Part shown: positions 1 to 64,000 of the stretch, one piece after another
How positions within the stretch are numbered: position 1 is the stretch's first letter
How the letters are laid out: each line of letters begins with the position of its first letter
Origin: Oscillospiraceae bacterium
GTDB lineage: Bacteria; Bacillota; Clostridia; UBA1381; UBA9506
NCBI GenBank assembly: GCA_015068905.1
Contig: SVJQ01000005.1
Coordinates: 35,746-99,745, forward strand
Reading direction: 5' to 3'
Length of the DNA stretch: 64,000 nt
Position numbers and translations under genes: made by a program
The notes under the pieces: model-generated
What the model was told of the DNA's origin: nothing
The model's database searches: none
The model's input: the letters and a program-made list of their open reading frames with translations, nothing else

Positions 1-433
1 GCTGCAGTCATTGGTTATGTTTATTCTTGGTTTGCTTGTGCTTGTGCCTCTGCAGGTTCCTTATGCACCCTTGATTGCGTTGCTTATTTCTATTACCAAC
101 ATGATTCCATACTTTGGCCCGTTTTTCGGAGCTGTTTTCTGTATTATTCTGGTGCTTTTTGACACCCAGAATTTGCTTCCGGCAGTGTGGGTTTTGGTGT
201 ATGTACTTGGTGCTCAGATTTTAGACAATGCAGTTATCGGCCCAAAAGTTGTGTCTGATCAGGTGGGTATCAGCCCGATTTTGGTTATTGCCGGTGTGGC
301 TCTGGGTGGCACCTTTGGTGGTGTGTTGGGAATGTTCCTGGGCGTTCCGATTGTTGCGGTAGTCAAGCTTGTATTCTATGATCCGTATATTGAAAGAAAG
401 TTAAAAGAACGACAGATTGATGTGAAAGAATAA
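1..433 (+). CDS. AI-2E family transporter / YtvI-like integral membrane protein, C-terminal fragment (5' end outside window)
   Basis: ORF is open to the window edge. The TM-rich tail with GPKVVSDQVGISP and GVPIVAVVK resembles UPF0118/AI-2E permeases. Confidence 0.6.
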   Translation, partial: LQSLVMFILGLLVLVPLQVPYAPLIALLISITNMIPYFGPFFGAVFCIILVLFDTQNLLPAVWVLVYVLGAQILDNAVIGPKVVSDQVGISPILVIAGVALGGTFGGVLGMFLGVPIVAVVKLVFYDPYIERKLKERQIDVKE

Positions 434-473
434 CATCCGAATGATTGTATATTAAAAAATATGGAAAAAGAAC

Positions 474-502
474 TTGCAAAGTATCAATTTATGTGCTATA
501 AT
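474..502 (+). promoter_or_regulatory. sigma-A type promoter upstream of rpmE
   Basis: TTGCAA (474-479), 17-nt spacer, TATAAT (497-502), about 40 nt before the rpmE ATG. Confidence 0.5.
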
Positions 503-540
503 TATTGCGTTATGCTAGATGGTTGAAAGAGGTGAAACAA

Positions 541-747
541 ATGAAAGAAGGAATTCATCCTAACTATACCGACACTACAATCAAGTGTGCTTGCGGTAAT
601 GTAATTGAAACAGGCTCTACAAAAGAAAATATCACTGTTGAAATTTGTTCTAAATGCCACCCGTTCTTTACAGGTAAGCAGAAGCTGGTAGACACCGGCG
701 GTCGTGTTGAAAAGTTCAGAAAGCGGTTTGGTCTCAAAGAACAGTAA
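541..747 (+). CDS. rpmE: 50S ribosomal protein L31
   Basis: MKEGIHPNY...CxC...[13 protein letters not shown] is the L31 signature. GAGGTG RBS precedes the ATG at 541 (the ORF track start at 505 is upstream of the RBS). Confidence 0.95.
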
Positions 748-801
748 GTTTTTTGACGTGCTATGGTACCCTTGTAAGAGAATTGATGGAGGTAAGTGCA
801 A

Positions 802-1044
802 ATGGATACTTTGCAGCTGGTTGTGCAGATTCTGCATATTATCATTACAATCATCCTGATTGCCGTTGTTCTGTTACAGTCCGGAAAGCAAGCCGGATTA
901 TCGGGCTCTATTGCTGGCGGTTCTGAAACCTTTTTCGGCAAGAACAAGGGCAGAACCATTGACGCAATCTTGGGCAAATGGACATCAGTTGTTGCCGTTT
1001 TATTTTTGGTAACATCTATTGTATTATTCCTGCTTGGTAAATAA
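802..1044 (+). CDS. secG: preprotein translocase subunit SecG
   Basis: About 80-aa two-TM protein with LLQSGKQAGLSGSIAGG, typical of SecG. GGAGG at 788-792 favours the ATG at 802 over the GTG at 796. Confidence 0.85.
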   Translation: MDTLQLVVQILHIIITIILIAVVLLQSGKQAGLSGSIAGGSETFFGKNKGRTIDAILGKWTSVVAVLFLVTSIVLFLLGK

Positions 1045-1086
1045 TGCAAATCTGATGATGCAGGGTTTAGGTTGATAAGAAGAGAA

Positions 1087-1122
1087 AAAACCGTGCGTTT
1101 TTGGCGTGCGGTTTTTCTTTTT
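1087..1122 (+). terminator. rho-independent terminator after secG
   Basis: AAAACCGTGCG / CGTGCGGTTTT stem (two G-U pairs) followed by a T-run. Confidence 0.6.
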
Positions 1123-1238
1123 GTTATCAAAAAATGAGCAATCTGTGAAATTATCTTTAATTTGGGGTTGCTTTTTTATCTATTTTCGTTTAAACTATAA
1201 TTATACTATCTATACTAATGTAAATATGGAGGCTTATT

Positions 1239-1796
1239 ATGATTTCAGCAGGCGAGTTCAGAAATGGCGTAACCTTTGAATTTGAAGGCAATGTTTTTCA
1301 GGTTGTAGAATTCCAGCATGTAAAACCCGGTAAGGGTGCTGCTTTTGTCAGAACCAAACTGAAAAACGTTATTACAGGCGGCGTGGTTGAAAAAACCTTC
1401 CGTCCTACCGAAAAATTACCCAAGGCTCATATTGAGAGAAAGAACATGGCTTATTCTTACAGCGATGGCGACCTGTTCTATTTTATGGACAATGAAACCT
1501 TCGATATGATGCCCCTTTCTCAGGATCAGTTGGGTGATGCACTTAAGTTTGTTACAGAGAACATGAACGTAACCGTTCTGTCCTACAAGGGTTCTGTGTT
1601 CGGCGTTGAGCCCCCGACCTTTGTTGAACTGACCGTTACCGATACTGAGCCCGGCTTTAAAGGCGATACCAGTACAGGTGCTACCAAACCTGCTACCTTA
1701 GAGTCCGGTGCTACCATTAACGTACCCTTATTCGTTGATCAGGGTGACACCATTCGCGTTGACACCAGAACAGGCGAATACATGGAACGTGTTTAA
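1239..1796 (+). CDS. efp: elongation factor P
   Basis: Full-length EF-P-like sequence (FRNG..., [16 protein letters not shown]). GGAGG RBS. Confidence 0.95.
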
Positions 1797-1870
1797 TCTT
1801 TAAAATTTACTCCCTGTGGTTATAAACCGGCAGATGCCGGGCTATAATTACCAGGAAAGGAAGTGTAAAT

Positions 1871-2281
1871 ATGGCTTATTTATCCGAAAAAGCAGCTTAT
1901 TTAAAAGGTCTTGCTGACGGCATGAAGCTGGCTGAAAAAAGCGATGAAGGTATGATGATTACCAAACTCATTGCTATGCTTGAAGATGTTGCAGCAAGCG
2001 TTGATGAAATGGATGCTGTGCTTGATGAGTATGATGAGCGTCTTGACGATTTAGAAGCGTTTGCAACCGACGTATCAGAAGCTTGCAGCGGTCACGAGTG
2101 TGATTGCGACTGCGATTGCGACTGTGAAGATGAGGAAGACGAATATGATGATCTGGAATTCTACGAAGTAGAATGCCCTCATTGTAAAGAAAAGGTTTAC
2201 TTTGATGAAGACATGATGGACAGTGATGATTTGATTTGTCCAAATTGTAATAAGTCAATCGAAATCGAAATTGATGCATAA
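1871..2281 (+). CDS. acidic zinc-ribbon protein with (Cys-Asp)4 repeat (resembles the clostridial family labelled CD1247 N-terminal domain-containing protein)
   Basis: Coiled acidic N-terminus, CDCDCDCDCE tract, then CPHC...CPNC zinc ribbon. Sits directly after efp. Confidence 0.5.
   Translation: MAYLSEKAAYLKGLADGMKLAEKSDEGMMITKLIAMLEDVAASVDEMDAVLDEYDERLDDLEAFATDVSEACSGHECDCDCDCDCEDEEDEYDDLEFYEVECPHCKEKVYFDEDMMDSDDLICPNCNKSIEIEIDA
2099..2128 (+). repeat. hexanucleotide repeat (TGYGAY)x5 encoding CDCDCDCDCE
   Basis: tgtgat tgcgac tgcgat tgcgac tgtgaa, read directly in frame. Confidence 0.9.
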
Positions 2282-2285
2282 TTAA

Positions 2286-2318
2286 AAATAACCCTGCAAA
2301 GCAGGGTTATTTTTTTTA
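2286..2318. terminator. bidirectional terminator between convergent genes
   Basis: AACCCTGC-aaa-GCAGGGTT stem with an A-run upstream and a T-run downstream. Confidence 0.7.
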
Positions 2319-2720
2319 TCTGTTTTTTAAGATTTCTTCAACCTGTGAAGCCATATAGCCCACAATGTCGTTACAGAGCTTTTTGCCCTTTCCCTCGGGT
2401 GAGGCAAGAATTTCCCGACACAGGGTAGTGTGGTATGCATTTTCAAATATCTCAGCAATTTGCTTAGCTCTTTGTCGGTTTGCTGCTTTATCTTCCGGTA
2501 CCGGCGGTACAGAGCCGGATTCAGACAGCCCTAAAACCATCAGCGCACCGGTCAGGGCGCCGCAGGTTTCACCACGCGCCATACCGCCGCCAAAGGGCAG
2601 AGCAATTTTTGCTGCAAGCTCCTTTGAAAGCCCCAGCTCTTCAGAAAAAGCAAGGAGCACAGCCTGAGCACAGTTGCAACCCTGTTCGTGATAGCTTTTT
2701 GCAAGTTGTTCTTTTGTCAT
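2316..2720 (-). CDS. C_GCAxxG_C_C family (putative redox-active) protein
   Basis: GCNCAQAV and ETCGALTGA motifs. GGAGGAAG RBS precedes the ATG at 2720, whose start overlaps the trmB stop. Confidence 0.8.
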   Translation of the reverse strand: MTKEQLAKSYHEQGCNCAQAVLLAFSEELGLSKELAAKIALPFGGGMARGETCGALTGALMVLGLSESGSVPPVPEDKAANRQRAKQIAEIFENAYHTTLCREILASPEGKGKKLCNDIVGYMASQVEEILKNR

Positions 2721-3376
2721 TTTTCTTCCTCCTTGTTCTGTCTGAAGACCGCTTCGCAACGGTAAATGGGCTGATCTTGCTCAGAAAACAGCTTTTCATA
2801 CTCGGTCATCACGTTGTCTGAATAGTCTGAATTATGCAGGTCAAAGGTAATGTTTTTAAGCTTCATATCATAATCTGCAAAAGAGTTAAGAGAGAACTCG
2901 AACAGGTTTTTGTTGTCAGTTTTAAAATGGATTTCTCCGTTTTTGCAGAGCAGCTTTTCCCAAAGCATTAAATGCTGTTCGTGTGTGAGTCTTCGCCGCC
3001 GATAGCTGTTTTTATGCCACGGGTCACAGAAATTTATGTAAATGACCTCGCATTTTGTTTCTGTTTCAATGTCCCGCAATAGATTTGCATCACCATGCAG
3101 AAATTTTACGTTAGAAAGACCGGCATTCTGTATCTTTTCAGCCGCTAAAATTAAAACGTTCGAGTTTTTTTCAACGGCAAGAAAGTTGATTTCAGGGTGT
3201 TTTTTGGCAGTCTCTAAAATAAAGCCGCCTTTGCCGCAGCCAACTTCCATCCGTAAGGGGTTATCGTTTGGAAAAATGCGTTTTATATCGCCGTCTAATT
3301 CCTTGATATCAGTCAGAATAATATCTGAGCAAACATCCATTCTTTCTTTTAAATGCTTTTTTCTTCTCATCCGCAT
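2717..3376 (-). CDS. trmB: tRNA (guanine-N7)-methyltransferase
   Basis: MEVGCGKGGF SAM motif, DPWHK, and overall TrmB length and order. Confidence 0.9.
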   Translation of the reverse strand: MRMRRKKHLKERMDVCSDIILTDIKELDGDIKRIFPNDNPLRMEVGCGKGGFILETAKKHPEINFLAVEKNSNVLILAAEKIQNAGLSNVKFLHGDANLLRDIETETKCEVIYINFCDPWHKNSYRRRRLTHEQHLMLWEKLLCKNGEIHFKTDNKNLFEFSLNSFADYDMKLKNITFDLHNSDYSDNVMTEYEKLFSEQDQPIYRCEAVFRQNKEEEK

Positions 3377-3408
3377 TTTTTGAGAATCTCCTTTAACGTA
3401 ATGCCAAT

Positions 3409-3437
3409 ATTATACTATAAACCTATGTAAATATCAA
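3409..3437 (-). promoter_or_regulatory. sigma-A type promoter for trmB
   Basis: On the minus strand: TTGATA, 17 nt, TATAAT. Confidence 0.45.
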
Positions 3438-3440
3438 TAG

Positions 3441-3469
3441 TTGTAATTTAATGTTTTTTTTGTTATAAT
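3441..3469 (+). promoter_or_regulatory. sigma-A type promoter (extended -10) facing the DUF559 element
   Basis: TTGTAA, 17 nt, TGtTATAAT. No ORF follows until 3720. Confidence 0.4.
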
Positions 3470-3596
3470 TGGTATGTAATAGTTGTATTTTGTAAATTTT
3501 TACGGATTGAAAAGTCAACAAGCATCTTTAAATATAAATGAATTTTGAGGAATGTATGTAATTTATCATTGCTTGAATGAATGTTTTTGGTCTTGA

Positions 3597-4218
3597 TTTA
3601 GGATGAGACTATAAAGACTGTCGAATGTTGTCGAAATCAAAAAAGCATCCCTTGCAAAGCCCTCCTTGCCTAAAGGAGGGGGGACCGTCGTAGACGGTGG
3701 GAGGATTCAGGAGGGATACATGGAGAGAAAACATAATACAGAATTAACAAATAACGCAAGAACGTTGAGAAAGAATATGACAAGAGAGGAACGACATCTT
3801 TGGTATGATTTCTTGAAAAGGTATCCTATTAGATTTTTACGACAAAAAGTAATTGATAATTATATTGTTGATTTTTATTGTCATAGTGCGAGGTTGATAA
3901 TTGAGCTTGATGGCTCACAACATTACGAAGAAAAAGGATTACTGAAAGACAAAATCAGAACTGAAAGAATAGAACAACGAAATCTAACAATTATTCGAAT
4001 ACCTAACAATGAGGTTAACAGAAATTTTGAGGGAGTTTGTCAATATATTGATATTGCAGTAAAAGAATCCCTCCGTCAGCCTGCGGCTGACACCTCCCAT
4101 GAATCCCCCAGTCAACTTCGTTGACAGCCCCCTTTAGGCAAGGGGGCCGATGGCAAGGGTGGCTTTGATGCTTGGCATCTAGATTATACAGTCTTTATAT
4201 AAAGATTTCATCAAATAG
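3597..4218 (+). mobile_element. TIR-bounded cassette carrying a DUF559 endonuclease gene (putative mobile/selfish element)
   Basis: The left arm 3597-3716 aligns by eye with the reverse complement of the right arm 4067-4218. The arms are GC-rich hairpin arrays embedded in AT-rich intergenic DNA. Confidence 0.5.
3720..4124 (+). CDS. DUF559 domain (Vsr-like fold) endonuclease
   Basis: RKNMTREERHLWY...FLRQKVIDNYIVDFYC...IELDGSQH...D..R is typical of DUF559. ATG at 3720 is preceded by GGAGGG. The C-terminal tail is encoded by the right repeat arm. Confidence 0.85.
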   Translation: MERKHNTELTNNARTLRKNMTREERHLWYDFLKRYPIRFLRQKVIDNYIVDFYCHSARLIIELDGSQHYEEKGLLKDKIRTERIEQRNLTIIRIPNNEVNRNFEGVCQYIDIAVKESLRQPAADTSHESPSQLR

Positions 4219-4413
4219 ATGAAATCAATGAAAAGTGAATAATGAATAGTGAAGAATTAAGGAACAAATGCTCTGCATTTGAATTAAAAGAAAATCGCAT
4301 TGCGATTTTCTACCACAATTATTCATCATTCATTATTAATCATTCATTTTATAAGTGGCATCTAAATTATGAAGTTTTTATAATACAAACAAAATTAAAA
4401 AGGAGAAAAAATT

Positions 4414-4970
4414 ATGGACAAGTGTTACACAATTGATATTGCGGGGCTGAAGAGAGATTTACCCCTTTGCCCTCTGAATGAGAATTTGTATATTGGCGCC
4501 TATATTATGTTTGGTGATGTTGAAATAACCAAGCATTCAGCGAAGAAGCTTTTAGAGCTGGCGCCGGAATTTGATGTGCTTATCACCGCAGAGTGTAAGG
4601 GCATTCCGCTTTTGTATGAAATGGCAAGACAGTCAGGTAATAACTATTATATTGTTGCCAGAAAAGGCCCTAAGCTTTACATGAAGAACGTTATCACGAC
4701 CCAGGTGGATTCAATCACCACAGACCATGTGCAGACCCTGTGCATTGGTGAAAGTGAAGCGGAAGCTATGCGCGGCAAGAGAGTTTTGATTGTGGATGAT
4801 GTTATCAGCACAGGCGAGTCTTTGGCGGCACTGGAACTGCTTATTAATCAGGTTGGCGGTATATTGTGGGCAAAATGGCGGTTTTAGCTGAGGGTGATGC
4901 CATTAGCCGCAAAGATATTACATATTTAGCGCCCTTGCCGTTGTTTGATGGGGAAGGAAACGCAATTTAA
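4414..4970 (+). pseudogene. phosphoribosyltransferase (adenine-PRT-like), reading frame broken near 4860
   Basis: PRPP motif VLIVDDVISTGES. Frame 1 stops at 4887 after ...GGILWAKWRF. The -1 frame continues as IVGKMAVLAEGDAISRKDITYLAPLPLFDGEGNAI to the stop at 4968-4970. Confidence 0.7.
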
Positions 4971-5028
4971 CAGAGTTTTTCTGCTTGATGTGCGTGAGAA
5001 AAATGATATTCTCCGCCGGCGAAAATTG

Positions 5029-5057
5029 TTGACTTTTGTATGCTGATATGTTATAAT
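5029..5057 (+). promoter_or_regulatory. sigma-A type promoter for xpt
   Basis: TTGACT, 17 nt, TATAAT. Confidence 0.6.
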
Positions 5058-5096
5058 TTGCTAAGTAGTATGTAAGTTTTTTGGGGGGGAGCCGTT

Positions 5097-5669
5097 ATTA
5101 AAGCACTGGAAGAAAAAATTTTAAGAGACGGTACGGTTTTGCCCGGCGATATACTGAAAGTAGATTGCTTTTTAAACCATTCTGTTGATGTTCCGTTCAT
5201 TATGGAGATGGGTAAGGAAATTGCCAGACTTTTTGAAAACACAGGTGTCAATAAAATTCTGACAATCGAGACATCGGGGATTCCCGTTGCGTTTGCCTGC
5301 GCTCAGTTTATGGGCGTTCCTATGGTTTTTGTGAAGAAAAGTAAATCAAGCAACATTTCAGATACAGTTTATTCATCACGGGTTACATCTTTTACGAAAA
5401 AGAATGTGTATGATGCCGTGGTAAGTAAAGAATTTTTAGGAAAAGATGACCGCGTTTTGGTCATTGATGATTTTCTTGCAAAAGGAAATGCACTAAACGG
5501 TCTTATGCACATTATCGAGCAGGCAGGGGCGAGCCTTGTGGGCTGTGCCATTGCTATTGAGAAGGGCTTTCAGGGTGGTGGCGATGAGCTGAGAGCTAAG
5601 GGAATCAGAGTCGAATCCTTAGCAATCATTGATTCTATGACTGATACAAGCTTGACCTTCAGAAAGTAA
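5097..5669 (+). CDS. xpt: xanthine phosphoribosyltransferase
   Basis: ILKVDCFLNHSVD, TIETSGI and VLVIDDFLAKGNA match Xpt. The conserved N-terminus (IKALEEKILRDGTVL) extends to an ATT codon at 5097, 5 nt after GGGGGGGAG. The first listed start (TTG at 5139) would truncate it. Confidence 0.8.
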   Translation: MKALEEKILRDGTVLPGDILKVDCFLNHSVDVPFIMEMGKEIARLFENTGVNKILTIETSGIPVAFACAQFMGVPMVFVKKSKSSNISDTVYSSRVTSFTKKNVYDAVVSKEFLGKDDRVLVIDDFLAKGNALNGLMHIIEQAGASLVGCAIAIEKGFQGGGDELRAKGIRVESLAIIDSMTDTSLTFRK

Positions 5670-5730
5670 TGCAGTATGTAATTTTATTTACATAAATATT
5701 AAAATTTGCCGAAAGGCAGGGAGGGTAAAA

Positions 5731-6951
5731 ATGAAAAAAATTATTTCATTTCTTCTCGTTGCAGTAATGCTCGTAGCATCTTTATGCATGTTTACCGCTT
5801 GCAGCAACGAAAAAACCGATGGCACAACCGTTTCAGAAGATTTCAAAATTGGCTTCATTTTCTTGCACGATGAAAACTCAACATACGACAAGAACTTCTT
5901 AGAAGCAGCAGAAGCAGCAACTGCTGAGCTTGGTCTCAAGCCCGAGCAGGTTATCTTCAAGACCAACATTCCTGAAGGTAATGAATGCTACGAAGCAGCA
6001 GCAGATCTCGCTGACCAGGGCTGTAACATCGTGTTTGCCAACAGCTTTGGCCATGAGCCCTACATGTTAAAGGCAGCTAAAGAATTCCCCGAAGTTGAAT
6101 TCTGCCATGCTACTGGTACAACTGCTCATACTGAAAACGTTCCTAACTTCCACAATGCTTTCGCATCTATCTACGAAGGCAGATATCTTGCAGGTATTGC
6201 TGCAGGTATGAAGCTGAACGAAATGATTGAAAGCGGCAAAATCACTGCTGATCAGGCTAAAATGGGTTATGTAGGTGCGTTCACTTACGCAGAAGTTATT
6301 TCCGGTTACACTTCCTTCTACCTGGGTGCTAAATCCGTTTGCCCCAGCGTTACTATGGAAGTACAGTTCACCGGCAGCTGGTATGACGAAGCTTTAGAAA
6401 AAGAAGCTGCTACCAAACTGTTAGCTAACAACTGTGTACTCATCAGCCAGCATGCTGACTCTATGGGTGCTCCCACAGCTTGTGAAAATGCAGGTGTTCC
6501 CAACGTATCTTACAACGGCAGCACAAAGGATGCTTGCCCCAACACCTTCATCATTTCTTCCAGAATTGACTGGGCTCCTTACTTCAAATACATCATCAAT
6601 GCTAACTTAGCAGGCGAGGCTATTAAGGCTGACTGGTGCGAAGGTTTCGAAGTTGGCTCCGTTAAACTGACCGACATCAACGAAGCTGTTGCAGCTCCCG
6701 GCACTAAGGAAGCTATTGAAGATGCTAAAGCTAAGCTCATCGCTGGCGAAATCAAAGTATTTGATGCAAGCACCTTCACTGTTGAAGGCAAAGCACTTGA
6801 TTCTTACAAAGCAGACGTTGATACCGACGCTGACTTTACTCCTGATACCGAAGCTATTGCTGATGGTTACTTCCATGAATCCGAATTCCGTTCAGCTCCT
6901 TACTTCGATGTTAATATTGATGGTATCACACTGTTAAACAGCATGTTCTAA
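5731..6951 (+). CDS. BMP family (PnrA/Med-like) nucleoside-binding lipoprotein of an ABC importer
   Basis: Signal peptide with lipobox-like FTAC. BMP-family motifs. Followed by a cognate ATPase and two permeases. Confidence 0.85.
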   Translation: MKKIISFLLVAVMLVASLCMFTACSNEKTDGTTVSEDFKIGFIFLHDENSTYDKNFLEAAEAATAELGLKPEQVIFKTNIPEGNECYEAAADLADQGCNIVFANSFGHEPYMLKAAKEFPEVEFCHATGTTAHTENVPNFHNAFASIYEGRYLAGIAAGMKLNEMIESGKITADQAKMGYVGAFTYAEVISGYTSFYLGAKSVCPSVTMEVQFTGSWYDEALEKEAATKLLANNCVLISQHADSMGAPTACENAGVPNVSYNGSTKDACPNTFIISSRIDWAPYFKYIINANLAGEAIKADWCEGFEVGSVKLTDINEAVAAPGTKEAIEDAKAKLIAGEIKVFDASTFTVEGKALDSYKADVDTDADFTPDTEAIADGYFHESEFRSAPYFDVNIDGITLLNSMF

Positions 6952-7082
6952 TTTAATTAACCGCATAGGGTGGGGATTTATCTCCACCCTATATTAGGTT
7001 TATACCTTATGTTTTTTTATAAGCAAATTAAGCAGGTGTGTTTATAAAAAAACATAAGAATATATAAAGAGTGGGGAATTGT

Positions 7083-8621
7083 ATGGAACAAAATGTTGCT
7101 CTTGAACTTAGAAATGTAACCAAAACCTTTGGTAGTGTCGTTGCCAATAAAAACGTGTCCTTACAGGTACATAAGGGTGAAATTCTTTCCATCCTTGGTG
7201 AAAACGGCAGCGGTAAGACAACTTTAATGAATATGGTTTCAGGCATTTATTTTCCTGACAGTGGTCAGATTTTTGCTGACGGTGAGGAAGTTGTCATTGC
7301 ATCACCTAAGGATGCCTTTAACTATAAAATCGGTATGATTCATCAGCATTTTAAGCTTGTTGATGTTTTTAGTGCTGCAGAAAACATCGTTTTGGGCTTA
7401 GAGGATGAAAAAGGCTTTAATATGCCGAAATACATTGAAAAAATCAAGGAAATAACAGAGCAGTATGGCTTTGAACTTGATCCGCATAAAAAGATTTATG
7501 AAATGTCGGTTTCTGAAAAGCAGACCGTTGAAATTATCAAGGTGCTTTTCAGGGGTGCAGACATTCTGATTCTGGACGAGCCTACCGCAGTGCTGACCCC
7601 ACAGGAGACGGTTAAGCTTTTTGCAGTTTTGAGAAATATGCGTGACAGCGGTAAGGCGATTATCATCATCACACACAAGCTTCACGAGGTGCTTTCTCTT
7701 TCAGATAATGTTGCGGTTTTAAGAAAGGGCGAATACATCGGTACTGTTAAAACAGCAGAAACCAATGAAACAGAACTGACTGAGATGATGGTGGGCAAGA
7801 AAATTTCACTCAACATAGAAAGAAGCGAAGTTGTCAATCCCGCCGACCGCTTGATTGCAGAGGGCTTGACCATTGAAAACCATGATGGTATAAAGGTGCT
7901 GGATGACGTTTCCTTTACCGCACGCTCTGGTGAAATTTTAGGCATTGCCGGTATTGCCGGTAGTGGTCAAAGAGAACTTCTGGAGGCTATTGCGGGTCTG
8001 CAGCATCTTGATAGCGGAAGCATTATTTATCACAATCCTAAAACCGGCGAGGAGGAAAACCTGCGCGATAAAACCCCTATGGAGATTCGTAGTATGGGTG
8101 TCAGACTTGCCTTTGTACCGGAAGACAGATTGGGTATGGGTCTGGTCGGCAATATGGATATTGTTGACAATATGATGCTCAGAAGCTATAAAAAGGGCAA
8201 TTCTATGTTTTTGCAGCGAAAGGCGCCTAAGTCTTTGGCGGAAGAAATTATTGAAAAGCTAGAGGTTGTAACACCGTCATCTGCCACACCGGTCAGAAGA
8301 CTCTCCGGCGGTAATGTTCAAAAGGTTTTAGTCGGCAGAGAAATTGCTTCAGCGCCTACTGTTTTAATGGCTGCCTATCCGGTAAGAGGGCTTGATATTA
8401 ACTCATCCTACACCATATACAATCTTTTGAATGAACAAAAGAAAAATGGCGTAGCTGTTATTTTCGTTGGCGAGGATTTGGATGTTTTAATTGAACTTTG
8501 TGATAGAATTATGGTCATTGGCTCAGGTAAGGTTACAGGTGTTGTTGACGGTCGTCATACCACGAAGGAAGAAATCGGTATCCTGATGACGAAAACCGAC
8601 AAAGAAGAAGCCGAGAGCTAA
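7083..8621 (+). CDS. ABC transporter ATP-binding protein (duplicated ABC domains)
   Basis: Walker A GENGSGKTT, signature SVSEKQ / LSGGNVQK, two tandem NBDs as in nucleoside/sugar importers. Confidence 0.9.
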   Translation: MEQNVALELRNVTKTFGSVVANKNVSLQVHKGEILSILGENGSGKTTLMNMVSGIYFPDSGQIFADGEEVVIASPKDAFNYKIGMIHQHFKLVDVFSAAENIVLGLEDEKGFNMPKYIEKIKEITEQYGFELDPHKKIYEMSVSEKQTVEIIKVLFRGADILILDEPTAVLTPQETVKLFAVLRNMRDSGKAIIIITHKLHEVLSLSDNVAVLRKGEYIGTVKTAETNETELTEMMVGKKISLNIERSEVVNPADRLIAEGLTIENHDGIKVLDDVSFTARSGEILGIAGIAGSGQRELLEAIAGLQHLDSGSIIYHNPKTGEEENLRDKTPMEIRSMGVRLAFVPEDRLGMGLVGNMDIVDNMMLRSYKKGNSMFLQRKAPKSLAEEIIEKLEVVTPSSATPVRRLSGGNVQKVLVGREIASAPTVLMAAYPVRGLDINSSYTIYNLLNEQKKNGVAVIFVGEDLDVLIELCDRIMVIGSGKVTGVVDGRHTTKEEIGILMTKTDKEEAES

Positions 8622-8636
8622 AAGGAGGTAGTAAGT

Positions 8637-9734
8637 ATGAAAAAAAAGTGTGATAATCTCTTTTGGTCTGCTCTGGGGCATATTGTAAAGCGTGATGACA
8701 TTGTCTGGTGGAAGGCATGGATTATCAGAGTTTTAGCAGTTTTACTTGCACTGGTTGTTTGTGGTGTGGTTACCATTTTTCTGACTGATTTAAATCCGAT
8801 TGAAGTATACGTCACCATGATTAAAGGTGCTGTCGGTTCTAAACGTTTAACATGGAACCTGTTGCAGAATACAGCCATTTTGCTTTGTGTTTCTCTTGCG
8901 GTAACCCCTGCGTTTAAAATGAAGTTCTGGAACATTGGTGCAGAAGGTCAGGTCTTAGTCGGTGGTCTTGCGACTGCTGCCTGTATGATTTATCTGGGCG
9001 AAAAGCTTCCGCCGGCTTTGCTGATTCCGGTTATGCTGATTGTCAGCATTATTTCAGGTGCCATCTGGGCTTTTGTGCCGGCATATTTTAAAACCCGGTA
9101 TAATTCAAACGAGACTTTATTTACTCTTATGATGAACTATGTGGCAATTCAGATTGTTGCATTCTTTACCCTTGAATGGTCTATGCCGAAAGGCTCGGGC
9201 ACACCAAGACCCTTGGAATTCGGTCAGCTCCCCACAATTTTCGGGCAGAAGTACCTGATCAATATTTTAATTGTTGCTTTGATTACTGTCATTGTGTACA
9301 TATACCTTAAATACAGTAAACAGGGCTATGAAATTTCCGTCGTGGGTGAAAGTGAAAATACAGCAAGATATATCGGTATTAACGTTAAAAAGGTTGTTTT
9401 AAGAACCATGCTTATTTCCGGTGCAATTTGCGGTATCACAGGCTTTTTGCTGGTGGCAGGAACTGACCACTCGCTAAAGAGTGACACAGCAGGTGGCAGA
9501 GGCTTTACGGCGATTATGGTTTCGTGGCTAGCTAAATTTAACCCTGTGTTTATGGTTCTGACGTCGCTTCTCATCGTCTTTTTGCAAAAGGGCGCTTCAA
9601 AAATTTCAGAAGTGTACAGACTGAATTCATCTTTTTCAGACATTATCACAGGCATTATCATATTCTTTATCATTGGTTCAGAGTTCTTTATTAACTATAA
9701 AATCAAATTCAACAAGAAGGGGGAAAATGTATGA
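8637..9734 (+). CDS. ABC transporter permease
   Basis: Multi-TM protein. AAGGAGG RBS. Operon position after the ATPase. Confidence 0.85.
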   Translation: MKKKCDNLFWSALGHIVKRDDIVWWKAWIIRVLAVLLALVVCGVVTIFLTDLNPIEVYVTMIKGAVGSKRLTWNLLQNTAILLCVSLAVTPAFKMKFWNIGAEGQVLVGGLATAACMIYLGEKLPPALLIPVMLIVSIISGAIWAFVPAYFKTRYNSNETLFTLMMNYVAIQIVAFFTLEWSMPKGSGTPRPLEFGQLPTIFGQKYLINILIVALITVIVYIYLKYSKQGYEISVVGESENTARYIGINVKKVVLRTMLISGAICGITGFLLVAGTDHSLKSDTAGGRGFTAIMVSWLAKFNPVFMVLTSLLIVFLQKGASKISEVYRLNSSFSDIITGIIIFFIIGSEFFINYKIKFNKKGENV

Positions 9735-10708
9735 TAGCAACAATTATTCAGCGTGCCGTTATGCAGGGAACTCCTTTGCTGTTTGGCTCAACAGGTGAAA
9801 TTCTGACAGAAAAGTCTGGTCACTTAAATCTGGGTATTCCGGGCATTATGTATGTGGGTGCCATCAGCGGTGTTGCAGGTGCTTTTCTTTACGAGCACGG
9901 CGTAGCAGAAATCAATCCCTTTCTTGCGGTTTTAATCCCCTTGATTTGCTCACTTATAGGCTCTATTTTAATGGGTCTTATTTACTGTTTTTTAACAGTA
10001 ACCCTTCGTGCCAATCAGAATGTAACCGGTCTTGCTCTCACGACTTTTGGTATCGGCATTGGCAACTTTTTTGGCGGTTCATTGATTAAGCTTGTTAATT
10101 CTGACGTTCCGTCCATTGCTCTTTCTAAAACGAGTACAGCCTTTAAAACCCAACTGCCTTTTGCTGACAACCTTGGTTGGTTTGGCGACATCTTTCTGTC
10201 ATACGGCTTTTTGGTTTATGTGGCAATCATCGTTGCTTTGGTTTCTTCTTTTATTTTAAACAAAACAAGAGTAGGGCTTCATTTAAGAGCCGTTGGTGAA
10301 AACCCCGGTACCGCTGATGCGGCAGGTATCAACGTAACTAAGTATAAATATCTTGCAACCTGCATCGGCAGCGCTATTGCCGGTCTTGGTGGACTGTATT
10401 ATGTTATGGATTATGCAAACGGTGTTTGGTCAAACAACGGTTTTGGTGACAGAGGCTGGCTTTCTATTGCCCTTGTTATTTTCTCGGTATGGCGTCCGTC
10501 TATCAGCATTATCGGCTCCATTCTTTTTGGTTTTTTATATGTTATCCCGACATATATTCCCGGTATCAGCGTCAGCTCGAAAAAGCTTTTTGAAATGCTG
10601 CCCTATGTGGTTACCATTATTGTTCTCATCATCACCAGTATGAGAAACAAGAAGGAAAACCAGCCGCCTGCGGCTTTGGGCTTACCGTACTTCAGAGAAG
10701 AACGATAA
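9731..10708 (+). CDS. ABC transporter permease
   Basis: Multi-TM protein. Its start overlaps the previous stop (ATGA). Confidence 0.85.
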   Translation: MIATIIQRAVMQGTPLLFGSTGEILTEKSGHLNLGIPGIMYVGAISGVAGAFLYEHGVAEINPFLAVLIPLICSLIGSILMGLIYCFLTVTLRANQNVTGLALTTFGIGIGNFFGGSLIKLVNSDVPSIALSKTSTAFKTQLPFADNLGWFGDIFLSYGFLVYVAIIVALVSSFILNKTRVGLHLRAVGENPGTADAAGINVTKYKYLATCIGSAIAGLGGLYYVMDYANGVWSNNGFGDRGWLSIALVIFSVWRPSISIIGSILFGFLYVIPTYIPGISVSSKKLFEMLPYVVTIIVLIITSMRNKKENQPPAALGLPYFREER

Positions 10709-10719
10709 ATTAATTACTA

Positions 10720-10753
10720 AAAAAACGGCTGAGCATTTGCTCAGCCGTTTTTG
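10720..10753 (+). terminator. rho-independent terminator of the ABC operon
   Basis: ACGGCTGAGC-attt-GCTCAGCCGT followed by TTTTT. Confidence 0.8.
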
Positions 10754-10771
10754 CATACTGTTATGATTAGA

Positions 10772-10800
10772 TTGCAAGAAAAACATTTTTGTGGTAAAAT
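10772..10800 (+). promoter_or_regulatory. sigma-A type promoter
   Basis: TTGCAA, 17 nt, TGgTAAAAT. Confidence 0.5.
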
Positions 10801-10928
10801 AAAAGTGAATTATCTAATTGATAAATTGTTTGGTGTTGCCCTATATAATTTTTTGTTTTGTCTTGGCAAGAGTTCAGTAAGATGTTTGACATTTCATGAG
10901 CGAACTGAAATATAAAAGAGGTGAAAGT

Positions 10929-11237
10929 ATGTCAGATGTATTTAGTGTGATTGCAATAGCATTATTTTTTCTGTGTTGGCTTTTGATTATTAAAAAGTTC
11001 GTTTTAAGCAGGTGTACAACCATTCAAACCGTTAAGGCAAAAATTGTGGATAAGTACAAACCGGAGATGGTTTCAAAATATCCCGGAATATTTAAACAAG
11101 AAAGATACATAGTTGTATTTGAGACAAAGGATAAAAAACTTTCATTTACTGTCTCAGATTTTTCGTATGGAAACTATAAAGTTGGTGAAAAAGGAACTTT
11201 GAAGTACAAAGGGAGTAAACTTATAAGTTTCAAGTAA
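10929..11237 (+). CDS. DUF2500-like small membrane-anchored protein
   Basis: N-terminal TM followed by a beta-rich domain. GAGGTGAAAG RBS before the ATG at 10929. Confidence 0.55.
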   Translation: MSDVFSVIAIALFFLCWLLIIKKFVLSRCTTIQTVKAKIVDKYKPEMVSKYPGIFKQERYIVVFETKDKKLSFTVSDFSYGNYKVGEKGTLKYKGSKLISFK

Positions 11238-11272
11238 TTTTTATCCTGAGTTGACGCGAGTAACATGGATAT

Positions 11273-11450
11273 GACGAAAGTTGTCGAAAACAAAAGCCTC
11301 CCCTGTGTAAGGGGAGGTGGGTTACAAAGCAACTCGGAGGGGTTGTAAAAAAAGCTAAACAATCCCCCAGTCTGCTTCGCAGACAGCCCCCTTTAGGCAA
11401 GGGGGCCTTTGAAAGGTTGCATCTAAACCTTATGTGTCGCAATCAAAAGA
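11273..11450. repeat. ORF-less miniature (MITE-like) copy of the DUF559 cassette ends
   Basis: 11361-11407 matches 4102-4148 at 43 of 47 positions. 11280-11297 resembles 3627-3646. No DUF559 coding sequence lies between the ends. Confidence 0.55.
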
Positions 11451-11498
11451 CAATATTTTCTATCAATCCCTTTATTATAAACTGAAAGGATGTTTTTA

Positions 11499-12029
11499 AT
11501 GAATTTTAAAGAACTTGCCCTAAAGCGTGAAAGCTGTCGTGATTATGACGGCAGACCGGTAGCTCATGAGCTGCTGGCGGATATTATGGAAACAGCTTGC
11601 TTGTCACCATCAGCCTGCAATTCTCAGCCCTGGAAGCTGGTTGCAGCAGAGGGTGAAAAGGCAACAGAAATTCGCCCGCTTGTGCAGGAATGCGGACGGA
11701 ATAAGTTTGCAGTAAATGTGCCTGCTTTTGTAGCAATTTGTGAAACTGAGGCAAGGCTGATGCCGGGCGTGAATGAAAACAATCAGCACTTTGCTCAGAT
11801 GGATGTGGGTATGGTGACCATGATGCTGACCTTGGCGGCTGCAGATAGAGGACTTTCTACCTGTATTTTAGGTTGTTTTAATGAAGAGGCAATTAAAGAT
11901 GTACTGAGTATTCCTGAAAACGTATCGGTGCGTCTTGTTGTGGCTGTGGGATACGGTAAAACTGATGAACCCCGAAAGAAAGTCAGAAAAGAAGCTGACG
12001 CTGTCCGCAGCTTTAACCGGTGGCAATAA
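11499..12029 (+). CDS. nitroreductase family protein
   Basis: RESCRDY...SPSACNSQPW motif typical of the nitroreductase fold. Confidence 0.8.
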   Translation: MNFKELALKRESCRDYDGRPVAHELLADIMETACLSPSACNSQPWKLVAAEGEKATEIRPLVQECGRNKFAVNVPAFVAICETEARLMPGVNENNQHFAQMDVGMVTMMLTLAAADRGLSTCILGCFNEEAIKDVLSIPENVSVRLVVAVGYGKTDEPRKKVRKEADAVRSFNRWQ

Positions 12030-12538
12030 TGAAACGGCTCATGCAAAGCTTTTTTGATCAAAACGCCGTAGAACTTGCGCCCAAGCTTTTGGGGCAGGTT
12101 CTGTGCCGCAAAACAGAGTCAGGAATTCTGCGGCTTGCAATTACCGAGACAGAGGCTTACTTTACAGAAAACGATACCGCCTGTCATGCCCATAAGGGCA
12201 GAACCCCGCGAACAGAACTTTTATACCATCGGGGTGGTTGCGCTTATGTGTATCTGTGTTACGGCATACACAGTCTGTTTAATGTTATCAGCGGAGAAGA
12301 GGGCGTGCCACAGGGGGTGCTTATCCGTGGCGTTACCGGCTTTGACGGACCGGGAAAGCTGACCCGTGCCATGGGGATTGACAGAAGCTTAAATGGCATA
12401 GACCTTGTTCATAGTGACGTGCTGTGGCTTGAAGAGGGGGAGACCCAAGCGTATTTCACCACACCCCGAATCGGTATTGACTATGCAACTGAAGAATATA
12501 GGAATATTTGCTGGCGGTTTGTGTCGAAAAACCGCTGA
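12029..12538 (+). CDS. DNA-3-methyladenine glycosylase (Mpg/AAG family)
   Basis: ITETEAY...D.ACHA..G.T.R...G..YVY..YG motif set. The start (ATG at 12029 or GTG at 12020) is uncertain. Confidence 0.8.
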   Translation: MKRLMQSFFDQNAVELAPKLLGQVLCRKTESGILRLAITETEAYFTENDTACHAHKGRTPRTELLYHRGGCAYVYLCYGIHSLFNVISGEEGVPQGVLIRGVTGFDGPGKLTRAMGIDRSLNGIDLVHSDVLWLEEGETQAYFTTPRIGIDYATEEYRNICWRFVSKNR

Positions 12539-12605
12539 TTTTCAGGTAGAAATCTTTTGTAATGGAAAAAACATGAATATTTTGTGAAATATATTAAATA
12601 ATCTG

Positions 12606-12634
12606 TTGACAAGCGGAAATAAAATTGGTATAAT
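12606..12634 (+). promoter_or_regulatory. sigma-A type promoter for rpsU
   Basis: TTGACA, 17 nt, TGgTATAAT. Confidence 0.65.
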
Positions 12635-12713
12635 ATACTTTGTAGTTTTATACAGCTAATAGGTTGTTTAGTATGACCGAACCCAACGCAAAGTACCGGA
12701 GGGAGGGAATAAC

Positions 12714-12890
12714 ATGTCTGAAATTAGATTAAAAGATCACGAATCTTTAGATAGTGCCCTGCGTCGTTTCAAGCGTTCCTGCGCTAAAGACGGCGTTCTT
12801 TCAGAACTTAGAAAAAGAGAGCATTATGAAAAGCCCAGCGTAAAGAGAAAAAAGAAATCTGAAGCTGCTAGAAAGAGAAAGTTCAAATAA
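12714..12890 (+). CDS. rpsU: 30S ribosomal protein S21 (58 aa, below the ORF-track cutoff)
   Basis: My own translation is [71 protein letters not shown]. Confidence 0.9.
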
Positions 12891-12915
12891 TTGTATTTGA
12901 TAATCTGATTGGCTT

Positions 12916-12950
12916 AAAAACAGCAAGGCATATTGCCTTGCTGTTTTTTC
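12916..12950 (+). terminator. rho-independent terminator after rpsU
   Basis: ACAGCAAGGCA-tat-TGCCTTGCTGT followed by a T-run. Confidence 0.8.
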
Positions 12951-12967
12951 TTTCTGCTGCATCAGTA

Positions 12968-12997
12968 TTGACAAAAATGGAAGAATTATGGTATAAT
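12968..12997 (+). promoter_or_regulatory. sigma-A type promoter
   Basis: TTGACA, 18 nt, TGgTATAAT. Confidence 0.55.
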
Positions 12998-13026
12998 GTT
13001 TCTATAATTTATAAGGGGGTTTTCTT

Positions 13027-13638
13027 ATGAACAAATTAAATCAGTTTAAGGGGTATGCACCCTATGTAGCGGCTATTTGCTGTCTTATTTATGAAGCATT
13101 CAGCCTGGCTTGGGGCGGTGCATTTGTGAGCAGTGTAATTTTCGTTGCAATTTTGGTTGCCGGTGCCTGCTGTCTGATCGAAAAGCAAAAGGCAGACTTT
13201 GTGGGCCTTATCGCTCTTGCGGTTGCCAGCGTTTTTTCTATCATTGACTTGGTGTTATCTGTTATTGACGTTATTGGTTATATCGCTCAGCGCTATCCCG
13301 CCGGTGTTGTTGTGCAGAGCATATTGTGGCTGATTCCTGATGTGGTTGCGTTACTTGCAGTTGTAGCATTGACAGCGATCGTTTTTCTCTGTATGAAAAA
13401 GAAGCCCAACGCTTTAACAAAGTTCTGGTACGGTCCAGCTGCTTTGGTTGTGGTTGGTGCACTTATTACATTTATTTTTGGCATTCTGTTCTACTTTATC
13501 TTCAATGACTTTGTATACGTTGGTGATGGCGTATTGGGCTATTTGCTGACTAAGGTAGGTCGTTTTCTTGTTAATCTTTCTTTGGCAGGCGGTTTTGCCG
13601 GTATTGGTATGCATGCCTTATCAAAAAAACAGCAATAG
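13027..13638 (+). CDS. hypothetical polytopic membrane protein
   Basis: About 6 hydrophobic segments. Own promoter, GGGGG RBS and terminator. I recognise no family. Confidence 0.5.
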   Translation: MNKLNQFKGYAPYVAAICCLIYEAFSLAWGGAFVSSVIFVAILVAGACCLIEKQKADFVGLIALAVASVFSIIDLVLSVIDVIGYIAQRYPAGVVVQSILWLIPDVVALLAVVALTAIVFLCMKKKPNALTKFWYGPAALVVVGALITFIFGILFYFIFNDFVYVGDGVLGYLLTKVGRFLVNLSLAGGFAGIGMHALSKKQQ

Positions 13639-13650
13639 ACAAAGACAGTT

Positions 13651-13688
13651 AAAAAAGACAGGCATTTTGTATTGCCTGTCTTTTTTTG
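13651..13688 (+). terminator. rho-independent terminator
   Basis: GACAGGCA...TGCCTGTC stem followed by TTTTTTT. Confidence 0.75.
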
Positions 13689-13766
13689 TTGCTGTGTTCT
13701 GTTGGTGTGGGGTGTATCCGGCATGAAACATCTTCATATTTCGTATATATACAAAGAGGTGTTTTC

Positions 13767-14579
13767 ATGAAAACAAGAATTTTATTTATCACTGTGCGTG
13801 GGGTATACCTTGCCATCTTTTTCAGCCTTGTGGTGTGCGGTGCTTGTGTTGGCATGTGGCTTTCACTGTCTGCAGGTATGGAGGCGGATACCGGTTCCGG
13901 TGGCAGGCTTGCTATTGTAATTGATGACTTTGGTTTGCAGAGAAAGGGTGTTTCTGAAATGCTTGCTCTTGATTGCAAACTGACAGCGGCTGTTATGCCT
14001 TTTTTAGCTTATTCTGAGGCGGATGCCGAGGCAGCCGTTGAAAACGGAAAAGAGGTTATCATACACATCCCCATGCAGGCAACCACCCATGATATACCAT
14101 CCCACTTAGGGCCTCGCCCTGTTACAATCCGTGACAGCGAGTCGGATATCAAAAAATGGGTTTCTGATGCAGCGGAGAACCTGCCTGAAGCAGTGGGCGC
14201 CAACATACATATGGGTACGCTCAGCAGCTCAAAGGAGTATGTTATGCGCCCGCTTATGGAAGCGCTGCATGCTAAAGGAATGATTTTCCTGGATTCAAAA
14301 ACAAGCTCTAAAAGCGTTTGCCGGGCAGTAGCAGGGCAGACAGGTATCCGGTTTGCTGAAAATGATGTGTTTTTAGAACACGAAAGCAAGAGCAAGGGAT
14401 ACATCAAAAAAAGGCTTAGAAAAGCAATGAAAATAGCGCAGGAAAAAGGGGCTTGTATTGCCATCGGGCATGTGGGCTGTGAAGGCGGAAAAGTGACAGC
14501 AGAGGCGATTGCAGAGCTTTTGCCGGAGTTCAGCGAAAACGGGGTTCAGCTTGTTTTTTTATCCGAACTCATCCGATAA
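13767..14579 (+). CDS. divergent polysaccharide deacetylase family protein (YibQ-like)
   Basis: N-terminal TM, then LAIVIDDFG...AVMPF...HIPMQ motifs. AAAGAGG RBS before the ATG at 13767. Confidence 0.8.
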   Translation: MKTRILFITVRGVYLAIFFSLVVCGACVGMWLSLSAGMEADTGSGGRLAIVIDDFGLQRKGVSEMLALDCKLTAAVMPFLAYSEADAEAAVENGKEVIIHIPMQATTHDIPSHLGPRPVTIRDSESDIKKWVSDAAENLPEAVGANIHMGTLSSSKEYVMRPLMEALHAKGMIFLDSKTSSKSVCRAVAGQTGIRFAENDVFLEHESKSKGYIKKRLRKAMKIAQEKGACIAIGHVGCEGGKVTAEAIAELLPEFSENGVQLVFLSELIR

Positions 14580-14722
14580 AATGCATCCTTTAACAAATTT
14601 ATCAAAATTAGCAAATTTTCTTGTAAATTTTCAATCTTTGTGATACAATAGTGTAAATTGGGTTTTTTATGTTCATCAGAACCCCGATGGCAGATGTATG
14701 ACAGAATAAAGGAGCAGTTTCG

Positions 14723-15691
14723 TTGAATACAAATCGCTTAAAATATTATTTTTTAAACACCTTGCTGACCATTGCGCTTTGTGTTGCTTATTGCCTTTTT
14801 GGCAGTTTTATCAGTACTGTAATCGGTATGCTTATTGCGGCGCTTTTAGGTATGGTTATGTATAGAGAGCATTTTGGCCTGGGTTTTGGTAATGCTATTT
14901 TGGTTTTAATAATTTTTACGCTTTTTCTTGGGCCGGAGGTAGCGATTATCAATGGTGTACCTTTGATTTTGTTGGGTATTTCATTATGTCTTGGCACCAA
15001 AACGAAAATGAAACTGCACCATATGATTATGCTTTGTACAGTATTATACCTGTTAGATATTTTGATTGGTTTAAAGCTGACAGAGAGTTTGACAAACGGC
15101 GAATTTTCCTTCAACAGCTATATGCTTGCAACCGGTGAACAGATGCGTGAGGTTATGCAGTTGTATTATCCTGATCCTGAATACCGTGAAATGATTGATC
15201 AGGCTATCAGTATGTCGGTGGATACAAGCATAATGTTAGCCCCGGCTGTGTTTACGCTTGTTTGTGTTGTGCTTTCTTATGTTTTGATCTCTGTTTATAA
15301 AAAAATGCAGATGGCGCAAAAAACAGATATGTCATTCTGGGTGCCCTTTAATCAGCTGCAGGCAGACAGGCTGTTTGCTGTTTTATTCCTTGTTTTGTTT
15401 GTTTTGCTGACGGCATCAAAAAACGGTATGTTTTTCTCTGTGGTTGCCAATGTGGTTTTGATTTTGACCTTTTTGTTCTTGGTGCTGGGTCTTTCGGTGT
15501 TTAACTACAAATTAAAGCAAAAAGGCGCAGGGAATACAATGCGCAATCTGTTAACAGCGGCTTTAATTTGTTTTTCGACAATGTTTTGTATGATTCCGGT
15601 TTTTGCCCTGATTATTTGCGGGCTGACAGATGCATTTTTTGATTACAGAGGTTTGCGCCCGGATGATTCGCAAGAGAATAACAACGGTTAA
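14723..15691 (+). CDS. DUF2232 family membrane protein (YybS-like)
   Basis: Polytopic membrane protein directly upstream of gdpP-rplI-dnaB, the conserved yybS position. TTG start 8 nt after AAAGGAG. Confidence 0.7.
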   Translation: MNTNRLKYYFLNTLLTIALCVAYCLFGSFISTVIGMLIAALLGMVMYREHFGLGFGNAILVLIIFTLFLGPEVAIINGVPLILLGISLCLGTKTKMKLHHMIMLCTVLYLLDILIGLKLTESLTNGEFSFNSYMLATGEQMREVMQLYYPDPEYREMIDQAISMSVDTSIMLAPAVFTLVCVVLSYVLISVYKKMQMAQKTDMSFWVPFNQLQADRLFAVLFLVLFVLLTASKNGMFFSVVANVVLILTFLFLVLGLSVFNYKLKQKGAGNTMRNLLTAALICFSTMFCMIPVFALIICGLTDAFFDYRGLRPDDSQENNNG

Positions 15692-15714
15692 GTTAAGGAT
15701 AGGGAGGGACAGTT

Positions 15715-17709
15715 ATGGATACGAAGCAAAAAGCAAAAGCCTATTATATGACCGGTGGCTATTATATTATCATTATATTCCTTATGGGTCTTATAACCTT
15801 TTGGTTTAACCACTATCTTGCAATAGCAGAGCTTATTGTTGGTGCTATTTTGTGCATTGTCAATTATATATACAAAAAATATACTGAAAAAAGAATTTCG
15901 GATATGTTTGAGGCTATGACATTGCAAATCGGCTCAGAAACACAAAACGCTTTAATGCATTTTCCGCTTCCTGCTGTGCTGATTGAAAAGGATGGCAGAA
16001 TCAAGTGGTTTAATGAGCTTTTCCTGCGTATGACCGGCGAACAGCACCTGTATGACAAAAGTGTTCACGCAGTGATTCCGGGGCTGGTTTCAGAGAGCTT
16101 TGCAACAGATTCAAAGGAGTCAATTTATACGACAGTTACCTTTAACGATCGCACCTTCAGGGTCTTTGGCAGCCACTCTCAGCAGGATGATAAAAAAAGC
16201 GGCTTTGTGGTTTTGTATTTTGATGAAATCACCGATTTTGTCAAACTGCAGCAGAAGTATATTGACGAAAAGACGTTTGAATGTCTTGTGTTTGTTGATA
16301 ACTACGACGAACTCATGGAGTCTGTGGCAAGAAACGCAACACCACAGCTACAGGGTCAGATTTATAAATATATCAACGACTGGGCAGAAGCCAATGGCGG
16401 CGTGCTGATTAAGTACGAAAAAGACAAGTATTGCATTTTGTTTGAATATGCACGGTTGGATGATTTTGTAAAAAGCAAGTTTGATATTTTGTCTCAGATC
16501 AGAGGTATCTCAGAGGGTAATACCATTCCTGCCAGCGTCAGCATTGGTATTGGCTTAAATGGTAAGGATATTGTGGAAAACGACCAGTTCGCAAAAGCGG
16601 CTGTTAATATGGCTTTGGGTCGCGGCGGCGATCAGGCAGTTATTAAAGATCAGGATCAGTTCCGCTTTTATGGCGGAACCAGTAAAGAATATGAAAAGAG
16701 TACCCGTGTTAAAGCGCGTGTGGTCAGCTATGCCCTTAGTGGCCTGATTACAAGCGCGGATAACATTATTGTTATGAGCCATAAAAACGCGGATGTAGAC
16801 TCGTTGGGTGCTGCCTTTGGTGTTTACAGATTATGTAAAATGCAGGATAAGCCTGTCAACATTTTACTTGAATCTTATGACCAGACAGTTAAAAATATGT
16901 TGAGCCGTCTGGAAAATATTGAAGAATATGAGGGCTTGTTTGTCAACAGCCAGCAGGCTATGGCGAAAAGCACGCCCGGCACCCTTTTTGTGGTTGTGGA
17001 TACCCACAAGCCGAGCTTACTCGAAGCACCTCAGATTTTGCCTAAATCAAAGCAGATTGTAGTCATTGACCACCATCGTCGGGGTGCGGAGTTCATTGAC
17101 AATACCGCTCTTATATATCATGAGCCCTATGCATCCTCTGCCTGCGAAATGCTGACAGAAATTCTGCAGTATTCTGCCAATAAAATGTCTTTAACCAAGC
17201 TTGAGGCAGAGTGCCTGTATGCCGGTATTGTGATTGATACCAAACACTTTACCTTTAAAACCGGTGTCAGAACTTTTGAAGCGGCGTCTTTCCTTCGCAA
17301 GCAGGGTGTTGACACGGTTGCGATCAAAACTATGTTCCAGCAGGATTTGTCAACCTATATCAAGCGTGCAACCATCATTCGTGATGCTGAAATATTCCGT
17401 GACCATATAGCCATCAGCAGCTATAAAGAAGATGAGAAAAACATGAACATTGTTGTGGCGCAGGCGGCAGACGAACTGCTTAATATTAAAGGCATCACCG
17501 CATCTTTTGTTCTTTATAAGACCGGAAACGGTGTCAGCATCAGCGGTCGTTCATTGGGTGGTATCAACGTACAGATGATTCTGGAAAAACTGGGCGGCGG
17601 CGGTCATATGACCATTGCCGGTGCACAACTTTCCGATGTGTCACTTTCTGATGCAAAAGAACAGCTTGAGCAGGCGATTGACGATTATTATCTTGAAACT
17701 GTGGATTAA
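15715..17709 (+). CDS. gdpP: cyclic-di-AMP phosphodiesterase GdpP (DHH/DHHA1 family)
   Basis: Two N-terminal TMs, PAS-like and degenerate GGDEF region, DHH (VVIDHHRR) and GGGH motifs. Synteny with rplI. Confidence 0.9.
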   Translation: MDTKQKAKAYYMTGGYYIIIIFLMGLITFWFNHYLAIAELIVGAILCIVNYIYKKYTEKRISDMFEAMTLQIGSETQNALMHFPLPAVLIEKDGRIKWFNELFLRMTGEQHLYDKSVHAVIPGLVSESFATDSKESIYTTVTFNDRTFRVFGSHSQQDDKKSGFVVLYFDEITDFVKLQQKYIDEKTFECLVFVDNYDELMESVARNATPQLQGQIYKYINDWAEANGGVLIKYEKDKYCILFEYARLDDFVKSKFDILSQIRGISEGNTIPASVSIGIGLNGKDIVENDQFAKAAVNMALGRGGDQAVIKDQDQFRFYGGTSKEYEKSTRVKARVVSYALSGLITSADNIIVMSHKNADVDSLGAAFGVYRLCKMQDKPVNILLESYDQTVKNMLSRLENIEEYEGLFVNSQQAMAKSTPGTLFVVVDTHKPSLLEAPQILPKSKQIVVIDHHRRGAEFIDNTALIYHEPYASSACEMLTEILQYSANKMSLTKLEAECLYAGIVIDTKHFTFKTGVRTFEAASFLRKQGVDTVAIKTMFQQDLSTYIKRATIIRDAEIFRDHIAISSYKEDEKNMNIVVAQAADELLNIKGITASFVLYKTGNGVSISGRSLGGINVQMILEKLGGGGHMTIAGAQLSDVSLSDAKEQLEQAIDDYYLETVD

Positions 17710-17741
17710 ATGTGAAATTCTACTGAAGGAGTGTATCATAC

Positions 17742-18188
17742 ATGAAAGTAATATTAACAGCTGACGTTAAAGGACAGGGCAAAAAGGGCCAGATGATTAA
17801 TGCGTCAGACGGCTATGCAAGAAATTTCTTACTGCCGAAGGGCTTGGCCATTGTTGCCGATAAAAGTGCTATGACAGAGCTTGAAAGTAAGCAGAGCGCG
17901 GCAGCCTATCATAAAGAGCAAGAGAAAAAGCAGGCTATGGAGCTGGCTGAAAAGCTGAATGAGGCTGTGGTTACATTTACAGCCAAGGCCGGCGAAAACG
18001 GCAAGCTGTTTGGTTCCATTACCGCCAAAGATGTTGCAGAAGAACTGAAAATGCAGTGTCATTTGGTGATTGATAAGAAAAAAATTCAGCTGCCTGATGG
18101 CATCAAAACCCTTGGTACAACCATTGTGACAGTTAAAGTATATCCCGAAATTACGGCTAAGATAAAGGTCAATGTAAATGCCCAGTGA
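17742..18188 (+). CDS. rplI: 50S ribosomal protein L9
   Basis: MKVILTADVKGQGKKGQ...GYARNFLLPKGLA. Confidence 0.95.
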   Translation: MKVILTADVKGQGKKGQMINASDGYARNFLLPKGLAIVADKSAMTELESKQSAAAYHKEQEKKQAMELAEKLNEAVVTFTAKAGENGKLFGSITAKDVAEELKMQCHLVIDKKKIQLPDGIKTLGTTIVTVKVYPEITAKIKVNVNAQ

Positions 18189-18201
18189 CCGGAAAGGAAA
18201 C

Positions 18202-19536
18202 ATGATGGAAAACGGTGTTCCTAAGGTTATGCCTCATAACAAGGAAGCGGAGCAGTCTATTTTAGGTGCTATGCTGATAGACGCAGAGTGCGTCACCTTG
18301 GTGTTTGAGCATTTAAGTAATAAAGATTTTTATATTGAAGCAAACCGGCTGATTTTTGAAGCTATGCAGGCTCTTTTCAACCGCGACTCTGCCATTGACC
18401 TTGTAACGGTTTCAGAGGAGCTGACCCTGCGAGAACAACTGGCAGCTGTGGGCGGCGTTGAATATCTTGCATATCTTGCTTCAACACTGCCGACAACGGC
18501 GAACCTGAAGCAATATCTTGACATTGTGCAGGATAAGGCTTTGCTCAGACGCCTGATTCACGCTTCAGGTGAGATTATGGATATGGGCTATTCCCCGGGG
18601 GCGGCATCTAAAAACATTGCAGATGAGGCAGGACGCCTGATTTTTGATGTCCTTGAAAATCAGGAACAGCGCGGTATAGTACATATTAAAGATATCTTGC
18701 TTCAAACCCATGATTCTCTGGCTGAAATCTATCAGAACCACGGCAAACTCACAGGTGCGCCTACCGGTATTACAGAGCTTGACAAGGCGCTGTTTGGCTT
18801 GCAGAAGTCTGACCTTATTCTGATTGCGGCAAGACCGTCCATGGGTAAAACCAGCTTTGCGTTAAACATTGCAACGCACGCGGCAGTTCATGGCAATGTG
18901 CCTGTTGCAATTTTCAGCCTGGAAATGTCAAGTGTTCAGCTCGTATCCCGTATTATCAGTTCTGAAATGCTGATTGACAGTAACCACCTGCGAACAGGTG
19001 AACTGACTGATGACGATTGGGAAAAGATAGCGGCATCCCTGTCAACGTTAGGCCAGGCACCGATTTATATCAACGACTCAACCAATGTTACAATCAGTGA
19101 CATTCGCGCCAAGTGCCGGAGACTTAAGGTTGAAAAGGGCCTTGGTCTTGTGGTGATTGACTATCTGCAGTTAATGCAGGGCACTCGTCCTGAGAACCGA
19201 CAGCAGGAAATTTCAGATATTTCCCGTTCTCTTAAGATTCTGGCAAAGGAACTGAATGTTCCGATTATTGCTCTTTCTCAGCTATCCCGTGCACCTGAAC
19301 AGCGTGCAGAACATCGCCCGATGCTTTCTGACCTGCGTGAATCCGGTGCCATTGAGCAGGATGCGGATATTGTAATGTTTTTATACCGTGATGACGTGTA
19401 TAACCCTGACACTGAAAAGAAAAATGTGGCAGAATGTATTATTGCCAAGCACAGAGCCGGCGAGAGGGGAACGATTGAAATGTTCTGGGCGGGGCAGTAT
19501 ACACGTTTTATGAATCTGGATAAACATCGTGATTGA
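18202..19536 (+). CDS. dnaB: replicative DNA helicase
   Basis: PHNKEAEQSILGAML, Walker A ARPSMGKTSFALN, and the RecA-like C-terminal domain. AAAGGA RBS before the ATG at 18202. Confidence 0.95.
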   Translation: MMENGVPKVMPHNKEAEQSILGAMLIDAECVTLVFEHLSNKDFYIEANRLIFEAMQALFNRDSAIDLVTVSEELTLREQLAAVGGVEYLAYLASTLPTTANLKQYLDIVQDKALLRRLIHASGEIMDMGYSPGAASKNIADEAGRLIFDVLENQEQRGIVHIKDILLQTHDSLAEIYQNHGKLTGAPTGITELDKALFGLQKSDLILIAARPSMGKTSFALNIATHAAVHGNVPVAIFSLEMSSVQLVSRIISSEMLIDSNHLRTGELTDDDWEKIAASLSTLGQAPIYINDSTNVTISDIRAKCRRLKVEKGLGLVVIDYLQLMQGTRPENRQQEISDISRSLKILAKELNVPIIALSQLSRAPEQRAEHRPMLSDLRESGAIEQDADIVMFLYRDDVYNPDTEKKNVAECIIAKHRAGERGTIEMFWAGQYTRFMNLDKHRD

Positions 19537-19537
19537 T

Positions 19538-20899
19538 ATGTTAGAAAAAGTTAAAAAAACGATTTTAGAACATAAACTTATTACGCAAGGCGACAAGGTG
19601 CTGGTTGCCCTTTCGGGTGGGGCAGACTCTGTTTGTTTGCTTGTATGTTTACTTGCCCTTGCAGACGCTTTAAACCTGTCTGTTTCAGCTGCACATGTGA
19701 ATCACGGCCTGCGTGGACAGGATGCTGACCGTGATGAAGAATTTGTCCGCTCCTTGTGCGATGAACGGGGTGTGCCATTGTATGTACATAGGGCAGACGT
19801 GTCACAGGTTGCCAAGGAAAGAAAAGTAGGTCTTGAAGAAGCCGGCCGTTATGTGCGCTATAGTTTTTTTGATGATTTGATGAAAGAGCATGGCTTTGAT
19901 AAGATTGCCACAGCTCATCACGCAGGGGATGCTATTGAAACGGTGCTGATGCGACTGATGCGTGGAACAGGGATTTTGGGTCTTGCCGGCATTCCGTATC
20001 AGAACGGTGCTGTTATCCGTCCGCTTCTGGACACAACAAGGCAAGAGATTGAAGCCTTTTTAGAGAAACAAAATCTTTCCTACCGGACAGATTTATCAAA
20101 TTATGAAACAAACTTTACCCGCAATCGGGTGAGACACGAACTAATCCCGCTGATTGAGGAAAAGTTTAATCCGGGGTTTGCCCGCTCTTTTCAGGAGCAG
20201 ATAGGGTTGTATGCCGACTGCAGTGCATATATACAAGAAGAGGCAGAAAAACTTTTTGTACGCACGGCAACTTTTGTGCCGGGGGGCTATGGTTTTGCGT
20301 GTCAAAAGCTTTTGAATGAAAATGAGTTTGTAGTCAGCACAATGCTACACCTGAAGGCAACAAAAGTTACCGGAGGGGAGGTTTCTGGTCAGCATATTCG
20401 CAGGGTAATGGACATTTTAAAAGCGCAATCCGGAGCGGTAACTTTGCCCAAAGAGGGGCTGGCAGAGGTGTGTCACGGTGTCTTGTATATTCGTAACGAC
20501 ATAAGTGTAAAGGCGTTTGCCTATACATTTGAAACTAAGGTTTTCATCCCTGAGGCGGATTGTTATATTACAGTCAAAGAAAAGGCAGAAAAGCCTCAAA
20601 AACGCGGTAGAAACGTAGCTTGCCTTGATGCGGAAAAGCTGAAAGGTAAGAAACTGATGGTTAGAAATCGTGCCGCAGGGGATGCTTTTTATCCTACCGG
20701 TATGGAGGGTAAAAAGAAGCTGCAGGATTTTTTTGTTGACCAAAAGGTACCATATTTTATGCGGGACAGGATTCCGATTTTGACCGCAGATGATGAGATT
20801 GTCTGGATTGCAGGCTATCGCCCTGACAGACGTTTTGCAGCAACAGACGAAACAAGCGCAGTTATCTGCGTAGAGATACATAAGGGGGAGCAATTGTGA
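19538..20899 (+). CDS. tilS: tRNA(Ile)-lysidine synthase
   Basis: PP-loop VALSGGADS. Conserved tilS-hpt-ftsH order. The start (ATG at 19538 or GTG at 19529) is uncertain. Confidence 0.9.
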   Translation: MLEKVKKTILEHKLITQGDKVLVALSGGADSVCLLVCLLALADALNLSVSAAHVNHGLRGQDADRDEEFVRSLCDERGVPLYVHRADVSQVAKERKVGLEEAGRYVRYSFFDDLMKEHGFDKIATAHHAGDAIETVLMRLMRGTGILGLAGIPYQNGAVIRPLLDTTRQEIEAFLEKQNLSYRTDLSNYETNFTRNRVRHELIPLIEEKFNPGFARSFQEQIGLYADCSAYIQEEAEKLFVRTATFVPGGYGFACQKLLNENEFVVSTMLHLKATKVTGGEVSGQHIRRVMDILKAQSGAVTLPKEGLAEVCHGVLYIRNDISVKAFAYTFETKVFIPEADCYITVKEKAEKPQKRGRNVACLDAEKLKGKKLMVRNRAAGDAFYPTGMEGKKKLQDFFVDQKVPYFMRDRIPILTADDEIVWIAGYRPDRRFAATDETSAVICVEIHKGEQL

Positions 20900-21444
20900 A
20901 ACATTTAGAAGAAAACATTGAAAGAGTTTTACTGACTAAAGAGGAAATTGCAGCAAAAGTTTGCGAAGTTGCAGAAGAAATGGGAGACTTTTACAAGGGT
21001 CAGGAAGTCGTTATGGTTTGCATCTTAAAGGGTAGTGTAACCTTTTTTGCTGACCTTGCAAGAGAAATTCCCTTTCCTGCAGTGTTTGACTTTATGTGCG
21101 TTTCAAGCTACGGCAGCGGTTCTGTTTCAGGCGGCAGTGTTCGCATTTTAAAGGATTTGACAGTTGATATTACTGACAAGCATGTTGTGATTGTTGAAGA
21201 TATTTTAGACACAGGCAACACCCTTTCTGCCTTGTTTGAACAGTTAAAGGCAAGAAAGCCTGCTTCTTTGAAACTGTGCTGTCTGTTGGATAAGCCCGAC
21301 CGTCGGACAAAGCCCATTAGTGCTGACTTTTTGGGTTTTACTATTCCCGATGAGTTTGTTGTGGGTTATGGCCTTGACTACAATGAAGCATACAGACAAC
21401 TGCCTTATGTAGGCATTTTAAAGCGTAGTGTGTATGAAAAATAA
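20896..21444 (+). CDS. hpt: hypoxanthine phosphoribosyltransferase
   Basis: VVIVEDILDTGNTL PRPP motif. GTG start after GGGGGAG, overlapping the tilS stop. Confidence 0.9.
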   Translation: MKHLEENIERVLLTKEEIAAKVCEVAEEMGDFYKGQEVVMVCILKGSVTFFADLAREIPFPAVFDFMCVSSYGSGSVSGGSVRILKDLTVDITDKHVVIVEDILDTGNTLSALFEQLKARKPASLKLCCLLDKPDRRTKPISADFLGFTIPDEFVVGYGLDYNEAYRQLPYVGILKRSVYEK

Positions 21445-21558
21445 GTGAATTTCAAATAAAAAATGAATAGAAAGTAAAGTTTTTTGATATTCCTTGTAAT
21501 TTATCTTGTTTTGTGTTAAACTAAATTCTATTCTAAAAGTCCATAAGGAGTGACAGAC

Positions 21559-23463
21559 TTGAAAAAAAAGCATCTGGGCGGCATAGGGTTTTATATTTTG
21601 CTGTTCTTAATTGTTTTACTTATGTTCGGCATTTTTAATTATGAACCGGGCATAAAAAGTATTCCGTATTCTGAATTGCTTTCTAATATTCAAAAGGGCA
21701 AGGTGTCAGAGCTGATTCTGACAGACCGTACGGCAACCATTACGCTTTCCGGTGTTGAGATGAAGCGCCCCAATGACGATAAACGTGTTTCTGATATTGC
21801 CTCCATATATATTCTGTATGAGGATGCAGGCGACGCCATTCGTGAGCAAATGAACGCAGGTAAACTGAAGGTAGAAACGCCGGCACCGCAGGAAATGCCA
21901 TGGTGGCTTTCGCTGTTGCCTACGCTACTCACGGTAGGTATTTTTGTTCTGTTTTGGTTTGTGTTTATGCGCCAGTCACAGGGTGGCGGCAAGGTGATGT
22001 CTTTTGGCAAAAGTAATGCAAAGGTGAACCAGAACGGAGACACACAGGTAACTTTTCAGGATGTTGCCGGTGCTGACGAGGAAAAGGCTGAACTCGAAGA
22101 AATTGTAGACTTTTTAAGAGATTCATCCAAGTTTATTGAGCTTGGTGCCAGAATCCCTAAGGGCGTTTTGTTAGTGGGCCCTCCGGGTACCGGTAAAACT
22201 CTGCTTGCAAAAGCCGTTGCAGGAGAGGCAAAGGTGCCGTTTTTCAGCATCAGCGGCTCTGACTTTGTGGAAATGTTTGTGGGCGTGGGTGCATCCCGTG
22301 TGAGAGACTTATTTGAAAAAGCCAAAAAGAATGCCCCCAGCATTATCTTTATTGATGAAATTGATGCTGTTGGCCGTCACAGAGGTGCAGGTCTTGGCGG
22401 TGGCCACGATGAACGTGAGCAGACCTTAAACCAGCTTTTGGTTGAGATGGACGGCTTTGGCGTTAATGAAGGTATTATTATCATTGCAGCGACCAACCGC
22501 CCGGATATTCTGGACCCGGCGCTTCTGCGTCCCGGTCGTTTTGACCGCCAGGTTGTTGTTAATTATCCTGATGTAAAGGGCAGAGAAGCGGTGCTTAAGG
22601 TGCATTGCCGTAAAAAGCCTTTGGCTAGTGATGTTGACCTTTCTGTTATTGCGAAAACCACATCCGGCTTTACCGGTGCGGACCTTGAAAACCTGATGAA
22701 TGAAGCGGCACTGCTTGCAGCTAAGCAGGGCAAGAAGAAAATTGAGATGGCAGATATTGAGAATTCTATCATCAAAGTCATTGCTGGACCGGAAAAACGG
22801 TCTAAATCCGTTACGGATAAGGAAAAGAGACTGGTTGCCTATCACGAGGCAGGTCATGCCATTACTCATAAGCTGATGCCTGATTGTGACCCTGTTCACG
22901 AAATTTCCATTATTCAGCGCGGTCGCGCAGGAGGTTATACGCTGTCCCTTCCTTCGGAAGACAGAAACTATATTTCCAAACAGCATATGTTGGATGAACT
23001 TGTGACCCTGCTTGGTGGTCGTACAGCTGAAAAAATTGTACTGGGTGATATCAGCACAGGCGCCTCTAACGACATTATGCGCTCTACTAAAATTGCCCGT
23101 GATATGGTTATGAAATATGGTATGAGTGATGTCTTAGGGCCTATGACCTTTGGTTCTGATAACGATGAAGTGTTCCTTGGCAGAAGCTATAGTCAGAACC
23201 GTGATTACAGCGAACAGGTTGCATCAGAAATTGATCAGGAAGTCAGACGGATTATTGATGAGGCATATAAGCGTTGTGAAGCCATGCTGACAGAGCACAG
23301 AGAACAGCTTGACCGTGTTGCTGAGGCTTTAATTGAGAAAGAAAAGCTTTCCGGCGAAGAATTTGAAGCAATTTTTGCCGGCAAAGCTGAGGATACTCCC
23401 GAAGTAGTAGAAGAGGCTGCATCAGAGGCGGAAACAGATGTACCGGAAGCACCGGTAAAATAA
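21559..23463 (+). CDS. ftsH: ATP-dependent zinc metalloprotease FtsH
   Basis: Two TMs, AAA+ Walker [12 protein letters not shown], and HEAGH zinc site. TTG at 21559 lies 8 nt after AAGGAG (the GTG at 21550 overlaps the RBS). Confidence 0.95.
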
Positions 23464-23472
23464 AGATTTTTG

Positions 23473-23510
23473 GCAGGCTGTAGCGAAGGTTACAGCCTGC
23501 TTTTCTGTTT
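23473..23510 (+). terminator. rho-independent terminator after ftsH
   Basis: GCAGGCTGTA-gcgaaggt-TACAGCCTGC followed by a T-rich run. Confidence 0.75.
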
Positions 23511-23599
23511 TGTTTAAAACATCGTAAAATACTACATTGTTGCATGAAAAAGTATAAGTTTTTTATCGAAAAAATAGTAGGAAGTTAACAAATAAATAA

Positions 23600-23628
23600 T
23601 TGATTTTTTTATATTATTGTGGTATAAT
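23600..23628 (+). promoter_or_regulatory. sigma-A type promoter for hisS-aspS
   Basis: TTGATT, 17 nt, TGgTATAAT. Confidence 0.55.
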
Positions 23629-23782
23629 GAACGCATGCTTATTTTAATTTTTATAAGTGGCGTTCATTGCACCATAATTTTTCTTGAATTGATTTTTATA
23701 ATGAAAAATTATGGGATAATAAATTGAAGACATAGTATGTTGAGAATTTTGTCTTTTGACAATAAGATAGGAGTCATTGCGT

Positions 23783-25051
23783 ATGCAAATTAAGGCACCG
23801 AGGGGAACTCATGACGTTCTGCCTCAAGAATCATATAAATGGCACAAAATTGAAAGTACCATCAAAGAACTCTGTCAGGATTTTGATTATAAAGAAATCA
23901 GAACCCCTGTGTTTGAGCACACAGAGCTTTTTGAACGTGGTGTGGGCGAAACCACAGACGTTGTGCAGAAGGAAATGTACACCTTTTTAGATAAGGGTGA
24001 CCGTAGCATTACTCTGCGCCCTGAGGGTACCGCTTCTGTTGTACGAAGCTTGGTTGAGCATTCCATTTATGCACAGCCCCTGCCTGCAAAGCTTTATTAT
24101 GTTACCCCTTGCTTCCGTTATGAGAAGCCTCAGGCAGGTCGCCTGCGTGCGTTCCATCAGTTTGGGGTAGAGGTGTTTGGCGCTGAAGATGCAGCACTGG
24201 ATGCTGAGATTATTTCACTGGCACTTGAACTGTTCCGCCGCTTGGGCGTAACCGGCGTTGAGCTTGAAATTAACAGCATCGGCTGTCCTGAATGCCGCAA
24301 GGCATATAACCAAAAGCTTCGGGATTATTTTAAGCCGCATCTTAACGATTTGTGTGAAACCTGTCGTCAGCGTTATGAAAAGAATCCTTTGCGTATTTTA
24401 GACTGTAAGCAGCAGAGCTGCAAGGATATTTATAATTCAGCACCCATTCTTCTGGATAATATCTGTCCTGATTGTGAATCACATTTTGAACGCTTGAAGG
24501 CCTGCCTTGATGTGATGGGTATTCCGTACACAGTAGACGGTACGATTGTTCGCGGTCTTGACTATTATACAAGAACCGTGTTTGAAATTGTTTCTAAAAA
24601 CATTGGCGCTCAGGGCACAGTTTGTGGCGGCGGTCGCTATAACGGTCTGGTTTCAGAACTTGGCGGACCGGAGCTGCCTGCTGTTGGCTTTGGCCTTGGT
24701 ATGGAGCGGTTGCTGCTCTTACTTGAAAATTTGGAAATTGACTTAGGCGGCGTTGATGCGGCAGATTTATACATTGGTCACATTGGCGAGCGTGCTGATT
24801 TGTATGTTCAGAAGCTGGTTCTTGACCTGCGGCGTCAGGGTGTATCTGTTTGCCGCGACTATATGAATCGTAGCGTTAAAGCGCAGATGAAATATGCTGA
24901 TAAAATCGGCGCAAAATATACAATGGTGCTGGGCGATAATGAAATTGATGAAGGCCTGGCAAAACTGAAAAATATGGAAACCGGCGACACGACAGAGGTC
25001 AAGCTTGATACTCTGGGAGATTTTTTTAAACAGCTTGGAGGAGTAGAGTAA
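23783..25051 (+). CDS. hisS: histidine--tRNA ligase
   Basis: Class II aaRS motifs (KAPRGTHD, RPEGT, FRYE.PQ.GR.R.F.Q, GGGRYD-like GGGRYN). Confidence 0.95.
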   Translation: MQIKAPRGTHDVLPQESYKWHKIESTIKELCQDFDYKEIRTPVFEHTELFERGVGETTDVVQKEMYTFLDKGDRSITLRPEGTASVVRSLVEHSIYAQPLPAKLYYVTPCFRYEKPQAGRLRAFHQFGVEVFGAEDAALDAEIISLALELFRRLGVTGVELEINSIGCPECRKAYNQKLRDYFKPHLNDLCETCRQRYEKNPLRILDCKQQSCKDIYNSAPILLDNICPDCESHFERLKACLDVMGIPYTVDGTIVRGLDYYTRTVFEIVSKNIGAQGTVCGGGRYNGLVSELGGPELPAVGFGLGMERLLLLLENLEIDLGGVDAADLYIGHIGERADLYVQKLVLDLRRQGVSVCRDYMNRSVKAQMKYADKIGAKYTMVLGDNEIDEGLAKLKNMETGDTTEVKLDTLGDFFKQLGGVE

Positions 25052-26836
25052 ATGGAAACATTAGCAGGACTCAAAAGAACACATAAATGCGGTGAACTGC
25101 GTAAAGAAAACGTGGGCGCAGAAGTAACCGTTATGGGCTGGGCACATGCTTACCGCAACTTAGGTGGCGTCATTTTCGTATATCTGCGTGACCGCAGCGG
25201 TATGGTACAGCTTGTTTTTAACGAAGAACAGAATAAGGAAATTTTTGAAAAGGCAGAAACCATTCGTAATGAGTTTGTATTAGCTGCTGTTGGTGAGGTT
25301 GTGCTTCGTGATGCAGCAGCAGTTAACGACAAGGTTCCTACCGGCGATATTGAAATTACTGTTAAAGAACTCAGGATTCTGTCCAAGGCTGAAACACCGC
25401 CGATTTATATTGAAGAAGATTCTGACGTGCGTGAGGAAGTGCGTCTGAAATATCGTTACTTGGACCTGCGCCGTCCGGATATGCAGCGCCTGATAGAACT
25501 CCGTCACAGAGTTTGTAAAATTGTTCGTGACTATTATGATAAAAACGGCTTTTTGGAAATTGAAACCCCGATGCTGACCAAGTCAACACCGGAAGGTGCC
25601 AGAGACTATCTGGTTCCCAGCCGTGTGCATCCCGGTCATTTCTATGCATTGCCGCAGTCACCTCAGCTTTACAAGCAGCTGTTAATGCTCTCCGGTATGG
25701 ATCGCTATCTGCAGATTGTAAAGTGCTTCCGTGATGAGGACCTGCGTGCAGACCGCCAGCCTGAATTTACTCAGATTGACCTTGAAATGTCATTTGTTAA
25801 CGTGGATGACGTATTAGAAATCAACGAAGGCTTAATGAAGGTTATTTTTAAAGAAATCTTAGGTATTGATTTAAAAACACCCTTCCGTCGTATGACCTAT
25901 CAGGAGGCAATGGATCGCTTCGGTTCAGACAAGCCTGATACCCGTTTTGGCTTTGAGCTGGTTGACTTGTCAGATATTGTGAAGGATTGTGGTTTTAAGG
26001 TATTCACAGACGCTGTAGCCGGTGGTGGCAGCGTGCGTGCCATCAACTGCAAGGGCGGTGCGGCAAAATTATCCCGCCGTGACCTTGACTCTTTGGTTGA
26101 CTTTGTTAAAATCTACAAAGCCAAGGGTATGGCATGGATGACTGTTGAAGAAGAAGGTATCAAATCTTCTATCGCTAAGTTCTTAAGCGAAGATGAAGTT
26201 AAGAACATTCTTGCAAAGACAGAAGCAGAAGCCGGCGACATCATTATGTTTGTTGCAGACAAAAACAGTGTTGTTTATGACGCTTTGGGTAACCTGAGAC
26301 TTGAGCTTGCCCGTCGCTTTGATATGCTGAAAAAGGATGAATATGACCTTTTATGGGTAACAGAGTTCCCGCTGTTTGAGTACAGCGAAGAAGAGGACCG
26401 CTATGTTGCAAAGCATCATCCCTTTACCATGCCGATGGACGAGGATATTCCCCTGCTTTCAACTGAACCTGAGAAAGTCCGTGCTAAGGCTTATGATATG
26501 ATTTTTAACGGCAACGAGGTTGGCGGCGGAAGCCTCCGTATCTTTAATACAGAACTGCAGCAGCAGATGTTTGAAGCCTTAGGCTTTACCAAAGAAGAAG
26601 CATGGGAACAGTTTGGCTTCCTTATGAATGCATTCCGTTACGGCACACCGCCTCATGGTGGTATGGCATACGGTCTTGACAGATTGGTTATGCTTCTTGC
26701 CGGTCGTGATTCTATCCGTGACGTTATTGCATTCCCCAAGGTTAAGGACGCATCTGAACTGATGACCGAAACCCCGGGTACGGTTTCGGCTAAACAGCTC
26801 GAAGAACTGCATCTTAGCCTGCAAAATATAGACTAA
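25052..26836 (+). CDS. aspS: aspartate--tRNA ligase
   Basis: OB-fold N-terminus, FRDEDLRADRQPEFTQ, GGGSLRI and PPHGG motifs. Starts immediately after the hisS stop. Confidence 0.95.
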   Translation: METLAGLKRTHKCGELRKENVGAEVTVMGWAHAYRNLGGVIFVYLRDRSGMVQLVFNEEQNKEIFEKAETIRNEFVLAAVGEVVLRDAAAVNDKVPTGDIEITVKELRILSKAETPPIYIEEDSDVREEVRLKYRYLDLRRPDMQRLIELRHRVCKIVRDYYDKNGFLEIETPMLTKSTPEGARDYLVPSRVHPGHFYALPQSPQLYKQLLMLSGMDRYLQIVKCFRDEDLRADRQPEFTQIDLEMSFVNVDDVLEINEGLMKVIFKEILGIDLKTPFRRMTYQEAMDRFGSDKPDTRFGFELVDLSDIVKDCGFKVFTDAVAGGGSVRAINCKGGAAKLSRRDLDSLVDFVKIYKAKGMAWMTVEEEGIKSSIAKFLSEDEVKNILAKTEAEAGDIIMFVADKNSVVYDALGNLRLELARRFDMLKKDEYDLLWVTEFPLFEYSEEEDRYVAKHHPFTMPMDEDIPLLSTEPEKVRAKAYDMIFNGNEVGGGSLRIFNTELQQQMFEALGFTKEEAWEQFGFLMNAFRYGTPPHGGMAYGLDRLVMLLAGRDSIRDVIAFPKVKDASELMTETPGTVSAKQLEELHLSLQNID

Positions 26837-26906
26837 CAATTATGGGGCATCAGGATTATTTTCTGATGCCCTGACAAATTTAGCAGAAAAAATCGGGAGG
26901 GTATAC

Positions 26907-27926
26907 ATGATTAAGATTAAAAACCTTACCAAAAAATACGGTAAAAAGCTGGCTGTTGACAACATTTCCTTTACAGTTAAAGAGGGCGAAATCCTTGGTT
27001 TTTTAGGCCCCAATGGCGCGGGCAAGTCAACAACAATGAATATTTTGACCGGCTATCTTTCCGCAACCAGCGGCGAGGTGTCTGTTGGCGGCTTTGATAT
27101 TTTAGATAATCCTATTGAAGCGAAGAAAAAAATCGGCTATCTGCCAGAACATCCACCCCTTTATATGGATATGACCGTTCGTGAATATCTGGACTTTGTA
27201 TATGACCTGAAACAGGTGAAAGAGGACAGAGAAGAACATATTTCTAAAATCTGTGATACCGTTAAAATTACAGACGTTGCTGACAGACTGATTGCTAACC
27301 TGTCAAAGGGTTATAAGCAGCGTGTAGGCATTGCTCAGGCAATGGTGGGGAACCCTGAGATTTTGATTCTGGATGAGCCCACCGTAGGTCTTGACCCGAA
27401 ACAAATTATCGAAATCCGCTCTGTGATTAAAAAGCTGGGACGTCAGCATACAGTTATCTTATCCTCCCATATCCTGCAAGAGGTTAATGCGGTTTGTGAA
27501 CGCGTACTTATTATCAATAATGGTAAGCTTGTGGCAAGCGATACGCCGGAAAATTTGGGTAAAACCATTTCTAATGAAAATAAGTTTCAGCTTCGCGTTG
27601 CCGGCGAAGAACGTGCCATTCTAGACGCCTTAGAGGGCATTAGCGGTATTAAATATGTCAAATCCTTAGGCAGAAAAGAAGCGGGCTCTATTGACTTTGT
27701 TGTAGAAGCTGAGCCGGATGTAGACGTCAGAGCCTCTATCTTTAATGCATTGGCATCTGCTAAACTGCCTATGCTGTCATTGCAGACAATGGATCTTTCT
27801 TTAGAAGACATCTTCTTAGAGGTTACCGGCAGTCAGGATGGTGTCTATTTTGCAGATGTGGACGAAGAAGAGATTGAGATGATTAATGTAGCGAAAGGAG
27901 ATACGGACAATGAAAGCAATTTATAA
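26907..27926 (+). CDS. ABC transporter ATP-binding protein (ABC-2 / GldA-like)
   Basis: Walker A GPNGAGKST, signature LSKGYKQR, Walker B ILILDEP. Confidence 0.9.
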   Translation: MIKIKNLTKKYGKKLAVDNISFTVKEGEILGFLGPNGAGKSTTMNILTGYLSATSGEVSVGGFDILDNPIEAKKKIGYLPEHPPLYMDMTVREYLDFVYDLKQVKEDREEHISKICDTVKITDVADRLIANLSKGYKQRVGIAQAMVGNPEILILDEPTVGLDPKQIIEIRSVIKKLGRQHTVILSSHILQEVNAVCERVLIINNGKLVASDTPENLGKTISNENKFQLRVAGEERAILDALEGISGIKYVKSLGRKEAGSIDFVVEAEPDVDVRASIFNALASAKLPMLSLQTMDLSLEDIFLEVTGSQDGVYFADVDEEEIEMINVAKGDTDNESNL

Positions 27927-28656
27927 AAGAGAGCTAAGAGCTTATTTTAAATCGCCTTTGGGTTATGTATTTCTTGCTGCTTACTTTTTTGTGGCTTCTG
28001 CTACATTTGTGGCAATCAACATGTTTTTAACGGGTCGGACATCCTTGACTGACTTTTTTACCTATGTAAGTCTGGTATTTATTTTTACGATTCCGGTTTT
28101 AACAATGCGCCTTTTTGCTGAAGAGAGAAAAAGCAAGACAGATCAGCTACTTTTAACCGCTCCGGTGCGGATAACCGATGTTGTCCTTGGTAAGTTTTTG
28201 GCTGCTTCAACGGTTTTGCTGATTGGTGTGGCAGCCTCGACCATATATATCCCCATTATGGAGATGTACGGAACACCGGCTGTAGCTGAGTGTTTGATTG
28301 GCTATTTAGGATTATTTTTAATGGGCCTTTTCTTTGTTGCCTTCGGCACCTTTATGTCCTCAATTACAGAAAGCCCTGTAATTGCGGCAATATCAACTTC
28401 AGTTATCATCTTCTTTTTATGGTTATTAGGGCTTTTGGGCCTTGGTAATATTCAGTTTGCAAGAGTTATGCCTCTCGGCATAGAGTGGCTGGGCAAGGCT
28501 CTTGATTGGGTTATGGACTTTATCTCGATTACGAATCGGATGTATGACTTTACGTTGGGAACACTGAATTTGGTTCCTGTTTTCTACTTTGTCAGCCTGA
28601 CCGGACTGTTTTTATTCCTGACGGTTCGTGTAATTGAAAGACGGCGTTGGAAGTAA
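27910..28656 (+). CDS. ABC-2 type transporter permease (GldF-like)
   Basis: Six-TM ABC-2 permease. Overlaps the ATPase gene end. Confidence 0.8.
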   Translation: MKAIYKRELRAYFKSPLGYVFLAAYFFVASATFVAINMFLTGRTSLTDFFTYVSLVFIFTIPVLTMRLFAEERKSKTDQLLLTAPVRITDVVLGKFLAASTVLLIGVAASTIYIPIMEMYGTPAVAECLIGYLGLFLMGLFFVAFGTFMSSITESPVIAAISTSVIIFFLWLLGLLGLGNIQFARVMPLGIEWLGKALDWVMDFISITNRMYDFTLGTLNLVPVFYFVSLTGLFLFLTVRVIERRRWK

Positions 28657-28690
28657 GCTTACAATTCAGATTCAGAAAGGATGGAGTAGT

Positions 28691-30061
28691 ATGAAAAATA
28701 AAAAATTCAGATATTCGCTGAACTCAAAGGCGTTTATTATCGGTGCCGTTGTTGTTGTATTGTTACTCAATGCAATCTTAATATCGTTAGACAGCAAAAT
28801 TCCTCTGGAATTTGATTTTACCGGAGATGGCATTTACGCCCTGACAGATGAGTCAAAGGAGATTGTAGATCAAATTAAAGAACCCACGGAGATTTTGTTT
28901 TTAACTGACGGTGAAGATAATGGATACTTTTCTATCGTCAGAAATGTGCTTGATAAATATAGCCAGAGAAATTCTAACATTACGGTGCGTGAAGTTGACC
29001 TCATTAAAAATCCTTTCGAGGTTCAGCAGTATATGAGCGAAGTGCGTTATGCAGGCTCTTTGGTTATTCGCCGGGGAGAACGCTATAAAATTGTTGATTC
29101 GTCAAACTTTTTCAATACGGAGAACGGTTACAGCTACATAGAAAATGCGGTCACAACAAAGCTTGCGGCTTTTGTTGATGACTTGGAAGAGTCAACCTTA
29201 TATTTTACGGTTGGTCACGGGGAATATTCTTCCGAACAAGCTAAGATTGCTTTCAAGGATTATACCATTAAGGATTTGAACTGTCAGCTGGATGATTTTC
29301 CGACAGAAAAAGAATCAGTAGTGTTTATCGTAGCACCGCAGGCAGATTTTTCTCCTGAAGAAATTGATAAGCTTGATAAGTATCTGGAAAAAGGCGGTAA
29401 TGTACAAATCTATTTTGACCCCGTATATAGTGAGGACGAATTGCTGAATCTTTGCAGTTATTTAACTGAGGATTGGGGCATTGTATATAGCGAAAATACA
29501 GTTTTAGACAATAGTGCGGTTTTTGAGGGCACACTTTTTATGGCTGGCGAGTTGGGTGAGCATGATATTACCAATCCCATTAAGGAAAGTCAAAAAAGCG
29601 TTGTATATGGTCCTGCAAACAGCTTTACCGTGGCAGCGGATAAGCCGTCAAGTGTGAAAATACAGACCTTGCTGTCTTCAACTGATAAAGGATATGCCGT
29701 AGACGAAGAAAAGATTGTTGAAAACGGAAAATTTGACGTGGTCTTGGCTGCAATGAAAGAGTCAAGCAACATTCAGAATGAAATCGTTACAAGCCGGTTG
29801 ATTGTAGGCGGTTCGGTACTGTTTTTTGATAACGCCGCAACCAATCATCTCTATGCCAATGAGGATGTGTTGTTAAATTCCGTAAACTGGATGGCCGGCG
29901 GCGATGCATCAGTAACTGTTCGCGCTAAATCTATTGCCAGCGGTCATATCGTTATGAAAACATCTCAGGTAATGACCTGGCTTGTGATTCTGGTTCTGGT
30001 CATTCCTTTGGCGACTTTAGCTTGCGGCATTGTTGTTTTTGTAAAACGGCGCCATAAATAA
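28691..30061 (+). CDS. GldG-like ABC-transporter accessory protein
   Basis: N- and C-terminal TM anchors around a large extracytoplasmic domain, in the position after the ABC-2 pair. ATG at 28691 follows GGATGGAG. Confidence 0.7.
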   Translation: MKNKKFRYSLNSKAFIIGAVVVVLLLNAILISLDSKIPLEFDFTGDGIYALTDESKEIVDQIKEPTEILFLTDGEDNGYFSIVRNVLDKYSQRNSNITVREVDLIKNPFEVQQYMSEVRYAGSLVIRRGERYKIVDSSNFFNTENGYSYIENAVTTKLAAFVDDLEESTLYFTVGHGEYSSEQAKIAFKDYTIKDLNCQLDDFPTEKESVVFIVAPQADFSPEEIDKLDKYLEKGGNVQIYFDPVYSEDELLNLCSYLTEDWGIVYSENTVLDNSAVFEGTLFMAGELGEHDITNPIKESQKSVVYGPANSFTVAADKPSSVKIQTLLSSTDKGYAVDEEKIVENGKFDVVLAAMKESSNIQNEIVTSRLIVGGSVLFFDNAATNHLYANEDVLLNSVNWMAGGDASVTVRAKSIASGHIVMKTSQVMTWLVILVLVIPLATLACGIVVFVKRRHK

Positions 30062-30065
30062 AAAT

Positions 30066-30100
30066 AAAAGTCAGAAACGGTATTGTTTCTGACTTTTATC
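30066..30100 (+). terminator. rho-independent terminator
   Basis: AGTCAGAAAC-ggtatt-GTTTCTGACT followed by TTT. Confidence 0.65.
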
Positions 30101-30122
30101 AAAGGATTGAAAGGGTGGTTTT

Positions 30123-31475
30123 GTGAAAAAGATTATATCATTATTATTGACAGTTATGCTTATGGCAACTTGTATCTCAATCCCTGTAATGGCAGAGGAG
30201 GAAGCAGGAATTTCTGTTCTGCTTGATGGTGAATATGTAGCGTTTGATGTTGCACCCACCATTATTGACGGTCGCACTATGGTTCCTGTCAGAGCAATTT
30301 TTGAAGCGCTTGGGGCAACGGTAGACTGGCAACAGGAAATCCAAACAGTTGTCTCCAATAAAGGAGATAGCAATATCTCTCTTAAAATTAACGATGCAAC
30401 CTTATATAAAAATGGTGAAGCTATTACTTTAGATGTGCCGGCTCAGTTGATTGAAAACCGCACGTTGGTTCCCGTCCGTGCCATCAGCGAGGCGTATGGC
30501 TGCTATGTTGATTGGAACGAATGGACAAAAACTGTTTTGATTATCTCTGACCTTGATACAACTGCTGTTGCAACAGTAAATGGTGACGCGATAACAGCGG
30601 GCTATTATAATTATATCCTGACCCAAATGGAGTCAAACGCAATGCAGAATATGGGTCTTCAGCCTGCTGATTTCAAAAATGCATGGACTTCTGATATAGG
30701 TGGCATCACCCTTGGTGATTATATTGTCAATATGGCGTATGAACAGTGTGTATTTACAAAATCGAATGCACAAAAGGCAAGAGCAGAGGGAATTGTATTA
30801 ACAGATGCAGACAAACAGAACATTGATAAACTTGTAAAGACCGTACTTGCCGTATATGGCGAGGAAAACGAAGAACTTCTGAAACTGGCTGGCTTGACTG
30901 TGAATTCAATCAGGGAATTTTACACCGATAATATGTATTTGGAAAAATATGCCAACAATCTTTTGGATGAGACCATTTCTGACGAGGGTGCAAAAGAATA
31001 TTTAGAACAAAATTATGTTAAAGCGAAGCATATTTTAATTTCTACAATGGATATGGAAACCGGTATGCCCTTACCTGAAGATAAGATTGCAGCTAAGAAA
31101 AAGCTTGCTGAACAAATCCTTGCTAAAATCAGAACCGGCTCAAACTTTGACAAGCTGATTGCGGAGTACGGCGAGGATCCGGGTATGGCACAAAATCCGG
31201 AAGGTTATCTTTTCACAGATGGTGAAATGATAGAGGAGTTTGAAACGGCTGTTAAAAATTTAGGCGTTGGCGAGGTCAGCGGCATTGTAGAAAGTGTTTA
31301 CGGTTTCCACATTATCAAACGTGTTGCTAACGGAACGTATACTGAGCAGGAGATTAACCAGGTTAAAACACTGTTTGCCAACTCAGTTTATGAAGTATTA
31401 AACACTAATATGGCTTCCTCTGTGATGACACAGAATAATGAGTTTTTCTTACAGGTAGCACCTTTGAGTATTTAA
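30123..31475 (+). CDS. secreted peptidyl-prolyl isomerase (PpiC/PrsA-type) with two copper-amine-oxidase-N-like stalk repeats
   Basis: Signal peptide. Two DGRTMVPVRAI/NRTLVPVRAI repeats. C-terminal parvulin motif (AKHILI...GFHIIK). Confidence 0.75.
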   Translation: MKKIISLLLTVMLMATCISIPVMAEEEAGISVLLDGEYVAFDVAPTIIDGRTMVPVRAIFEALGATVDWQQEIQTVVSNKGDSNISLKINDATLYKNGEAITLDVPAQLIENRTLVPVRAISEAYGCYVDWNEWTKTVLIISDLDTTAVATVNGDAITAGYYNYILTQMESNAMQNMGLQPADFKNAWTSDIGGITLGDYIVNMAYEQCVFTKSNAQKARAEGIVLTDADKQNIDKLVKTVLAVYGEENEELLKLAGLTVNSIREFYTDNMYLEKYANNLLDETISDEGAKEYLEQNYVKAKHILISTMDMETGMPLPEDKIAAKKKLAEQILAKIRTGSNFDKLIAEYGEDPGMAQNPEGYLFTDGEMIEEFETAVKNLGVGEVSGIVESVYGFHIIKRVANGTYTEQEINQVKTLFANSVYEVLNTNMASSVMTQNNEFFLQVAPLSI

Positions 31476-31477
31476 TT

Positions 31478-31511
31478 TAAAAGGCTATGGCAATAAGCCA
31501 TAGCCTTTTTA
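31478..31511. terminator. bidirectional terminator between the convergent PPIase gene and sigK
   Basis: GGCTATGGC-aataa-GCCATAGCC with flanking A and T runs. Confidence 0.75.
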
Positions 31512-32207
31512 GTTTTTAAACTGTTTTTCAAGTTTTGAAAGCGCTTTTTTTTCAATACGTGAGACATAAGAACGGGATATATTCAGCTTTTTTGCAATTT
31601 CTCTTTGGGTAATAGCTTTGCCGCGAAGACCGTAGCGCAAAATAATGATTTCTTTTTCACGGTCTGTCAGGTTGTCTATGTACCGGTAAAGCTTTCTGAT
31701 ATCCATATTTAAGTCTGCCTGTTGTGCAACGTCCTCGTCTTCTGCGGTTAAAATATCCATAAAGGTAATATCGTTGCCCTCGGCATCGTGTCCCAAGCAT
31801 TCATTGATGGAAACCTCTTGATTCAGCTTTTTTGTGCTACGGATGGACATTAAAATCTCATTTTCAATGCATCTGGCAACATAGGTAGCAAGTCTTGCGT
31901 TTTTTGAAGGATCAAAGGAGTCAATCCCTTTTATCAGCCCAATGGTGCCGATAGAAATAATGTCATCTGAATCGCTACCGGGGGTTTGGGTGTATTTTTT
32001 TGCAACATGTGCAACAAGGCGCAGGTTGTGCTCAATCAGTTTGTTTTTTGCGCTTTCGTCTCCCTCTTGCATACGTTTCAGGCATTCGGCCTCCTCTTTT
32101 GCTGACAGTGGGCGAGGAAAGGTGTTTGTATTGTTTGACACATAAGAGAGTAGAAAGGGCCCTAAACGGATGAGCGAGAGGATGAATAACCAAAGCGAAG
32201 TAAACAT
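31509..32207 (-). CDS. sigK: RNA polymerase sporulation sigma factor SigK (pro-sigma-K), uninterrupted
   Basis: Hydrophobic pro-sequence then SYV.NN..FPRPLS, IEHNLRLVAHV, ISIGTIGLIKGI and ARCIENEILM, closely like B. subtilis SigK and unlike SigE/SigG. Confidence 0.85.
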   Translation of the reverse strand: MFTSLWLFILSLIRLGPFLLSYVSNNTNTFPRPLSAKEEAECLKRMQEGDESAKNKLIEHNLRLVAHVAKKYTQTPGSDSDDIISIGTIGLIKGIDSFDPSKNARLATYVARCIENEILMSIRSTKKLNQEVSINECLGHDAEGNDITFMDILTAEDEDVAQQADLNMDIRKLYRYIDNLTDREKEIIILRYGLRGKAITQREIAKKLNISRSYVSRIEKKALSKLEKQFKN

Positions 32208-32328
32208 ACGGCACCTCCAAATCAGGATGTTTAATGTATATGTTTCGCGTTGGTTGTAATTGCAAGTACAACAGAAAAAGGGACAGTAATATTTTTTTGA
32301 AAAAAACCATGTTTATGTAAAAAAAGAC

Positions 32329-32357
32329 TTGACAAATCCTATAAAAATTGCTATACT
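32329..32357 (+). promoter_or_regulatory. sigma-A type promoter of the tRNA-Ser pair
   Basis: TTGACA, 17 nt, TATACT, about 20 nt before the first tRNA. Confidence 0.65.
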
Positions 32358-32376
32358 TTAATATGTTGTAAGTGAT

Positions 32377-32463
32377 GGAGAGGTGTCCGAGCGGTTTAAG
32401 GAGCTGGTCTTGAAAACCAGTGATGCGAGAGCACCGTGAGTTCGAATCTCACCCTCTCCGCCA
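32377..32463 (+). tRNA. tRNA-Ser (anticodon UGA), CCA encoded
   Basis: Hand-folded cloverleaf: acceptor GGAGAGG/CCTCTCC, anticodon stem CTGGT/ACCAG with loop CTTGAAA, long variable arm, T-arm GTGAG-TTCGAAT-CTCAC. Confidence 0.9.
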
Positions 32464-32500
32464 TAATTTTGATATTAATATTGTTTAATATATTCGACAC

Positions 32501-32592
32501 GGAGAAGTACTCAAGTTGGCCGAAGAGGCGCCCCTGCTAAGGGTGTAGGTCGGGAAACCGGCGCGAGAGTTCAAATCTCTCCTTCTCCGCCA
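32501..32592 (+). tRNA. tRNA-Ser (anticodon GCU), CCA encoded
   Basis: Acceptor GGAGAAG/CTTCTCC, anticodon loop CTGCTAA, long variable arm, T-arm GAGAG-TTCAAAT-CTCTC. Confidence 0.9.
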
Positions 32593-33114
32593 TAAAAAAA
32601 CAAGCACCAAAAGGTGCTTGTTTTTTTATTCTACAAAGGATTTGAACGCGAGCGCCGGGTACCGGCAAGAGAGCACCGTGCACGACCGCTGCCGGCGGCA
32701 GGGGGAGGGAGTGCTAAGGTGTGGCAGAAACCCGCTGAAAGCAAGTGGCTTTTAAGGCACGCAGATTGAAGCGTTGGTTTCAACTGTGCCGAAGGACAAA
32801 TCTCTCCTTCTCCGCCATAAAAAGCAAGCACCAAAAGGTGCTTTTTTTTTTATTCTACAAAGGATTTGAACGCGAGCGCCGGGTACCGGCAAGAGAGCAC
32901 CGTGCACGACCGCTGCCGGCGGCAGGGGGAGGGAGTGCTAAGGTGTGGCAGAAACCCGCTGAAAGCAAGTGGCTTTTAAGACACGCAGATTGAAGCGTTG
33001 GTTTCAACTGTGCCGAAGGACAAATCTCTCCTTCTCCGCCATAAAAAAGCAAGCACCAAAAGGTGCTTGTTTTTTTTATGCTACAAAGGATTTGAACTCG
33101 AGCGCCGGGTACCG
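32572..33114 (+). repeat. tandem repeat, 2.4 copies of a 224/225-bp unit beginning in the tRNA-Ser(GCU) T-loop
   Basis: Units start at 32572, 32797 and 33021 with CAAATCTCTCCTTCTCCGCCAT plus the terminator hairpin. Copies differ at only a few positions. Identity ends at 33114. Confidence 0.9.
32593..32627. terminator. terminator hairpin after tRNA-Ser(GCU); repeated at 32818-32851 and 33042-33078
   Basis: CAAGCACC-aaaa-GGTGCTTG with an A-run before and a T-run after, so it could work in both directions. Confidence 0.75.
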
Positions 33115-33145
33115 TTTAATTGCAAACACTCGAAACTTATTAAAA

Positions 33146-33259
33146 TTACTTTTTTCTTATATACTTTATCAGTGCAAGAGCAACTAAGGTACACATTGTC
33201 AACCCTAAAATCAAAGCTGCACCTGCGAAAACAACTGCTAATATTACCATGGCCTCCAT
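33146..33259 (-). CDS. small hydrophobic peptide, 37 aa (MEAMVILAVVFAGAALILGLTMCTLVALALIKYIRKK); below the ORF-track cutoff
   Basis: My own translation. AGGGTGG RBS 5 nt before the ATG. Perfect consensus promoter 35 nt upstream. The transcript would end at the hairpin at 33042-33078. Confidence 0.5.
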   Translation of the reverse strand: MEAMVILAVVFAGAALILGLTMCTLVALALIKYIRKK

Positions 33260-33300
33260 TTCAACCACCCTTTCACATTGTATTAATTTTTCTTAATAAA

Positions 33301-33329
33301 ATTATATACTTTTTTTATTTTTATGTCAA
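33301..33329 (-). promoter_or_regulatory. consensus sigma-A promoter driving the 37-codon ORF
   Basis: Minus strand: TTGACA (33329-33324), 17 nt, TATAAT (33306-33301). Confidence 0.65.
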
Positions 33330-33394
33330 CATCAAACCTGATTACTGCTCAAAAATGTAGTGCCACAGCTACTGATATTATACGTCAATGGTGC

Positions 33395-33423
33395 TTTACA
33401 TTTTGTGCGAGGTATGTTATAAT
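33395..33423 (+). promoter_or_regulatory. sigma-A type promoter for the YitT-like gene
   Basis: TTTACA, 17 nt, TATAAT. Confidence 0.5.
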
Positions 33424-33483
33424 AATCGTATATAGCAAAAGAACGCTGATTTTATAATTGATATACTACTTTTGGAGGAAGCA

Positions 33484-34320
33484 ATGAGCAAAACAAAATC
33501 TGTTTTATTAACCATTTTAGGCACTATGATTACCGGCTTTGGCATTGGCGTTTTTTTAACACCCAATAAGATTGTTGGCGGTGGCGTTTCCGGTCTTTCT
33601 ACCATACTTTTTCATGCGTTATCTATTCCGGTTGGTATAAGTTTTTTGGTTATTAACTTGCTTTTTCTGCTGATTGGATTTAAAATATTAGGTAAGAGCT
33701 TTACTTTTAAAACCCTATTGGGTGCGGCTTTGATTTCTGTGTTTACGCAGGCGTTTTCTTTTATTCCTTTTTACACTGAGAATACTATGCTTGCCACCAT
33801 TTTTGGCGGTGTGCTGTATGGCTTGGGCATCGGTCTGGGCTTTGCTGCAGGGGCATCTACCGGCGGTACGGATATCTTAGGCCGTCTTATCCAATACAAA
33901 TTCCCCACGGTACCCATTGGTAAATTGCTCTTATTTGTTGACGGCATTATTATTTTGGTGTCGCTCATCATTTTTAGAAATCTTGAACTGACCCTGTTTG
34001 GCATTATTTCTTTGTTCATTTCCAGCACGACCATTGACTTTGTCATCGGTCAGCTTAACATTTCCCGTCTTGCATTTGTGATCACAGAACACGGTGAAGA
34101 AATCTCAAGTCAGCTTGTGAGCACATCTCCCAGAGGTGTTACAATGATTGATGTTGTTGGTGCTTACACAAACGACAAGAAAAAGATGCTGTTTTGTGCG
34201 CTGAAAGAAAGCGAATCAGAGGTTTTTCAAAGAAAGATACTTGCTATTGATCCGGAAGCGTTTATTGTGTTCTCAGAATCACAGCGCATTAAGGGCAATG
34301 GTTTTTACTTATATAAATAA
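33484..34320 (+). CDS. YitT family membrane protein (DUF2179 C-terminal domain)
   Basis: [11 protein letters not shown] and GGTDILG motifs. GGAGGA RBS before the ATG at 33484. Confidence 0.8.
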
Positions 34321-34357
34321 AGGCATATTGCCGTTTAATTTAAAAGGAGGGTTTTAC

Positions 34358-34891
34358 ATGGAATTAAAGGGTTCCAAAACAGAAAAAAATCTTTGGGAAG
34401 CATTTGCCGGCGAAAGTCAGGCAAGAAATAAGTACACATACTTTGCTTCCACTGCAAAAAAAGAAGGTTATCAGCAGATTTCTGCAATTTTTGAAGAAAC
34501 TGCCAATAATGAAAAAGAGCATGCAAAGCTTTGGTTTAAAGCGTTAGGTGAGTTGGGTGACACCAAAACAAACCTTCTGCATGCTGCTGAAGGCGAAAAC
34601 TATGAGTGGACTGACATGTATGCACGCTTTGCAGACGAAGCTGAAGAAGAAGGCTTTACAGCCCTTGCAGCACAGTTCCGTATGGTTGCAAAAATTGAGA
34701 AAGCACACGAAGACCGTTATCGGGCGCTTCTTTCTAATGTAGAAATGCAGAAGGTTTTTGAAAAAGCGGAGGAGACCATGTGGGAATGCCGCAACTGCGG
34801 TCACCTTGTAATGGGTAAAAAGGCACCTGAGATTTGTCCGGTTTGTGCACATCCTCAGGCATACTTTGAAGTCAGAAAAGAAAATTATTAA
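34358..34891 (+). CDS. rbr: rubrerythrin
   Basis: Diiron ferritin-like N-domain (GESQARNKY...EKEHA) plus C-terminal rubredoxin CxxC...CxxC. AAAGGAGGG RBS. Confidence 0.9.
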
Positions 34892-34894
34892 GAA

Positions 34895-34929
34895 TAAAAA
34901 ACAGCAGGAAAAATCCTGCTGTTTTTTTA
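34895..34929. terminator. bidirectional terminator between rbr and queA
   Basis: ACAGCAGGA-aaaa-TCCTGCTGT flanked by A and T runs. Confidence 0.8.
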
Positions 34930-35026
34930 TATCGAGAATGGAGTAGGGATTCACCGATTGGTGAATCCCTACCTTTTCTCTTATCTATTCTCTTTTATCT
35001 TTTCACTTGTTCATTCAATGATATTA

Positions 35027-36052
35027 TCATTGGATAAACATTGCATCACCAAAGCTGAAGAACCGATAACGTTCCTTGACAGCTTCTTCATACGCCTTTA
35101 AAATCAGCTCTCTGCCGGCCAAAGCACTCACAAGCATAACAAGTGTTGACTTGGGCAGATGGAAGTTTGTAATCAATTTATCTGTAAATTTAAAGGTATA
35201 ACCGGGATAAATGAAAATGCTGGTTTCGCCGGTTCCGGGATGCATCACGCCGTTTTCGTCAGCCAAAGTTTCTACAACACGGGTTGCGGTTGTACCAACA
35301 CAGATAACGCTTCCGCCGTTTTGCTTTACCTGATTGAGAAGAGCAGCCGTTTCTTCATTGACTGAATACACCTCTGAGTGCATGGTGTGTTCTTCCACGG
35401 TTTCTGCCTTTACAGGGCGGAAGGTGCCTAAACCAACGTGGAGTGTTACATAGGCAATGTGAACACCCATAGCCTCTAAACGGGCGAGTAAATCTTTATC
35501 AAAATGGAGCCCGGCGGTAGGTGCGGCGGCTGAACCTTCAACCTTTGAATACACCGTTTGATATCGCTCGGGGTCGTTTAATTTTTCTTTAATATAGGGG
35601 GGGAGTGGCATTTCGCCTAACTCTGCCAGAATTTCATTAAAAATACCATCATAAGAAAAACGAACAAGTCTGTTACCGTCGTCTTTGACTTTGATAATCT
35701 CGGCGGTCAACTTTCCTTCGCCGAATACGATTCTGTCACCTATGCGGCATTTTTTGCCGGGACGAACCAAGGTCTCCCATACATCATCTTCCATCTGGCG
35801 GAGAAGTAACAGCTCAGCGGCACCGCCGCTTTTTTCGCGGTGGCCGAGTAGCCTTGCCGGAATGACACGGGTGTTGTTTAACACAAGACAATCGCCGGGC
35901 TTGATGAAATCTGTTATGTCTGAAAAGACGCGGTGTGCAAGTTCTCCGGAGTTTCGGTCTACAACCAAAAGACGGGATGATGTACGGTCGGCAAGAGGGG
36001 TCTGAGCAATTAATTCTTCCGGCAGAAAGTAGTCAAAATCCTGAATGTTCAC
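35027..36052 (-). CDS. queA: S-adenosylmethionine:tRNA ribosyltransferase-isomerase
   Basis: [13 protein letters not shown]...R..SRLL, PLPPYI and TAGLHF motifs. Confidence 0.95.
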
Positions 36053-36951
36053 TTCAAAACCTCCAACTCACCGGGAATGTCATCGTCATCGTCATCTAAA
36101 TCATCATAGACATCAAAGTCGCGCCAAACGTGCTCTAAAATCTCGAAGTTATGGCATATTTCATCTTTGTTCTTTAAAGCCAATGCAACAATCAGGGCAT
36201 TAATTACAGAAAGAGGCGCAACCAGGGAATCCACAAAGGATTCAGCATCACTCCTTGCAAGCAGTGAATAGTCAGCGTTGACCTTAACGGGTGACAGCAC
36301 ACCATCGGTAATGCCGATAACAGTTGCCCCTTTTGACTTTGCATAGCGAAGCGCATTAATGGTACGCTTTGAGTAGCGGGGGAAGCTGATACCGATGATA
36401 ACATCCTCCTTCCCGATGCGGAACAGTTGCTCAAAAATTTCGCTGGCGCTGATACTGCTGACAACAGTTACCTTATCAAAAACAAGGTTCAGATAAAAAC
36501 CTAACAGACCGGCAAGATATGACGCTGAACGCAAACCCACAATATAAATGTGTTTTGCGGAGAAAATTGTATCTACAATTTTCTCAAATTCATCCTGGTC
36601 AATGGTAGACAGGGTAGAACGAATTTTATCTACATCTGAGTTTAAAACATCTTTTAAAATGTTTTCGCTATTCAGGCGTGCATAGGTCAAATTCATCCTC
36701 TGTAGGCTTGTCAGCTTGGATTTGGCATACTCCCAAACTGCATGCTGAAATTTCTGGTACTTATCGTAGCCCATTTCAGATGAAAAACGAACCACCGTTG
36801 CCTCACTGACGCCGGTAATCTGGCTCAACTGTTCAACGTTCATATAGGCTGCTTTATCATAATTTTCTATGACAAAGCGAGCAATCGCCTTGTGGCTCTT
36901 GCTCAGCTTGTCGTATTTTTCTGTAATATGACTGATAATATTCTGGCTCAT
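36049..36951 (-). CDS. MurR/RpiR family transcriptional regulator (HTH + SIS domain) with poly-Asp tail
   Basis: N-terminal HTH_6-like region, SIS domain (IYIVGLRSA). C-terminus is [18 protein letters not shown]. Confidence 0.8.
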
Positions 36952-36963
36952 AAAAGCTCCCTT

Positions 36964-37920
36964 TTAGCGAAACAGCTCGCTCATGGAAATATCGCCGTAA
37001 ACACGCTTGATAGCTTCTGCAAATACAGGTGCAACGGATAATACCTTGATTTTGTCAATTTGCTTATCCGGCGGCAGGGGAATGGTATCCAGCACTAACA
37101 GCTCAGAAATGGGGCAGTTATTGATTCTTTCAATAGCAGGACCGGATAAAACAGCATGGGTACAGCAAGCAAATACGTCTTTAGCGCCGCGCTCTTTTAA
37201 TGCGGTTGCGCCGTTTGTAATGGTACCTGCAGTATCAATCATGTCATCAATCAAGATAACCTTTTTATCTTTAATGTCGCCAATGATGTTCATAACCTCA
37301 GAAACGTTGGGCTTCGGACGGCGTTTGTCAACAATGGCAATGGGAACGTTGAGTTTGGATGCAAAGGTTCTTGCGCGGGTTACGCTGCCAAGGTCAGGAG
37401 ATACAACCACAAAGTCATCCAGTTCATCCTTGAATTTTTCTATGTAGTAAGAAGCCAGAATAGGACCGCCCAGCAGGTGGTCAACCGGAATATTGAAAAA
37501 GCCCTGAATCTGTGCTGCGTGCAGGTCCATAGTGAGAACGCGGTCAGCTCCGGCAGAGGTAATCAGGTCAGCAACCAGTTTTGCTGAGATTGGATCACGA
37601 GCCTTTGCCTTACGGTCCTGACGTGCATAACCAAAGTAGGGCATAACGGCGGTGATACGACCGGCTGAAGCGCGTTTTAACGCGTCAATCATAATTAACA
37701 GCTCCATCAGGTGGTCATTAACCGGATTGCAGGTAGACTGCACGATGAAAACGTCAGAACCTCTGACAGTTTCATAAATGTTAACACCGATTTCGCCGTC
37801 GCTGAACATAGTCACTTCAGCATCGCAAACACCTAAGCCTAAGCCCTGTGCGATTTTCTGTGCCAGATCAGGATTTGCATTACAAGTAAAAATTTTAACA
37901 TCTTTGCCATGGCTAATCAT
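36964..37920 (-). CDS. prs: ribose-phosphate pyrophosphokinase
   Basis: Full-length Prs with YARQDRK and the PRPP loop [12 protein letters not shown]. Confidence 0.95.
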
Positions 37921-37962
37921 GGTATATTTATTCCCCTTTCCCTAATTAAGGCTAAAAGCCTA

Positions 37963-38613
37963 TTATTTTCTCTTCCAGTTTGTTTTAACGACCTGTCTTG
38001 CCCGGGCGATTGCCAAGGTATCGGCAGGAACGTCATCGGTGATGGTAGAACCGGCGGCTGTGAATGCGTTTTTACCCACAGTAACAGGTGCTACCAGATT
38101 TGTATTACAACCGATGAAGGCATCATCTTCAATAACGGTGCGATATTTTTTCTTGCCGTCGTAGTTAACCACAACAGTACCGCAACCAAAATTGATGCGT
38201 TCGCCTACATCAGCATCACCTACATAGGTTAAATGTGAAAGTTTTGTACCGTTTCCGATGTTGGAATTTTTAATTTCAACAAAGTCGCCCAGCTTTACAT
38301 TTTCCCCGACCTTGCAGTTAGGGCGAACATAGGTAAAAGGACCAACTGTTGTGCCTGCACCGATTTCACTATCCAAAATAACGGATTGGCGGATTTTTAC
38401 GCCGTCGCCAATGATAGAATTTTCAATTTCTGTGTTAAAACCAATACTCACGTTCTGACCAATTTCGGTCTTTCCCACAAGGTGCACGTTCGGAGCAATG
38501 GTTGTGCCAGAGCCGATGGTAACATCAGCATCAATAAAAGCACTTTCTTCGTCTGCGAAAATGACACCGTTCTGCTTATGTTTTGCAATAATTTCTGCAC
38601 GGTTTTGCGTCAT
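37963..38613 (-). CDS. stand-alone left-handed beta-helix acetyltransferase equivalent to the C-terminal (GlcN-1-P acetyltransferase) half of GlmU
   Basis: Aligns by eye to B. subtilis GlmU from about residue 225 to the end (NYDGKKKYRTVIEDDAFIGCNTNLVAPVTVG...ALAIARARQ). Own AAAGGAG RBS. No uridyltransferase domain upstream. Confidence 0.75.
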   Translation of the reverse strand: MTQNRAEIIAKHKQNGVIFADEESAFIDADVTIGSGTTIAPNVHLVGKTEIGQNVSIGFNTEIENSIIGDGVKIRQSVILDSEIGAGTTVGPFTYVRPNCKVGENVKLGDFVEIKNSNIGNGTKLSHLTYVGDADVGERINFGCGTVVVNYDGKKKYRTVIEDDAFIGCNTNLVAPVTVGKNAFTAAGSTITDDVPADTLAIARARQVVKTNWKRK

Positions 38614-38631
38614 GGCAATTCTCCTTTATTT

Positions 38632-39642
38632 TTAATTTTGATGAAATTGATTGACTGAGGTTTTCAGTCGCAGGTCCTCACCGATAAACTGCAGAGCCTG
38701 ATAACTGCCCATAATACGGCTGATAACACGCTCAGAGTAGCGGTCGGAAAGTTCCTGCATATTTAAGTTTGTGTTGATAATTGTCTTTTTGTTGGTAATC
38801 AAACGGGAGTTTAAAATATCAAACAAAGCGGCATTTGTATAGGCTGTAGAAAATTCTGCGCCTAAATCATCTAAAATTAAAAGGTCACAGTCATAAAGAC
38901 GCTCAGCCTGACTTTTTAATTCAGCTAAATCAGTGCCCCGTTTAAATTTATAGTCTTCCAATAAAGAAACAATCTGATACGTGGTTTCATAAATAACAGA
39001 AAAACCCTTTTTAATCAGTTCTTTTGCAATGCAGGTTGATAAAAAGGTTTTTCCAAGACCCGACTCGCCCCAGAACAACAGATTTTTCTCAGTACGTTCA
39101 AAGGAGTTGATAAAATCCTTGCTGATTTCTACAATACGTTCCATATTCACACGGGGAATAATGCCGTATTGTGCATCGGGTTCATTAGAGTAGAGGGAGA
39201 AGTCAAAGGTTTTAAAGCTTTGATTGCGAAGCTGTTGTGAAAGGTTAGACTTTTCAAAAGCCTTCATCACCAACCGGCGTTTAAAACATTCGCAGGATCT
39301 GTCACCCCGTACACCGGTATCCTGACAATCTTCACACATATAGCGCATAGAAAGCTCATCTTCAGCAAAGCCGTTTTCCAGCAAAAGAGCCTTTCTGCGG
39401 ATTTGTAAGGATTTTTGATGGTCACGAAGTGCTACAATTTTAGCCTGCATATCCAAGGGGGCTGAAACCGCTAATGAAACGATAGAAAGACCGGCAGACT
39501 GTATCTCACGGTCAATGTCTTCAATTTCAGGAACAGCAAGGTAAACCGCGCGGCGGCGAGCATCTAAATCCTCCTGATTATGCCTGCGGAGCTCTTCATA
39601 TTCAGTTTCAACTAATTGATACAAACTGCGCTCATACGCCAT
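38632..39642 (-). CDS. DnaI/DnaC-like helicase-loader ATPase (IstB-like AAA+)
   Basis: Cys-rich N-domain (CEDCQDTG...CECF), Walker A GESGLGKTFL, Walker B LLILDDLG. GGGAGGGA RBS before the ATG at 39642. Confidence 0.8.
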   Translation of the reverse strand: MAYERSLYQLVETEYEELRRHNQEDLDARRRAVYLAVPEIEDIDREIQSAGLSIVSLAVSAPLDMQAKIVALRDHQKSLQIRRKALLLENGFAEDELSMRYMCEDCQDTGVRGDRSCECFKRRLVMKAFEKSNLSQQLRNQSFKTFDFSLYSNEPDAQYGIIPRVNMERIVEISKDFINSFERTEKNLLFWGESGLGKTFLSTCIAKELIKKGFSVIYETTYQIVSLLEDYKFKRGTDLAELKSQAERLYDCDLLILDDLGAEFSTAYTNAALFDILNSRLITNKKTIINTNLNMQELSDRYSERVISRIMGSYQALQFIGEDLRLKTSVNQFHQN

Positions 39643-40630
39643 GTTTTTCGTCCCTCCCATCAGGGAAATTAACCGCCTCTAAGGCCTGACGCTGCAAAGC
39701 CTCAAAATCATAGCGGGAATTTTTCGGTTTCTTGCTGTCGGGTTTAGTTTGTTTATTTACATCCTGCGGAGCGTGAATGTTATTCTTTGCCCAGGATTCT
39801 AAAATCTTGTTCATATAGGCAAAAGAGAGTTTGCCGGTTTGATTTACAGTTAACTCGTATGCAGCCTTCACCATATCAGGAGACATGTTAAATTCGCTTT
39901 GCCAGTTGTGAATGTAACTGAGTTCACGAGTTGTTAAACGACGCTCCTGAATACCTAAAACGGTACGAATACGGCTGGTGTAGCTTAAAAATTCTTCCCG
40001 TTTTTCAATGTGAGCCTTAGCCTTTTCGATCGAATCAATACCGGCAGAAGCCCATTTGCCGGCTTCTTTTTCGATATATTTCATAGAGTGTTTGCCCTTT
40101 GATACATAGTATTCAATTAATACCAAAATGACCTCAACAGGCAAGCCATAATAATCGTGAAAAGAATATAAAAGCTCAGTATCAGCAGAACTTAAGGTTT
40201 TACCAAGGATTTGCCCGACCAGTTTATACATCTGGCTCATACGAGGATTTTCCTGCAGACGACGGCTGATTTCAGAAGCTTTGTAGCTGGGCTTAAAGGG
40301 TACAGCAGTTTTTTCGCAGGCAGCGGAAAAGCAAAATTCAATATCAAAGTCACCATCATCCACGGTGGTGAAGTTATGAATTTTGACAAGCCCCTGAGAA
40401 CTGTAAAACAAAAAGGCATTTACAACATCCATTTTGCTGATTTTGAGTGCCTCAGCAATATAGTCATTTGAAATATTCAGGTTGCCTTTTTCACATTGCC
40501 GTAAAGTGAAAATATATACGGATAAATATGTAGCACAACCGGCTTCAGTCAAAAGATCTGCAACACGGGCAGGGAGAGTCATATAACCGCTGGGACTGCC
40601 GGGAGCTTTAGATTCAATAATCATGACCAA
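39632..40630 (-). CDS. DnaD-domain replication initiation/restart protein
   Basis: DnaD-like repeat region (LYSFHDYYGLPVEVILVLIEY...; NWQSEFNMSPDMV). Paired with the loader ATPase. The start is uncertain (TTG at 40630 or ATG at 40624). Confidence 0.7.
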   Translation of the reverse strand: MVMIIESKAPGSPSGYMTLPARVADLLTEAGCATYLSVYIFTLRQCEKGNLNISNDYIAEALKISKMDVVNAFLFYSSQGLVKIHNFTTVDDGDFDIEFCFSAACEKTAVPFKPSYKASEISRRLQENPRMSQMYKLVGQILGKTLSSADTELLYSFHDYYGLPVEVILVLIEYYVSKGKHSMKYIEKEAGKWASAGIDSIEKAKAHIEKREEFLSYTSRIRTVLGIQERRLTTRELSYIHNWQSEFNMSPDMVKAAYELTVNQTGKLSFAYMNKILESWAKNNIHAPQDVNKQTKPDSKKPKNSRYDFEALQRQALEAVNFPDGRDEKHGV

Positions 40631-40782
40631 ACACCGTTACCTTCTGAATTTGCGTTTTTTGTATGCACAAAATGCTCCAAAGTCTGACAAAAAACACTAC
40701 TATTATTTATTATAACATAAATATATAAAAAAGCAAAGACAAAAATTGTAATTTCTTAAAAAAATTATGAGGAAAAATGTAG

Positions 40783-40820
40783 CGAAAAAAATAAGCGACA
40801 GCATAATAGCTGTCGCTTAG
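40783..40820 (-). terminator. rho-independent terminator after rpsO
   Basis: AGCGACAGC-ataata-GCTGTCGCT with a U-run on the minus strand. Confidence 0.8.
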
Positions 40821-40825
40821 ATTCA

Positions 40826-41089
40826 TTACTTTCTCAGACCTAATTTTTCAACGATTGCACGATATCTTTCAATGTCAACCTTAGTCAGGTAGTTGAGCAG
40901 GCCTCTGCGCTGACCAACCATCTTTAAAAGGCCGCGTCTTGAATGATGGTCCTTCTTGTAAACCTTCAGATGCTCGTTTAAGTGATTGATGCGCTCAGTT
41001 AAGATAGCAATCTGCACTTCCGGAGAACCTGTATCGGTTTCGTGGATTTTGTACTTTGCAATAATTTCCTGTTTTACTTCGGGTCTCAT
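40826..41089 (-). CDS. rpsO: 30S ribosomal protein S15
   Basis: [15 protein letters not shown]...[17 protein letters not shown]. Confidence 0.95.
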
Positions 41090-41213
41090 AATGAACCTCC
41101 TAAAAAATTAAAATTTCTCCGAACCCCGCGCAAAAGGTCAGTTTTTGAGGTGACACCTTAAGCCCGGTCGTTGGAACAAAAAATATTTTAGCATAAAAAG
41201 ATGGATTTGTAAA
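41090..41213 (-). promoter_or_regulatory. rpsO promoter (TTTACA, 17 nt, TAAAAT at 41213-41185) plus about 90-nt leader, candidate S15 autoregulatory leader
   Basis: Promoter read on the minus strand. The leader contains GC-rich pairing segments ahead of the AGGAGG RBS. The regulatory role is inferred from known S15 feedback only. Confidence 0.35.
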
Positions 41214-41281
41214 GCTTTTTTTGCAAAAAATCAAAAAACTTTTATACAGATAGTATAAACCGCAAAAACCTGTAAAATACA

Positions 41282-41308
41282 ATAAGCAGGAGGCAAACTC
41301 CTGCTTAC
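41282..41308 (-). terminator. terminator after veg
   Basis: TAAGCAGGAG-gcaaa-CTCCTGCTTA. Only moderately U-rich tail. Confidence 0.55.
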
Positions 41309-41309
41309 A

Positions 41310-41585
41310 TTATATAATAACGGTTTTTGTATCAAGTACGGTAATTTCGATAGATTTGGTTAAAATATCTGTATACCCGAAAGACATAGTTCTTGCAGTG
41401 TCTGCAAACTCAGACACACTGTCTAAGGATACAATAAAAATAGAAGGGTAGGTTTCTTTGATATAACCAAAGCGGATGATTTCACGGTTTTTGCCTCGTC
41501 TTGCGGCAAGACGGATACGTTTGCCTTCATTTTGTGCAAGCTGGTTTTTCACTCTTTGAATATCCGATTTATCAATCACAACCAT
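41310..41585 (-). CDS. veg: Veg family protein
   Basis: 86-91 aa with L..NLGKR-like NEGKRIRL, ETYPSIF and the Y.DIL tail, like B. subtilis Veg. Confidence 0.85.
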   Translation of the reverse strand: MVVIDKSDIQRVKNQLAQNEGKRIRLAARRGKNREIIRFGYIKETYPSIFIVSLDSVSEFADTARTMSFGYTDILTKSIEITVLDTKTVII

Positions 41586-41610
41586 ACCTCCTTTACATAA
41601 TTTCCATTTT

Positions 41611-41639
41611 ATTCTAACACAACTGTAATATTATGTCAA
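41611..41639 (-). promoter_or_regulatory. veg promoter
   Basis: Minus strand: TTGACA, 17 nt, TAGAAT. Confidence 0.6.
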
Positions 41640-41747
41640 GTGCTGATTACTTTATATGGAAAATAGGCGTAAAAGAGGGAAAAATATCTTCATTCATGAT
41701 TTTTTTATGAGTTTTACCTCAGATTCCCAAAAAAACATAAAAAAAGG

Positions 41748-41776
41748 TTGACAACTATAGAAATTTTCGGTATAAT
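41748..41776 (+). promoter_or_regulatory. consensus sigma-A promoter for yceD-rpmF
   Basis: TTGACA, 17 nt, TATAAT. It places the ORF-track ATG at 41779 upstream of the likely transcription start. Confidence 0.65.
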
Positions 41777-41799
41777 CAATGATTAGGGGAGTGGGTGTT

Positions 41800-42297
41800 T
41801 TGATTTTTGATGTTCAAACAATTTTAAAAACAGAAGGTGCTCGTGCTTCCGTTCAGGTGAGCCTGCTTCCGCCGGAAGAGTTCTCTGACGGAGAAAAAGA
41901 ATTTGTTTCTGATGCATCTTTTACCGGCGTTGTTGAAAATGTCGGCGGCGTTTTAGAATTGTCAGGTGAGGCAGTTGGCAGTTTTACTGTTCCTTGTGCC
42001 CGCTGTGCAAAAATTACAACACAAAACTACCGTGTGCCTGTCAATGAAACATTTGCCCATGAAAATGCTGAAGGTGTGGACCTTGATGCAGTGCTGACGT
42101 TTGTGGGAACGAGCATTGATCTTGATGAAGCTATCTGGCCCAATGTTTTATTGTCGATTGACACAAAATATTTATGTAAGTCTGACTGCAAGGGTTTATG
42201 TCCTATGTGCGGTGCTGACTTAAATGAAACATCTTGCGACTGCGAGCAGGATGAAATTGACCCGAGACTTGCAGGTCTTGCCGATCTGCTTAAGTAA
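41800..42297 (+). CDS. YceD family (DUF177) protein
   Basis: C-terminal CxxDCKGLCPxCG...C.C motif. Conserved position before rpmF. TTG at 41800 lies 8 nt after AGGGGAG. The start is uncertain. Confidence 0.75.
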   Translation: MIFDVQTILKTEGARASVQVSLLPPEEFSDGEKEFVSDASFTGVVENVGGVLELSGEAVGSFTVPCARCAKITTQNYRVPVNETFAHENAEGVDLDAVLTFVGTSIDLDEAIWPNVLLSIDTKYLCKSDCKGLCPMCGADLNETSCDCEQDEIDPRLAGLADLLK

Positions 42298-42355
42298 TTA
42301 TGTAAATTATGGTCTGTGGGGGAAACCCGTGACCTGGTTATAGGAGGTGTAGTAA

Positions 42356-42535
42356 ATGGCAGTACCTAAGAGAAGAACCTCAAAAGCAAAACGTGATCAG
42401 AGAAGAGCTAACTGGAAGCTGGCGGTTCCGGGCATTATCGCTTGCCCCCGCTGCGGTGAGTTTATCATGCCCCACAGAGTCTGCAAAGCCTGCGGATACT
42501 ATAAGGGCAAGGAAGTAATCGCCAAGGCTGAATAA
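42356..42535 (+). CDS. rpmF: 50S ribosomal protein L32 (59 aa, below the ORF-track cutoff)
   Basis: My own translation is [68 protein letters not shown]. Confidence 0.9.
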
Positions 42536-42550
42536 TTCGATTTTGCTAAG

Positions 42551-42584
42551 AAATAGAGAAGGCGGCTCGTCTTCTCTATTTTTG
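42551..42584 (+). terminator. rho-independent terminator after rpmF
   Basis: AATAGAGAAG-gcggctcgt-CTTCTCTATT followed by TTT. Confidence 0.75.
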
Positions 42585-42652
42585 TAAGGTCGGGTTTTTC
42601 TATGACTCGTTTTTTCTTGATTATGCCCCTGACGGGGTTGGAGGTGTGTGCT

Positions 42653-43984
42653 TTGCAGTACCGGGCTAAGGTAGACGAAGTTATGCCGGGCAGTATCGCC
42701 GAAGAGCTGGGAATTGTGCCCGGTGATATTATCTGCAAAATTAACGGCCGCCGTATTGCGGACTTTTTAGACTATCAATTTTTGGCGTCAAGCCCTGAAA
42801 TTGTTTTAGAGGTAAAAAAAGCAACCGGCGAGGTCATTGAATTTGATATTGAAAACGAAGAGATGGAGGATTTGGGCATCGGCTTTTCAGGTATGCTGTT
42901 TGACCCTGCTAAAAGCTGTGCCAATCGCTGTGTTTTTTGTTTTATAGATCAGTTACCTCCCAATATGCGTGAAAGCTTATATTTTAAAGATGATGACTCC
43001 AGACTGTCTTTTCTTTACGGTAACTATGTGACTATGACCAATATGACCGATAAGGATGTAGACCGTCTGATTGAATACCGGGTATCCCCGGTGAATATAT
43101 CAGTTCATACCACCGATATGGAACTGAGAAAAAAGATGCTGAATAACCGCCATGCAGACAGACTTATGGGCTATATGCAAAAGCTGTATGACGGCGATAT
43201 TCAAATGAATATGCAAATTGTGCTCTGCAAGGGCATCAATGATGGTGAACAGCTTACAAAAAGCCTTTGTGATCTGGCAGCCTTTCACCCTATGGCAGTC
43301 AGCGTATCGGTTGTGCCGGTGGGGCTCACCCGCTACCGCGAAGGGTTATATCCCTTAGAAGCCTTTACAAAAGAGGATGCCAAGCAGGTCGTAGAACAGA
43401 TAGAAGCCCTGCAGCAACAGTTTTTAGACCGCTTTGGTTCTCGTTTTGTTTACGCAAGTGATGAGTTTTATCTTTTGGCAGGGCTTCCCATGCCGGATGC
43501 TGAAGCCTATGAAGACTTTCCTCAGATAGAAAACGGCGTAGGGATGGAAGCCAGCATGGAAGCTGAGTTTTCGGATGCCTTAGATGGAGAATATTCCCTT
43601 CAGTATAAGGGGAAAACTATTGTAGCAACAGGAACCCTGGCAGAACCCTTTATCAGCCGGCTTGTGGCACTTGCTAAGGAAAAATATCCTGAACTTGACG
43701 CTACTGTTATAGCTGTCGAAAACAAGCTGTTCGGCGGTGGCGTAACAGTTGCCGGCCTTTTAGGCGGCAGGGACCTGATTGACGCATTATCCGGTCAGAC
43801 ATTTGACCGGCTCCTTATTACATCATCAATGCTAAAGGCTGATGAGCCAATCTTTTTAGACGATGTAACCGTTTCTGATGTGGAAAAGGCATTGGGTGTT
43901 ACATTAGTCAGCAACCGAAACGACGGTTATGAATTTTTACAAAGCCTTTTAGGCTGCGTTGATACTTTTGATGATGGGTTTTAA
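42653..43984 (+). CDS. DUF512 protein (PDZ + radical-SAM-like domain)
   Basis: PDZ-like N-terminus, CANRCVFC (Cx3Cx2C), DDD.RLSFL.GNY.T. TTG at 42653 lies 7 nt after GGAGG. Confidence 0.8.
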   Translation: MQYRAKVDEVMPGSIAEELGIVPGDIICKINGRRIADFLDYQFLASSPEIVLEVKKATGEVIEFDIENEEMEDLGIGFSGMLFDPAKSCANRCVFCFIDQLPPNMRESLYFKDDDSRLSFLYGNYVTMTNMTDKDVDRLIEYRVSPVNISVHTTDMELRKKMLNNRHADRLMGYMQKLYDGDIQMNMQIVLCKGINDGEQLTKSLCDLAAFHPMAVSVSVVPVGLTRYREGLYPLEAFTKEDAKQVVEQIEALQQQFLDRFGSRFVYASDEFYLLAGLPMPDAEAYEDFPQIENGVGMEASMEAEFSDALDGEYSLQYKGKTIVATGTLAEPFISRLVALAKEKYPELDATVIAVENKLFGGGVTVAGLLGGRDLIDALSGQTFDRLLITSSMLKADEPIFLDDVTVSDVEKALGVTLVSNRNDGYEFLQSLLGCVDTFDDGF

Positions 43985-44013
43985 AGAGGAAATGTAAAGA
44001 GAGGAAGCAAACT

Positions 44014-45336
44014 ATGAGAAAGCCTATCGTTGCCATTGTTGGCAGACCAAACGTAGGAAAATCAACATTATTTAATAAGATAGTCGGTTCACGTATTTCC
44101 ATTGTGGATGATACCCCGGGTGTTACCCGTGACAGAATCTATATGGAATCAGAGTGGAACGGCAAAGAATTTTTGCTCATTGATACCGGCGGCATAGAAC
44201 CGGGTGACGATGTGATTGTGTCCAATATGCGCCGTCAGGCAGAACTTGCCATTTCTCAGGCAGATGTGCTGGTTTTAATGACCTGTGTCCATGATGGACT
44301 TGTGGCGGCAGACAGCGAGGCTGCCGCAATGCTGCAAAAGTCAGGCAAGCCGGTGCTTTTAGCTGTTAATAAGGTTGATAACATTGGCAATCCACCTATG
44401 GAACTGTATGAGTTTTATAATCTTGGTCTGGGTGACCCGATGCCGGTTTCCTCTATTCACGGCTTGGGTGTGGGTGATCTTTTGGATGAGATTGTTGCCC
44501 TGTTTCCCGAGCAGGATGCAGAGGACTTGGAAGAGGATGACACCTTAAAGGTTGCCTTGGTGGGCAAGCCTAATGTAGGTAAATCTTCACTCATCAATAA
44601 AATTCTGGGTGAAGACCGCGTGATTGTCAGCAACATTGCCGGTACTACCCGTGACGCTATTGATGCAAAGGTGACTCGTGACGGACGGGACTATACCTTT
44701 ATTGATACCGCCGGTATGCGTAAGCGCAGCAAGGTGGAAGAGGGCATTGAGCATTATAGTGTCATTCGCTCGCTGGGTGCTGTTGATAGAGCTGATGTAT
44801 GTGTCATTATGATTGATGCTCAAGAGGGTGTTACCGAGCAGGACACCAAAATTGCCGGCTATGCCCACGAACAGGGCAAGGCATGTGTTATTGCTGTTAA
44901 TAAGTGGGACCTGATTGAAAAAGATGGTAAGACCATGGATAGTTTTCGAAAAAAAGTAGCAGAGGGTTTATCCTTTATGCTGTATGCACCTGTTGTGTTT
45001 ATCTCAGCCTTGACCGGTCAGCGCCTTGACAGATTGTTTGAACTGATTAACTTTGTTCGTGAACAGAACACTATGCGCATCAGAACCGGTGCATTAAATG
45101 ATGTGTTGAACGAGGCAACCATGCGTGTTCAGCCCCCGTCGGATAAGGGTAAGCGCCTGAAAATTTATTATATTACGCAGGCATCAACAGCGCCGCCGAC
45201 CTTTGTTTTGTTTGTGAATAACAGACAGCTTGCTCATTTTTCATACATTCGATATCTGGAAAACCAGATTCGCGGTGTTTTTGGCTTAGAGGGCACACCT
45301 GTCAGATTTGTTCTGCGTGAGCGTGGAGACGAGTAA
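44014..45336 (+). CDS. der: ribosome biogenesis GTPase Der (EngA)
   Basis: Two tandem GTPase domains (GRPNVGKST, GKPNVGKSS) plus a KH-like C-terminus. Confidence 0.95.
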   Translation: MRKPIVAIVGRPNVGKSTLFNKIVGSRISIVDDTPGVTRDRIYMESEWNGKEFLLIDTGGIEPGDDVIVSNMRRQAELAISQADVLVLMTCVHDGLVAADSEAAAMLQKSGKPVLLAVNKVDNIGNPPMELYEFYNLGLGDPMPVSSIHGLGVGDLLDEIVALFPEQDAEDLEEDDTLKVALVGKPNVGKSSLINKILGEDRVIVSNIAGTTRDAIDAKVTRDGRDYTFIDTAGMRKRSKVEEGIEHYSVIRSLGAVDRADVCVIMIDAQEGVTEQDTKIAGYAHEQGKACVIAVNKWDLIEKDGKTMDSFRKKVAEGLSFMLYAPVVFISALTGQRLDRLFELINFVREQNTMRIRTGALNDVLNEATMRVQPPSDKGKRLKIYYITQASTAPPTFVLFVNNRQLAHFSYIRYLENQIRGVFGLEGTPVRFVLRERGDE

Positions 45337-45369
45337 AACGGAACCCTTTTGAATTTTTGAGGTGAAAGA

Positions 45370-46023
45370 ATGAATATATTATTTTTAGTTGGATGTCTTT
45401 TGTTTGGTTACTTGCTGGGAAGCTTTAATGCCTCTATTATTTTCAGCAGAGTAAAAGGATCAGATATTCGCAATCAGGGTAGTAAAAATGCCGGTTTGAC
45501 CAATGCATTGCGTGTGTTTGGCAAGAAGGCGGCAGTGTTTGTATTTATTTTTGATTTACTAAAAGCAATCGTTTCGGCTGCTGTTGCTGTCTATGTTGCC
45601 AAAAAGCTTTTCCCCGAGATGTCACAAATGAAGGAACTTGCAAAATATATAGCAGGCTTTGGTGCTGTTTTGGGTCATAACTTTCCCCTGTATTTTGGCT
45701 TTAAGGGTGGCAAAGGGATTTTGGCATCCTGGGGCGTTATTATGATTTTTGACTGGCGCATTGCTATCATGTTAATTGTTGTATTCCTTTTAGTGGTGCT
45801 GTCAACCCGATATGTATCTTTGGCATCGGTTATCAGCTCTATTTTGTTCCCGATTTTTGTAATTGCATTGAACATTGGTGCTCCTGATGAAACAACCGGT
45901 GTGTATATAATCATCTCTGTTCTGATGGCAGTTTTGGCGGTTTACCGTCACAGAGCGAACATCAGTCGCCTGCTTTCGGGAACAGAATCAAAGCTTGGTG
46001 CTAAAAATGACAAAAAGGAGTAA
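45370..46023 (+). CDS. plsY: glycerol-3-phosphate acyltransferase (acyl-phosphate dependent)
   Basis: GS.N.S...SR, GSKN.G.TN and HNFP..FGFKGGKG motifs. Confidence 0.9.
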   Translation: MNILFLVGCLLFGYLLGSFNASIIFSRVKGSDIRNQGSKNAGLTNALRVFGKKAAVFVFIFDLLKAIVSAAVAVYVAKKLFPEMSQMKELAKYIAGFGAVLGHNFPLYFGFKGGKGILASWGVIMIFDWRIAIMLIVVFLLVVLSTRYVSLASVISSILFPIFVIALNIGAPDETTGVYIIISVLMAVLAVYRHRANISRLLSGTESKLGAKNDKKE

Positions 46024-46027
46024 GGTT

Positions 46028-47035
46028 ATGAAACAGATTGCAGTTGTTGGTTCAGGCGGCTGGGGAACAGCCATTGCTTCATTGCTTGCTAAGAACGGCC
46101 ATAATGTTATGCTGTGGTCTTATCTTCAGGCTGAATCTGAAGCTCTTTCTAAAGATAAAGAAAATAAGCGGTTTTTGCCCGGTGTTATGTTGCCTGACAA
46201 CATTTCATACACAACATCCTTAGAAGAGGCAGCAAAATTTGCCGAAATCATCGTTATGGTGACGCCTTCTCAGGCAATTAAGAAAACGGCAGAGTCACTG
46301 GCGGCCTATGTAAAGCCGGGGACTATTATTGTGACTGCATCAAAGGGGCTTGAGCAGGAAACTCAGAAGCGCTTGTCTGAAGTGGTTTCAGAGGCAATTC
46401 CGCAGGCGAAGGTTGCGGTTATGTCCGGTCCTTCTCACGCTGAAGAGGTTGGCAGAGAATTGCCGACAACCAATGTGATTGCGTCTGGCGATATTATGCT
46501 TTCTCAGTATCTGCAGGATATTTTTATGTGTGACACCTTCCGCGTATACACCGGTCAGGATATGGTCGGCGTTGAACTGGGCGGCGCACTGAAAAACGTC
46601 ATTGCGCTGTGTGCCGGTATTACCGACGGCTTAGGACTTGGTGATAATGCCAAGGCAGCACTGATGACCCGTGGCATGGCAGAAATTACTCGTTTGGGCG
46701 TGGCTATGGGTGCTGACCCCATGACCTTTCTCGGTCTTGCAGGTATGGGCGACTTGATTGTAACCTGTACCAGTATGCATTCAAGAAACAGACGTGCCGG
46801 TATTTTGATTGGTCAGGGCAAGAGCCCTGAGCAGGCAGTTGAAGAAGTAAAAATGGTTGTAGAAGGTTTTTACACCACAAAAGCTGCATATTTGCTTGCT
46901 AAAAAGATGAATGTTGAAATGCCGATTGTTGAGCAGGCATACGGCGTTTTGTTTGAAGGTAAGGACCCGAAGACGGCTGTTATGAGCCTGATGGTTCGTG
47001 ATAAAAAGCACGAAACGGAGCAGGATATCCGCTAG
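46028..47035 (+). CDS. gpsA: NAD(P)H-dependent glycerol-3-phosphate dehydrogenase
   Basis: GSGGWGTA Rossmann motif, GALKNVIA. der-plsY-gpsA synteny. Confidence 0.95.
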   Translation: MKQIAVVGSGGWGTAIASLLAKNGHNVMLWSYLQAESEALSKDKENKRFLPGVMLPDNISYTTSLEEAAKFAEIIVMVTPSQAIKKTAESLAAYVKPGTIIVTASKGLEQETQKRLSEVVSEAIPQAKVAVMSGPSHAEEVGRELPTTNVIASGDIMLSQYLQDIFMCDTFRVYTGQDMVGVELGGALKNVIALCAGITDGLGLGDNAKAALMTRGMAEITRLGVAMGADPMTFLGLAGMGDLIVTCTSMHSRNRRAGILIGQGKSPEQAVEEVKMVVEGFYTTKAAYLLAKKMNVEMPIVEQAYGVLFEGKDPKTAVMSLMVRDKKHETEQDIR

Positions 47036-47073
47036 TGCAGCACGTCAAATGAATCGAAGTTGGAGAAAAAGCT

Positions 47074-48192
47074 ATGTTTGAAAGATTTTTTAAGAAAAAA
47101 CAGCAGGATATGTCCCTTTCTGACATTGAAAAAATTGTTGAAAAGGCAATTGAGGAAGAAAGTAAAAGTCCGGTTGATTCGACCTTGGCTGAAGAAAGTG
47201 CCCCTGTGGCAGTTGTTTCAGATGAAAAGCCGGTAGAGGAGACTGTCCCTGAAGAAACTCAGGAAACGAAAAAAGGCTTTTTCGGCCGTTTAAAAGCAGG
47301 TCTCGGCAAAACGAGAAATGCCATTTCTGAAAAGGTAGATGCAGTTTTAAGCTCTCTGGGTAAGGTGGATGAAGACTTATATGAAGAGCTTGAAGAAGCG
47401 CTGATTATGTCAGATATCGGCACCGACACCTCTATGTACATTATCTCGCTTTTAAGAGAACGTGCGAAAAAACAGGGCATTACAGAAGCTGCAGGCTTAA
47501 AAAATCTGCTTCGTGAGATTGTTGAAGAAATTTTGTCAGCGCAGGATACAACTCTGCATCTTGATGCAAGTCCTGCTGTGATTATGGTTATCGGTGTAAA
47601 CGGTGTGGGCAAAACCACATCTATTGGTAAGCTTGCACACTACTATAAAAGTCAGGGCAAAAAGGTTGTTTTAGCAGCAGGAGATACCTTCCGTGCGGCG
47701 GCGATTGACCAGCTGGAAATCTGGGCAGACCGTGCCGGTGTTGAGATTGTTAAACATCAGGAGGGCTCTGACCCGTCTGCTGTGGTGTTTGACAGTATCA
47801 AGGCGGCAAAAGCGAGAGGCGCCGACATTGTGATTTGTGATACGGCAGGTCGCTTGCATAACAAAAAGAACCTGATGGAAGAACTGAAGAAAACAGCCCG
47901 TGTCATTGAACGAGAGACCGGTGGCTCACAGGGCGAGGTCTTGTTGGTTTTAGATGCATCCACAGGTCAGAACGCATTGGTGCAAACCCGTGAATTTAAG
48001 CAGGCAGCAGGCATTACCGGTGTAATTTTAACAAAGCTTGACGGCACTGCCAAAGGCGGCGTGATTTTGCCACTTTCACGGGAACAGGGTATTGGTGTTA
48101 AATTCATCGGTGTAGGTGAACAAATGGACGATTTGCGTCCCTTTGACCCTCACGAATTTGCTGAAGCTTTGTTCCCTTCGGAAGATAAATAA
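47074..48192 (+). CDS. ftsY: signal recognition particle receptor FtsY
   Basis: Acidic N-domain, NG domain with [14 protein letters not shown] and TKLDG. Confidence 0.95.
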
Positions 48193-48232
48193 CAACCGAA
48201 TGGATGTAATTTTGATTTTGGTAAAAAAATGC

Positions 48233-48347
48233 TTGTATTTTGAAGAAAAATATTATATAATTAATTGGCAAATGTGCAAAGAGAAAGGGCGGTCCGCTGC
48301 TTGCTTGTTCAGGTAAGAACGTCGCGCACAGAGAGGAGGACAAACAG
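48233..48347 (+). promoter_or_regulatory. rplS promoter (TTGTAT, 17 nt, TATAAT at 48233-48261) and about 80-nt leader, candidate L19 autoregulatory leader
   Basis: Promoter read directly. An L19 leader is known upstream of rplS in Firmicutes, but I cannot verify the consensus here. Confidence 0.35.
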
Positions 48348-48692
48348 ATGGACGTAATTAAAGCATTAACACAAGATCAGATCAGAACTGACCTGCCGAA
48401 GCTGGAAATCGGTAGCACCGTTAAGGTACATGTTAAGGTAAAAGAAGGTAACAGAGAAAGAATTCAGATTTTCGAAGGAACCATCATTAAGGTTCAGAAT
48501 GGCGGAATTCAGCAGACTTTTACTGTTAGACGTATTTCCTACGGTATCGGCGTAGAAAGAACTTTCCCCGTAAATTCTCCCAAAATTGCTAAAATTGAGG
48601 TTGTAAGACTGGGTAAGGTAAGAAGAGCTAGACTGTTCTATTTAAGAGATAGAGTAGGTAAGGCTGCTAAGGTCAAAGAGAAATTAAGATAA
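48348..48692 (+). CDS. rplS: 50S ribosomal protein L19
   Basis: F..GD.V.V.V...EG.RER.Q.FEG..I......G...TFTVR motifs. Confidence 0.95.
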
Positions 48693-48718
48693 GTTGTGAC
48701 TTATCGTCGGGGGGTGTT

Positions 48719-48771
48719 ATCAAAGAAACGCAAGGTTATTTCGTTTCTTTGATGTGCCCTCTTTGTTTTTT
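48719..48771 (+). terminator. hairpin/terminator after rplS
   Basis: 12-bp stem ATCAAAGAAACG / CGTTTCTTTGAT, with a T-run about 15 nt downstream. Confidence 0.5.
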
Positions 48772-48788
48772 ATGAAAGGAAAATCATC

Positions 48789-49445
48789 ATGGATGATATT
48801 AAAGATACAAATGTTGTAGATGTAGCCAATACTGAGGGTGAAGAAAAAACTTACACTGATGCTGAGATTTTTGAAACATCAGTCCGTGAAGAGGTTGCTA
48901 CAGAAAAAAAGTCTACAAATGTTTTAAAGGAAATTTTTGAATGGGCGCAGTCGATTGCGATAGCAATGGTGCTGGCGCTGATTATTAATCAGTTCTTTTT
49001 TGCTATGGTGCAGGTAGAAGGCAGTTCAATGCTTCCGACTCTTGAATCAAAAGAGCGTTTGGTGATTACCAAGTTGTTTTACACACCGAAGGTTAAAGAC
49101 ATTGTGGTTGTCAAATCTGAGGAGTTGCAAAAATATATTATTAAACGTGTGATTGCGGTCCCCGGTGATGTGGTAGATTATGACGCTCAAACCCATCAGA
49201 TTACAATCAACGGCGCGGCGATTGACGAGCCTTATATTTTAGAAGATGCCTATGTCGGCGGAACCATTGCTTATCCTGTGACGGTGCCCGAAGGTCACGT
49301 TTTTGTTATGGGTGATAACCGTAACAATTCAAATGACAGCCGCAATTTAGGTATGATTTCTTATGACGATGTTGTGGGGCGTGCTGCTCTCAGAATAACG
49401 CCGTTTTCTAAATTTGGCGGTTTATACGATAACTTAGAAGAATAA
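48789..49445 (+). CDS. lepB: signal peptidase I
   Basis: VEGSSMLPTL (catalytic Ser box), IKRVIA.PGD (Lys box) and GDNR.NS.DSR. Confidence 0.9.
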   Translation: MDDIKDTNVVDVANTEGEEKTYTDAEIFETSVREEVATEKKSTNVLKEIFEWAQSIAIAMVLALIINQFFFAMVQVEGSSMLPTLESKERLVITKLFYTPKVKDIVVVKSEELQKYIIKRVIAVPGDVVDYDAQTHQITINGAAIDEPYILEDAYVGGTIAYPVTVPEGHVFVMGDNRNNSNDSRNLGMISYDDVVGRAALRITPFSKFGGLYDNLEE

Positions 49446-49451
49446 TTGACT

Positions 49452-49480
49452 GCCGGAACCTTCGTTCCGGCTTTCTTTCT
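49452..49480 (+). terminator. rho-independent terminator after lepB
   Basis: GCCGGAAC-cttc-GTTCCGGC followed by TTTCTTTCT. Confidence 0.7.
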
Positions 49481-49493
49481 ATAGGAGGCAGTT

Positions 49494-50354
49494 ATGAATA
49501 TTCAATGGTTTCCGGGGCATATGGCAAAGACCCGGCGCTTGATTGGTGAAAATTTAAAGCTTGTTGACCTTGTTGTTGAACTTTTGGATGCAAGAGCCCC
49601 TCTTTCATCACGAAACCCTGATATCGATGCGATTTGTGGGCAAAAGCCAAGACTTTTGATATTGAATAAGTCGGATTTGGCAGACCCGACCGAAAATGAA
49701 AAATGGCTTGCCTATTTTAGAACGCGGGGGCTTTCTGCTATATTATTTGACAGCGTGCATTCAAAAAGCACCAAGCAGGTTACTGATACCGTGCGCGGCT
49801 TACTTACAGAACAGTTAAAACGGCAAGAAGAACGCGGTATGAAAAACCGCGCGCTAAAGCTGATGATTGTTGGCATTCCCAATGTGGGTAAGTCCTCTTT
49901 TATTAACCGCTTAGCCGGCAGAAGTGCGGCAATCAGCGGCGACAGACCGGGAGTAACCAAGGGCAAACAGTGGATAAAACTGTCCGGCGGATTAGAACTT
50001 TTAGACACCCCCGGTGTTTTGTGGCCAAAATTTGAGGACGAAGCGGTTGGTCTTCGCCTTGCCTTTTCCGGTGCGATTAAAGACGAGATTATGGATACTG
50101 AAACCTTAGGCGCTAAGCTGGTAGAGGCTCTGTGTGAAAGAGCGCCTGAAGCCCTTATGGCACGTTATAAGCTTGAAAGTCTTGACTTTGAAAACGGCTT
50201 TTACGGCTTGGAGGCTATTGCTAAAAAGCGTGGCTTTATTGTGTCAAAAGGTGAATATGATATTTTGCGTGCGGCACAGATTGTATTAGATGAGTTCAGA
50301 AGTGCCAAAATCGGCAGAATCACGCTGGAGTCTGTGGAGGGGGAAGATATATGA
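49494..50354 (+). CDS. rbgA: ribosome biogenesis GTPase YlqF/RbgA
   Basis: Circularly permuted GTPase: IQWFPGHM, NKSDL and GIPNVGKSS. Confidence 0.9.
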   Translation: MNIQWFPGHMAKTRRLIGENLKLVDLVVELLDARAPLSSRNPDIDAICGQKPRLLILNKSDLADPTENEKWLAYFRTRGLSAILFDSVHSKSTKQVTDTVRGLLTEQLKRQEERGMKNRALKLMIVGIPNVGKSSFINRLAGRSAAISGDRPGVTKGKQWIKLSGGLELLDTPGVLWPKFEDEAVGLRLAFSGAIKDEIMDTETLGAKLVEALCERAPEALMARYKLESLDFENGFYGLEAIAKKRGFIVSKGEYDILRAAQIVLDEFRSAKIGRITLESVEGEDI

Positions 50355-50971
50355 CCCGTGCAGAGTTTGATCAACAGTTTTTAAATGAGAATGTTCGCCT
50401 GCTTTGCGGCGTGGATGAAGCAGGACGTGGTCCGCTAGCCGGTGCTGTGTTCGCGGCGGCGGTTATTTTGCCTGAAGATTTTTATATGGAGGAAATTAAC
50501 GACTCCAAGGCGTTGACAGAGAAAAAACGAGAAGCGTTGTTTCCTGTTATTTGTGAAAAGGCTTTAGCTTATTCCATTGCCAGAGTGAATGAAGATGTGA
50601 TTGACGAAATCAACATCTTAAACGCCACTATGATGGCGATGCGGAATGCAATTGAAGGGCTGTCTGTAAAGCCTGATATGATTCTCGTTGACGGTAACAT
50701 CAGCCGCAACCTGCCGGAGCCGAACTTGTGCGTAAAAAAAGGTGATTCTCTCAGCCAATCCATTGCTGCGGCATCCATCTTAGCCAAGGTGGTAAGAGAC
50801 AGATATTGCAAGGAAGAGCTGGCGATAGAATACCCAGCCTATGGCTTTGAAAAGCACAAAGGTTATGGCAGTAAAAAGCATTGTGAGCTTTTGTGTACCC
50901 TTGGCCCCTGCAAGGCACACAGAAAAACCTTTATCGGAAAAATTCTGGCAAAGGGGCAGGAGCTATGCTGA
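50351..50971 (+). CDS. rnhB: ribonuclease HII
   Basis: GVDEAGRGPLAGAV, DSK.L and the SIAAASILAK motif. Confidence 0.95.
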   Translation: MTRAEFDQQFLNENVRLLCGVDEAGRGPLAGAVFAAAVILPEDFYMEEINDSKALTEKKREALFPVICEKALAYSIARVNEDVIDEINILNATMMAMRNAIEGLSVKPDMILVDGNISRNLPEPNLCVKKGDSLSQSIAAASILAKVVRDRYCKEELAIEYPAYGFEKHKGYGSKKHCELLCTLGPCKAHRKTFIGKILAKGQELC

Positions 50972-51333
50972 CACAAAACATTGGTCAGGCAGGGGAAAAA
51001 GCCGCTTGTAAGTACCTTAAAAAGCAAGGCTATAAGATTTTAGAGTGTAATTACAAGTGTTATTCCGGTAAAATGGTTGGTGAAATTGATATTGTTGCCC
51101 AAAAGGGAGACACCATCTATTTTGTTGAAGTAAAAACCCGTAAAAACGAGGAGTTTGGTTTGCCCTGTGAGGCTGTTACTAAAAGCAAACAGCACAAACT
51201 GATTCGAACAGCATATACATATATTGCAGAGCATAATTTAGACTGTAACTACAGCTTTGATATTGTAGAGGCTTTTCACAACGATAAAAAAATTGTATCT
51301 GTCAGACACATTCCCGGAGCGTTCACTCTGTAA
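50965..51333 (+). CDS. YraN family (UPF0102) endonuclease-like protein
   Basis: G...E..A..YL...GY.IL..N.......GEIDI.A......FVEVK.R motif. The ATG at 50965 overlaps the rnhB end. Confidence 0.85.
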   Translation: MLTQNIGQAGEKAACKYLKKQGYKILECNYKCYSGKMVGEIDIVAQKGDTIYFVEVKTRKNEEFGLPCEAVTKSKQHKLIRTAYTYIAEHNLDCNYSFDIVEAFHNDKKIVSVRHIPGAFTL

Positions 51334-51523
51334 AGGTGGAGAGCTCAGCAGGTATTCAGATAGGGAAGTCCGGTAATGATTTTGAAAAAAGAAGAGCAGA
51401 TTTTTTCAAAATCAATGTAATTTTATAGAAATTTTTAGCTTTTTTGAAAAAAAGCTTGTAATTTCATTCAAAATGTATTACAATATAGAATGTTATTTTA
51501 TTTGACAGAAAGAGGTATTGTCT

Positions 51524-52708
51524 ATGTACGTGTCTGAAAAGGCGAAAAGCATTAAAGCATCAACAACGCTTGCCATTGACTCTAAGTTTAAGGCTATGAA
51601 GGCTGAGGGTCTTGATGTGGTAGGTTTTGGTGCCGGTGAACCGGATTTTGATACACCGGACTATATAAAGAAAGCGGCGATTGAAGCCATCAATGCCGGC
51701 AAAACAAAGTACACACCGGCTGCCGGTACAATGGAAGTGAGAAAGGCGGTTGCTGAAAAGTTCAGCCGCGAAAACGGCCTCTCCTATGAACCGACGCAGA
51801 TTGTGGTTTCAAACGGTGCAAAGCACTCCCTTGTTAATGCCTTTATGGCAATTTTAAACCCCGGCGATGAAGTTATTATCCCGGCGCCCTTCTGGGTCAG
51901 CTACCCTGAAATGGTCAAGCTGGCTGACGGTGTGCCTGTTATTGTTGATTCTACTGAAGAAGCTGATTTTAAAGTAACAGTGGCAGCACTGGAAAAAGCT
52001 TTGACACCTAAAACCCGTGCCTTGGTTTTAAACAGCCCCTCAAACCCCACCGGTATGGTGTATACTGCGGAGGAACTGAAGGCGATTGCTGATTTTGCTG
52101 TGAAAAATGATATCTATGTGATTTCTGATGAAATTTACGAACACCTGATTTATGAAGGTAAGCATGTGAGCATCGCATCCTTTGGTGAGGATATTAAAAA
52201 CCGCACCATTATCATTAACGGTGTTTCCAAAACATACGCTATGACAGGTTGGAGAATTGGTTTTGCGGCGGCAGCACCTGAAATTGCCAAAATTATGGCA
52301 AATGTGCAGTCCCATGCTTCTTCTAACCCCAACTCCATTGCACAGGCTGCAACAGTTGCGGCACTTTCCGGCGGTATGGATGAAATTGAAGTGATGAAAA
52401 AGGCCTTTGTAGAGCGCCGTAACTATATGGTTGACAGAATCAACAGCATTGATGGTGTTTCCTGCAAAAAGCCCAACGGTGCCTTTTATGTGCTGATGAA
52501 CATCTCTAAAATCAAGGGCAAAACCATTGCCGGCAAAGTGATTAACACATCAGACGATTTTGCAGAGCTCTTCCTGCAGGAAGCCAAGGTTGCAGTTGTG
52601 CCTTGCAGTGGTTTTGGTGATGATAATTTTGTTCGCTGGTCTTATGCCGTTTCTATGGATACAATCCGCGAAGGTCTTGACAGATTGGAAAAGTTTTTAG
52701 CAATGTAA
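51524..52708 (+). CDS. pyridoxal-phosphate-dependent aminotransferase (aspartate aminotransferase-like, class I)
   Basis: GEPDFDTP, NPSNPTG and SKTYAMTGWRIG (PLP lysine) motifs. Confidence 0.9.
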   Translation: MYVSEKAKSIKASTTLAIDSKFKAMKAEGLDVVGFGAGEPDFDTPDYIKKAAIEAINAGKTKYTPAAGTMEVRKAVAEKFSRENGLSYEPTQIVVSNGAKHSLVNAFMAILNPGDEVIIPAPFWVSYPEMVKLADGVPVIVDSTEEADFKVTVAALEKALTPKTRALVLNSPSNPTGMVYTAEELKAIADFAVKNDIYVISDEIYEHLIYEGKHVSIASFGEDIKNRTIIINGVSKTYAMTGWRIGFAAAAPEIAKIMANVQSHASSNPNSIAQAATVAALSGGMDEIEVMKKAFVERRNYMVDRINSIDGVSCKKPNGAFYVLMNISKIKGKTIAGKVINTSDDFAELFLQEAKVAVVPCSGFGDDNFVRWSYAVSMDTIREGLDRLEKFLAM

Positions 52709-52719
52709 TGTGTTCAATG

Positions 52720-52751
52720 AAAAAACAGCCTGTAAAAGGCTGTTTTTTTTA
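52720..52751 (+). terminator. rho-independent terminator
   Basis: ACAGCCT-gtaaa-AGGCTGT followed by TTTTTTTT. Confidence 0.8.
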
Positions 52752-52792
52752 TGTACTTTTCTTGGATATTTTGCATAAAAACCATAAAAACA

Positions 52793-52821
52793 TTGACTTA
52801 TTTCTATAAAAGAGTTATAAT
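52793..52821 (+). promoter_or_regulatory. sigma-A type promoter at the head of the polysaccharide locus
   Basis: TTGACT, 17 nt, TATAAT. Confidence 0.55.
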
Positions 52822-52896
52822 ATAAATAATTATGTTATTTTTATGATATTATGTGTTTTTTATGTCTAAAAACATTCTTCAGAGGTGTGTTATATT

Positions 52897-54084
52897 ATGA
52901 TAAAGCCTTTTGAAAACAAGGTTTGGCTGGCGACGCCGACCATGCACGGCGATGAGCTTACATACATGAAAGAAGCGTATGAAACCAACTGGATGTCTAC
53001 CATTGGTGCCAACATCAACGAGGTTGAGCGATTAACCTGTGAATATGTGGGGTGTAAATATGCAGTTGGTTTGTCCGCCGGCACTGCAGCACTACATCTA
53101 GCGGTGAAGCTGGCAGGCGTTAAACCGGGAGATAAAGTGTTTTGCTCGGATATGACTTTTGCTGCCACAGTTAACCCTGTGGTCTTCGAAGGCGGTGTTC
53201 CTGTTTTTATTGACAGCGAGAAGGACACTTGGAACATGGATCCTAACGCGCTTGAAAAGGCTTTTTCTCTCTATCCCGATGTAAAAACCGTTGTGATGGT
53301 GCATCTTTACGGCACTCCGGCAAAAATTGATGCTATTCGTGCTATCTGCGATAAATATAGTGCAACCCTGATTGAAGATGCGGCAGAGTCTATGGGTGCA
53401 ACCTATAAGGGTAAACAAACCGGAAGTTTTGGAAATTATAATGTTATTTCTTTTAATGGTAATAAAATTATTACCGGCTCATCCGGGGGAATGCTGCTGA
53501 CTGATGACGAGGCGGCGGCACAAAAGGTTCGCAAGTGGTCAACTCAAAGCCGCGAGGCGGCTCCCTGGTATCAACACGAAGAAATGGGCTATAACTATCG
53601 TATGAGCAATGTGATTGCCGGTGTTGTAAGAGGGCAGTACCCCTATTTAGACGAGCATATTGCACGCAAAAAAGCGATTTATCAGCGCTATAAAGACGGT
53701 TTTAAAGATTTACCTGTTACTATGAACCCTTACATAGAAAATGAGATGGAGCCTAATTTCTGGCTGTCCTGCTTGCTTGTTGATAAAGACGCAATGAGCA
53801 AGCAGACGAGAACTGCTACAGAGGCAACCTTTGAAAAAGAGGCGGGGAAAAGTTGTCCCACAGAGATTTTAGAAAAATTGGCAGCATATAATGCAGAAGG
53901 CAGACCTATTTGGAAGCCTATGCACATGCAGCCGATTTATAAAGATAACGGCTTTGTATCTTGCTTTGATACACCTGCTTGTGAAGATATTTTTGAAAGA
54001 GGTCTGTGCTTGCCGTCGGATATCACAATGGCGGAGGAAGAGCAGGATATAGTGATTGAACTTATAAAAAGTTGCTTTGTGTAA
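52897..54084 (+). CDS. DegT/DnrJ/EryC1/StrS family sugar aminotransferase (PglE/WcfR-like)
   Basis: Family-typical N-terminus (VWLATPTMHG.E) and PLP lysine context SFNGNKIIT. Confidence 0.85.
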   Translation: MIKPFENKVWLATPTMHGDELTYMKEAYETNWMSTIGANINEVERLTCEYVGCKYAVGLSAGTAALHLAVKLAGVKPGDKVFCSDMTFAATVNPVVFEGGVPVFIDSEKDTWNMDPNALEKAFSLYPDVKTVVMVHLYGTPAKIDAIRAICDKYSATLIEDAAESMGATYKGKQTGSFGNYNVISFNGNKIITGSSGGMLLTDDEAAAQKVRKWSTQSREAAPWYQHEEMGYNYRMSNVIAGVVRGQYPYLDEHIARKKAIYQRYKDGFKDLPVTMNPYIENEMEPNFWLSCLLVDKDAMSKQTRTATEATFEKEAGKSCPTEILEKLAAYNAEGRPIWKPMHMQPIYKDNGFVSCFDTPACEDIFERGLCLPSDITMAEEEQDIVIELIKSCFV

Positions 54085-54101
54085 TAAAAGTGAGGTACAT
54101 A

Positions 54102-54731
54102 ATGTATAACAAGTTTTTCAAACGATTTTTCGATGTATTCCTTTCCGCGCTTGCGCTGACAGTACTTTCACCGATCTTATTGATTTTAATTATCCTTGGT
54201 GCGATTGTCATGGGCGGGAATCCTTTTTTTCTGCAGGAGCGTCCGGGTAAAAATGAAAAGATTTTTAAGCTCATTAAGTTTCGGACAATGTCTAACAAAA
54301 AGGATAAAGATGGTAATTTGCTTTCGGATGATGAGCGACTGAATCGCTATGGAAGAATTCTTAGAAAGACCAGCCTTGACGAGCTTCTGGAGTTGTTTAA
54401 TATTTTAAAAGGGGATATGAGCATAGTGGGGCCTAGACCGTTGTTAGTGGAATACCTGCCTTACTATACAGAGGAAGAAAAGAGGCGTCATAGTGTGCGC
54501 CCAGGCTTGACGGGACTTGCACAAATTAACGGTAGAAACGCTATAACCTGGGAAGAAAAGTTTACTTGGGATTTAAAATACATAGACAAAATCACTTTTT
54601 TTGGTGATGTTAAGATTATTTTTCAGACTGTTGTTAAAACTCTTATGCGAAAAGATATTTTGGTGGGAAAAGAGTTTGTAGTAGAAAAATTTATTGTTAG
54701 TCGAACAAAAGAAACAACGATTGTGGAGTAA
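54102..54731 (+). CDS. small polyprenyl-phosphate sugar-phosphate transferase (PglC/WcfS-like initiating transferase)
   Basis: KR.FD...S, PFF.QERPG, FKL.KFRTM and GDMS.VGPRP motifs. About 200 aa with a single N-terminal membrane hairpin. Confidence 0.85.
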   Translation: MYNKFFKRFFDVFLSALALTVLSPILLILIILGAIVMGGNPFFLQERPGKNEKIFKLIKFRTMSNKKDKDGNLLSDDERLNRYGRILRKTSLDELLELFNILKGDMSIVGPRPLLVEYLPYYTEEEKRRHSVRPGLTGLAQINGRNAITWEEKFTWDLKYIDKITFFGDVKIIFQTVVKTLMRKDILVGKEFVVEKFIVSRTKETTIVE

Positions 54732-54736
54732 TGCTC

Positions 54737-55258
54737 ATGTTTAGTCTATTAGAAGGGAAGCTTCTGTTACGGGAATTTCAAACTGAGGATATAGAAAATA
54801 AGGTGAAATGGATTAATGATGCAAAAAATAATCAGTATCTTCATTATGACCTTCCTCTATCAGTAGAGAAAACAATGATTTGGTTTCAGAATAAAGCCGA
54901 AAATAGGTTGGACTGCGTCATAGAATATGAAAAGGTTCCGGTCGGGCTGATAGGGCTTTTAAATATTGATCAAAAAAATAAAAAAGCAGAATTTTATATT
55001 AGCATGGGACGAGATGATTATAAGCGAAAAGGCATTGCAACTGAATCGACCAGAATGCTATTGTGTTATGCCTTTGAAGAACTTAAGATGAATAAAATAT
55101 ATTTAAATGTGGATGAGGAAAATGATGCGGCGTGCAAGCTGTATGAAAAGATTGGCTTTAGGCAGGAAGGTCGCTTTTTACAAGATTTACTTCATAGGGG
55201 AAAACTAATTAATAGGTTACGTTATGCAATCCTAAAAAATGAGTGGGGGACAGTATGA
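54737..55258 (+). CDS. GNAT family N-acetyltransferase (RimJ/RimL-like)
   Basis: LREF...D, the acetyl-CoA loop region RKGIATE, and ENDAACKLYEKIGF. Confidence 0.75.
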   Translation: MFSLLEGKLLLREFQTEDIENKVKWINDAKNNQYLHYDLPLSVEKTMIWFQNKAENRLDCVIEYEKVPVGLIGLLNIDQKNKKAEFYISMGRDDYKRKGIATESTRMLLCYAFEELKMNKIYLNVDEENDAACKLYEKIGFRQEGRFLQDLLHRGKLINRLRYAILKNEWGTV

Positions 55259-56211
55259 ATATACTAATTTTGAGCGCTGGAACAAGAAACAAAATTGTCC
55301 AGTATTTTAAGCAAAACGTCGGCGAAGGTGGGGTAGTTATTGCAACAGATATGAGCACCCTGGCTCCCGCGCTCTACGAGGCAGACAAGCATTATATTGT
55401 TCCCAGAATGACAGCGCCCGAATATATTGATGTGATTTTAGATATTTGTAAAAAAGAAAAAATCTTTGGTGTTTTAAGCTTAATTGACCCCGAATTGAGT
55501 CTCCTTGCGAAAAATGCTGATAAATTTAAGGCGCTAGGAACCACCGTAATTGGCTCTTCTTATGAGCTTTGCGAAATGGCTCTTGACAAGATGCAGATGT
55601 TTAACTGGCTCATGGCGAATGGCTACAAATGCGCTATGTCCTATATGGATAAAGAGGCGTTTTATCGGGATGTTGAAAACAGCATCATAGACTTTCCTGT
55701 TTTTGTGAAACCGGCAAGGGGTAGTGCGAGCATTGCGATTTCAAAAGTGTATGACAAAGAAACGGTTGATCTTTTGTTTGCCCACAGCGATGGACTGATG
55801 ATTCAGGAGTTTTTGGATGGTCAGGAAATTGGTGCTGATGTCTATATTGATATGGTATCCGGCGAGGTTGTTTCTATCTTTACAAAAAAGAAAATAGTTA
55901 TGCGTGCCGGAGAAACAGACAAGGCAGTTTCCTTTAAGGATGAAAAGCTGTTTGTGTTAATTGAAAACTTTGTTAAGAAAACCGGATACAGAGGCCAGAT
56001 TGATATTGATATTTTTGAAGTAGATGGTGAGTATTATATCTCAGAAGTGAATCCCCGGTTTGGTGGTGGCTATCCTCATGCCTATGAATGTGGATGTAAT
56101 CATATGAGGCTGATTTGTAACAATCTTGTGGGAAACATTAATGAAAAGAAATTTGGAGAATATGATGAAGGCATATATATGATGAAATATAACGAATTGA
56201 AGATTATGTGA
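55255..56211 (+). CDS. ATP-grasp domain protein (carboxylate-amine ligase type)
   Basis: FPVFVKPARGSAS, IQEFLDG.E and EVNPRFGGGYP motifs. ATGA overlap with the GNAT gene. Confidence 0.8.
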   Translation: MNILILSAGTRNKIVQYFKQNVGEGGVVIATDMSTLAPALYEADKHYIVPRMTAPEYIDVILDICKKEKIFGVLSLIDPELSLLAKNADKFKALGTTVIGSSYELCEMALDKMQMFNWLMANGYKCAMSYMDKEAFYRDVENSIIDFPVFVKPARGSASIAISKVYDKETVDLLFAHSDGLMIQEFLDGQEIGADVYIDMVSGEVVSIFTKKKIVMRAGETDKAVSFKDEKLFVLIENFVKKTGYRGQIDIDIFEVDGEYYISEVNPRFGGGYPHAYECGCNHMRLICNNLVGNINEKKFGEYDEGIYMMKYNELKIM

Positions 56212-56222
56212 GGTGAGGGGAA

Positions 56223-57500
56223 ATGAAAAATATTAGGTATTACGTTTATTGGTTCCTTGATCTAATCAAAGGTGGCAAGGTCAAAAAGAATTTTGACGAA
56301 ATTCAACAATTACTACAAAATGACGATATTAAACAATGGCAAGATAAAAAAATACAACAGTTGCTTACGTTTGCATCAGAACACTGCTCTTTTTATAAAA
56401 ACTATGACCAATATTCAGATTTTTCTCAGATTCCTATTATTGATAAGAGCGTTGTAAAAACCAATTATGAAGATCTATTTGCAAAGTGCTATGATAAAAA
56501 GACTTTGCATGTAATGTCAACCAGCGGATCTACAGGAACGCCTTTTGCGATATATCAAAATCCGGAAAAGAGAAATAGGGTTTTGGCGGAGCTAATATAT
56601 TTTAATAGTATTATTGGCCAGAATATAGGAGATAAATTTATTTTTTACAGAGTCTGGACGGACAAAAACAGGAAATCTAAGTTGGAGCAAATTAAGCAAA
56701 ATTTAATGCCGATTGACATTCTTCGTTTAGATGAGGCTAATCTGCAATACATTATTGATGTGCTTTTGAAAGATAAAAAGATAAAATCAACTCTTGCGTA
56801 TGCTTCTACATATGATATGATTCTGCATTATCTAAATGACAAACAGATAAGAGGTAATTTTCATCTTAAAGCTATGGTAAGTAGTTCTGAAGTGTTGACA
56901 GACGAAACGCGCGATGGTCTGGAGAGCATGATTGGTTGCAAAGTGATTAACCGTTATTCCAACCAGGAATGTGGTGTGATTGCCCAAAGCAATTTGGCAA
57001 GTAACAGTATGCAGATAAATTCCGCTTCTTATTATGTTGAAGTTTTGCGGACAGGTAGCGATGAGCCTGTTACAAAGGGAGAGGTGGGCAGAATAGTTGT
57101 TACGGATTTGTTTAACTATGCAATGCCACTCATTCGCTATGACACGGGCGATTTGGGAATTTTATCTGAAGACGGTAAAGGCTTTGAAACCATTTCCGGT
57201 CGTCGGGTCGATTTGATTTACGATACAAGCGGCAGACCGCTAACGCCTCATACATGGAGCGTTTATATGTGGAAATATGACCGCTTGAAGCAATATCAGT
57301 TTATTCAGAATGAAAAAAATGATTATTTGCTGAAAGTAAACGGTGCAGACGGAATATATACAGAGGAGGACTTTAAAGCAACCCTCAAAGGCGTTTTAGG
57401 CGAGGACGCGAATATTACAGTAGAGTATGTAGATGAAATTCCAGTTTTAGCTTCCGGCAAATTTAAAAAGACAATATGTAATTATGACCCAAAAGTCTAA
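56223..57500 (+). CDS. adenylate-forming enzyme, phenylacetate-CoA ligase / CapK-like family
   Basis: STSGSTGTPF AMP-binding P-loop. RYDTGD and GKFKK near the C-terminus. Confidence 0.75.
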   Translation: MKNIRYYVYWFLDLIKGGKVKKNFDEIQQLLQNDDIKQWQDKKIQQLLTFASEHCSFYKNYDQYSDFSQIPIIDKSVVKTNYEDLFAKCYDKKTLHVMSTSGSTGTPFAIYQNPEKRNRVLAELIYFNSIIGQNIGDKFIFYRVWTDKNRKSKLEQIKQNLMPIDILRLDEANLQYIIDVLLKDKKIKSTLAYASTYDMILHYLNDKQIRGNFHLKAMVSSSEVLTDETRDGLESMIGCKVINRYSNQECGVIAQSNLASNSMQINSASYYVEVLRTGSDEPVTKGEVGRIVVTDLFNYAMPLIRYDTGDLGILSEDGKGFETISGRRVDLIYDTSGRPLTPHTWSVYMWKYDRLKQYQFIQNEKNDYLLKVNGADGIYTEEDFKATLKGVLGEDANITVEYVDEIPVLASGKFKKTICNYDPKV

Positions 57501-57513
57501 AGGGGATAGTTTG

Positions 57514-58632
57514 ATGAAAATCTTATATATAACAACTATTGGCGGCACGATGAATTTTTTTCGAGAAATGACTAAAAGCCTGATTGATGCAGGGCATTGT
57601 GTCGATATTGCCTGTAGCAACCTTGGTTTGGGTGTTCCTGAATATTTTAAAGAACTTGGTTGTCAATATCATTGCCTTTCAGTTTCTCGTTCTCCGCTGG
57701 ACATGGGGAATGTAAAAGCAATTTGTGAAATCAAAAAGCTTGTTAAAGAAAATGGTTATGACATTGTTCACTGCCATACCCCTATTGCAGCGGCTTGTAC
57801 AAGAGTTGCCTGCAGAGGCCTGAGGAAGAAGGGAGTCAAGGTTTTTTATACAGCTCACGGTTTTCATTTTTATGATGGCGCGCCTCTTAAAAACTGGTTG
57901 GTTTACTATCCGGTTGAAAAATTGTGTGCTCGTTTTACCGATGTCTTAATCACCATAAATCAGGAAGATTATAAGAGAGCACAGAAAAAATTAAAAGCCA
58001 AAAAAGTTGTTTATGTCCCCGGCGTAGGGATGAATCTGGAAAGATTTGATGTGCCCGAATGTGAACAAGCAGAGAAAAGAAAGGAACTTGGAATTCCTAA
58101 TAATGCAACAGTTTTGCTTTCGGTTGGTGAAGTGAATGCTAATAAAAATCAACAGGTCATTATCAAGGCTATGGCGCAGCTTAAAAAAGATAATGTTTAC
58201 TATTTGATTGCCGGAAATGGCAATCAAATGGATGTATTACAGAATTTGGCAGAATCCTTGAATCTTGGTAATAGGGTACATTTACTTGGCTTTAGAAAGG
58301 ATATCCCTGACCTTTGTGCTGCATCTGATATATTCTGTTTTCCCTCTAAAAGAGAGGGTTTAGGTTTAGCTTCGCTAGAAGCGATGGCTTGTGGATTGCC
58401 GATTTTAACATCTAATGTTCATGGCATCAATGATTACAGTGAAAATGGCGTTACGGGCTACAAATATCCGCCTTGTGATGTGGCGGGTTTTGCGGAAGGC
58501 ATTATGAAACTGATTTCCGAACCTGAGACTTGCATAAGGATGGGAGAATATAATCGGAAAGCGGTCAAGAAATATAGTATTCAGAATGTTTTGCCAATCA
58601 TGCAGGCACTATATGATAAAAAAGGAATTTGA
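57514..58632 (+). CDS. glycosyltransferase family 4
   Basis: GT-B fold features. C-terminal E(x7)E-type region SKREGLGLASLEAMACGLP. Confidence 0.85.
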   Translation: MKILYITTIGGTMNFFREMTKSLIDAGHCVDIACSNLGLGVPEYFKELGCQYHCLSVSRSPLDMGNVKAICEIKKLVKENGYDIVHCHTPIAAACTRVACRGLRKKGVKVFYTAHGFHFYDGAPLKNWLVYYPVEKLCARFTDVLITINQEDYKRAQKKLKAKKVVYVPGVGMNLERFDVPECEQAEKRKELGIPNNATVLLSVGEVNANKNQQVIIKAMAQLKKDNVYYLIAGNGNQMDVLQNLAESLNLGNRVHLLGFRKDIPDLCAASDIFCFPSKREGLGLASLEAMACGLPILTSNVHGINDYSENGVTGYKYPPCDVAGFAEGIMKLISEPETCIRMGEYNRKAVKKYSIQNVLPIMQALYDKKGI

Positions 58633-58696
58633 TTTGTATGGTATGTAATTTTTTATCTATGTAGTTTTGATTTATTTGTGTTCGGGGTGAATTTTG

Positions 58697-59779
58697 ATGG
58701 TAGAAATGGGTAGAATAGAAAGTTTGTTCTTATACCTGGTTATATATATTACATCGGCGTACTTCATGTCTAAAAGCAATGTGATTGAGAAGAAGAAGCC
58801 TGATATATACATGATTGTTGCTGTTTTGCTGCCGGTGTTGCTTGCAGCGAAACGATATTATGTAGGGACAGATTACGAAAGCTATTATTATATGTACAGG
58901 CGAATGTCCCGAACTAGCTTTCGCACCTGGGTGGCGAATGAAATGTCATTAGAAGGAACGCCTTTTGGTATTTGGTTTGTGGCTCGTATTGCATTCCAGT
59001 TTCGCTCATATGAAATGTTTTATGGTTTGCTTGCAGCGATTATATATGTGCCTACAGCGTTGGTTTTGAAAAAACAATATCCTAAAGATATTTCTTTTCT
59101 TGCAATTTTGATGCTTTTGACCGGTCAGTTTACCACCGGTTTTAACATTACTAAGCAGGTTGCGGCAGTTGTTATGTTAATAGCGGGTCTGCAATATGTT
59201 CATGAAAGAAAGTTTTGGAAATTTGCTCTATTTTTGTTTTTAGCTTTTTGTTTCCATCCTTCGGCACTCATTGCGGCACCGATTTATTTTTTATGGAAGC
59301 CAAAAGATGCTGCTTTCAGCTTTAAAAGGACTGTTTTTATTTTAGGTTGTATTGTCTTTATCAATTTTCTACCTCAATTTTTGACAGCCTTAGGTGGCAG
59401 ATTTGAAAGCTACACTGCCTATACTGATGAAATTTCGAACAGAAGTTTTTACATGAATGCAGGTTGGGTTGTCTTTTTTTTCCTTATGCGGAGAAAATAT
59501 ATAGAGTTTGACAAACGAAACGATTTGTATGTTACCATGGTTTTGATAGGGTTGATTTTAAATGTTTCCGGGTTTTCATCACCCTATGTCAAGCGAATTG
59601 CAATGTACTATAGTTTTCCGCAGTCTTTTCTGATTTTTCAGATACCTTACCTTTTTGATACAGAAGAGAAGCCATTGTTTAAGGCACTGGTATTTATATA
59701 TACGATTGCCATGTTCGTTATAAATTTTTATGTGTTAGAATTTTCTGACATTATACCCTATGCTTATGGAGGTGTTTGA
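58697..59779 (+). CDS. EpsG family membrane protein (Wzy-like polymerase candidate)
   Basis: Polytopic protein with an early GTDY.SY motif typical of EpsG. Confidence 0.7.
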   Translation: MVEMGRIESLFLYLVIYITSAYFMSKSNVIEKKKPDIYMIVAVLLPVLLAAKRYYVGTDYESYYYMYRRMSRTSFRTWVANEMSLEGTPFGIWFVARIAFQFRSYEMFYGLLAAIIYVPTALVLKKQYPKDISFLAILMLLTGQFTTGFNITKQVAAVVMLIAGLQYVHERKFWKFALFLFLAFCFHPSALIAAPIYFLWKPKDAAFSFKRTVFILGCIVFINFLPQFLTALGGRFESYTAYTDEISNRSFYMNAGWVVFFFLMRRKYIEFDKRNDLYVTMVLIGLILNVSGFSSPYVKRIAMYYSFPQSFLIFQIPYLFDTEEKPLFKALVFIYTIAMFVINFYVLEFSDIIPYAYGGV

Positions 59780-59781
59780 TT

Positions 59782-60777
59782 ATGCCAAAATTCAGCGTGA
59801 TTGTGCCAATTTATAAGGTAGAGGCCTATTTGTGCCAATGTATTAAAAGTGTTTTAAATCAAAGCTTTAAGGATTTTGAACTGATTTTAGTTGATGACGG
59901 CTCGCCGGATAATTGTCCAATGATTTGTGATGAATATGCCGGAAAAGATAATCGCATCAAAGTGATACATAAAGAAAACGGTGGTTTGGTCAGTGCCCGC
60001 ATTGCCGGAGCCAAATTGGCGGTAGGTGACTATGTTTGTTGTTTAGACGGGGATGATTGGCTCCACTCACAGTATTTTGAAACGCTTATCTCTGTTATTG
60101 ATAAGTATGAACCAGATGTAGTATGTTTTGGTTTTTATTACGCATACGAAGATGAAACGTACATAAAGAAACCGTTATCCTATAAATTTGGATATTATAA
60201 TAGGCAAGATATTGAAAAAAATATTTTTCCCTTTCTGCTGCAGGATGTTAATGGTCGTTATTTTTCTCCGAATGTATGGGGAAAGGCGTTTAAAAGAGAT
60301 TTGTATGTGCAAGAGCAACTTCTGATTCATCCGCAAATTAAGATTGGTGAAGATATTGCTTGCACTACGTCGTGCGTATATCGTGCCGAGTCTATATATA
60401 TCTTACCGGATTGTTTATATTATTATCGGCAGAACATGGCGGCAATGACAAAAGAAAAAAAAGCTTTTGACTCTATGGGACCAAAACTCATTTTTACGCA
60501 TCAGCAAAATAGAATTAATCTGGACGAGTATGATTTTCACGAGCAGTCCTATCGTTCTACGGTTCATTTGCTATTTAATGCTGTTGTCAGTCAATTTCAT
60601 AGAAAGGAATCGTATTTTCTGATTTGCCGTGATATTAAAACATATTTAAATGATCCGGTTTATGTAGAAGCGATTCAAGGGGCAAGGTTTAAAAGTCTGT
60701 CAGGCAGAATGGCGCATTTTGCATTAAAATACAAGCTTTTTTGGCTTATGAAACTTTGGAGCATCTTTAAAAATTAA
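59782..60777 (+). CDS. glycosyltransferase family 2
   Basis: SVIVPIYKVE.YL..C..S...Q and LVDDGSPD, with DGDD as the DxD motif. Confidence 0.85.
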   Translation: MPKFSVIVPIYKVEAYLCQCIKSVLNQSFKDFELILVDDGSPDNCPMICDEYAGKDNRIKVIHKENGGLVSARIAGAKLAVGDYVCCLDGDDWLHSQYFETLISVIDKYEPDVVCFGFYYAYEDETYIKKPLSYKFGYYNRQDIEKNIFPFLLQDVNGRYFSPNVWGKAFKRDLYVQEQLLIHPQIKIGEDIACTTSCVYRAESIYILPDCLYYYRQNMAAMTKEKKAFDSMGPKLIFTHQQNRINLDEYDFHEQSYRSTVHLLFNAVVSQFHRKESYFLICRDIKTYLNDPVYVEAIQGARFKSLSGRMAHFALKYKLFWLMKLWSIFKN

Positions 60778-60813
60778 GATTTTATAAACAAATATGATTG
60801 ATTAGGAGGCACG

Positions 60814-61629
60814 ATGCTCATGATACCTAAAATTATACATTATTGCTGGTTTGGCGGCAATCCACTTCCTGAGTTAACACAAAAATGCATTGCAAGCTGG
60901 AAAAAGCATTGTCCTGATTATGAAATTATTGAATGGAATGAGAGTAATTTTGATATTCATTGCTGTGACTATGTTCAGGAAGCATATGAAGCAAAAAAAT
61001 GGGCATTTGTTTCTGATGTTGCAAGATTATTTGCATTAGTCAACTATGGTGGTATTTATATGGATACAGATGTTGAAGTGCTAAAACCGCTGGATAATCT
61101 TTTGTCCTATGAAGCTTTTTCCGGTTTTGAAGCTGTTGACCGCATCACTACCGGTATTATGGCGTGTTGTAAAGATCAACCTCTCTTTACAGAATTTTAT
61201 GAAAGCTACAAAGATGACCATTTTCTTAGAGAGGACGGTACTATGGATACAACTACCAATGTTACCCGGATTACGGATGCTTGTCTGAAATATGGTGTAC
61301 AGCTCAATAACACTATGCAAACCGTTAATGGGTTGACATTGTTCCCTAAGGACTATTTTTGCCCAAAAGATTTCTATAGTGGTGGGCTTTCCATAACCGA
61401 TAATAGCTATACAATTCACCATTATGATGGTTCTTGGCTTGATGATGAAGAAAAAGAAGCGCAGAAGTTAAGAGAAAAATATGCAAAGGTTTTACCCTAT
61501 CGTTTAGCCGGTATTTTTTCAAGAATTATTGTTATTTTAAAGTTTCATGGTTTTGTTGGCGTATTGAAGGAAGGCTATCACCGTATTCGTGTCGTATTGA
61601 AAACGAATAATAAGAGTGGGGTGAATTAA
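60814..61629 (+). CDS. glycosyltransferase family 32-like (DXD sugar transferase)
   Basis: IPKIIHYCWFGG.P, FVSDVARL and GGIYMDTDVE motifs. Confidence 0.8.
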   Translation: MLMIPKIIHYCWFGGNPLPELTQKCIASWKKHCPDYEIIEWNESNFDIHCCDYVQEAYEAKKWAFVSDVARLFALVNYGGIYMDTDVEVLKPLDNLLSYEAFSGFEAVDRITTGIMACCKDQPLFTEFYESYKDDHFLREDGTMDTTTNVTRITDACLKYGVQLNNTMQTVNGLTLFPKDYFCPKDFYSGGLSITDNSYTIHHYDGSWLDDEEKEAQKLREKYAKVLPYRLAGIFSRIIVILKFHGFVGVLKEGYHRIRVVLKTNNKSGVN

Positions 61630-61635
61630 CAAGAA

Positions 61636-63078
61636 ATGGCGCACGAGCGAAAATCCAATTACTTGTTGAAAAATATATTTTTATTTTTTATATCGAGTTT
61701 TCTGCCGAAAGCAATTACTTTTTTTATGGTTCCTCTATATACATATTGTTTATCAACTGAACAATATGGAACAATTGATTTGTTAACCACAACCATACAA
61801 TTGCTGTTACCTTTTTTTACACTTCAAATACAAGATGCTGTGTTGCGTTTTTCGCTGGATAAGAACTACGATTCCGGAGAAATTTTTACAACAGCATTAA
61901 GAATTGTTTTGGCAGGAAGCGGGTTACTTGTCTGTTTTTGCGCTTTTGGGAAACTGTTGAATTTTATACAACTTGATACAACATATCTTATTATGTTTTT
62001 ACTTTTGTTTTTCACAAACGCTATTAACATTATTACTTCATATTTTTGCCGTGGTATTGACAAAATTAGAATTTTAACTATCAGTAATGTTTTACATATT
62101 TTGTCAACAGTCCTTTGCAATCTATTATTTTTATTGGTGTTTAAGTGGTCCATTTTTGGATACTTATTGGCAATGTTAATAGGAAATATAACAGGTTTTT
62201 TAATTTTGTTTTTCGGGGCTAAATTGTACCAATATATGCATTTCTCTGTGTATAATAAAACCTTGTTGAAAAAAATTATCATGTTTAGTGTTCCTATGAT
62301 TTTTAGTGCTTTGTCTTGGTGGATCAATACATCGTTAGACAAATATATTTTAGAATATTATTCAGGGACTGCGGCAGTTGGACTTTTGGCGATCGCCTAT
62401 AAAATTCCTTCAATTATCTTTCTGTTTGGTACAGCGATTGCAAATGCTTATGCGATTTCAGCCATAAAAGATTTTGATAAAAATGATTCAGATGGCTTTT
62501 TAGGTTCAAGCTATACCATGATTAATATAGTTTTCACAATAGCATGTTCTTTTTTGATGACAATTAATGTTTTTGTATCACATATATTATTTTCAAAAGA
62601 ATTTTTTGTTGCTTGGAAATTAGTTCCGCCCTTGCTGATTTCGGCTGTTTATAACCAGCTCTCTCTCACCTGTGAGCAATATTATATTGCTATGAAGAAG
62701 ACCAAAATAATATCCGTTACTGCTATTGCAGGTGCTGCAATAAATATGGTTGCTAATTTTTTGCTGATTCCAAAATTTAGCGCTTATGGTGCGGCAGCTG
62801 CAACCGCTTTTAGTTTTTTTGTTGTATGGTTGATTCGCTACTGTGTTTTGGTGAAGTATATAAAGCTACAACACAGCTTTCTTGCTGAGTGTGCATCATA
62901 TTTTTTTCTGTTTATACAGCTGCTTTTGGGAATTTATGGAACACAATATGTTTTATATCAAGGATTGATTTGTCTTTGCATTGTTGGAATTTATGCTAAA
63001 CCTCTTTATGGTTATGTACTTGCAGGGTATGCTCGCATATCCCGTATGTTAAAAAAGACTAACGAGGAGATATCATGA
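61636..63078 (+). CDS. oligosaccharide flippase (Wzx, MOP superfamily)
   Basis: About 12-14 TM, 480 aa, in a polysaccharide-locus context. Confidence 0.75.
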   Translation: MAHERKSNYLLKNIFLFFISSFLPKAITFFMVPLYTYCLSTEQYGTIDLLTTTIQLLLPFFTLQIQDAVLRFSLDKNYDSGEIFTTALRIVLAGSGLLVCFCAFGKLLNFIQLDTTYLIMFLLLFFTNAINIITSYFCRGIDKIRILTISNVLHILSTVLCNLLFLLVFKWSIFGYLLAMLIGNITGFLILFFGAKLYQYMHFSVYNKTLLKKIIMFSVPMIFSALSWWINTSLDKYILEYYSGTAAVGLLAIAYKIPSIIFLFGTAIANAYAISAIKDFDKNDSDGFLGSSYTMINIVFTIACSFLMTINVFVSHILFSKEFFVAWKLVPPLLISAVYNQLSLTCEQYYIAMKKTKIISVTAIAGAAINMVANFLLIPKFSAYGAAAATAFSFFVVWLIRYCVLVKYIKLQHSFLAECASYFFLFIQLLLGIYGTQYVLYQGLICLCIVGIYAKPLYGYVLAGYARISRMLKKTNEEIS

Positions 63079-64000
63079 GCACACTAGAAAACTTATTTTT
63101 ATCACAACTTCGTACGTTATTTGTGTGCGAAGCTAAGCCAGAAAACAAAATAGATGTTCCTTGTCCCGAAGTATTCTCTGAATTGTTGCGTTTATCAACA
63201 CGGCATTCTGTAACGCCATTAATCGCTGAAAGTTTATCTCGCCATGGTTTTTTAACCGAGGAAGACGTAGCAGAATCATATCGTCATATATCATATCGTT
63301 CGTTTATTAAGTGGCAGCAACAGGAAATAGAACTACAAAAGGTGACAGCCCTTTTTGAAACACATTACATTCATTACATGCCTTTAAAGGGTGCTGTTTT
63401 ACGTAATTTTTATCCGGAAGCCTGGATGCGTACCAGTTGTGATATTGATATTTTAGTGCAAGAAGAACAACTTAGTGCAGCCCGAAAAGTGTTGATTGAG
63501 GAACTTGGTTATCGTGAAGATAACAAAACTGATCACGATGTGATGCTGATTGCGCCAAACGGGGTGCAGCTTGAATTGCATTATGATTTTTCTGAAAAAC
63601 AGGTTTCGACCTCTGATGTATGGGCAACAGCTCATCACAATGAGGGAAGCTATCGTTATGAAATGTCGCCGGAGTGGTTTTATCTGCATCATCTGGCGCA
63701 TATGGCGAAACACTTTGTTTTGGGTGGCTGCGGAATCAGAACCTTCATTGACCTGTGGCTAATGAAGAAAAATATGCCTTATGATGAAGAACGGTTAAAT
63801 GAGATGCTCAGACAGTGTGAACTGCTTTTGTTTGCGGAAAATATGTTGGCACTAGTGTCAGACTGGATGGCAGGAAAAGACTTAACAGATATACAAAAGC
63901 AGATTTTAGAGTTTGTTTTAACTGGCGGCACATATGGCGTTTTAGATAACCGGGTTGCTGTTAGTCACAGCCGTAAACAGAATTTTTTGCTATATGTTTT
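63075..64000 (+). CDS. nucleotidyltransferase family protein (uncharacterised NTP_transf_5-like), 3' end outside window; not in the ORF track
   Basis: My own translation from the ATG at 63075 (ATGA overlap with wzx) is MSTLENLF...MPLKGAVLRNFYPEAWMRTSCDIDILV...LELHYDF. Open to the window end. Confidence 0.6.
   Translation, partial: MSTLENLFLSQLRTLFVCEAKPENKIDVPCPEVFSELLRLSTRHSVTPLIAESLSRHGFLTEEDVAESYRHISYRSFIKWQQQEIELQKVTALFETHYIHYMPLKGAVLRNFYPEAWMRTSCDIDILVQEEQLSAARKVLIEELGYREDNKTDHDVMLIAPNGVQLELHYDFSEKQVSTSDVWATAHHNEGSYRYEMSPEWFYLHHLAHMAKHFVLGGCGIRTFIDLWLMKKNMPYDEERLNEMLRQCELLLFAENMLALVSDWMAGKDLTDIQKQILEFVLTGGTYGVLDNRVAVSHSRKQNFLLYV

Follow-up and report, generated by a model that had tools for sequence, protein, structure and literature searches.

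A ~150-nt mini element in an Oscillospiraceae genome is a head-to-head doublet of a DNA repeat module with a predicted triplex design and a link to DUF559 genes

The window analysed here is a stretch of 64,000 nucleotides from an Oscillospiraceae bacterium (contig SVJQ01000005.1). Between the genes for a DUF2500 protein (10896–11237) and a nitroreductase (11490–12029), which are co-directional, it holds a segment without an open reading frame (ORF) that resembles the ends of a DUF559 cassette elsewhere in the window. What is this segment, and what is conserved in it? It had been predicted from the letters alone to be a miniature, MITE-style copy of the cassette ends in which structure rather than sequence is under selection. 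The underlying similarity is as described: 11361–11407 and 4102–4148 are 47 nt long with four differences (91% identity; repeat family D11), and these form two compensatory pairs that turn GTCAAC/GTTGAC into GTCTGC/GCAGAC with an unchanged TTC loop. By simple arithmetic, two further differences would both land on the pairing partners, and with the complementary base, with a probability of ~1e-4. The hairpin ACCGTC-GTA-GACGGT in the left arm of the big copy (3684–3698) and the hairpin CCTCCCC-TGTGTAA-GGGGAGG of the small copy (11297–11317) were both found. The left ends resemble each other (TGACGAAAGTTGTCGAAA at 11272–11289 versus TGTCGAATGTTGTCGAAA at 3619–3636; two matches versus 0.07 expected), a likeness seen nowhere else in the window. 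CCCCCTTTAGGCAAGGGGG, with up to three mismatches, occurs three times in the window versus 0.01 expected. Pfam confirmed the identities of the DUF559, DUF2500 and nitroreductase genes, and the mini copy contains no DUF559 coding sequence between its ends.

Both copies belong to a family of 48-nt modules. A module starts with a head and a variable hairpin, followed by a pyrimidine arm and a purine arm with a loop between them. With a covariance model derived from 17 members of the family, four significant modules and one sub-threshold half-module are detected in the window. The ~150-nt insert is two inverted copies of this DNA module, arranged as a head-to-head doublet.

11264–11414, no strand assigned: mini element, absent from a sister strain; an L motif plus a head-to-head module doublet.
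11272–11297, plus strand: L motif TGACGAAAGTTGTCGAAAACAAAAGC, direct repeats of TGTCGnAA; outer left part of the mini element.
11295–11344, minus strand: left module, B-like, variable hairpin decayed (covariance-model match 23.0 bits, E 1.3e-4). Read on the plus strand: pyrimidine arm CCTCCCC (11297–11303), loop (11304–11310), purine arm GGGGAGG (11311–11317), 18-nt linker, third strand GGAGGGG (11336–11342).
11345–11360, no strand assigned: 16-nt spacer separating the two module heads, the position of the DUF559 ORF in the big copy.
11361–11408, plus strand: right module, A-type (covariance-model match 76.6 bits), with head ATCCCCC (11362–11368), variable hairpin GTCTGC-TTC-GCAGAC (11370–11384) and hairpin 2 G-CCCCCTT-TAGGC-AAGGGGG-C (11386–11406).
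11415–11450, plus strand: P motif GGTTGCATCTAAACCTTATGTGTCGCAAT, sharing bases with a second L-like repeat, GTGTCGCAATCAAAAGAC; flank, outside the insert, kept in the empty site of the sister strain L329.

The covariance model and a survey of doublets agree with the original prediction that the ORF-less unit has the same two end modules as the DUF559 gene in the same polarity, namely a reverse-complemented B-type module followed by an A-type module. The cassette (3619–4205) and its surroundings are laid out as follows.

3619–3646, plus strand: L motif of the cassette (motif search).
3658–3707, minus strand: upstream module, B-type (covariance-model match 51.3 bits). Read on the plus strand: pyrimidine arm CCCTCCTT (3660–3667), loop, purine arm AAGGAGGG (3673–3680), hairpin ACCGTC-GTA-GACGGT (3684–3698), third strand GGGAGGAT (3699–3706).
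3720–4124, plus strand: DUF559 gene, Vsr-like PD-(D/E)XK (Pfam PF04480, E 2e-28).
4066–4095, plus strand: half-module ATCCCTCC-GTCAGC-CTGC-GGCTGAC-ACCTCC (11.7 bits, E 0.2, sub-threshold).
4102–4149, plus strand: downstream module, A-type, hairpin GTCAAC-TTC-GTTGAC (covariance-model match 74.5 bits).
4173–4205, plus strand: P motif after the cassette, 97% identical to L106 5009–5041.
4356–4385: further P motif copy, upstream of a phosphoribosyltransferase gene.

The gene at 3720–4124 is a clear DUF559 member with predicted nuclease activity. Its Pfam match (3666/3720–4124) scores 98.7 bits where the cut-off is 20.6, its sequence shows the core VDF...IIELDGSQH, and among solved structures it matches PDB entries 3HRL (E 3e-10; 3.2e-10) and 3R3P (E 0.12). 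A search gave more than 8000 homologues, the best 120 of which are 84–94% identical. Gene and modules interlock: the TGA stop codon (4122–4124) lies within the variable hairpin of the downstream module, and the half-module encodes the C-terminal tail of the protein. The unit of this half-module recurs in L120, L137, L102, L001 and Novosphingobium.

The family extends far beyond the window. The covariance model gave 193 matches in 775,569 bases (0.78 Mb), and exact matches numbered 27 in viral contigs and at least 120 loci in species genomes, nearly all of them Clostridia MAGs; the module is a very abundant repeat of gut and rumen Oscillospirales and their phages. The reading of the mini copy as a copy of DUF559 cassette ends is correct in that the modules match, but the modules are not specific to DUF559: over 90% of them stand alone or form doublets with no ORF, some on phage contigs and some within genes. 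Identical or near-identical versions of the right module are present in L074, L106 and L020. A second genome, L106, has a 77%-identical counterpart of 11262–11446 between other genes, with the left-module hairpin intact. Both stem variants pre-exist in family members of other genomes, which contradicts the suggestion that one arose from the other by mutation and compensation within this genome.

In the module alignment, 93.6% of paired cells are complementary versus 75.3% in shuffles, and 11 of the 14 base pairs of the module show double-sided changes. The variable hairpin has such changes at all six of its pairs (361 compensated cells) and takes 128 distinct forms among 146 modules; its covariation is 0.416 versus 0.111 in shuffles (none of 500 reaches 0.416) and at most 0.048 in slid controls. 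The multiple alignment and covariation check thus bear out the claim that structure is conserved over sequence in this hairpin. The similarity and its four compensating differences could be put down to coincidence or to a duplication of purely local significance, given that only two full 47-mer copies occur in the 64-kb window; the hundreds of copies found elsewhere, with the same architecture and systematic compensation, refute that proposal, as does the expectation of 0.01 chance matches, and it retains practically no probability. A protein-coding repeat (frame ...IPQS..APFRQGG, with 63-nt/21-codon arrays) was also considered as the primary constraint and was rejected because complementary stem changes alter the peptide.

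Compensatory changes would also preserve RNA helices, and the unit could be a structured RNA, co-transcribed with the flanking genes and acting as an mRNA stabilizer, attenuator, terminator or small RNA. The location between co-directional genes would suit such a role. The fold predicted for the 252-nt region is much more stable than those of shuffled sequences (−80.2 kcal/mol, z −4.65), but its opposite strand folds equally well (z −4.58). Many phage copies lie just upstream of a ribosome-binding site and ATG; other copies, however, lie in frame within coding genes (phage terminase and EutA), and the modules show no orientation bias relative to neighbouring genes (47 on the same strand as the upstream gene and 36 opposite; 49 and 48 for the downstream gene). 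G–T pairs account for three of 1992 cells, with 0–1 one-sided changes per pair, and this near-absence of what would be G–U pairs is unlike real RNA families. No Rfam 15 family matches 11230–11495, the best sub-threshold hit of a permissive search (E up to 10) having E above 4, and the Rfam matches at gathering score in the whole window are two tRNAs only. A terminator-like site is predicted on the minus strand in the left arm of the mini copy, and no T-run terminator is found on the sense strand of the region. REPs are known to stabilize mRNAs (PMC3733652), but the purine-motif triplex on the G-rich strand that best fits the modules (see below) is impossible in RNA (PMC4666352). Because G–T pairs are almost absent and orientation is unbiased, a DNA-level element appears more likely than an RNA, and we regard the structured-RNA explanation as very improbable. 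The earlier suggestion of a DNA cruciform or RNA hairpin missed the main feature, a 5′ box that is a mirror repeat of the hairpin-2 arm.

The head (consensus ATCC(C/T)(C/T)CC) covaries with the purine arm in parallel register, position i with position i only: on the diagonal, positions 5, 6 and 8 have a mutual information of 0.45, 0.60 and 1.13 bits, and off it no value exceeds 0.14. The triplex rule is obeyed at 85.6% of positions in register 0 versus 49–69% in shifted registers, and by all of the types ATCCCTCC/AAGGGAGG, ATCCTCCC/AAGGAGGG, ATCCCCCT/AAGGGGGA and ATCCCCCC/AAGGGGGG; the upstream cassette module has a T/A variant at one register in the head and both arms. The mutual-information matrix and the register scan, in which the mirror register fits, rule out both a head that directly repeats the hairpin arm and a head paired antiparallel with the purine arm. 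A strict triplex-design detector returns all four window modules and nothing more in 64 kb, including the left module of the mini copy, where seven of seven mirror positions are kept at 11297 despite the decayed hairpin.

Read along the G-rich strand, the predicted order is pyrimidine arm, loop, purine arm, variable hairpin and a purine third strand mirroring the purine arm. Such a strand would fold into a Watson–Crick hairpin plus a purine-motif triple helix (G.G-C, A.A-T, T.A-T), with the second small hairpin, free in sequence, sitting in the connecting loop. The loop between purine arm and third strand is the variable hairpin plus 2–4 nt (16–18 nt in the window and up to ~35 nt elsewhere), and the 5-nt loop of hairpin 2, TAGGC, is conserved. 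The modules thus appear to be built by design as an intrastrand triple helix like that of BoxC/TMECO, with a hairpin in the second loop. We would read the three-way covariation, which comes from a handful of independent sequence types with counts inflated by relatedness, as natural evidence of selection on the triplex design itself. The corresponding motif of E. coli adopts a triplex structure in vitro; in vivo DMS footprinting in E. coli gave no support for a stable triplex in double-stranded DNA (PMC4666352).

The same intergenic region was compared in a sister strain (L329), anchored by a nitroreductase 99% identical to that of the window. The alignment has 14 nt (TTCTTCTTATAATC) where the window has ~150 nt, with both flanks kept, including the downstream P motif. 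As the sister strain lacks these ~150 nt, the mini element is an insertion/deletion polymorphism between sister strains. No modules were found in L329–L332, and synteny breaks at the mini-element site. The window nitroreductase and phosphoribosyltransferase have no exact protein on record, and a metagenome scan with the former gave a sole match, 34% identical and marine. P-like motifs occur in the window at 4173, 4356 and 11417 only. Beyond the window, L adjoins elements in L106 and L140, and P flanks elements in L106, L138 and L140. The idea that P is an ordinary promoter common to many genes was ruled out, since P and L occur only beside the two elements in 64 kb.

Head-to-head is the prevailing arrangement of paired modules (34 pairs with spacers of 0–61 nt; the other orientations number 9, 5 and 3). 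The doublets are heterotypic, an A-type module being paired with a B-type module, and their ends read roughly A|AGGCC...GGCCT|T. No direct repeat that would mark a target-site duplication was found at the outer flanks of the 34 doublets. Module presence/absence polymorphism and fast allele turnover are evident, and a module allele has been swapped between strains with an identical DUF559 protein. In phage terminase genes, where the module site is hypervariable, insertion boundaries were unreadable: 93%-identical relatives carry a replaced segment and no clean indel. Beyond the single empty site in L329, no clean boundaries or target rule could be defined. The MITE-style label fits the lack of an ORF and the insertion polymorphism, but with neither target-site duplication nor transposase the element is not a classical MITE. 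The candidate autonomous parent, the DUF559 cassette, shares both ends and the polarity; DUF559 is no known transposase, and the doublet spacers contain no ORF remnants.

Every Clostridial DUF559 gene examined is preceded by a module in inverted orientation and followed by one in direct orientation. Head-to-head gaps of gene size number three (387, 394 and 400 nt), and all of them hold DUF559 and none a transposase; long head-to-head gaps are uninformative, because the one in L043 holds an ordinary ribose-phosphate pyrophosphokinase-like gene. At 14 loci from other phyla, 25 triplex-design motifs lie within 300 nt of DUF559 versus 0.33 in shuffles (~75-fold enrichment, 13 of 14 loci positive), although in the C/G-rich tracts of these phyla the 7-nt-arm detector separates mirror from direct repeats weakly (25 versus 19). 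Motif-flanked DUF559 genes occur in Firmicutes, Proteobacteria (alpha, beta and gamma), Deinococcota and Cyanobacteria, given here as six phyla. Single-module flanks are seen in Kingella and E. coli, where 170 nt separate TMECO no. 9 from the DUF559 gene ycjD. The tight linkage of triplex-design motifs to DUF559 genes across phyla is thus shown; a link of DUF559 with repeats, mobile elements or REPs is not described in the literature searched. The DUF559 protein is a likely structure-specific nuclease partner of the modules, a role suggested by this linkage. A DUF559 protein of Caulobacter damages DNA and thereby induces the SOS response (PMC12907096), which shows that some members of the family are active nucleases. 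DUF559 members are 14-fold enriched among predicted programmed-inversion target genes.

DUF559 might instead be an ordinary Vsr-like nuclease that repairs T:G mismatches after 5-methylcytosine deamination, with the adjoining repeats incidental or regulatory: they would accumulate in variable intergenic regions or act as terminators, insulators or SOS-linked control elements, and the mini copy would be a REP-like intergenic repeat with no enzyme partner. Caulobacter VsrA, the sole DUF559 protein studied in the literature searched, is tied functionally to a cytosine methyltransferase, is SOS-induced and has been interpreted as a T:G mismatch repair enzyme (PMC12907096). The hypervariability of TM/BoxC loci, which would collect rearrangements, and the minus-strand terminator score of the left hairpin of the mini copy agree with this proposal, as does the report of the BoxC authors that they found no mobility genes; BoxC showed neither promoter nor terminator activity, however (earlier work cited in PMC4666352). 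An incidental association would also not be expected to recur in six phyla with unrelated module sequences at the enrichment given above, nor to concentrate at DUF559 within 40-kb neighbourhoods, nor to place modules so that they abut or overlap DUF559 start and stop codons; in Deinococcus the flanking modules are perfect 50-bp inverted repeats. We consider the repair-nuclease explanation unlikely.

The modules might also be a landing pad. DUF559 would then be a selfish homing-endonuclease gene that cuts the spacers of ORF-less doublets and is copied in by repair, the doublets having spread by another route (host recombination or another enzyme), and the mini copy would be an unoccupied homing site and no derivative. 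The DUF559 ORF sits exactly in the doublet spacer position with the same A/B polarity, ORF-less doublets outnumber occupied ones (34 versus 3 in the sample), the spacers are free of ORF remnants, and a homing endonuclease with the Vsr fold exists (I-Bth0305I, PDB 3R3P, to which the sequence match is weak, E 0.12). Among the best 120 homologues, DUF559 proteins of 84–94% identity occupy different gene contexts in different species. The landing-pad proposal leaves the arrival of modules in phage genes and at thousands of sites unexplained; with arms of only ~50 nt that vary from copy to copy, homing would have little homology to use; and single-module flanks in Kingella and E. coli do not suit simple site occupancy, nor do the tandem dead cassettes observed in L140. 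It is an unlikely explanation.

The best reading, to which we give about an even chance of being right, is that the mini element is a non-autonomous, recombinogenic triplex-hairpin repeat with a DUF559 nuclease partner acting in trans. The module would fold when replication, repair or transcription leaves the DNA single-stranded for a short time. A DUF559 nuclease supplied in trans would recognize and nick it, and the nick would be repaired by copying from another copy, through gene conversion or copy-paste without target duplication. Such repair could spread, replace and delete modules, doublets and the DUF559 cassette itself, with the mini copy as the non-autonomous form and the cassette at 3619–4205 as the enzyme-carrying form. 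Against this reading, a given DUF559 protein has one fixed locus per species, so the gene is not visibly jumping.

More broadly, and as a tentative extension that we think possible though doubtful, DUF559 proteins may, throughout Bacteria, provide the enzyme that intrastrand-triplex repeats (BoxC/TM and the Clostridial hairpin variant) have lacked, nicking the hairpin-plus-triplex on single-stranded DNA so that repair copies, replaces or deletes the repeats. Hundreds of bacterial genomes contain BoxC/TM repeats, which are markers of unstable loci, and the main BoxC study found no mobility gene nearby (PMC4666352). How these repeats arose, how they spread and what they do have been open questions since the 1990s; for the very widespread DUF559 family, the literature searched gave a proposed T:G role for one member and no repeat link. 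The linkage joins these two questions, how triplex repeats spread and what DUF559 does, into one testable hypothesis. If true, DUF559 would be the PD-(D/E)XK counterpart of the RAYT–REPIN partnership, and the spread of repeats without a transposase, the rearrangement hot spots at repeat loci and the scatter, inverted-repeat bracketing and inversion-target enrichment of DUF559 would be explained. Recognition of the repeats is useful for gut microbiome annotation, as they interrupt the assembly of metagenomes, give rise to false ORFs and peptide tails, and enter phage and host genes in frame.

The window gene is a clear relative of the Vsr/DUF559 nucleases, but the known members, including I-Bth0305I, act on T:G mismatches or intron homing sites, and none is tied to repeats or triplex DNA. 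IS200/IS605 ends and palindrome-associated derivatives likewise have subterminal hairpins and distinct left and right ends, and share the lack of target duplication and the action on single-stranded DNA proposed for the modules; unlike them, the modules have no TnpA or TnpB gene, and a conserved cleavage tetranucleotide was not identified. MITEs are similarly small and ORF-less, with inverted ends, presence/absence polymorphism and many dispersed copies, but the modules have neither a target-site duplication nor a related insertion sequence that encodes a DDE or other transposase, and doublets are no more frequent than single modules and tandem arrays.

REP/BIME/REPIN sequences with their RAYT proteins are also short, high-copy palindromes with compensated stems and a preference for head-to-head doublets, in which two inverted repeats bracket a single-copy enzyme gene, no target-site duplication is made and persistence is mostly vertical. 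The modules differ in having no GTAG or CGTC tag (their GTC...GAC is paired, with no free tag), in doublet halves that fold separately and not onto each other, in bracketing a PD-(D/E)XK Vsr-like DUF559 gene and not an IS200-like HUH tyrosine transposase, and in their extra triplex-forming block. CGTC-tagged REPs (Rickettsia RPE and Neisseria dRS3) come closer in being mostly head-to-head heterodimers with in-frame copies in protein genes and no dedicated transposase (PMC3733652), but their sequence is different, the modules have no unpaired CGTC tag and no triplex block has been described for these REPs. The Neisseria DUF559 neighbourhood (carA–carB) carries TC-rich mirror-repeat modules, not dRS3.

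The closest likeness is to BoxC/TMECO (Hoyne et al., 2000; Holder et al., 2015, PMC4666352), in which a pyrimidine arm, a purine arm and a mirror purine third strand lie on one strand (class II, the complementary strand being class III). The head and arm tables, the mutual information and the detector all place this three-block motif in the modules. BoxC/TMECO repeats are likewise G/C-rich and intergenic, with no strand bias and no transposase nearby, their inverted pairs always combine two subtypes and their loci are hypervariable between strains; the modules agree in strand neutrality, heterotypic inverted pairs and strain variability, with the exception that some copies are intragenic. The DUF559 linkage went unnoticed in the BoxC/TMECO study, with no mention (PMC4666352). 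The Clostridial module is distinguished by its copies inside genes and phages, its conserved 5-nt hairpin loop TAGGC and the variable covarying hairpin of 15–35 nt between purine arm and third strand. The last exceeds the 1–6-nt loops of the ITxF search definition, which makes the module a variant and not a textbook member; what is added here is a form of the repeat with a free-sequence hairpin inside the predicted triplex loop.

The 47 nt at 11361-11407, in the ORF-less insert between the DUF2500 and nitroreductase genes (the mini copy), differ from those at 4102-4148, in the DUF559 cassette, at four positions, as claimed in the original prediction, and these convert the stem GTCAAC/GTTGAC into GTCTGC/GCAGAC with the TTC loop unchanged. 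The core CCCCCTTTAGGCAAGGGGG has three matches in the window versus 0.01 expected, including a CCTCC/GGAGG variant at 3661-3679 on the reverse strand. The repeat unit is a module of about 48 nt, comprising a head, a variable hairpin and a second hairpin (hairpin 2: pyrimidine arm, loop and purine arm). In the 64 kb of the window, a covariance model trained on 17 copies detects four modules at significant scores and a half-module below threshold; across related loci totalling 775,569 bases it detects 193 modules. The features at the two sites are as follows.

3658-3707, reverse strand: module (covariance model, significant)
3720-4124: DUF559 gene (Pfam)
4066-4095: half-module (covariance model, sub-threshold, E 0.2)
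4102-4149, forward strand: module (covariance model, significant)
10896-11237: DUF2500 gene (Pfam)
11295-11344, reverse strand: module (covariance model, E 1.3e-4)
11361-11408, forward strand: module (covariance model, significant)
11490-12029: nitroreductase gene (Pfam)

The mini copy thus consists of two inverted modules with their heads facing across 16 nt; the variable hairpin of its left arm is mostly gone and the triad is still perfect (CCTCCCC, GGGGAGG, GGAGGGG). In the cassette, the DUF559 reading frame enters the downstream module, and the stop codon lies within its variable stem.

In a sister strain (L329, GCA_045546115.1; L numbers denote comparison loci), the nitroreductase of which is 99% identical, about 150 nt (11264-11414), corresponding to a short L motif and the doublet of modules, are absent; the DUF2500 stop is followed by the same left flank, 14 nt, a second short motif (P) and the nitroreductase gene. 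The sister-strain comparison suggested with the original prediction therefore reveals a presence/absence polymorphism in this intergenic region, L329 carrying the empty site. More distant relatives have different upstream genes and spacers of 6-42 nt, so that synteny breaks exactly at the mini-element site. In L106, a counterpart of the complete mini unit, 77% identical and with its left module intact, lies between other genes. The mini copy is not the private miniature of the DUF559 cassette that had been proposed. Instead, it belongs to a hairpin-bearing variant of known intrastrand-triplex repeats (described in prokaryotes, notably as E. coli BoxC/TMECO, by Holder et al., 2015; PMC4666352) and is one of its standard doublets, seen here as an insertion polymorphism. 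The original finding holds and is no mere curiosity, but it has to be recast from a cassette miniature to a repeat-family doublet.

The L motif (two or three direct repeats of TGTCGnAA) and the P motif [T(G/T)GCATCYARAYYWTAYR followed by TATAAAG, which looks promoter-like in sequence] travel with the elements (window 3619-3646, 4173-4205, 4356-4385, 11272-11297 and 11415-11450; L106 ~3200-3440 and 5009-5041; L140 3450-3500). P is kept in the empty site, and in L106 P and then L also occur without modules.

A scan for CCNCCTTTAGGCAAGGNGG in one genome per species returned at least 120 loci; among the matches listed, nearly all are in gut or rumen Clostridia MAGs (Oscillospiraceae, Acutalibacteraceae, Ruminococcaceae and Faecousia) and many are at contig ends, as expected of a repeat that breaks assemblies. 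An exact 19-mer of the module occurs 27 times in IMG/VR viral contigs. All copies share an architecture in which (A/T)ATCCCCC and 1 nt precede a hairpin that is free in both sequence and length, followed by 2 nt and CCCCCTT-TAGGC-AAGGGGG. Tandem arrays (L136 38-212, 3311-3548 and 4447-4560; L036 2685-2796; L023 1-104) combine the module with a 16-nt spacer (TGAGAGGAACAATGGAA) in a 63-nt period, equal to 21 codons and open throughout the array, and each unit bears an RBS-like GAGAGGAA and an ATG. One doublet subfamily (L026 1162-1486 and 3329-3463; L042 1624-1766; L057 4047-4196; L096 782-944) has a 34-36 nt spacer with two extra small hairpins, for example CTGTCGC-TTT-GCGACAG then ATCGCCC-GAC-GGGCGAT, the stems of which vary by complementary changes between copies. 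Elsewhere in the window (32377-33114), tRNA genes at 32377-32460 and 32501-32589 are followed by tandem repeats of ~224 nt, each of which duplicates the tRNA 3' end (CAAATCTCTCCTTCTCCGCCA) and has a hairpin resembling a terminator.

Stem compensation, proposed from the two window copies, is borne out as a systematic feature by covariation statistics over 146 distinct modules. Standard pairs occupy 93.6% of cells versus 75.3% in shuffles, double-sided changes occur in 11 of 14 pairs (361 cells), and the covariation score is 0.416 versus 0.111 in shuffles; none of 500 shuffles reaches 0.416, and with the partners slid the score is at most 0.048. There are 128 different variable-hairpin sequences of 4-34 nt. 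The stem GTCTGC also occurs in L074, L106 and L020 and GTCAAC in L138, so the window copies are different family members rather than a mutation and its compensation inside this genome. A structured RNA is one rival explanation of such covariation. G-U pairs are normally tolerated in structured RNAs, and G-T pairs are almost absent here (3 of 1992 cells). One-sided stem changes number zero or one per pair, the modules show no orientation bias with respect to adjacent genes, folding is equally good on both strands and a search of Rfam matched no family. Together, these observations point to a structure that acts at the DNA level.

The head and both arms of hairpin 2 fall into matched types.

Matched types of head, pyrimidine arm and purine arm
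Type 1: head ATCCCCCA; pyrimidine arm GCCCCCTT; purine arm AAGGGGGC
Type 2: head ATCCCCCC; pyrimidine arm CCCCCCTT; purine arm AAGGGGGG
Type 3: head ATCCCTCC; pyrimidine arm CCTCCCTT; purine arm AAGGGAGG
Type 4: head ATCCTCCC; pyrimidine arm CCCTCCTT; purine arm AAGGAGGG
Type 5: head ATCCCCCT; pyrimidine arm TCCCCCTT; purine arm AAGGGGGA
Type 6: head ATCCCTCA; pyrimidine arm GCTCCCTT; purine arm AAGGGAGC

Mutual information between head and purine-arm positions is non-zero on the parallel diagonal only (0.45, 0.60 and 1.13 bits at positions 5, 6 and 8), and a 'T over A, C over G' rule holds at 85.6% of positions in register 0 versus 49-69% in shifted registers. The head is therefore a mirror repeat of the hairpin arm and is complementary to the purine arm in parallel orientation, an arrangement that amounts to an intramolecular triple-helix design. 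As judged from sequence, the C-rich strand would form a triplex of the pyrimidine motif. Along the G-rich strand, the pyrimidine arm comes first, followed by the loop, the purine arm, the variable hairpin and finally GGGGGAT or GGAGGGAT, and all positions fit the purine motif (G.G-C, A.A-T, T.A-T). This natural three-way covariation, which we count as new, supports the triplex design.

Among strains that share the same DUF559 protein sequence, the differences are the exchange of an entire module allele, additional repeats, a breakpoint at the two-hairpin junction and an IS30-like insertion at this junction. Strains of one species have an IS30-like transposase gene exactly between hairpin 2 and the variable hairpin of a module (L150 ~700-1050), and another contig (L143 ~3427) diverges precisely at GACAG|CCCCC; breakage seems to favour the two-hairpin junction. 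Modules are also found in frame within the large-terminase genes of phages and within EutA, where they occupy loops hypervariable among relatives, and in an unannotated 794-aa ORF of the phage contig L010 (L013 3584-3625; L018 956-997; L015 11930-12106; L047 7594-7637; L010 1318-1361). The in-gene modules use one common frame (...IPQS..APFRQGG), and related phages carry differing repeat-derived insertions at the terminase loop sites. No target-site duplication flanks the doublets.

Every Clostridial DUF559 gene examined (window, L138, L080, L128, L068, L032, L140, L142 and L144; 54-100% identical, in differing gene contexts) has an inverted module ending 5-20 nt upstream of its start codon, and a direct module that lies at the stop or overlaps it. 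The polarity is that of the ORF-less doublets, a reverse-complemented B-type module and then an A-type module, and the only gene-sized head-to-head gaps (387, 394 and 400 nt) hold DUF559. Among the best 120 of more than 8000 DUF559 homologues (84-94% identical), most are on contigs no longer than 0.5-2 kb, roughly the length of the cassette itself, suggesting routine breakage of metagenome assemblies at the flanking modules. Behind the cassette in L140, 3440-3600 contains P and L, then an upstream module in decayed form and what is left of a DUF559 N-terminus (KLTDNAKALRK), a dead second cassette in tandem.

The association extends to other phyla. The carA-carB interval of Neisseria and Kingella holds DUF559 amid TC-rich modules built to the same design, for example TGCCCTCTCTC-TAA-CTCTCTCCC-AC-GGGAGAGAG, with 9/9 mirror positions. 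In N. meningitidis (L304 640-2200), this long and variable spacer is made up of ~275-nt composite units, each with a head-to-head pair of TC-rich triplex-design modules separated by 64 nt and with DUS-containing hairpins; the DUF559 gene starts 20 nt after one TC-rich module. By eye, triplex-design motifs lie within ~100 nt of DUF559 in all twelve loci from PLSDB records [Deinococcus (two), Synechocystis, Pseudanabaena, Picosynechococcus, Sphingomonas, Novosphingobium, Shinella, Sinorhizobium, Azospirillum, Photobacterium and E. coli]. A strict detector applied to the 14 loci found 25 motifs within 300 nt of the ORF versus 0.33 in dinucleotide shuffles (maximum 2), with 13 of the 14 loci positive.

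Motifs in DUF559 neighbourhoods (40 kb each; 64 kb for the window)
Sinorhizobium: 5, of which 2 adjoin DUF559
Shinella: 3, of which 2 adjoin DUF559
Azospirillum: 4, of which 1 adjoins DUF559
Novosphingobium: 6, of which 3 adjoin DUF559
Photobacterium: 25, with an array of 15 directly behind DUF559
Window: 4, of which 2 adjoin DUF559; the other 2 are the mini copy

In Photobacterium sp. GJ3 (L327 20355-21903, 38788-39888), a second array of 10 motifs lies 18 kb from the array of 15. In E. coli MG1655, TMECO no. 9 (1,351,204-1,351,239; numbering of Holder et al., PMC4666352) is 170 nt downstream of the DUF559 gene ycjD, the 3' end of which is overlapped by a degenerate motif; by our arithmetic (18 BoxC loci in 4.64 Mb), the chance of a BoxC locus in a given 400-nt interval is ~0.002. 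'DUF559 domain-containing protein' is 14-fold enriched among predicted programmed-inversion targets, which are genes flanked by inverted repeats (PMC9881135). A literature search found no paper tying DUF559 to triplex-type repeats, and we count the cross-phylum association as new.

Alongside the observed design, covariation, doublet organization, polymorphism and gene linkage, we propose that a module would fold while single-stranded, that DUF559 may recognize or nick the folded module, and that repair from another copy would then spread or replace modules without target duplication. DUF559 is a Vsr-fold PD-(D/E)XK nuclease (Pfam and PDB similarity), and one family member damages DNA in vivo (PMC12907096). 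The repeats in phages, on which a host enzyme would act in trans, the swapping of whole alleles between strains and the known instability of BoxC all fit this proposal. Against it count the failure to detect a stable triplex in vivo in E. coli (PMC4666352) and the mismatch-repair interpretation given to the lone DUF559 protein studied (PMC12907096); the rivals are a homing-site model and an incidental or regulatory association of the modules with DUF559. We infer that DUF559 is a putative nuclease partner of the modules.

BoxC/TMECO has the formula CCCTCNCCC-N3-6-GGGNGAGGG-N3-GGGNGAGGG and forms a class II purine-motif triplex in vitro (PMC4666352). MG1655 contains 23 copies, all intergenic and without strand bias, with five inverted pairs that each combine type A and type B; strain-to-strain rearrangement at these loci exceeds that at controls, and remnants of transposases or integrases were 'never found' nearby by the authors (PMC4666352). 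The Clostridial family appears to match these properties. Its head-to-head pairs number 34, with spacers of 0-61 nt (other orientations number 9, 5 and 3), and are likewise heterotypic, joining A-type TGGGGGAT with B-type ATCCCTCC. The Clostridial module differs, however, in having a covarying hairpin of 15-35 nt inside the second loop, which exceeds the 1-6 nt loop definition of PMC4666352. Similar hairpin-in-loop versions also occur in Sinorhizobium, Shinella and Novosphingobium. We count the variant architecture as new, the triplex design itself being already known.

Follow-up and report, generated by a model that had tools for sequence, protein, structure and literature searches.

The window, by which we mean the whole stretch of 64,000 nucleotides analysed here, carries two serine tRNA genes in one operon, and the second of these, tRNA-Ser(GCU), continues at its 3' end into a tandem array. 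A gene for a pro-sigma-K-like sigma factor lies to the left of the array; a small open reading frame and yitT lie to its right. The features of this region are the following:

31509-32207, minus strand: gene for a pro-sigma-K-like sigma factor, left of the array
32329..32357, plus strand: sigma-70-type promoter of the tRNA-Ser(UGA)/tRNA-Ser(GCU) operon, TTGACA-17-TATACT, 11/12 matches, with a TG extension
32377..32463, plus strand: tRNA-Ser(UGA) (ARAGORN; Rfam tRNA, 58.8 bits)
32501..32592, plus strand: tRNA-Ser(GCU) (ARAGORN; Rfam tRNA, 50.2 bits), whose last 21 nt are the first core
32572..32796, plus strand: repeat unit A, 225 bp (Tandem Repeats Finder, pairwise alignment), with core 32572-32592, terminator hairpin 32601-32620, box 32639-32664 and segment E1 32665-32796
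32797..33020, plus strand: repeat unit B, 224 bp (Tandem Repeats Finder, pairwise alignment), with core 32797-32817, terminator 32826-32843, box 32863-32888 and segment E2 32889-33020
33021..33114, plus strand: partial unit C, 94 bp (pairwise alignment, SNP table), with core 33021-33041, terminator 33050-33069 and box 33089-33114
32639..32664, 32863-32888 and 33089-33114, plus strand: box, which copies the T arm and variable arm of tRNA-Ser(GCU) in inverted, degenerate form
32665..32796, plus strand: segment E, 132 bp, 59% GC, non-coding, starting with GCAAGAGAG and ending with GAAGGA fused to the core
32694..32711, second copy 32918-32935, plus strand: purine tract GGCGGCAGGGGGAGGGAG, which pairs with the downstream core CUCUCCUUCUCCGCC in the minimum free energy (MFE) fold
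32791..32810, second copy 33015-33034, plus strand: E/core junction GAAGGA-CAAATCTC-TCCTTC, a perfect 6-bp inverted repeat with an 8-nt spacer
33146..33259, minus strand: small hydrophobic ORF of 37 aa in the right flank, a gene call in 8 independent contigs
33484-34320: yitT, right of the array

Tandem Repeats Finder reported one strong array at 32572-33114, with a period of 224, 2.4 copies, 97% matches and a score of 1035; the units are spaced by 224/225 bp and are 96–98% identical. Its left boundary is the T-loop of tRNA-Ser(GCU). The 21-mer CAAATCTCTCCTTCTCCGCCA, which reaches from the third T-loop base to the CCA end of this tRNA, is found exactly at 32572, 32797 and 33021 and nowhere else in the window, where shuffled sequences lead one to expect 0 instances. 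Exact matching and repeat finding thus agree with the earlier note, in which units were placed at these three positions, each beginning with the last 21 nt of the tRNA. The near identity of units A and B and the end of unit C at 33114 were likewise recovered: between A and B there are 3 substitutions and 1 indel, and the same numbers apply between A and the 94-bp partial unit C, while E1 and E2 differ in one base. Unit C carries the diagnostic variants ATGC and GAACTCGAG and is followed by the unique flank TTTAATTGC.

Each unit has the hairpin described before, with the refinement that its stem measures 8 bp in A and C and 7 bp in B (GGTGCTTT). This terminator, CAAGCACC-AAAA-GGTGCTTG, has an A run on one side and a T run on the other and is bidirectional. 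The part behind it, first given as about 165 bp of GC-rich sequence, is GC-rich indeed (58%, compared to 41.5% in the window), its corrected length being 169 bp. A more substantial revision concerns the repeated block itself, which is not the 21 nt of the tRNA end but 92–94 bp and includes a box derived from inverted tRNA sequence. The natural cut of the array is into such direct repeats, each made of the 21-nt tRNA end, the bidirectional terminator and a 37-nt box and running 71–73 bp beyond the tRNA end, with the 132-bp segment E between them. Successive 21-nt cores are hence 203 bp apart and successive 92–94-bp repeats 132 bp.

The small ORF in the right flank has a perfect promoter on the minus strand (TTGACA-17-TATAAT, 33329-33301), and its transcript converges on the bidirectional hairpin of unit C, its terminator. 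Homology searches with the 37-aa ORF found only the ORF itself, and it matches none of the Pfam families; possibly it was cargo of the decayed element. An integrase was not found near the array, the genes up to 10 kb on either side having housekeeping Pfam tags. The ORFs at 41–62 kb belong, according to Pfam, to housekeeping or polysaccharide synthesis functions and include no integrase, and those at 0–21 kb look like housekeeping genes by eye. Searches by tblastn with three T-loop-type integrases (see below) gave no match in the window or in the loci of relatives, nor a decayed integrase C-terminus within E or the box. The initial impression that the window holds no integrase is therefore borne out by the Pfam tags around the array, by Pfam on the 41–62 kb region and by tblastn.

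Exact-protein look-ups led to about a dozen contigs of the same species, most of which break inside the array. Such breaks, together with the unreliability of copy number in short-read assemblies, are what one would expect if the extra copies came from short-read mis-assembly around the tRNA. We regard this as hardly credible, because at least 10 contigs from independent JGI, ENA and NCBI assemblies show the same E/core and box/E junctions, with internal and terminal SNP types that are consistent and distinct, even though copy number in the short-read assemblies among them is uncertain. Furthermore, contig L003 contains the window's units B and C without a single difference, and contig L061 (NCBI GCA_045546115.1) crosses the whole locus within 172 kb of contiguous sequence.

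The number of E copies differs among these strains. There are two in the window, one in L061, two as counted in L003, and at least two in L001, which has unit A plus a second, different unit. Contig L007 (Logan SRR32407012) consists at this place of an intact tRNA T stem, one repeat and the right flank, and holds no E. As L007 has SNPs of its own and its sequence runs past the point where the branch into E would be entered, we take it as a true 0-copy allele. Copy number across independent assemblies is thus 0, 1, 2 or possibly 3, and the comparison among strains suggested in the earlier note yields real variation (0, 1 and at least 2).

The phase of the SNPs allows a closer look at how these alleles are related. 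Repeats adjacent to the right flank carry ATGC plus GAACTCGAG in 8/8 contigs, those preceding an E carry ATTC plus GAACGCGAG in 5/5 cases, and the one repeat that L007 possesses has the same sequence as the repeat next to the tRNA in L061. What separates the 0-copy from the 1-copy allele is the segment GCAAGAGAG...GGGTACCG, and the junction GGGTACCG|GCAAGAGAG is already present in the array. From the SNP phase, the crossover between these two alleles falls into the last 16 bp of the 92–94-bp repeat and not into the T-loop; given the flank-adjacent variants and the identity between the repeats of L007 and L061, a T-loop crossover cannot interconvert them. The idea of a crossover in the T-loop, as in tyrosine-integrase elements, does not hold for this difference. 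For the internal repeat of the 2-copy allele, in turn, the crossover has to lie within the first ~60 bp of the repeat. Taken together, the SNP phase fits homologous recombination at arbitrary points of the repeat rather than one fixed crossover in the T-loop. Since the 0-copy allele contains no E, a simple tandem duplication of its own sequence fails to produce the unit, and E must either have arrived from another source or have disappeared from that allele.

A scan of IMG/VR for the 21-mer of the core returned 27 contigs, 13 of them with whole tRNA-Ser genes, 11 with partial copies that begin in the anticodon stem and 3 of the T-loop type. The latter three (L083, L087 and L095) contain a partial tRNA-Ser(GCU) with the identical 21-nt core, starting 2–6 nt left of the position at which the array starts, a hairpin terminator directly after the CCA, and a PF00589 tyrosine integrase at a distance of 50–375 bp. 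On account of these integrase-adjoining viral copies the 21-nt core can be taken as a genuine att core, as had been supposed, and elements which supply the tRNA 3' end from the T-loop onward together with a terminator do exist for tRNA-Ser(GCU). None of these three viral contigs, in which integrase-bearing elements use the same core, has E or the box. A blastn search of the unit against phages and plasmids gave no match, IMG/VR contained no match to E, the box or E of the L037 type by exact or degenerate patterns, and a 21-mer from E was absent from the metagenome collection and from GTDB genomes. Phage and plasmid records, IMG/VR, GTDB representatives and metagenomes, collections that do not include this species, thus yielded no element with E or box that could be the parent.

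Related loci in GTDB all belong to metagenome-assembled genomes (MAGs) of uncultured ruminant or gut Clostridia (Ructibacterium, Oscillospiraceae, Candidatus Aphodoplasma, Fumia). The closest sister species (L009, L010, L011 and L013), with identical tRNAs and a YitT that is 86–92% identical, have after the tRNA only a terminator and then yitT, 60–130 bp downstream. Diverged versions of the module occur at the same tRNA in three or four more distant uncultured Clostridia, and E is homologous to same-locus sequence in L037, L039, L060 and L099. In L037 (YitT 69% identical) the order is tRNA, terminator 1, box, a diverged E (E'), second tRNA 3' end, terminator 2, box and flank. Terminator 2 is homologous to the terminator of the window, with a compensatory change, and the last box stops at the very nucleotide where the window's last box stops. 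Terminator 1 (CGAGAA...TTCTCG) resembles the native one of the sister species and follows the intact tRNA, not the second core; a simple T-loop integration would lead one to expect the reverse. Locus L039 has two tandem E' subunits, between which one hairpin is fully compensated (GAGCC-GACA-GGCTC versus GGTGC-GACA-GCACC), and behind its duplicated core a different terminator and, as cargo, an SLH protein and an XRE regulator. Locus L060, the sole match to the box pattern in the metagenome collection, shows an E end and a degenerate core, next ~950 bp in which a lipoprotein and a fragment of DUF6809 are encoded, and after these a box and an E start. Locus L099 has no second core: behind its tRNA come a terminator, a box and the initial ~25 nt of E, with 86% identity to the window, so that some of the module may be resident sequence of long standing. 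A YesL gene neighbours the module in L037, and a context search for it and for the cargo of L060 gave short contigs and L099.

Box and E are confined to the tRNA-Ser locus in the 64-kb window and about 700 kb of relatives' DNA, which makes them a site-specific module and not a dispersed MITE; dispersed miniature repeats in general (MITE, REP/BIME-like) were rejected for the lack of copies elsewhere in the same material. Judged by these sequence comparisons, the module is patchy in its distribution, always tied to tRNA-Ser(GCU) and old enough for strong divergence. A model in which unit C would end at the box through a deletion between a first and a second box is speculative, finding no support in L060, where there is no box after the core.

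The box (GATTTGAAC..GAGCGCCGGGTACCG) corresponds to about positions 50–81 of the tRNA in reverse complement. Part of it was found independently by an inverted-repeat search (repeat I5, 32560-32577 against 32639-32656, 15/18), and the local alignment of the box to the reverse-complemented tRNA has a score of 25, which 0/200 shuffles equalled; the same applies to the box of L060. Similarly, GCAAGAGAG at the start of E, together with the end of the box, resembles the end of the variable arm and the 5' strand of the T-stem in direct orientation (p about 0.005–0.015 in L037 and L060), and the purine tract can be read as an inverted degenerate copy of the core. These likenesses are the starting point for an explanation that needs no mobile element. 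Fragments of the tRNA would have been copied into the neighbouring sequence by template switching or illegitimate recombination at the tRNA hairpins, namely the variable arm and the T arm, and the patchwork would then have been amplified in tandem by unequal homologous recombination or slippage. Such a local origin agrees with the presence of box and E start in L099 in spite of the missing core duplication, with repeats that are 96–98% identical to the host copy over sequence outside the tRNA, with an SNP phase that allows crossovers anywhere in the repeat, and with the absence of an integrase and of a parent element from the searches made. We nevertheless consider it unlikely, although it is the strongest rival of the explanation that we prefer. 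No duplication within the 0-copy allele could give rise to E, the whole module is absent from the sister species, and different cargo genes stand behind the duplicated cores of L039 and L060. The left boundary of the array also coincides with the region in which integrase-associated partial tRNA copies start, and the tRNA-like pieces other than the box are individually not significant (p 0.1–0.5).

Several further origins of E and the box were tried and rejected. ARAGORN and the tRNA covariance model found no decayed whole tRNA inside E on either strand. Inspection of the sequence for T-boxes, IS200/IS605-type ends and single-strand origins did not reveal their defining motifs or partner genes. 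An integron cassette array was dismissed as well, with no integrase present and a box that lacks the R''/R' consensus (attC, RYYYAAC...GTTRRRY).

Another possibility is that every unit encodes a small structured RNA, for which the regenerated tRNA 3' end and the terminator are put to use, in which case the array would be a gene-dosage polymorphism. This could be a tRNA-like RNA, an antisense RNA directed at the 3' third of tRNA-Ser(GCU), or an RNA that serves the 37-aa ORF as an antitoxin-like partner. The fold of the + strand has z = -4.7, and E has 59% GC in a genome of 41.5%. In the MFE fold, the purine tract and the core form a helix of 15 bp which is strand-specific, since it needs three G-U pairs, and which is partly kept in L037 (7/10 pairs in the consensus fold). 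Hairpins are compensated (CTGCC/GGCAG versus CCGCC/GGCGG, and the hairpin of the L039 subunits mentioned above), box and purine tract are complementary to positions ~58–91 of tRNA-Ser, and the small-ORF transcript converges on the shared terminator. Against all this, the unit possesses no promoter and each E lies behind a strong terminator; E itself has neither a plausible ORF nor an internal promoter. A search of Rfam 15 on both strands with E-values up to 10 found in the array only the two tRNAs and terminator-like chance matches, and the homologous regions of four species (L037, L039, L060 and L099) likewise yielded, on both strands, only tRNAs and terminator look-alikes and no RNA family. 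The registers of the E/core pairing differ among species, and the sequences do not converge on one fold. The covariation term, at +1.23, is unfavourable, and only 2/43 pairs change on both sides in the fold of window, L061 and L037, a set of homologues too small for a covariation test; palindromes, moreover, can stay perfect by templated mutation. Finally, L007 keeps the small ORF although it has no E, and the sister species live without the module. A small RNA gene therefore appears quite improbable to us.

A wider version of this idea, to which we attach a very low probability, regards the terminator, the box, E and the tRNA 3' end as one conserved structured module, derived from tRNA-Ser, which would act as RNA or as single-stranded DNA. 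As RNA it could pair with, or mimic, the 3' third of tRNA-Ser(GCU); alternatively, it could be a miniature element, complete in itself, with hairpins of tRNA origin by which it homes to the T arm of tRNA-Ser. Strain-variable dosage would follow under either form. The conserved inverted box of tRNA origin and the compensated hairpins form a residue left unexplained by the other readings, which with a similarly slight probability points to something more interesting.

The explanation we prefer, and to which we give about an even chance of being correct, is that the array consists of gene-less att-flanked remnants of an integrative element at tRNA-Ser(GCU), similar to the microCIMEs discussed below, and changes its size mainly by homologous recombination. 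In this scenario an element with a tyrosine integrase of the T-loop type would have brought its own tRNA 3' end, from T-loop to CCA, together with a terminator. After integration it would have lost all of its genes, leaving between the duplicated tRNA ends ~200 bp of arm sequence, that is terminator, box and E. The flanking repeats would then have grown to 92–94 bp of near-identical sequence, and homologous recombination between them could expand or contract the array to 0, 1, 2 or possibly 3 copies, although a cognate integrase acting in trans could equally change the copy number. With such a history each unit regenerates the tRNA 3' end and the terminator as a by-product, and no cellular function need be assumed for the units. 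Because no parent element was found, we infer the derivation from an integrative element. We also infer that E is former attP arm sequence, that the integrase made the first duplication and that the later copy changes were of the RecA type.

Several observations argue for such remnants. The left end of the array matches the region where the integrase-associated partial tRNA copies start. The E/core junction consists of inverted repeats around a 7–8-nt spacer both in the window and in L060 (GGAGA-CCAAATC-TCTCC), a geometry like that of recombinase core sites. Strains of the species differ in copy number, the distribution among species is patchy, and the cargo of L039 differs from that of L060. 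Box and E are specific for the site, and E has no coding potential, promoter or Rfam match. Other features speak against a plain remnant: the searches yielded neither a parent element nor an ICE or IME beside the array, L099 suggests a resident origin for some of the module, the repeat is longer than an att identity block needs to be, the SNP phase and the order of the terminators in L037 contradict a plain T-loop event, and the first two bases of the T-loop (TT) are not conserved at the E/core junctions. The compensatory changes in the hairpins of E, between species and between the subunits of L039, are unexpected for a dead scar and hint at a structural constraint. The earlier note had offered att-bounded remnants or an amplified tRNA-derived module as alternatives; both stand, and probably both are partly true.

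If the array is indeed of remnant origin, it provides an example for the decay of a tRNA integration hotspot in a lineage of uncultured gut Clostridia, in which gene-less att-flanked micro-remnants persist, become amplified and are lost via recombination. For annotation it should be noted that partial tRNA copies are open to being mis-called as genes, and for assembly that contigs break at such arrays and MAGs under-call their copy number. More important, if true, would be a function of the conserved hairpins and tRNA-complementary segments.

Comparing the array with known systems, it shares with VNTRs such as minisatellites and mycobacterial MIRUs the intergenic position, the tandem arrangement and a strain variability that arises via recombination or slippage. 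It differs from them in being bound to a single locus at a tRNA end, in having a unit with a tRNA fragment and a terminator, and in that this unit is not derivable from the 0-copy allele. In tandem accretion arrays at tRNA or tmRNA genes, such as the ssrA islands of Dehalococcoides, repeated 3' ends of the RNA gene reportedly mark successive integrations at one hotspot; there, the repeats separate gene-carrying islands, in contrast to the identical, gene-less units of 224 bp found here.

That partial tRNA copies are products of integration is well established (PMC9897764). Partial tRNA genes (attL/attR direct repeats) are left behind by tyrosine-integrase elements, among them a T-loop class (Williams 2002, cited in PMC9897764); examples of tyrosine-integrase elements are Ms6 in tRNA-Ala (PMC1762012) and mv4 in tRNA-Ser (bioRxiv 10.1101/2023.11.06.565760). 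As in the att repeats of the T-loop class, the duplicated block of the array begins in the T-loop, at its third base, and includes the CCA, and the element would supply 3' end and terminator. Copies of this class are usually separated by kilobases of element, those of the array by 203 bp. Furthermore, the TT of the T-loop lies outside the repeat of the array, the identity extends far past the tRNA, and in the window and the relatives' loci no integrase stands between or beside the repeats.

A close parallel is provided by the microCIMEs of Streptococcus salivarius, gene-less att-flanked sequences of 130–220 bp of which sometimes two occur in tandem (PMC7563491); CIMEs are remnants of ICEs and IMEs that have decayed and can be mobilised in cis. 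They adjoin an ICE, an IME or a decayed ICE at rpmG, rpsI or fda, whereas the target of the array is a tRNA and no ICE, IME or integrase occurs within about 30 kb on either side; an ICE or IME adjoining the array was not found in the window or in L061. Unlike microCIMEs, the array has flanking repeats of 92–94 bp which include an inverted tRNA fragment, has no known parent element, and went through at least one copy-number change whose crossover lay at the far end of the repeat. What both have in common is DNA devoid of genes and enclosed by att direct repeats, a position at the 3' end of a conserved gene, the lack of an integrase of their own, and tandem occurrence including two in a row. In size and content, too, the array is comparable, with 132 bp between repeats, 203 bp between cores and no ORF of note. 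MicroCIMEs have been read as deletion products which keep only the att sites (PMC7563491), and with them the earlier suggestion that integrase-less att-flanked remnants can accumulate in tandem has a documented precedent (PMC7563491). The array is a real, strain-variable tandem repeat which is best filed with the micro-remnants at a tRNA integration hotspot.

The terminal partial unit of the repeat array at tRNA-Ser(GCU) ends in the window at 33114/33115, directly after GGGTACCG, and in L037, a more distant uncultured member of the Clostridia, at 8959/8960, directly after AGGAACTG. In both cases the end is the same nucleotide of the box, the inverted degenerate copy of the T arm and variable arm of this tRNA. 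Because this end point is shared by two species with unrelated flanks, a second recombination-prone point is suggested within the variable-arm-like palindrome GCCGG-GTA-CCGGC.

The GC-rich segment E varies even within one sample. Among the copies from JGI sample 3300032167, the common source of L001 (another assembly of the window's species) and L004, CGGCGGC stands against CGGTGGC, CTAAGG against CTACGG and AAGGCAC against AAGACAC. This implies either at least three units in one strain or several strains side by side.

In L060 (JAEIGA011264284.1), another of the distant relatives, the minus-strand reading has a cargo of about 950 bp between the arms of a perfect 11-nt inverted repeat, AAAAGACACAC ... 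GTGTGTCTTTT, and repeat and cargo occupy precisely the position of the terminator hairpin in the window. The impression is of genes inserted into the loop of that hairpin. L099 has a similar terminator, GACACC/GGTGTC, after its tRNA, and so does L037 after its last box. Further features of these relatives and of the window are:

L037 12346-12432, glycine riboswitch aptamer downstream of yitT
L039 5838-5924, glycine riboswitch aptamer downstream of yitT (52-53 bits for the pair)
window 3666-4124, plus strand, 152-aa ORF among housekeeping genes
window 37963-38613, minus strand, 216-aa left-handed beta-helix (hexapeptide) protein
window 33146-33259, minus strand, 37-aa ORF
window 33329-33301, minus strand, promoter of the 37-aa ORF, perfect TTGACA-17-TATAAT

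The 152-aa ORF, adjoined by a 14-bp tandem repeat (4318-4348), has a translation that looks by eye like a candidate DUF559/Vsr-like endonuclease-domain protein. The beta-helix protein stands alone where full-length GlmU might be expected; its counterpart in L003, a further assembly of the species, has equal length and only LbH/Hexapep Pfam tags.

The 37-aa ORF, called as a gene in eight assemblies, is strongly hydrophobic with the C-terminal end KYIRKK, and a search for a homologue and a Pfam family found neither. It stops at a bidirectional terminator shared with the last repeat unit. This layout of hydrophobic ORF, promoter and shared terminator is reminiscent of a type I toxin.
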